DNA of 20,000 nt. It comes from an uncultured virus (IMG/VR IMGVR_UViG_3300029305_009042) (Duplodnaviria; Heunggongvirae; Uroviricota; Caudoviricetes). A model generated the notes under the pieces. The model was not told the origin of the DNA, made no database searches, and was given only the letters and a program-made list of their open reading frames with translations. The stretch lies in IMG/VR virus record IMGVR_UViG_3300029305_009042. One strand, written 5' to 3'. Positions 1 to 20,000 of the stretch are shown here, piece by piece. A program made the translations under genes and the position numbers. How positions within the stretch are numbered: position 1 is the first letter of the stretch; the number at the start of each line of letters is the position of its first letter.

Positions 1-1016
1 GAAAAGTTTCTGATCCGGATCGTCTTGTTGGCGATCTGACTGAACTGATTGTACCGCTCCCGCTCAAACTGTGTGATGCCGTTCGGCCAGCGGCGCAGCT
101 CATACTCATAGGCGTTGTTCATCCCGGTGGAGACCGGACGAATAATCCCATGATCCGCGTCCCGGGAGATCGAGATCCGGTCCCGCCGGATACTGGCTCC
201 CGAGGAGAGAAACCTCCGCAGCTGTGCATCCCGATTCTCCTCATAGGTGTAGTACAGGACCAGCTGAGGCGCCGCACCCGTTCGGCAGGACTCCGCGAAA
301 GACTGCCGGGCACAGCTGACGGCGGTGCTGACCGCGAAAGTCGTTTTTCCCGCGCCGGTAGCCCCCATGACACAATAGCACTCTCCCGGAGCTTCACCTC
401 CGCCAAGCGCCCGGTCAAGATACGGAACCCCGGTAGGCTGCCGCGGCGTCTCCTCAGGAAGCGAGTCAAAGAACTCGTCCGTAAACGGCAGTTCCGCACT
501 GTCCGTCGTACCGGCAGTCTGGATCATCCGCGCCTGCTCCGCCAACGACTCCAGCTTATCCGTAAGCGCCTCTTCCTCCTGAAAAGATCGAAGCGCATAC
601 AGACCGCTCGTCACGACACGGTCCTCAAGGAACCGGCGCATGAGCGATGTTCCGATCACCGTGTTCAGCTCGTCCTCGTCGTCAAAGACATACGCCAGAA
701 AACCGCTTTCCGGATCCCTGTCCTGTACCAGCTTGAACTCGAGATCCTCGTCTACGAATACATCCCGCAGGACCTCCCGCAGATAGTACTCCATCAGCCC
801 TCGAGTCGGAGCTTCCGAAGTCTCCTGCTCCTGATAGTACCTTTTCAGTGCCTGCCACAGGTACAGAAGCGGCAGCTCCTCATAGTTGTCTCCCTGATAG
901 ATTCCATCGCGGGGCACCTTAAAACAGGTATCCTTCAAAAGGGAAGCATACGTCTGATACAGAACCGGCAGGCGGATCAGATGCTTCACCGCGATCAAAA
1001 CTTCAATAATTTCCAT
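1..1016 (-). CDS. dnaB: DnaB-like (SF4, RecA-fold) replicative helicase, truncated by the window edge
   Basis: Absent from the ORF track because it runs off the edge. Hand translation from ATG 1016 (SD GGAGG at 1021-1025) gives MEIIEVLIAVKHLIRLPVLYQTY...PTGVPYLDRALGGGEAPGECYCVMGATGAGKTTFAV...VLYYTYEE. This has the TG..LD...GG motif, Walker A GATGAGKT and the catalytic Glu strand. The frame stays open to the window start. Confidence 0.88.
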   Translation of the reverse strand, partial: MEIIEVLIAVKHLIRLPVLYQTYASLLKDTCFKVPRDGIYQGDNYEELPLLYLWQALKRYYQEQETSEAPTRGLMEYYLREVLRDVFVDEDLEFKLVQDRDPESGFLAYVFDDEDELNTVIGTSLMRRFLEDRVVTSGLYALRSFQEEEALTDKLESLAEQARMIQTAGTTDSAELPFTDEFFDSLPEETPRQPTGVPYLDRALGGGEAPGECYCVMGATGAGKTTFAVSTAVSCARQSFAESCRTGAAPQLVLYYTYEENRDAQLRRFLSSGASIRRDRISISRDADHGIIRPVSTGMNNAYEYELRRWPNGITQFERERYNQFSQIANKTIRIRNF

Positions 1017-1587
1017 GGCTCCTCCATTCAGGCGGTATCCTACCTCCGCAAAAACGATCGTAGGCATGACGCTTCTGGCAATACTGCTCATACGCATCCT
1101 GCCGTAAATCTTTCACAAAGTGCGCTTTGCCATTCAAGGCAGCAAAACAATACCGAACCAGCGGCGAAACAGAGATCCCAGGATCACAGACAGCATTCAC
1201 CAGGGACATGACCGGGTCCTCTCCCAGATGCCTGCGGATCTCCACCTCAGAAAGAAGGGTCTTTTCCTCAGCATCCCACGCATCCTTTACAGACGCATCG
1301 TTTTGCAGCTCCCGCTTGTACCTTTCGATATACTCCGACTTCACGGCCTCCTGAGGAGACCGGATCGTGTACCGGGACAGCGTGTCCTGCAAATAGGACT
1401 CCACGTCCAAACCATGGTCCAGCAGTTTCTGCGCGACGGACGGCCATACCGGCTTGTACTTTCGCCCGTCTACTGCCGTGCCGCCGTCATACCTCGGCAT
1501 TCTGGTCTTTCCGTATCTGGTATTGTTCTGCTCATTGTAGAGCCTGAAATAAACTTCTCTAAAAACTTCACAAGCGCTTCCAGCCAC
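1003..1587 (-). CDS. Hypothetical protein between the SF2 helicase and DnaB
   Basis: ORF 1003..1782 overlaps the helicase by more than 200 nt, so GTG 1587 or ATG 1500 is the likelier start. Its stop overlaps the dnaB start region, suggesting coupling. No recognisable motif. Confidence 0.7.
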   Translation of the reverse strand: MAGSACEVFREVYFRLYNEQNNTRYGKTRMPRYDGGTAVDGRKYKPVWPSVAQKLLDHGLDVESYLQDTLSRYTIRSPQEAVKSEYIERYKRELQNDASVKDAWDAEEKTLLSEVEIRRHLGEDPVMSLVNAVCDPGISVSPLVRYCFAALNGKAHFVKDLRQDAYEQYCQKRHAYDRFCGGRIPPEWRSHGNY

Positions 1588-3040
1588 TTTGGGTCCATCC
1601 TGCTTCTTCGTATGTCTGTTTTCTGCTGCATGCGTTCCGATAAAACGGAGAATTCGTTCCGTCAAACCGGTCCACAATATCCACAACTCTTGCCGAAGAC
1701 TTTCCATCCGCGACACGGGAGGCACGCCCGCCGCCCTGCATCGCTGAAATGGAAGAAGCCCGCGCCGATGCGTTAATGACAACGGACAGATCCGGAAAAT
1801 CTACACCCGTAGACCAGACATCCGTCGCGATCACACGCCGAAGAGTCCCGTTTTTGAACTCTTCCTTCATGCGGTTCCGATCCTTTGCCTTCAGCGGAAC
1901 ATAGTCCTCCGGAAGCAGCCCCTGCCTTTGATACCGGTACAGATCATCCGGTTTCAGATTGCCGTGTACCAGCGTAAATTCCGGCAGGTACTGTTTCAGA
2001 TAGAGCGCATGCTCAATCGTAGAGACCAGGATCAGGACCTTCTCGTCTTCCGCACACTTCTCATTCACGTAACTGGAGATCAGTGCATTCCGATACCCGT
2101 TTCGCCAGATAAGATGCCGGTTTCGGGAAACCGTCTCGCTCCACATTCCGGAGGTCCCGTCCGCGTCGAAACAATGAAGCCACTCGACTGTGATCGGGAC
2201 CACCAGCCCGCCCTGAACTCCTGCCTCATAGTTCATGTTATAAATAACATCCCCGAAGATCCAGTTCAGCGCGGTGTCCGCTCCGTCCGAGCGTCCCTTT
2301 GGCGTCGCTGTAAACCCGTACATCCTTGAGACGGTGTACTTGGTCAGCAGGACATCCATGTACGTTGGAGCCGCAGCCTGATGACACTCATCGAAAATCA
2401 GAAACGCCACATCCTGCGTATCCAGCCGTCCAAGACTGTCCGCGGTAATTACTGTGACCCGGCAATCCCGATCCTTACGCTCACCGCAGAACATTCCGAC
2501 ATCGGGCGTGACCGATACCAGACGCCGGTAAATCTCATTCAGAACATCCCGGGACCGGGTGCAGATATGAAACTTCGCCGTCGGGTACATCTGGATCAGT
2601 ACACTTAACAGAAACGTCTTTCCAAAGCCGACCGGAGCGCACAATACTCCATGGCGTCCCTGAATGAACGCTTCGAGGGCTTCCAGCTGCCCCGTTCGGA
2701 AAGCGTACCGATCCAGCACGGACCGATCCGGTTCCAGATGAATATAATTCTGGTCCGGCGGCGTCAGGTCCTGACACTGGAGGGTGTGCCCTTCCTTCTG
2801 AAGAAAACGCACGACCGCCGGACACATGCCGTAGGTCGTGATCAGAGTGTCCTTTGTCGTATCCACCATCATGTAGACCGGTGTCGCGACATACTGCCAC
2901 TTGCGCCCGCTCCGGATCCTCTCCGTCTTTGTGTACTGGAATGTATTGTGTAAAGAAGAACGGAGCCCCGGCTCCAATGCCGTGCCCCGCTCGCCTCGGA
3001 TCTCAATGGAATTTCCATTCCTCAGGATCTGCACATTCAT
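1568..3040 (-). CDS. Superfamily 2 DExH helicase, UvsW/XPB-like
   Basis: Q-motif FRTGQLEA, Walker A APVGFGKT, motif II FDECH, motif III GFTAT, motif V TGVDFP and motif VI QGGGRASR. Start placed at ATG 3040, an ATGA overlap with the thioredoxin stop, with GAGG upstream. Confidence 0.92.
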   Translation of the reverse strand: MNVQILRNGNSIEIRGERGTALEPGLRSSLHNTFQYTKTERIRSGRKWQYVATPVYMMVDTTKDTLITTYGMCPAVVRFLQKEGHTLQCQDLTPPDQNYIHLEPDRSVLDRYAFRTGQLEALEAFIQGRHGVLCAPVGFGKTFLLSVLIQMYPTAKFHICTRSRDVLNEIYRRLVSVTPDVGMFCGERKDRDCRVTVITADSLGRLDTQDVAFLIFDECHQAAAPTYMDVLLTKYTVSRMYGFTATPKGRSDGADTALNWIFGDVIYNMNYEAGVQGGLVVPITVEWLHCFDADGTSGMWSETVSRNRHLIWRNGYRNALISSYVNEKCAEDEKVLILVSTIEHALYLKQYLPEFTLVHGNLKPDDLYRYQRQGLLPEDYVPLKAKDRNRMKEEFKNGTLRRVIATDVWSTGVDFPDLSVVINASARASSISAMQGGGRASRVADGKSSARVVDIVDRFDGTNSPFYRNACSRKQTYEEAGWTQSGWKRL

Positions 3041-3339
3041 GATTTCAGGTCCTCGATAATTTCTTCCAGCTTCTTTGCCGAACAAAGCCCCTGAAATTCC
3101 GCTTGAATTTCCTTGTCTTTCCATATCTGCGTGTACGGCAGGCGGTCGATCGTGAACTCTGAAGACAACTCCGGCGAATCTTCCAGACGTACCTGCGTAA
3201 AGCTCACTTCCGGATACTTTTTCTTAAGCTGCGCCTGTACCATCCCAGCGGCACGGCAGGCAGCACAGTTGTCGGCGCCGAACTCCACGATGTGGATCTC
3301 TCCGTCGCTTACCAGCTTATACAGTTCTTCTCTTGTCAT
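3037..3339 (-). CDS. trxA: Thioredoxin-family protein
   Basis: 100 aa with VEFGADNCAACR (CxxC in the thioredoxin position), a cis-Pro region IDRLPY and a C-terminal FQGLCSAKKLEEII helix. Confidence 0.88.
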   Translation of the reverse strand: MTREELYKLVSDGEIHIVEFGADNCAACRAAGMVQAQLKKKYPEVSFTQVRLEDSPELSSEFTIDRLPYTQIWKDKEIQAEFQGLCSAKKLEEIIEDLKS

Positions 3340-5438
3340 TTCTTTTCTCCTAAGTCAACTAACGAATTGAATAATGGGCGCAGCATCTCATCATGCGTCA
3401 CGATGAAGATCTGCAGATCCGAAAACACCGGGGATTCCTTCAGACGCTTCAGCACATCCGTCAACGCGCCTCGGTTTCTGGAATCCAGAAAAGTCGTAGG
3501 CTCGTCCAGCATCACGAAACCGCCGGTGTCATCCTGCGCAAATACGGAATGAAGCGCAAGCCGGAACGCGATCGACAACAGCATCTTCTCCCCTCCGGAG
3601 AGTCTGGCTGCCAGCTGCACCGTTCCGTTATCGAAGTGACAGAAAAAGTCTCCGCCCTCCACGAACTCTACCGTAAACGGTGCGTTAAATTCGGTCAGGT
3701 ATATCCGGATCTTCTCTGTCAGCTTCCTGTAGATGTCGCAGGCAACTTTCGCCGGAAACGCCTTGATGTGGAACATATCCGCCAATGCGTGCAGGTCCCG
3801 ACGAAGCTCCGGATCCGTCTCCTTCAGCTGATTCCGGATCCTGAGAACATCCTGCGAGATCCCTTCCAGCTCCAGTGCGATCCCGTCATACTGAACACGC
3901 TCCAGAAGCTGGTCCTTCACCTGCTGGATCTGTTTATTAATAACAGCCTGCTCCTGTTCCAGTGCAGCCGTATCCTGAACCTCCATCTCAGACCACACTG
4001 GATTCTCCTGAATCGCCTGAAGATTACGGTTCAGCTCTTCGAGCCGTGTCTGAAGACGTTCCTGCTCCTGCCGCCACGCCTGAGACGCGGCTTCGTGACC
4101 GGACACTTTCTTCAGGGACTCTCTAAGGTTATGGACTTCAAGATCCAGATCTGTCAAGTCCTTCTCCAGCGCAGGGAATACCTCTGCCGGTACTCCCATG
4201 TAGCCGAGACTGGCAAGCGGCTGCTCCAATGCCTCAAGATGCGAAGCATACTGCGAGTTCCGGCGGGCCTGTTTCTCGATCTCCTGTTTCCGGAGTGTCA
4301 TATACGATTTCAGCTCCGAGAGCTTCTGCCGCGCCTCCGTAAAGTGTGCCTGCGCCTTTCGCAGGTCATCCTCAGTCCATGATGTTTTCGCCCCGCACGT
4401 GGGACAGCGTCCCTCTGTGCCGCAGCCGGTGATCAGATCAAAGAGCTTTTGTGCCTCCTTCGTCTCCGCAACCAGATCGGTATACTGTGCCTGAAGCCGA
4501 TCCAGCTCGTCCGGATCAATCTCTTCCGGAGGAGCGAGTCTCAGAAAGGCAGAAGCCTGTTTATACACTGCGCTGCGCTCCGCCTGCCGCTGAAGGGAAA
4601 GCGTTAATTGAGTCTCCAGATCCGCCCGGGAGCGGGTCTCCTCGCAGACAGGAGCCGGCTCCCGCAGCCGTTCCTGTATCATCTGCAGCTCTGCCTCCCC
4701 TTTTTCCTGCTGTGCAGACAGATACGCCCGCAGCTGCACAGAACCAAGTCTTCTGGCCGTCTCCTGTCCGGATTCCGTCAGAGACTTCAGCATATCCTCC
4801 AGCGTCTGTTTTGGCGGCAGGGAAGCGAAACTTTGAAGGAATGCTTCTTTCTGCGCCCGCTGATCCGACAAAAGAACCAGCTGCGCTTCCAGTTCCGCCG
4901 CCTTCTGATCTACGGTCTGCAGGATCTCCATGATCTTCTTTCGCTCCCGTTCAAAAAACTGAAGCGAAAAGACCCGCTGCAGTATCTGATTCCGTTTTGC
5001 GGAAGTCTCGCGGAAGAGCGACACCAGATCTTCCTGCGGGGTACAGAAGACCTGACACGCCACGTCCGCCGAGATGTGGATCATCTCCGCGATCAAGGCC
5101 CGGGCATCCGCAGAAGTTTTCGTGATGACCTCCCAGATACCGTCGTTCAGACGACTCACGGAAACAGTCCCGTTCTGAATGGCGCGGGTGATCTTATAAT
5201 TTTCCGCGCCGTTATCCGTGCAGATCTCCAGCGCGACAGATCCGGTCTTTTCCCCGGTGCTGATATACTCCAGCTTGTTTGTGGGAGTATACCCTGTCAG
5301 AGCATACACCAGTGCCCGGATGATATTACTCTTTCCGGATCCGTTAGGACCCAGGATCCCGACCAGTCCCGCGTCAAAATGCACGGTGAGTTCCCGGTGC
5401 TGGCACCAATTGACCAACTGTAATCCTTTTATTTTCAT
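3336..5438 (-). CDS. sbcC: SbcC/Rad50-like (T4 gp46-like) SMC ATPase
   Basis: Walker A GPNGSGKS, Q-loop TPQED, long coiled coils with central zinc hook CPTC, signature LSGGE, Walker B/D-loop MLDEPTTFLD and H-switch IVTHD. Confidence 0.95.
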   Translation of the reverse strand: MKIKGLQLVNWCQHRELTVHFDAGLVGILGPNGSGKSNIIRALVYALTGYTPTNKLEYISTGEKTGSVALEICTDNGAENYKITRAIQNGTVSVSRLNDGIWEVITKTSADARALIAEMIHISADVACQVFCTPQEDLVSLFRETSAKRNQILQRVFSLQFFERERKKIMEILQTVDQKAAELEAQLVLLSDQRAQKEAFLQSFASLPPKQTLEDMLKSLTESGQETARRLGSVQLRAYLSAQQEKGEAELQMIQERLREPAPVCEETRSRADLETQLTLSLQRQAERSAVYKQASAFLRLAPPEEIDPDELDRLQAQYTDLVAETKEAQKLFDLITGCGTEGRCPTCGAKTSWTEDDLRKAQAHFTEARQKLSELKSYMTLRKQEIEKQARRNSQYASHLEALEQPLASLGYMGVPAEVFPALEKDLTDLDLEVHNLRESLKKVSGHEAASQAWRQEQERLQTRLEELNRNLQAIQENPVWSEMEVQDTAALEQEQAVINKQIQQVKDQLLERVQYDGIALELEGISQDVLRIRNQLKETDPELRRDLHALADMFHIKAFPAKVACDIYRKLTEKIRIYLTEFNAPFTVEFVEGGDFFCHFDNGTVQLAARLSGGEKMLLSIAFRLALHSVFAQDDTGGFVMLDEPTTFLDSRNRGALTDVLKRLKESPVFSDLQIFIVTHDEMLRPLFNSLVDLGEKK

Positions 5439-5491
5439 AATGTTCCTTTACAACCTGATTCAAGACTTTATCATAAAGTGTACAAAACGAT

Positions 5492-5535
5492 GCCCGGGTG
5501 TCCTTTACAGCTTCCGACACCCGGGCTTTTCTTTT
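5492..5535 (+). terminator. GC-rich hairpin with T-tract (intrinsic terminator polarity on +, possibly bidirectional)
   Basis: GCCCGGGTGTC (5492-5502) and GACACCCGGGC (5516-5526) form a perfect 11-bp stem with a 13-nt loop, followed by TTTTCTTTT on +. Confidence 0.65.
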
Positions 5536-6652
5536 ATAGTGAAAAATGCTCTTTGAGGTCTTCAAAGAATCGATCCTCATTTGTCAGCGCATCTCTGGCC
5601 AGCTCCTTCACTCTGTCTTCCGTCTGATATGTCTGAAGCGACTCTATTGCGTAGGACAGCGCGTTGGAAGCCAATACTGCATCTGTATTCTCCGACGGTA
5701 CGATCCGCTCCTGTACCGGCACCGTCCTTCGAAACAGAAACAGTCCTTTCTCCGGATCCAGACCGTCTTTCGACCCGTAATGATCCAGCAGATACTTTAC
5801 TGCCTCTTCTTCAAACGCCTCTGCATGCAGCACAGTCAGGGGTGAGACTGAAAGAGTCCTTCGATACCTCTCTGGTTCCCACTTCTGTCTGAACTCCTCG
5901 ATCCGTGCCATCGTGAACGGACCGTCAAAGGTCAGATGGGTCATGGGACGGATCTCAAACGACTGATACATGGCTTTATAGCCATTATTCAGCGTTCGGC
6001 ACATGAGCAGAAAACGTTTCTTTGACAGGAGCAGGCAGCCGCCTTCCGGTTCAGGAATGCTGCATCGATAAGCAGGTCCTGAGTAAAGCAGGTCGGTATG
6101 CTTCCCGTACAGATGCCGCTGTTCATGAATATCCCCCGCCAGTACGACAGGGAATCTCGCGTAAGTTTCCAGAGGTACGGATGCACTGATGAAACTGTCC
6201 TCCCTATCCTCCACGAACTGGTGGACGACCAGAAAGTCTGAAACCTGTACAGACTCTAAATTTTCTTTGATTTTTCTGGGGGTAGTATAGTCCATTCCGG
6301 AGACGGTTTCACCCCCCGGCAGAGTCACCGGTTCCGGTCCCAGATGAATGGTGTTTCCGAGAAAGCTGGTCCATGACGGCAAAATGTCGTCGTGATTCCC
6401 GTTGATATAGTAGATGGGAATGTCCAGATACTTGTTTCTAAGGCGTATCGCCTCTTCCAGCAGGTCCGGAGTTATCCTTTTTGTGTCCCATATATCACCG
6501 CCGAGAACGATGGAAACAGGCTCTCCATACTTTCTGGCGTCCTTTGCTGTCTCCAGCACACGCTGAAAACCGGTCAGGGAGTCATTTATTTTCAATCCCT
6601 GTGCCGAAAACGTGTGATTTCTGATATGCAGGTCCGCTGCAAAAATGATCAT
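5534..6652 (-). CDS. sbcD: SbcD/Mre11-like (T4 gp47-like) metallophosphoesterase nuclease
   Basis: Phosphoesterase motifs ADLH, GGDIWD, GNHD, VVH and GDIH. Lies directly upstream of the Rad50-like gene. SD AAGGAG. Confidence 0.93.
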   Translation of the reverse strand: MIIFAADLHIRNHTFSAQGLKINDSLTGFQRVLETAKDARKYGEPVSIVLGGDIWDTKRITPDLLEEAIRLRNKYLDIPIYYINGNHDDILPSWTSFLGNTIHLGPEPVTLPGGETVSGMDYTTPRKIKENLESVQVSDFLVVHQFVEDREDSFISASVPLETYARFPVVLAGDIHEQRHLYGKHTDLLYSGPAYRCSIPEPEGGCLLLSKKRFLLMCRTLNNGYKAMYQSFEIRPMTHLTFDGPFTMARIEEFRQKWEPERYRRTLSVSPLTVLHAEAFEEEAVKYLLDHYGSKDGLDPEKGLFLFRRTVPVQERIVPSENTDAVLASNALSYAIESLQTYQTEDRVKELARDALTNEDRFFEDLKEHFSL

Positions 6653-6728
6653 TTTGCGTCTCCTTTCTAAAAAATTTAAGTCTCAAAAGTGTTATCAATA
6701 ACACCCAGCAGGAAAGCAAATTCCAAAA

Positions 6729-6756
6729 AATCTGAATATTTTTTTGAGCTTGTCAA
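6729..6756 (-). promoter_or_regulatory. Possible sigma70 promoter for the sbcD-sbcC-trx-helicase operon
   Basis: Perfect TTGACA (6756-6751), a 16-nt spacer and a weak -10 CAGATT in AT-rich context, about 80 nt upstream of sbcD. Confidence 0.35.
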
Positions 6757-6835
6757 GAGGAAAAAGTAAAAATTTTGGTTAATTAGATTTCTTGAATTTT
6801 GCTTAAAAGCAAACAAAAGCACAAGTCCGTACAGT

Positions 6836-6864
6836 TTGCAATAGATTTTTGGCGTGGTTATTTT
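6836..6864 (+). promoter_or_regulatory. Possible sigma70 promoter firing into the structured non-coding region
   Basis: TTGCAA, 17 nt, then TATTTT preceded by TGG, i.e. TG near the extended -10 position. The predicted start near 6871 lies just before the hairpin cluster. Confidence 0.4.
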
Positions 6865-6888
6865 GGGTGGACTATTTTTCTACCTTAA

Positions 6889-7075
6889 GCAAATAACTAA
6901 CTAGTTTCTCGTTAGCACTCGAAACTGCGTTAGGCTTACTTTTTCGCTATCGCTCAAAAGCTGGCTCGCTATAACATAGCTCGCTAAAGCCTAACTAGTC
7001 AGTTATTCGCCGGTAAAAGAAAAAAAATTCGCGTGCGCTCCATCCGCTGCGCTCCTTCCGCTGCACGCGAATTTT
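6889..7075 (-). other. Structured single-strand element (branched stem plus four G.A-mismatch hairpins); candidate single-strand origin or primosome site
   Basis: The 16-bp stem 6889-6904/6995-7010 pairs fully only on the minus strand (two G.T wobbles). Inner 9-bp stem 6929-6937/6987-6995 and 13-bp stem 7024-7036/7063-7075. Tips read GA-GT-GCTA-AC-GA, GA-GC-GATA-GC-GA, GA-GCTAT-GTT-ATAGC-GA and GGA-GC-GCA-GC-GGA. Confidence 0.65.
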
Positions 7076-7278
7076 CTCTCTTCCTTCACCCTTTCTGCCT
7101 CTGCTGTCTCTGACTCCTGCCTTCCACAGAAGCCTGTCTCTGAAGCTCTGCAAGCCTTCCCGCGTCACCTGTCCTGCAAGGTCTTCTCCTGCGAAAAGTC
7201 ATTTCTGCCTTCTCTGTGTACCCTGCATTTCAAGTTCTTGGCTCTTATTTGATTTTTGACTGAATTTTTTGAGGGTAG

Positions 7279-7290
7279 ATAGTATCAAGA
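7279..7290 (-). other. pC194/phiX174-type nick-site-like sequence (TCTTG/ATACTAT)
   Basis: The minus strand reads TCTTGATACTAT, about 37 nt after the stop of the Rep-like gene. CTTG/ATA is the established core nick site of pC194-family and phiX174 origins. The match is short. Confidence 0.35.
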
Positions 7291-7326
7291 GTCATCAAGA
7301 CCCCAAAACGCCTCCTAGCGACGATT

Positions 7327-8202
7327 TTAGATCCTTTCTTGAAAACAGACTTCAGGACCTGCTTCTACAGCAGATCCTCTCGACTCCTGCAAAACGTCCT
7401 CTCTGCCTTTCCTGCGAAGAAGTTCCTCTACCTGCTTCGCAATCTGTACAGGTTTCTTACATTTGATTATTTTATATTTTCGTACAGGCTTAAGTCGAGA
7501 AACCGTTTTTCTCTTTCCTGGCTTCTGAAAGAGTTCACCTCCTGTCACCCAGGTCTGTGAACTTCCTGTCAAAGTCAAAAACTTCAGCAATGCTTCCGCT
7601 GACTGTTTATAGAATTCCGGTAGCTGAAACGAATGAAGTATCACCGACACGGACTGCTTCGGGTGTCTTAAGGGTCCCAGGTACTTCATTCTGGAGCTGT
7701 GTCTTGGAGTTCCTGATTTCAAAGATCCGTCTTCCTCCCAAACGGTTTTCTCTGTCCAGTAAGGAGAGCGGGTAGTAATGTTCCGCCGTCTGAACAGCAG
7801 AAGGGTTACTACCCGCAAGGACCAGCAGTTCTCCTTTTTATTCCAGACCAGCTCGTACCTGCTCACCCAGCCTCTAAGACGGGAAGAACCCTTAGGCATC
7901 GTGCGCCGTATCTTTCGGATCCTGTCTTTCAAGACCTGATACTGCGGCTTCATGTCATCCAGACTGTCCAGAAGAAACTCCTCCGTGCGCAGGAAACCGT
8001 AAAGAATGCCCTTCCTGCGCCTGTATGCCTCTATCTTTGCGGAGATATTTTTCTGGCGGAGCCGTATGCAGAACTGACACAGCTGCACGTTACGGCAGAA
8101 ATGCTTTGGTCTGCAATACAGCACACTTTCTAACTTTTTCCGCAGCCGTTCATCCCGAGTCGCCTTCAAAGCCGCTTTCACGGCATCTTCCATTGGATTC
8201 AT
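7327..8202 (-). CDS. Basic protein resembling pC194/Rep_1-family HUH rolling-circle initiators, with degenerate catalytic motifs
   Basis: N-terminal Zn-like LYC..FCRNVQLCQFCIRLR. GWVSRYELVWNKKENCWSLRVVTLL aligns with Rep motif II G..R..E.T.N.....HPH.H.L but lacks the His residues. C-terminal LTGSSQTWVTGGELF resembles L.G.R....GG.LK. Very K/R-rich. Confidence 0.6.
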   Translation of the reverse strand: MNPMEDAVKAALKATRDERLRKKLESVLYCRPKHFCRNVQLCQFCIRLRQKNISAKIEAYRRRKGILYGFLRTEEFLLDSLDDMKPQYQVLKDRIRKIRRTMPKGSSRLRGWVSRYELVWNKKENCWSLRVVTLLLFRRRNITTRSPYWTEKTVWEEDGSLKSGTPRHSSRMKYLGPLRHPKQSVSVILHSFQLPEFYKQSAEALLKFLTLTGSSQTWVTGGELFQKPGKRKTVSRLKPVRKYKIIKCKKPVQIAKQVEELLRRKGREDVLQESRGSAVEAGPEVCFQERI

Positions 8203-8374
8203 CGTTATTAATAACCTCCCGATCTTCTTTCAAAATTTCACATTTCGACGGCAATCCGTCATAATAGTCATACCGGCGGGCAGACACCGTGTCCAGCTTT
8301 GACAGCGGCTGTTCCCGGACCATCTGGTCGTTGATATGATTGTTTTCAATATAATTTTTTGAAGAGCCAGGCAT
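8150..8374 (-). CDS. Small hypothetical protein (74 aa)
   Basis: ATG 8374 has a strong SD AAAGGAGG located inside the first codons of the divergent terminase gene. Overlaps the start of the Rep-like gene. Confidence 0.5.
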   Translation of the reverse strand: MPGSSKNYIENNHINDQMVREQPLSKLDTVSARRYDYYDGLPSKCEILKEDREVINNDESNGRCRESGFEGDSG

Positions 8375-8375
8375 T

Positions 8376-10226
8376 ATGTCCTCCTTTAATCCTGAGTTAG
8401 AGACCCTCATCCGCCAGCTTACGGCAGAAAAACTTTACGGCCGATCCATCCTTCCGGTGGACCGGGTCGCCATCCTGCGCAAGATCCAGGAGCTGACCTC
8501 CATCCGGACCTATGAGCTTCTGCTTCCTCTGTTCTTCTCGTTCAAAGGACGCCCGCTTACCCTGCAGGACTACCGTCCGTTCTCACCGCTGTTTTACTGC
8601 GACCGCCCGAAGCGTCTTCTGTTTAAGACAGGACGTCAGGTCGGGAAGTCGATCTCGACCGCCTCCGCGAACCTGATCATTCCCGGACAGAATCCAAACT
8701 TCACGTCTTTGGTAGCGACGCCTTTGGGCGAGCAGGTACGGCGTTTCTCGATCAACTACGTGAAGCCGCTGATGGCAGACTCCCCGCTTCCGTTTCTCTG
8801 GAACGATTCTAACACCAAGGATACGATCTACCATCACGAGTTTCCAAACCGGTCGAACCTGATCTTCTCCTTTGCTTCGCTTTCTGCGGACCGCATCCGA
8901 GGTATCGCCGCGGACATGGTCAGCTTCGACGAGATCCAGGACTTTGATCCGGACCTGCTTCCGGTTATTGAGTCCACTACGGACGCCTCCCGATTCAGTC
9001 TCATCCAGTACACCGGAACGCCTAAGTCTATGGACAACACGATCCAGGGGCTTTGGATGGACTCCAGTCAGGCGGAGTGGGTCATCAAATGCACGCATTG
9101 CAATGAGTGGAACATCCCGGCAGCGGAGTATCATCTGCTGGACATGATCGGTCCCTGGCACGAGGACATTTCCGAAGCCTGTCCGGCAACGGTCTGCCAT
9201 AAATGCAAGAAACCGATCAATCCGCGAACCGGCCACTGGGAGCACCGCATCCCGGAGAAGAAAGAACGTTTCGCGGGCTATCATGTTCCGCAGATCATTC
9301 TTCCCTGCCACTTTGCAGAAGCCGCGAAATGGAGGACGCTCATTGAGAAACAGGAAGGCGCGGCGCATACCAGCACAGCCCGATTTTACAATGAGATCCT
9401 TGGAGAATCCGTAGACGCGGGGCAGAAGCTGGTCTCCACGACGGACCTTCAGGCTGCCGGCTGTCTCCCCTGGAAGAACAATCCGGAAGATCCGTCTCCG
9501 GAGATCCTTGCCAGACGAAGCCGCTACGCGTGGATGACGCTGGCGGTAGACTGGGCAGGCGGCGGTGAATCTGCGATCAGCTACACCGTTCTCGCTCTGC
9601 TCGGGATCCTCCCGGACGGTACCGTGGACTGCCTGTGGGGAAAGCGTCTTACCGCCTCTTTGGACCACGTAGCGGAGGCAGAACAGTGTCTCTACTACAT
9701 GAAGAAGTTTCAGGTCGATACGATCGCCCACGACTATACCGGTGCCGGAACGCTCCGTGAAACGTTCCTCATCCAGTCCGGAGTACCTCAGGCATCGACC
9801 ATACCCGTCCAGTATGTCGGCAGCGCGAAGTACAATCTGATGACCGAGGTGCCGCCTACCGCGAATCATTCCCGCCGCTATTTCCGCGCCGACAAGACAC
9901 GCAGCCTGCTCTACACCATCACCTGTCTTCGAACTGGAAAACTTCGTTTTTTCCAGTACGACGGCGGTGTGCAGTCCACCGGCTCGCTGATGGATGATTT
10001 TCTCGCCCTGATCGAAGAGAAGTCCGGAGGACGCATTGGATCTCCTGCCTACCTGATCACCCGGAATCCGTCCGTTCCGGATGATTTTGCTCATGCCGTC
10101 AACATCGGCTGTCTGGCGCTCTGGCATACGACGAATATGTGGCCGAACTTCAGCCCTTACCGTCCGGATGCCGCGTCGATCCAGTACAGCTACGATGAAG
10201 ACATGGACTGGGACGTCTCAGTCTGA
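8376..10226 (+). CDS. terL: Terminase large subunit (lambda gpA-like)
   Basis: Walker A FKTGRQVGKS, Walker B IRGIAADMVSFDEIQD, coupling motif YTGTP, CTHC...CHKC zinc-ribbon insert, and RNase H-like nuclease motifs LAVDW and PDDFAHA. Confidence 0.93.
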   Translation: MSSFNPELETLIRQLTAEKLYGRSILPVDRVAILRKIQELTSIRTYELLLPLFFSFKGRPLTLQDYRPFSPLFYCDRPKRLLFKTGRQVGKSISTASANLIIPGQNPNFTSLVATPLGEQVRRFSINYVKPLMADSPLPFLWNDSNTKDTIYHHEFPNRSNLIFSFASLSADRIRGIAADMVSFDEIQDFDPDLLPVIESTTDASRFSLIQYTGTPKSMDNTIQGLWMDSSQAEWVIKCTHCNEWNIPAAEYHLLDMIGPWHEDISEACPATVCHKCKKPINPRTGHWEHRIPEKKERFAGYHVPQIILPCHFAEAAKWRTLIEKQEGAAHTSTARFYNEILGESVDAGQKLVSTTDLQAAGCLPWKNNPEDPSPEILARRSRYAWMTLAVDWAGGGESAISYTVLALLGILPDGTVDCLWGKRLTASLDHVAEAEQCLYYMKKFQVDTIAHDYTGAGTLRETFLIQSGVPQASTIPVQYVGSAKYNLMTEVPPTANHSRRYFRADKTRSLLYTITCLRTGKLRFFQYDGGVQSTGSLMDDFLALIEEKSGGRIGSPAYLITRNPSVPDDFAHAVNIGCLALWHTTNMWPNFSPYRPDAASIQYSYDEDMDWDVSV

Positions 10227-10874
10227 CCCGAAAGCCGAGCCGCTGCCGGTGATCGGTCCGGAATCCGTCAGAACCACCAAGAGCTTCTTATGCGCTTTCG
10301 GACGGAGCTTCGTCTTGAGCTTGCGGCGGGCGGCAGCTTCATCCGCGGTTTCCGTTCCGGGAAGACGGCGGTACGTCCTCGCGAACCGATCCACCTGCTC
10401 CTCGTATTCCTGATGCGCCGCCTGAAGGAGCCGCAGCTGCGTCTGAAAGACAGACTCATCCCGCTTGGCGATGAATCCCTGCTTCTCGAACCACCGTTCC
10501 GCAGCAGCCGCGCTGACATGATGTGAAACTACGTAGCACAAGGCTTTTTTAGCAGCTTCGGGTCGGCAGCGCATGACCGCACGCAGCTTTGCATCCGTCA
10601 GCGGGGAATCATTAAACTCGCCCAGCTGGATGTGTTCTTCAATGCGGGTCATATTGAACCGGCGCGACAGCTTTCGGATGTAGTCATAGAAGTAGCGTGA
10701 CACGCCGCTGTTTTTCTGCAAAAATGAAAACAGCCGGCTCACGGACCAGCTGTTCATTTCCAGAAAGAGGTTTACCTGTTCCCCTACCAGATAGCTTTCC
10801 AGCGGGGATCCTGTTTCATGATTCAGCACGGTCGTAATACGGCTCAGAGCTTCTTTTTCTCCTGGAGTGATCAT
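10218..10874 (-). CDS. Hypothetical protein, helical with a basic C-terminus (possible DNA-binding)
   Basis: ORF 10218..10886. ATG 10874 has GGAG at a typical spacing and is the preferred start. No family motif recognised. Confidence 0.7.
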   Translation of the reverse strand: MITPGEKEALSRITTVLNHETGSPLESYLVGEQVNLFLEMNSWSVSRLFSFLQKNSGVSRYFYDYIRKLSRRFNMTRIEEHIQLGEFNDSPLTDAKLRAVMRCRPEAAKKALCYVVSHHVSAAAAERWFEKQGFIAKRDESVFQTQLRLLQAAHQEYEEQVDRFARTYRRLPGTETADEAAARRKLKTKLRPKAHKKLLVVLTDSGPITGSGSAFGSD

Positions 10875-11862
10875 ACTTTTCTCCATTCAATTCAAAAAAC
10901 TTTTCTAAAATCAAATCTTCAAATCGTTCCCGGCTTCTACACCGGTGCATACAGGCGGTTGCGGCGGGAATGTCCGCAGCGACCCGGAGCTTCGGGCAGT
11001 CCAGGAACGAATCTGCCTGCATCTCTTCCCAGATGTGGCTGGAAATATCTCGAAACGGACTGACCACCGTGATCCTGAACGGACGCCAGACATGGTCTTT
11101 CAAAAAAGTTAGGGCTTCCTGCTTCTTACCCAGCAGCAGGACTGGGACAACGTTACCTGGGAAAGCCTCGGACGGCTCTCTCAACGTTGTGTCGAACCAT
11201 TTCACGATCTGAATGTAGGCTGTGAAATTGTCCACGATCAGTAATTCCGCATCTTCAGTGACCGGTGCAGGCCGGTAACTCAGGAATGCCCGCTCGCGGT
11301 CCTCATAGAATTCGTGCATATACGTTTTCCATGAGAATCCCGAACAGGCATCCGGATACGGCTTGATCAGGGTACAATGCCCGACATACTGATTTTGTTC
11401 CTGAAACAGCGGAATATTCAGTCCCGCGATGATCTTCGGTTCCGGGTCCCTTCGGGATGCCGGGAACATGTACGGCTTCATGGCTTCCCGGAATCGCGTG
11501 TCGATACACAGGAAGGGCGGAGTCTTTACGGATACGAGCCCCGGTCCGCACAGCCGACAGCTTATCTCTTCAAACTGCTGATTCGTCCAGCCGCCCAGCT
11601 TACCGATACGGCGCCGTGCAGTCATCGCCGCCTGAATCGAGTACAGGGTCCGCAGACTGACTTCCACCGGAAGCGTTTCATTTCCGCGTTCCATCTGACG
11701 AACCGCAGAATTCACGGAGAGGTTGTAGGTTTCCAGCTCCGCCGCTATAATAAAATCAGCGTACTGACATTGCGGGCAGATCCCCCAGCTGGTCGCGGTC
11801 AGCGAAAAATCGTTAATTTTCAGATCACAGCCGCATTTCGGACAAATTAATTTGAGGTTCAT
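10816..11862 (-). CDS. DnaG-primase-like protein (Zn-binding domain plus degenerate TOPRIM)
   Basis: Start ATG 11862 with SD AAAGGTGG. CPKC...GICPQCQYADFIIAAELETYNLSVNSAVRQM resembles the DnaG zinc-binding domain. LNIPLFQEQNQYVG resembles DnaG .fPi.d..g.vvG. LLIVDNFTAY sits at the TOPRIM 'iVEG..D' position. Confidence 0.55.
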   Translation of the reverse strand: MNLKLICPKCGCDLKINDFSLTATSWGICPQCQYADFIIAAELETYNLSVNSAVRQMERGNETLPVEVSLRTLYSIQAAMTARRRIGKLGGWTNQQFEEISCRLCGPGLVSVKTPPFLCIDTRFREAMKPYMFPASRRDPEPKIIAGLNIPLFQEQNQYVGHCTLIKPYPDACSGFSWKTYMHEFYEDRERAFLSYRPAPVTEDAELLIVDNFTAYIQIVKWFDTTLREPSEAFPGNVVPVLLLGKKQEALTFLKDHVWRPFRITVVSPFRDISSHIWEEMQADSFLDCPKLRVAADIPAATACMHRCRSRERFEDLILEKFFELNGEKYDHSRRKRSSEPYYDRAES

Positions 11863-11865
11863 ATC

Positions 11866-13014
11866 ATGACCACCTTTCGAGACCCTCTCGGGACTGAATT
11901 TCATAAAATTAAGCAGACATATAATGTACCTCCTTTTGTGAAAAGTGCCAACCAGCGGGACTTACGTCCGGAGGGCACTCCAGAGGAACTTTACCGGGTC
12001 TGTGCCGATCCGGTCAATTTAACGTATCCCTGCCATACCAAGGCAGCGACATGGCTTTCTGCAGCCTTCCTTGCTGAAGACTACGAAAAACTTCCGCAGC
12101 ATTACCGAACCTACGTTGGGAACCGAATCGAGAAGTTCGCCAAATTTTTTGGGATCGAGAACGAAATTCAGGATCTGGTTGCGGAACGCACGCAGACGGT
12201 CAAGCAGGCTTCTGCTTCCGCAGCGATACCGAGTGACTGGTATGCCGTGGAACTGGAATCCGACGGACAGAAGCAGTATGCTGGAGCCATGATCGACCAG
12301 AATGGCGTCAGAAAGGCGGCGCAATGGCTCTTGCAGAACCGTAACGCCATGCCGCTCCATCAGTGCAGCGGTATTGCACAGCGTATTTACAAACGGGCGG
12401 CTTCGCTTGGAATGGAGGAAGCTCCGGAACGCGAAAAGCTGGAACAGATCATTGGTTTCGGGTTCAACGATAATGACCGCATTTCGCAGGCGCTGGTCAA
12501 GCGGGCCGAACTGGGACGTTCCGTGGATCCGGAACTCAGCAATACGCTGGTCCAGATGGCTCAGATCTTTCAGCAGGATCCTCCGGAGATCGGAAGCGCG
12601 GTCATGTACAAGACCGCATGCTTTATCGACGAGTTCGACCACAGGACCGGGCTTTCCGCCATGCGTTCCCGCGGTGAGCTTCCGCTCCCGGAAGAAGTTA
12701 TCTATCGGCACACGCTCCGAAGTATGGAAAAGTATGCTGCCAGCAATCTGAAGCTCCAGAACGGCAGCATCTACTCGCTGGACTCCATTTCCAAACTGGA
12801 TCGGGATTCCTTCGAGGGGCGCTTCGGAAGCGACCTGGCTAACGAATGCTACGTTGGGCGCGAATTCAACAAAGAAGCCGCGGCTGCCATCCTTCCGACC
12901 CTGCCGAGACCTATGGCGGATCAGCTTACACAGGAGCTTCACCGTATCGGTGTCAGACCGGATCATCAGGAAAAAGCTGCGGCGGTGGTCATTCCTCCGG
13001 AATTCTTCAGCTGA
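11866..13014 (+). CDS. KxA-rich phage protein with an internal helical repeat, probable virion/head-associated protein
   Basis: 382 aa with SD GAGGT. Eleven of 19 Lys are in K-x-A. Two related units, YPCHTKAATWLSAAFL...RIEKFAKFFGI and MIDQNGVRKAAQWL...RIYKRAASLGM. Confidence 0.75.
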   Translation: MTTFRDPLGTEFHKIKQTYNVPPFVKSANQRDLRPEGTPEELYRVCADPVNLTYPCHTKAATWLSAAFLAEDYEKLPQHYRTYVGNRIEKFAKFFGIENEIQDLVAERTQTVKQASASAAIPSDWYAVELESDGQKQYAGAMIDQNGVRKAAQWLLQNRNAMPLHQCSGIAQRIYKRAASLGMEEAPEREKLEQIIGFGFNDNDRISQALVKRAELGRSVDPELSNTLVQMAQIFQQDPPEIGSAVMYKTACFIDEFDHRTGLSAMRSRGELPLPEEVIYRHTLRSMEKYAASNLKLQNGSIYSLDSISKLDRDSFEGRFGSDLANECYVGREFNKEAAAAILPTLPRPMADQLTQELHRIGVRPDHQEKAAAVVIPPEFFS

Positions 13015-13273
13015 CTTTCATCCACTGCCGGAGATAGTCAGATTCCGCTTTCAGTGCTTCGGAACGGGTCTCAAAGGGACCCAGAAGCGTTTCGTCGTGG
13101 ATCGGACGAAAAGAGACCCACCAAAGGGATGGGTCTCTGTTTTCGATCTGATCCGCGATGTCTTTCGGCAGATTTCGGATCGTCTCCACATAGCTTGCCC
13201 GCTCGGTAGAGACCGATCCGATCTCCTTGAGGAGCTGATTCAGGTCCTCATCGTAAACCGCTTTTATTATCAT
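13007..13273 (-). CDS. Conserved small protein of Ycf46/DUF1257/DUF2997 clusters
   Basis: Pattern VYDEDL...ERASYVE...WWVSFRP...LGPFETRSEALKAE..YL, which I recall from such clusters in Planctomycetota. Not verified by search. Confidence 0.7.
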   Translation of the reverse strand: MIIKAVYDEDLNQLLKEIGSVSTERASYVETIRNLPKDIADQIENRDPSLWWVSFRPIHDETLLGPFETRSEALKAESDYLRQWMKVS

Positions 13274-13439
13274 GGCTTTCTTTCTGATAAAATTCTTTTT
13301 TAGCCCGTCTTGACTTGATCGACTGACCGCTGTCTTTCGCGATCGTCTCCAGTTTTTTAAGACAAACTTTTCCGACTTCGCCGGATGTCTCCATCACGGC
13401 AGAACCATCTTTATCAATGGTGATGACCAGTTTTTTCAT
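13248..13439 (-). CDS. DUF2997-like small protein
   Basis: MKKLVITIDKDGSAVMETSGEVGKVC...KKEFYQ matches the DUF2997 pattern (I..DG....E..G..G..C...EFY). SD AGGAG. Confidence 0.8.
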   Translation of the reverse strand: MKKLVITIDKDGSAVMETSGEVGKVCLKKLETIAKDSGQSIKSRRAKKEFYQKESHDNKSGLR

Positions 13440-13461
13440 TGATTTTCTCCTGCTATTAATA

Positions 13462-13827
13462 TCAGCGTCCGATCAGCTCAACGACGAGCTGCCCTTTTTC
13501 ATTCACCTTACGGCTGATTTCTTTGTACCCCAGCTTCTTTGCCGAATGCTGGATTACATTATTCGTGAACAGCTGCAGGAGCGTGTCCAGTTTCCCCTGC
13601 TCGCCCCAGTTTCCGTTGTAATTATCATATTTAACGGTTCCGTCTTCCTCGAAGACGACCGGGTATTTCCAACCGGGGAGCTGGATCCGGTAGCCGGTCT
13701 CACGGGTGCTGTAGGTCTGGACTTCGCCCCAGTCCTGCCATGTTCCGCCAACTTCCTGAACGGCTTTCTGCAGATGCGGAACATGCTCCCGGTTAAAATC
13801 CAGTTTTGTCGATACGATATGCGACAT
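13462..13827 (-). CDS. DUF1257 / Ycf35-like protein
   Basis: N-terminal MSHIVSTKL...LQKAVQEVG, internal LPGWKYPVV...YDNYNGNWG and C-terminal AKKLGY...GQLVVEL. Lies between a Ycf46-like ATPase and DUF2997. Confidence 0.8.
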   Translation of the reverse strand: MSHIVSTKLDFNREHVPHLQKAVQEVGGTWQDWGEVQTYSTRETGYRIQLPGWKYPVVFEEDGTVKYDNYNGNWGEQGKLDTLLQLFTNNVIQHSAKKLGYKEISRKVNEKGQLVVELIGR

Positions 13828-13841
13828 GCTATTTTCCTTTC

Positions 13842-15443
13842 TTATTTGTACTTACTGACCGGAACCGCAAAATCCTGCCAGGCTTCGCACATCTTCAAAA
13901 TGCGCGGGTCGGTCAGAGCCTGCGGTTTTCTTGTTTTGGCGGTTTCCGCCAGCTCCTGGAACGTTGGACGGATGACCTGCCGTTTCAGAAACGCCTTTCT
14001 TTGGCTCTCCTCTACCAGAGTAGCCAGCTCGGAGCCGGAATACAGATCCGTGAGTTCAATGATCTCATCCCATTCCCGCTCAAACAGTTCAAAATCCGGA
14101 ACGCCCGCCATGGCAAACTGCTTTCGGATGATCGCCAGCCGTTCCTGCCTTACCGGCAGACTGGTATAGAAGATCTTATCAAATCTTCCTGCCCGAATGA
14201 ATTCCGGCGGAAGGACGCTGAGATCGTTGAGCGTGAAGACTACATAGGTCTCGCTTTTCTTTTCCTGCATCCAGTTCAGGAACGTTCCCAGCACACGCCG
14301 GGTCGTGCCGGAGTCACCCACGTTTCCCTGAAGTCCGGCGAAGGCTTTGTCCGCCTCGTCAACCATCAGGATACAGGATCCGAAACGCTCCACCTGCCGC
14401 AGCGCCCGCCGGATCGCTTTTTCGGACTCGCCCACAAGCGATGTGAACGCGGCGGAGATGTCCAGCACGATGACCTTCATTCCCATGATGCGTCCCATCG
14501 CTTTGGCAGTAAAGGACTTCCCTGTTCCGGGAGGTCCCCCGATGATCACGCCTTTTGCCGGACGCAATCCGGCAGCCCGTGCTTCCGGCGTGAAGCTGAT
14601 CGACGCTTCCCGGACATATTTCAGGAAGTTCTCAAATCCGCCGATATGCTCCGGATCGACTTGCGTCGTTTTTCCGAGAAAGGACAGCATCTCGGATTGC
14701 TGGACGGCTCGGGAGTGCGTCTCATCGATCCGGTCCAGAAGCGGCTGGACATCATCCGTTTCCAGATGATGATAGGTCATCCACGCGATGTCCGCCTCGA
14801 TCGCTTCCGGCGTCGCGCCTCGAAACGCATTTACTATCTTTTTCCGCATATCCGCGTTATGCAGAAATGTCTTCCGACCGGCGACCTTTTTGCTTTTTCT
14901 CGCGTCATCCAGCATTGCCTGGATCTCTTTCTCGCTAGGCGGCGGGATCTGGATCTCGTAGCCGTGCCGCGTAATGAACGGATCCGTTACCGGGTCATTG
15001 GAATAGACGATGATCTGCACGCCATAATTCGCGTACGCGGTGCAGGACAGGATCTCTTCCATCAATACGCGGAATTCCGGATCGTCCGCGTCCTGGCATG
15101 GTTCCAGCAGGATGATCACGCTGTTGGGCGGGATCTCTTTCCCTGTCGAAGACGCTTCCTGCGCGTAGAAGCTGGTCACGGAATTTCGGAGCAGATGAAG
15201 CACATCCGTCAGGGCTTTGTGTTCTCCCTGCTCTTTGTTGAATTCCGCTTTCAGGGACTCGATCGCCCTGCCGCTGCGGCAATACCGCAGAGCCTTAAAA
15301 CGATGCGGCTCCCAGTAAAAAATGGAGCAGCCTTGCGGGAGACTGTCTTCCACTTTGATCTGGAAGTGCGACAATGAGTCATACGACCCGTAAAGAAGGC
15401 GTCTTCCCTCGCGGAAGGCTCCTTGAATATCTTCCAGTTTCAT
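13842..15443 (-). CDS. Ycf46-like AAA+ ATPase
   Basis: Degenerate N-terminal AAA-like half, then IGGFENFLKY, Walker A GPPGTGKS, pore loop SLVGESE, Walker B MVDEADK and SRH LPPEFIRAGRFD. Confidence 0.9.
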   Translation of the reverse strand: MKLEDIQGAFREGRRLLYGSYDSLSHFQIKVEDSLPQGCSIFYWEPHRFKALRYCRSGRAIESLKAEFNKEQGEHKALTDVLHLLRNSVTSFYAQEASSTGKEIPPNSVIILLEPCQDADDPEFRVLMEEILSCTAYANYGVQIIVYSNDPVTDPFITRHGYEIQIPPPSEKEIQAMLDDARKSKKVAGRKTFLHNADMRKKIVNAFRGATPEAIEADIAWMTYHHLETDDVQPLLDRIDETHSRAVQQSEMLSFLGKTTQVDPEHIGGFENFLKYVREASISFTPEARAAGLRPAKGVIIGGPPGTGKSFTAKAMGRIMGMKVIVLDISAAFTSLVGESEKAIRRALRQVERFGSCILMVDEADKAFAGLQGNVGDSGTTRRVLGTFLNWMQEKKSETYVVFTLNDLSVLPPEFIRAGRFDKIFYTSLPVRQERLAIIRKQFAMAGVPDFELFEREWDEIIELTDLYSGSELATLVEESQRKAFLKRQVIRPTFQELAETAKTRKPQALTDPRILKMCEAWQDFAVPVSKYK

Positions 15444-15481
15444 CTTTCTCTCCTAAAACATTCCATAAAAAAACACAGCCG

Positions 15482-15712
15482 TCAGCTGTGTGCTTCTCTT
15501 ATTGCCAGAAGTTTGAATCCTGACTCCCCTTCCCATTCGTCCCGGAGTCGGATCTCTGGAATATCGGCACCTTCCAGATGCCTTTCCAGGACCTTCACCT
15601 CGGCGCCTGAGTGGGATAGAGCCGGAACCAGATAAGTCCGGTAGACTTCCATAACCACCAGCACTTCATATTCCTTTTCTTCCTGCATTGTGCCTGGATC
15701 TTCATTTTTCAT
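15482..15712 (-). CDS. Small acidic hypothetical protein
   Basis: 76-aa ORF overlapping the upstream gene's stop, with GGAG upstream. Fills the operon. Confidence 0.6.
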   Translation of the reverse strand: MKNEDPGTMQEEKEYEVLVVMEVYRTYLVPALSHSGAEVKVLERHLEGADIPEIRLRDEWEGESGFKLLAIREAHS

Positions 15713-16358
15713 TTCTTAAAACTCCTGTACTGTCTCCTGTTTCCAGATCCAGCGCCATGATCTCGGCACGGATCTTCTGCAGGATCTTGTCCTCAAAAAT
15801 AGACAGATCATCCGAAGCGGACTGCGCTTCCTGATAACCTGCGGAAAATAAAATGGGATCCTCTTGGATCGTTGCCAGATCATTCACAGCAAGTGAGTCA
15901 GTATGAATGAACTTCAGGCAATCCGGCGGGATAAGGATCCCGAAATCTCTTAAGGCGATCTCGATATACGCCATGATTTCAGGATCCAGAATTTCCCGCA
16001 TATCTCCTTCCGGAGGATTCAGCAGTCTCGCTTCCGCCATCACCGCGGTGATGTCATAAGCGTCCGCCGGCTTCCAGAAGGAGGTGCTGTCCAGTGAACC
16101 GCTCGCGATACTGCACAAAGTGATAAAATCCGGGAGGCTTCGATAAAAGGAATCGGTAGTCATGATCTGCTGAAGGCATCCGATACGGGTAATTACCTCT
16201 TCCGGTATTTCCATCCGTGTGTCGGTCTCCAATTCCATTTTTATAGTTTCCGGATCCCAGTTCAGAGCCTCTGTCCCGTACTCGTCTATTAATATAACCG
16301 CGAGTGCGGACATGGAAAGGTCTTTGTTTTGTAATGCGAGCTGTTTACTTTTATTCAT
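15702..16358 (-). CDS. Hypothetical acidic phage protein
   Basis: 218 aa, starting 2 nt after the upstream stop, with the motif YGTEALNWDPETI. No function assignable. Confidence 0.75.
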   Translation of the reverse strand: MNKSKQLALQNKDLSMSALAVILIDEYGTEALNWDPETIKMELETDTRMEIPEEVITRIGCLQQIMTTDSFYRSLPDFITLCSIASGSLDSTSFWKPADAYDITAVMAEARLLNPPEGDMREILDPEIMAYIEIALRDFGILIPPDCLKFIHTDSLAVNDLATIQEDPILFSAGYQEAQSASDDLSIFEDKILQKIRAEIMALDLETGDSTGVLRNEK

Positions 16359-16360
16359 TT

Positions 16361-16654
16361 TTACAATCCGGTATCAAGGATCGTTACTTCTGTCTGGCAC
16401 TGTTCCTTATCGTCCACGCCTTCTGCCAGCGGTATCACTCTGCCGATCTTCTGTACCGACCAGCGCTGTCTGCCGTTGACCAGCAGCCATTCCTGCACGG
16501 TGCGGAGAACGTCATGTTCGTTTTCAAGCGTTTTCTGATCTCCATACAAAGTCAGGACCTGGGTGACACCCATGCCGAGCGGAGACATTTCCGGCTCTTT
16601 AATGATGGCGACTCTGATTTTCGGTTTGTCCTGTGTTTCTACGGTTTTTTCCAT
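16361..16654 (-). CDS. Hypothetical protein
   Basis: 97 aa with a strong SD AAGGAGG. Confidence 0.7.
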   Translation of the reverse strand: MEKTVETQDKPKIRVAIIKEPEMSPLGMGVTQVLTLYGDQKTLENEHDVLRTVQEWLLVNGRQRWSVQKIGRVIPLAEGVDDKEQCQTEVTILDTGL

Positions 16655-16709
16655 AAATTCCTCCTTTTGGGTTAAGAAAACCGTAGTATACCGGACTCTT
16701 CAAAACGTG

Positions 16710-17306
16710 TCAAACGAACGGTTTCAAATAATCAGGTATAATGTCCATGATGCTTTGTTCCAAAGTTTCCATCGCTTCGGAACGTTCATTTTCAGCATCG
16801 AAATAACCGGTGCGTTCCAGTACCCATTCGACCGCGAGATCATAGAACAGTTCATCAGCGCGATACCCGCCCCTTATATCCGCCCAGATCTCATTGTGAT
16901 AACCGCGCCATTCAGGATTCATTGCGGTAAGGAAGCGATCAAACTCTTCACGGTGTTCTTGCAGAAGCGTCATCATCTTTGTTTTATTGAGCTCAAGCTC
17001 TACAATAATCTGGTCTCGGGCGTCGTAGTCCCACCAGATCTCTCTTAGCTCCGGCTTCCGGATCATCTCATACAGATGTCCCTGGATCACATCCCGGTCC
17101 AGCTGCCGTATGTAGGCTTTCGCGACCTGATCCGCGTAAGCTGCAAATGCGCCGGGTTTGAAGCCCAGCTGCTTTCCTTCCGCTTCGGAATACCACGTGA
17201 TGGCATTCTCTCCGCTCAACACCGGATCGTGGAATCCTGGGAACACCACATTACTGGGCGGGCACCATATGACCTTCTCAAAACATCCAAACTTCTCCAC
17301 AGCCAT
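16710..17306 (-). CDS. Hypothetical acidic protein, first gene of the minus-strand block
   Basis: 198 aa with SD AAAGGAG. Confidence 0.75.
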   Translation of the reverse strand: MAVEKFGCFEKVIWCPPSNVVFPGFHDPVLSGENAITWYSEAEGKQLGFKPGAFAAYADQVAKAYIRQLDRDVIQGHLYEMIRKPELREIWWDYDARDQIIVELELNKTKMMTLLQEHREEFDRFLTAMNPEWRGYHNEIWADIRGGYRADELFYDLAVEWVLERTGYFDAENERSEAMETLEQSIMDIIPDYLKPFV

Positions 17307-17452
17307 AGACTCTCCTTTCTAAAAAAAAGTTCCAATATGTAAAAGGGGATCCGGGTCTGCCCCTCTTAAAACCTGGATCTCAAACCTGCGTAAGCCGTTA
17401 CCGATTAAGCGATCTCCCGTACGAAACAGTGGTTTTCTAAAGTCTGCCTTTG

Positions 17453-17461
17453 TGCTATAAT
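17453..17461 (+). promoter_or_regulatory. Extended -10 sigma70 promoter (TGcTATAAT)
   Basis: Perfect TGnTATAAT in the divergent intergenic region upstream of the 17579 gene. Confidence 0.55.
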
Positions 17462-17578
17462 GTTTCCATCTTTGGATCTGCCTTTACTCAAGACAGTCAG
17501 AGATGAACTATAGCTCAAAACAGACCAGAAACCACCACTCCATACGAGAGGTCGCTTGACTGGTAACAGCTCACATAG

Positions 17579-18769
17579 GTGAGATCACCTTATATGCCTC
17601 ATTTTTGGCGATTTTTAAGCCCTATGCTGCAGGAATTTCCGTTTATCCGTCTCGTCGTTTACAACAGTGTTCAAGAGACTACTTATGTTTATTGGGAGCT
17701 GGACTCTCGGCTGCAAGATCCAGGACCTTACCGTTTTCAGCTTCAGACAGCCCGTACTCCAAACCCATCCGATGAGGATTGGACCAACGTCGGGGATGAA
17801 GAGACAGATCCCGCGTTTCTTACCGACTCAGAAACGCCTTCTTACGGCTACCGGCTGGATAAGTATTACCGGATCCTCCTGAAGACCGGAGAGGATACGT
17901 ATGTCTCCAAAGCCTTTGGGACTTTCGGACAGCTTCGGGACCGGGAGTGGCAGATCGCGCGGGAGATCCGCCGCAAAGAACGTCTGCGCTACGGCTACAC
18001 GGCAGTACCCGTAACGATATTAAAAAAGAAAAGTTACGGAGAGCGCTGTCCGGTATGCTCTCCGGATGCTTCGGAAGGCTCTTCCAACTCACACTGCGAG
18101 TATTGTTTCGGAACAGGCTATCTTGGAGGATACTGCACTCCGTTTACCATGCAGGTCATGGACATCAGTCCTTCTCAGCTGAAAGAGATCCATTATTCCG
18201 GCAATGCCGCGACTTTTAATACTGCGGAGGACCGTTACCAGGCCCGCGCGGCAGGTGTTCCGGAACTTAATGAAGGGGACATTCTTATTGACCACTCTAC
18301 TGATCAGAGATTCGTAGTCCGGACCTCACCTGTGATCGCGCAGATACATCGTGTTCCGCTGGTCCGGCAGGTCGATATGCTTCTGCTGCCGTATTCTGAC
18401 ATTGCCTACAGGATCCCGAATGCCAGACAGCTTGTGGTCGGCTGTGGTGCTGTCCGGATCGATCAGGACTACGGTGGAGCAGGAAACCTTCTGTTTATTG
18501 ACGAGCATGGAGAGCCGATCATTGGTGCAGAAGTTCGGCTTCTTGACGAATCCGGCGAAGTGTTATTGATAACAAAAACCGGACCTGGCGGCATCTGGCG
18601 CAAAGCCTTCACCGCGGATCCGGGAAACTATTCGATCCAGTTCCTTGAAACCGGACGGGAACCTGTCTCTGTCCCTGTTGTGGTCTCCGAAGAAGAAGCT
18701 CTTCAGAACCCGGACTATATCAGGGAACAGAAAGAGGAACAGACGGACTATTTAGGGGGTTTCTTCTAA
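17579..18769 (+). CDS. Putative virion neck/head-completion-like protein with Fn3-like N-terminus, Zn finger and C-terminal prealbumin-like domain
   Basis: VYWELD...YRFQLQ...YYRI (Fn3-like), CPVC...CEYCFGTGYLGGY zinc finger, EGDILID...RFVV barrel and DEHGEPIIGAEVRL...GNYSIQF (carboxypeptidase-regulatory-like). Start uncertain (17579, 17594 or 17624). Function is inferred. Confidence 0.65.
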   Translation: MRSPYMPHFWRFLSPMLQEFPFIRLVVYNSVQETTYVYWELDSRLQDPGPYRFQLQTARTPNPSDEDWTNVGDEETDPAFLTDSETPSYGYRLDKYYRILLKTGEDTYVSKAFGTFGQLRDREWQIAREIRRKERLRYGYTAVPVTILKKKSYGERCPVCSPDASEGSSNSHCEYCFGTGYLGGYCTPFTMQVMDISPSQLKEIHYSGNAATFNTAEDRYQARAAGVPELNEGDILIDHSTDQRFVVRTSPVIAQIHRVPLVRQVDMLLLPYSDIAYRIPNARQLVVGCGAVRIDQDYGGAGNLLFIDEHGEPIIGAEVRLLDESGEVLLITKTGPGGIWRKAFTADPGNYSIQFLETGREPVSVPVVVSEEEALQNPDYIREQKEEQTDYLGGFF

Positions 18770-19503
18770 GAACCCGGCTGAAATGGTCCGTATAGATCTT
18801 CGTATCTGTCGTGGGTCTTTGTAAAATCCTCATTCGCAAATCCGCTCATACGCGCCGGGAATTTTCTCCAATCGGGCTCAGGAATAGCCCCGCTGTCGAT
18901 CAGCCCACGAGTGAGATAATGTACCCATGAGACGCAGGTATTCCTGGATCGCGCATCATTTGTACTCGGCAGAATATTCCAGTTGCCGAGGTACCCGTGA
19001 TGACGAAGTGACCGTTTAACAACAGAGTCAACGCCTTTGTTGAAGCGTGCCATCTCCTTTTCGTCCGCAGGATTAAAAGTTGCGAGCGCGTATATTCGAG
19101 AAGCCGGATGTGCTTCAGACGTTGCGTTAAGTGTATCTACACCTCGCTGTGCAGTTTGGTCCGAAATGAGTGTGTGATTTTTTATTGTGTCATCTAGCAG
19201 GTCATAAATACCATCCCCTACATAACCTTTCATGCGAGTATCTCCGAATGGATTAACAGATCTACCCTTCTGCCAGTTGCTTGTGTCAAATGAAATGGCA
19301 TATTGCCCGTTACTCAGTGGGGTGGATTTGGTTTTAATTGTTTTACCGTCATAGACATATGTTCTATCGATAGGTGCATCTGCGTAGCCTATCAGCGAGA
19401 AGTGCTGTAGATTATTTTCAAGAAACGGATCCACCCCCTGCGTTACTTGTATAGGACTTGCGTAGATATACCAGCCCGGCTTAAATCTTTTCTGGCCATT
19501 CAC
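18766..19503 (-). CDS. Hypothetical protein, possible permuted papain-like (His...Cys) domain; in frame with the upstream gene
   Basis: 245 aa from a GTG with a weak SD. Contains QHFSL and later RNTCVSWV. DNA is visibly more AT-rich than its neighbours. Confidence 0.65.
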   Translation of the reverse strand: MNGQKRFKPGWYIYASPIQVTQGVDPFLENNLQHFSLIGYADAPIDRTYVYDGKTIKTKSTPLSNGQYAISFDTSNWQKGRSVNPFGDTRMKGYVGDGIYDLLDDTIKNHTLISDQTAQRGVDTLNATSEAHPASRIYALATFNPADEKEMARFNKGVDSVVKRSLRHHGYLGNWNILPSTNDARSRNTCVSWVHYLTRGLIDSGAIPEPDWRKFPARMSGFANEDFTKTHDRYEDLYGPFQPGS

Positions 19504-19527
19504 TAAAACAGGCTTCCCGTCAGGACC

Positions 19528-20000
19528 TCACTGGATATTCCCTTCCATATGTTTTAGTGATTTTTCAAACATTTCACGTTCCTGTGCTCTGCGATGGCCT
19601 ATTCCAAGTCCGACTGCGGTTCCCATACCAAGCCCGCCAAGCAGCATTTTCCAGTCATACCATTTCTTTCCAAGAAGGGCATTTGCCGCTATCCCTGCAC
19701 CCGTACCGATAGCCGCTCCTCCAAGTCCGCGGGTGATGTAATCTCTGGCAGCAGCAGTTTTAGGGAGCATAGCTAAATAGTCGTCCGTTACTTTCCGACG
19801 TATTTTCTTTTTCCGGCGGGCGAGGGCGGCGGAGTTCAGCAGGGCACCTGTACCGGCACCCAGGATCGTTTCCACACCGCCGGTGATCGCGGAGGTACGC
19901 AGGGTGTTTGGAAAGTCTTTTTCGAAGTCAGCTCTCGGATTGTTGCTGTCCATTCCGTAGAGCAGCGGTGCGCCTCCAAACGCGGCACCGCCCAGCACAC
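19528..20000 (-). CDS. Glycine-zipper protein (5' end outside the window)
   Basis: Repeated GxxxG hydrophobic segments (LGAGTGALL, GLGGAAIGTGAGIAA, GGLGMGTAVGLGIG) and a KTAA motif. The frame is open to the window end. Confidence 0.75.
   Translation of the reverse strand, partial: VLGGAAFGGAPLLYGMDSNNPRADFEKDFPNTLRTSAITGGVETILGAGTGALLNSAALARRKKKIRRKVTDDYLAMLPKTAAARDYITRGLGGAAIGTGAGIAANALLGKKWYDWKMLLGGLGMGTAVGLGIGHRRAQEREMFEKSLKHMEGNIQ

Follow-up and report, generated by a model that had tools for sequence, protein, structure and literature searches.

pC194-like origin hairpins and a remote Rep_1-like protein without HUH histidines mark a candidate replication origin in a large tailed phage

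Introduction

The closest described counterparts of the locus analyzed here are the plasmid replicons of the pC194/pUB110 type, whose Rep_1 proteins nick the origin within CTTG/ATA, presumably between G and A. A hairpin, TTTGAGCGTAGCGAAAAA, belongs to the 105-nt pC194 origin used for initiation, as set out in an excerpt of PMC7072734. In the excerpted text of PMC5703833, pC194 RepA mutants in Tyr214, Glu142 or Glu210 retain origin binding, RepU coats its own origin as about six monomers, and pUB110 RepU at the origin silences the repU promoter. For the single-strand origin ssoA of such plasmids, the CS-6 consensus is given as TAGCGT in an excerpt of PMC4598088.

Two further systems bear on the comparison. 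P2 is a tailed double-stranded DNA (dsDNA) phage able to initiate with a gene A-type protein, and its origin sits within gene A. The origin-binding domains of polyomavirus large T and papillomavirus E1 bind duplex pentanucleotide repeats, not G.A hairpins. In Papovaviricetes, an inactivated HUH domain recognizes the origin (excerpts of PMC13595969 and PMC4889955).

Here we analyze a 20,000-nt stretch (the window) of the 187-kb genome of an uncultured tailed phage (IMG/VR IMGVR_UViG_3300029305_009042). An original prediction, made from the letters alone, had placed in it a candidate origin built from a domesticated rolling-circle module.

Results

A 674-nt gap separates a Rep_1-like gene from a block of DNA-metabolism genes and is the longest ORF-free stretch of the 187-kb genome, ORF-free meaning that a crude ORF map has no ORF of at least 60 aa. 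The features of the gap and its neighborhood are as follows.

8376..10226, plus strand: large terminase subunit gene, divergent from the Rep-like gene
7327..8202, minus strand: Rep_1-like gene encoding a 291-aa protein (P0001)
7300–7291, then 7290–7279, minus strand: origin-like sequence, a half-copy TCTTGATGAC followed by the 12-mer TCTTGATACTAT
7041..7226, minus strand: purine-rich tract with 10 GCAG
7017..7082, minus strand: compound hairpin with a 13-bp stem, then T8 (DNA fold z −5.4)
6889..7010, minus strand: branched element (z −4.5 on the minus strand versus −2.8 on the plus strand)
6984–6964, 6961–6938 and 6926–6903, minus strand: tandem-G.A hairpins A, B and C
6664..6863: AT-rich stretch, the lowest-GC 200-nt segment of the genome (29% GC)
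6689..6704: palindrome GTGTTATTGATAACAC, upstream of the Mre11 ribosome-binding site
5534..6652, minus strand: Mre11/SbcD-like phosphoesterase gene, first of the downstream operon
3336..5438, minus strand: Rad50/SbcC-like ATPase gene
3037–3339: thioredoxin gene, between the Rad50 and helicase genes
1568..3124, minus strand: SF2 DNA helicase gene (ResIII + Helicase_C; phrog_16)
3..1097, minus strand: DnaB-like helicase gene, the ORF continuing past the window edge

Along the minus strand, the gene, 12-mer, purine tract, hairpins, AT-rich stretch and operon were all located in the order originally described. The operon had been read as Mre11/Rad50/UvsW/DnaB; this order holds, with the thioredoxin gene in between, and UvsW is supported to the level of an SF2 helicase. 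The gap and its AT-rich stretch lie directly upstream of the Mre11/Rad50/helicase genes. Harboring a TTGACA hexamer (6756–6751) and the palindrome TTTGCTTTTAAGCAAA (6813–6798), the AT-rich stretch is a candidate unwinding element and promoter region. The GTGTTATTGATAACAC palindrome is one of a genome-wide set of GTTATNNATAAC sites.

P0001 comprises a four-Cys zinc finger (C30, C36, C42 and C45), an HUH-type β-α-β-β fold and a basic disordered tail (residues 229–291), with no ATPase domain and no SF3 helicase fusion in its 291 residues. Its AlphaFold model (pLDDT 76, pTM 0.71) gave 13 Foldseek matches in BFVD at E ≤ 1e-3 (best 2.5e-7), with phiX174/G4-type and other rolling-circle initiators among them; of the 50 rows listed, those bearing names comprise a microvirus replication initiator, G4 A*, NC29 GpA, an HRPV-1 protein and an SMRV1 replication protein. 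VIA-align ranked the SIRV1 ORF119 Rep first (Z 7.0), with a Helitron transposase at Z 6.0, and Foldseek matches in the PDB were weaker (E 0.07–0.14), with geminivirus Reps at probability 0.33–0.57 and weak Cas6 rows; these PDB E values and the Z of 7.0 are at a level that the tools label common. For P0001, the protein atlas returned clusters carrying Rep_1 (score 0.96).

Sequence comparison may point to the same family. P0001 had no match in Pfam (E ≤ 0.01) or PHROG, its PDB sequence profile search returned zinc-ribbon noise only, PF01446 found nothing at E ≤ 10 in the six-frame translated genome, and the Rep_1 HMM matched none of the eight family members at E ≤ 10. Another word-index search, now using the family profile (A2), yielded no further members. 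Alignment of this eight-member family with 10 Rep_1 proteins (A3) by hhalign gave an E value of 2e-4 over 185 columns, at a probability of only 46.5%; the reference proteins were taken from PLSDB plasmids because a search with pC194 Rep gave near-identical sequences only. The alignment pairs the zinc finger, the G-Y/W-V-R-x-E motif, SPYW with QxEW, and the C-terminal GG motif (TGG with sGL). The HUH-type fold recovered by Foldseek and the probable homology in hhalign support the reading of P0001 as a distant relative of Rep_1/HUH-fold proteins that lacks the HUH histidines and any conserved Tyr.

At 24–28% identity, the eight family members share 14 invariant columns. These include all four Cys (8/8), the last three of which align with the C-x4-C-x2-C of Rep_1; like C37, C60, C65 and C68 of pC194, the cluster precedes the core. 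E117 is also invariant (8/8) and aligns, within G-Y/W-V-R-x-E, with Glu142 of pC194; E74 is invariant as well, and H168 is found in 7/8. Invariant acidic residues such as E74 and E117 would be unexpected in a pure DNA binder.

The canonical nuclease residues are gone. The HUH histidines (H155 and H157) are present in 10/10 Rep_1 references versus 0/8 family members, and P0001 has no His in residues 100–160. The column of pC194 Tyr214 reads H, Y, Q, N, N, K, H and R (Tyr in 1/8), no Tyr is invariant anywhere in the family, and Glu210 of pC194 aligns with Ser186. Motif 1 of Rep_1, FLTLT, is missing, the phage-family consensus on the corresponding strand being LYxFxRxE. An FLTLTG at residues 208–213 of P0001 was rejected as motif 1; it aligns elsewhere and is unconserved. 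The absence of HUH that had been noted for this protein is confirmed across its family, and that of Tyr in all members but one; with the HUH histidines and the covalent-link Tyr lost, no canonical cut-and-rejoin reaction is expected. P0001 may be "dead", as originally proposed, but E74, E117 and H168 leave room for a non-canonical active site.

The 12-mer TCTTGATACTAT starts 37 bases beyond the stop codon of the Rep-like gene, on its coding strand. In 3/10 Rep_1 plasmids (L004, L006 and L007), the nick region of the origin, upstream of rep, has exactly this sequence, in agreement with its initial description as a nick-like site of the pC194 family. As an unspecified match in blastn-short the 12-mer has an E value of 0.77, and it carries weight because, and only because, the origin site was specified beforehand; TCTTGATAC occurs twice in 375 kb (both genome strands). 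A CTTGATA-type site near the gene on the coding strand is present both here and in a second large phage (L013), where CTTGATAC lies 80 nt upstream of the Rep-like gene. In the window phage, the site is 3′ of the gene and 5′ of the hairpins, whereas pC194 and L013 have the opposite cyclic order. The TCTTGATACTAT region can alternatively be read as an extended −10 element (TGnTAcTAT).

Between this site and the hairpins, positions 7041–7190 are 72% purine, tied third to fourth among the non-overlapping 150-nt segments of the 187-kb genome, and the 10 GCAG in about 180 nt compare with about 1.2 expected. The compound hairpin (7082–7017) encloses two 14-nt direct repeats and, with its T8, looks like the terminator of the Rep-like gene; an A-run upstream makes it near-symmetric. 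A 57-aa GTG ORF (7168–6995) was rejected as a gene, as it runs through the terminator hairpin and is of low complexity (R/E/G).

The branched element has an outer stem P1 of 17 pairs and a stem P2 of 9 bp. Two of the P1 pairs are G.T, and P1 therefore forms on the minus strand only. The element encloses hairpins A and B, has hairpin C alongside, and contains TAGCGA three times. Strand-specific folding had been anticipated, and by the z scores above the hairpins indeed fold on the same strand as the 12-mer. Three of the four G.A hairpins originally counted are clean; the fourth is presumably a small loop, one of two, inside the 7082–7017 hairpin. Genome-wide, a scan of both strands found 16 distinct G.A hairpins, three of them within 82 nt in the gap.

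Hairpin B (TTTGAGCGATAGCGAAAAA) matches the pC194 hairpin TTTGAGCGTAGCGAAAAA, which lies 12 nt upstream of the pC194 nick site. By its sequence, the G.A hairpin appears to be a copy of the pC194 double-strand-origin hairpin, a relationship that is new relative to the original prediction. There, the hairpins were viewed as single-strand origins. Their folding on the Rep coding strand stands, and like ssoA the gap is a folded non-coding region specific to the displaced strand; TAGCGA also shares 5/6 bases with CS-6. The single-strand-origin reading itself gives way: the window hairpins match the pC194 double-strand-origin hairpin and not the pC194 ssoA, so multiplied Rep-binding elements are the better reading. 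The gap contains no TAGCGT (exact CS-6) and no GCCGAG (RSB-like); the pC194 rep strand has both RSB and CS-6 elements.

Across 15 hairpins (11 distinct), which were preselected by a scan that already requires part of the pairing, 97.7% of cells are paired and 5/8 pairs changed on both sides, a result reached by 0/500 shuffles. The G.A columns are invariant in all 15. Rfam searches of the window and L013 returned sub-threshold miRNA-like hairpin matches only, a tRNA search of the window found none, and aligning the two non-coding regions with MAFFT gave no useful signal.

The Rep-like homologue of L013 is 24% identical to P0001. On its coding strand, within 670 nt downstream of the gene, the locus carries 12/12 G.A hairpins, and the opposite strand has none; they form 12 tandem units of about 54 nt each over about 650 nt, of the same design as the window hairpins. 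Genes of the phrog_8638 AAA ATPase and SbcC-like kinds mark L013 as a related phage, and its element adjoins DNA-metabolism genes. Linkage of the gene with a downstream structured region, which had been put forward as a check, is thus conserved in the sole distant homologue locus compared.

L013 was the one locus returned when GTDB genomes were queried with P0006; A1 gave no locus there. Queries of IMG/VR with P0001, P0003, P0006 and P0007 gave no additional loci, A1 and P0005 found no loci in JGI metagenomes, a phage GenBank collection had no match by blastn or tblastn, and an exact 32-mer of the branched element was absent from IMG/VR. Searching with the Mre11 gene turned up a single distant phage (L002), whose record has no A2 match. 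The hairpin core CGAGC-loop-GCGAG, searched in IMG/VR as TTGCGAGC-N3/4-GCGAGCAA, occurred in 82 stretches, similar to a rough chance estimate. Among 80 such loci examined, 0 had an A2 or Rep_1 HMM match, and the hairpin type is therefore not exclusive to P0001; 52 ORFs from 15 of these loci had no family in common. This search did not extend the gene–hairpin linkage.

GC-skew mapping, another check proposed at the outset, did not single out the gap. The cumulative skew is lowest near genome position 10 kb, at a distance of about 12 kb from the gap, and its sign stays the same across the gap; the curve climbs monotonically for about 115 kb. Because skew tracks gene orientation as well, it does not discriminate. 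Contigs of one metatranscriptome run, which show neither strand nor ends, cover 6752–6989 and parts of the gene but not 6990–7321; given the low depth and the possibility of DNA carry-over, no weight is attached to this coverage. Gap variants among the differences listed are a substitution at 6819 and a 1-nt deletion in the T-run at 7020.

Discussion

The locus is reminiscent of a pC194-type replicon in both protein and DNA. P0001 resembles Rep_1 in the zinc finger and the paired motifs, and differs in lacking FLTLT, HUH, equivalents of Tyr214 and Glu210, and an HMM match; the DNA resembles the pC194 origin in TCTTGATACTAT and in a tandem-G.A hairpin like that beside the pC194 nick site. Unlike in pC194, the hairpin occurs in 3 to 12 copies, the nick-like site of the window phage is downstream of the gene, and the module is housed in the 187-kb genome of a tailed phage that encodes helicases itself.

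Based on these comparisons, we tentatively favor, at slightly short of an even chance, a captured pC194-type replicon that was reworked into an origin and an origin-recognition protein. An ancestor of a small group of large rumen/gut phages would have captured a Rep_1 gene together with its nick sequence and adjoining hairpin. The Rep would have retained the zinc finger, the fold and the Glu142 equivalent while the HUH histidines and the covalent-link Tyr were lost, and the origin hairpin, which carries sheared G.A pairs in tandem, would have multiplied, to three copies here and 12 in L013. P0001 may now serve as an origin-recognition protein that binds TCTTGATAC as well as the G.A hairpins, all of them on the coding strand, this strand being either extruded from the duplex or exposed as a single strand. 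It might then open the adjoining AT-rich stretch or load one of the helicases whose genes follow downstream, and the gap would be the replication origin of the phage.

This arrangement had been thought to be without a described counterpart; origin recognition by an inactivated HUH domain in Papovaviricetes is a precedent. Large T and E1 share with P0001 an HUH fold without catalytic residues in a dsDNA virus, and the parallel would extend to origin recognition if P0001 binds as proposed. They differ in their fusion to an SF3 helicase, P0001 being stand-alone, in their Rep lineage and in their eukaryotic hosts. The phiX174/G4 and P2 gene A proteins are likewise phage-encoded HUH-superfamily initiators, and the phiX174/G4 type is among the best structural matches of P0001; unlike P0001, they are active Tyr nucleases with an HUH motif.

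It is doubtful, though worth stating, that P0001 represents a new catalytic or functional state of Rep_1/HUH proteins in tailed phages, be it a nickase without Tyr and HUH or a counterpart of the papovavirus-type origin-binding proteins. The binding version could give prokaryotes their first equivalent of the papovavirus origin-binding domain, and the nickase version could drive sigma replication by hydrolysis at CTTG/ATA in a rebuilt E74/E117/H168 center. In either version, P0001 would recognize arrays of single-stranded tandem-G.A hairpins.

That P0001 is still a nuclease seems unlikely, yet this is the alternative that fares best. A metal site rebuilt from E74, E117 and H168 would nick CTTG/ATA hydrolytically without a covalent Tyr link. 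Rolling-circle (sigma) replication would then proceed toward lower window coordinates, and the rejoining step is dispensable for a phage whose packaging uses concatemers. Consistent with this, the 12-mer is kept letter for letter in a setting where the protein has diverged beyond HMM recognition, E117 corresponds to Glu142, which is essential in pC194, strand displacement starting at 7286 would lay bare the folding strand, and the 115-kb skew rise is compatible with one-directional replication. The skew also tracks gene orientation, however, and the lack of an invariant Tyr and of any His in residues 100–160 speaks against this reading. We know of no precedent for a Tyr-less Rep_1 nickase.

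A Rep-derived transcription factor is improbable. The hairpins would then be duplex operators for the Mre11/Rad50/helicase operon or for the gene of P0001 itself, in keeping with their position between the gene and the promoter region of the next operon and with the silencing of repU by pUB110 RepU (excerpt of PMC5703833). The G.A positions, however, break the palindromes in 15/15 hairpins and the G.T pairs are strand-specific, which therefore favors folded single strands over duplex operators; 12 tandem units over 650 nt, as in L013, would be unusual for operators, and the hairpins lie 130–250 nt upstream of TTGACA, the only −35-like hexamer noted.

More improbable still is that the structured region acts as RNA, with an RRM-like P0001 binding or processing a hairpin-array transcript. 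In its favor, folding is specific to the strand that is transcribed, RNA often contains G.U and tandem G.A pairs, the metatranscriptome contigs span 6752–6989, and Cas6 appears weakly among the PDB matches. Against this, the hairpins follow immediately behind a strong hairpin and T8 with no space for a promoter, neither the window nor L013 holds an Rfam family, the RNA library may contain DNA and its contigs reveal neither strand nor transcript ends, and the homologous pC194 hairpin sits in a DNA origin. Moreover, three-base loops such as GAA closed as GCGAAGC are typical of DNA mini-hairpins.

We give a marginally lower probability to a packaging (pac/cos) or plasmid-like partition site recognized by P0001. 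The divergent neighbor is the large terminase gene, beside which no small-subunit gene was seen, and the sopC repeats of the F plasmid resemble the L013 array, in which 12 units of about 54 nt follow one another. However, the L013 element is next to DNA-metabolism genes, no ParA-type gene was seen in the window, and no centromere-binding protein or terminase small subunit that adopts a Rep fold is known to us. We find it scarcely credible that the locus is an inert relic, now decaying, of a rolling-circle plasmid that once integrated, as the loss of catalytic motifs and the scrambled element order relative to pC194 might suggest; this reading is already disfavored by the intact ORF and 12-mer, the 14 invariant columns (four Cys included) at 24–28% identity among eight members, and the amplified-hairpin linkage kept in the distant phage L013.

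For most large uncultured phages, neither the replication origin nor its initiator is known, and this locus supplies a concrete candidate origin open to testing, in which both the protein and the DNA ligands are defined. The hairpins offer a natural case of a conserved non-Watson–Crick G.A feature, from a 2.9-kb plasmid to 187-kb phages, that may serve in recognition. If the captured-replicon reading is true, a rolling-circle nuclease would have been converted for the use of a dsDNA virus in bacteria too, in parallel to the route proposed for papilloma- and polyomaviruses.

A Rep_1-like fold predicted for P0001

P0001, the 291-aa product of the Rep_1-like gene, has no match in Pfam or PHROG and belongs to a very small family: at E ≤ 1e-3, an exhaustive phmmer search of 1.84 billion representatives recovered 7 proteins, of which one is 69% identical and the other six are 25-33% identical. 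The resulting eight-sequence alignment contains 14 invariant columns, including C30, C36, C42, C45, R72, E74, E117, S146, W149 and G222. An AlphaFold model built on it (pLDDT 76, pTM 0.71) predicts a zinc-finger region followed by a beta-alpha-beta-beta...beta-alpha core. Compared with predicted viral structures, the model gave 13 matches at E ≤ 1e-3 (best E 2.5e-7); the named entries among the 50 matches listed were a microvirus replication initiator, G4 A*, NC29 GpA, an HRPV-1 protein and the SMRV1 replication protein. The structure check suggested in the original prediction thus points to an HUH-type fold resembling rolling-circle initiators. In the PDB comparison, the SIRV1 ORF119 Rep was the top VIA hit (Z 7.0, 114 residues aligned), ahead of the Helitron transposase (Z 6.0) and the geminivirus and circovirus Rep domains; these matches are weak, of the same kind as those to viral models, with scores in the range that the tools call common.

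A protein atlas query with P0001 returned clusters carrying Rep_1 (score 0.96). As a reference, we aligned ten annotated Rep proteins from PLSDB plasmids, 23-100% identical to the Rep of the rolling-circle plasmid pC194. The phage family profile aligned with this reference over 185 columns at E 2e-4, with a probability of only 46.5%. The alignment pairs the C-x4/5-C-x2-C finger, the G-Y/W-V-R-x-E motif (E117 with Glu142), SPYW with QxEW, and the C-terminal TGG with sGL. The HUH strand reads R-L/V-T/V in the phage family, with His in 0/8 members versus H155 and H157 in 10/10 references. The Tyr214 column holds H, Y, Q, N, N, K, H and R, and pC194 Glu210 aligns with Ser186 of P0001. The proposed loss of HUH and Tyr is therefore borne out. 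In fold and ancestry P0001 appears to be a relative of Rep_1, and the canonical catalytic set is absent from it. That absence does not prove an inert protein: E74 and E117 are invariant, and H168 occurs in 7/8 members. Rep_1 is probably its closest family by descent; however, the Rep_1 HMM matched nothing in the whole phage genome at E ≤ 10 and neither HUH nor Tyr was found, so that P0001 is not filed as a Rep_1 member.

Genomic setting of the module

The window corresponds to bases 9451-29450, reverse strand, of a 187,654-bp IMG/VR virus record with an estimated completeness of 94%. Labelled as linear, the record nevertheless repeats its first 126 bases identically 146 to 20 bases before its end, and the assembly is therefore circular or permuted. 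The genes and gap elements are as follows.

Features of the window
3-1097, minus: DnaB-like helicase
1568-3124, minus: SF2 helicase
3037-3339, minus: thioredoxin
3336-5438, minus: Rad50/SbcC-like ATPase
5534-6652, minus: Mre11/SbcD-like phosphoesterase
AT-rich stretch, last gap element in minus-strand order
7010-6889, minus: branched element (DNA fold)
7082-7017, minus: compound hairpin with 13-bp stem, then T8 (fold z -5.4)
7041-7226, minus: purine-rich tract holding 10 GCAG, with the nick-like site on one side and the terminator-like hairpin on the other
7290-7279, minus: TCTTGATACTAT, the nick-like 12-mer, with a half-copy TCTTGATGAC directly before it
7327-8202, minus: 291-aa ORF (P0001), separated from the Mre11 gene by a 674-nt gap
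8376-10226, plus: large terminase (GpA_ATPase E 1.2e-10; phrog_675 E 7.7e-55)

Because its next neighbour is the plus-strand terminase gene, the P0001 gene opens a leftward unit diverging from the packaging gene. We saw no small-subunit gene adjoining that of the large terminase, and a 514-aa minus-strand ORF (8583-10127) overlapping the latter was rejected as a shadow ORF. Elsewhere in the genome, a 61-nt repeat (79269-79423, 2.6 copies) has a period that is not a multiple of three, and long 138-nt repeat arrays at 156985-167000 are probably coding.

A 12-bp palindrome, GTTATTAATAAC, for which the expected number in the genome is far below one, is present there in 7 exact copies and 4 of a variant (GTTATNNATAAC). 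One of the copies (8204-8215) separates the Shine-Dalgarno sequence from the ATG of the Rep-like gene, a variant (6692-6703) stands upstream of the ribosome-binding site of Mre11, and several fall within ORFs; the variant TGTTATTAATAACA is also found at 17-30 of L013, the contig described below. The palindrome may serve as an operator, or as a site for a nuclease or for modification.

The gap carries an origin-like site and strand-specific hairpins

All elements listed in the original prediction (12-mer, purine-rich tract, hairpins and AT-rich stretch) were found on the minus strand in the order claimed. On a crude ORF map, the gap is the longest stretch of the whole genome without an ORF of at least 60 aa, and 6664-6863 is the genome's lowest-GC 200-nt window (29% GC). 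With 72% purine, 7041-7190 shares ranks three and four when the genome is cut into non-overlapping 150-nt windows; GCAG occurs 10 times in the tract versus ~1.2 expected, at irregular spacings of 6-34 nt, and we found no explanation for it.

Of the 10 plasmid loci, 5 carry the motif CTTGATA on the coding strand upstream of rep, and three of these (L004, L006 and L007) read ATCTTGATACTAT and contain the window 12-mer exactly. TCTTGATAC occurs twice in the phage genome, both strands counted. As an unspecified match the 12-mer is unremarkable (E 0.77); it becomes remarkable as an origin site specified in advance, located 37 nt beyond the stop codon of a Rep_1-like gene and on its coding strand.

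In the branched element, the outer stem comprises 17 pairs, two of them G.T pairs that would become A.C mismatches if the other strand folded; a second stem, of 9 bp, encloses hairpins A (6984-6964) and B (6961-6938), with hairpin C (6926-6903) alongside. Folded as DNA, the minus strand reaches -25.4 kcal/mol (z -4.5) versus -19.4 (z -2.8) for the plus strand. All three hairpins follow the same plan. Inside an outer stem, GA on the 5' side and GA on the 3' side flank an inner stem of 2-5 bp, which closes a loop of 3-4 nt. Scanning both genome strands for this plan gave 16 distinct cases, 3 of them inside 82 nt of the gap.

In pC194, a hairpin of this type, GGATTT-GA-GC-gta-GC-GA-AAAATCC, sits 12 nt upstream of the nick-region site, and its core TTTGAGCGTAGCGAAAAA differs from hairpin B, TTTGAGCGATAGCGAAAAA, by a single loop base. 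The sequence table of PMC7072734 gives a 105-nt pC194 origin, used for initiation, that starts with this hairpin, and shorter termination versions without it. On this basis, the G.A hairpins are copies of a double-strand-origin element. TAGCGA occurs 3 times within 38 nt of the gap versus 13 times on that strand genome-wide, and matches 5/6 bases of the ssoA CS-6 motif TAGCGT, as given in PMC4598088. No RSB-like sequence was found in the gap, so the region is not called an ssoA. Of the proposed single-strand origin, the minus-strand-specific folding stands; the hairpins themselves copy a double-strand-origin element.

Gene-hairpin linkage in a related phage

Linkage was compared at one homologous locus, L013, a 12.8-kb goat-reticulum contig binned in a MAG; the contig is a related phage. 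It encodes P0006, 24% identical to P0001, followed by a phrog_8638 AAA ATPase (the family of the window 13842-15443 product), SbcC-like pieces and YopX. At a distance of 80 nt, the P0006 gene is preceded by CTTGATAC. Past the gene's stop, 894 nt are non-coding and comprise ~11 tandem units of 53-58 nt (fold z -12.4), each bearing GATTGC-GA-GC-loop-GC-GA-GCAATC. All 12 G.A hairpins found are on the coding strand and 0 on the other, and A-to-G changes in two units keep pairing only as G.T on the coding strand. An additional hairpin contains TGAGCGGTAGCGAA, which resembles the hairpin B core in sequence. The predicted association of gene and downstream structured region thus holds at this one locus. 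An identical 14-mer, AAATTTTTTAGAAA, is present just before the Mre11 ribosome-binding site (6664-6677) and upstream of the L013 Rep-like gene (104-117).

Pair counts covered 15 hairpins (2 window, 12 L013, 1 pC194; 11 distinct rows), with hairpin A excluded for its different geometry. In this set, drawn from a scan for which the inner stem plus three pairs of the outer stem were prerequisites, 97.7% of cells were paired and 5/8 pairs showed two-sided changes; 0/500 shuffles reached the observed value, slid controls paired at 25-40%, and the four G.A columns were invariant. The same hairpin core also turns up in many viral contigs that are unrelated and have no Rep-like gene, and hairpin type alone is therefore not diagnostic. 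In two such IMG/VR contigs (L071 3490-3740, L040 500-600), a repeated unit of TTGACA, then T5, directly precedes a GCGAGC-GAA-GCGAGC hairpin; it looks like a promoter or regulatory unit bearing the hairpin.

Proposed origin and its recognition protein

The module occupies the genome's longest non-coding gap, next to its most AT-rich stretch and before the recombination and helicase genes, a placement that fits an origin with its recognition protein. The simplest account, which we favor tentatively, is a captured pC194-type replicon rebuilt into an origin and its origin-recognition protein. Cumulative GC skew, suggested as a check, went against this: its minimum lies near genome 10 kb, with no sign change over the gap. 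Because skew also follows gene orientation in this genome, the test carries little weight.

The main rival, which we consider unlikely, keeps the origin role and makes P0001 a hydrolytic nickase; this would explain the letter-for-letter preservation of the nick sequence. That the gap hairpins form an operator array is improbable, that the structured region is an RNA ligand more so, and a packaging or partition site is more doubtful again. An inert remnant is scarcely credible.

Under the captured-replicon account, a phage lineage would have acquired and then rebuilt a pC194-type replicon, P0001 would keep origin-DNA recognition while losing the covalent chemistry, and its binding hairpin would have been amplified. 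Passages of PMC5703833 describe origin binding retained by pC194 RepA mutated at Tyr214, Glu142 or Glu210, and RepU multimers coating RepU's own origin. Full-text searches of open-access papers turned up no report of such an inactivated-HUH/Rep origin-binding protein in a phage. By analogy, the closest functional counterpart of P0001 would be the origin-binding domain of Papovaviricetes, which sections of PMC13595969 and PMC4889955 describe as an inactivated HUH endonuclease.
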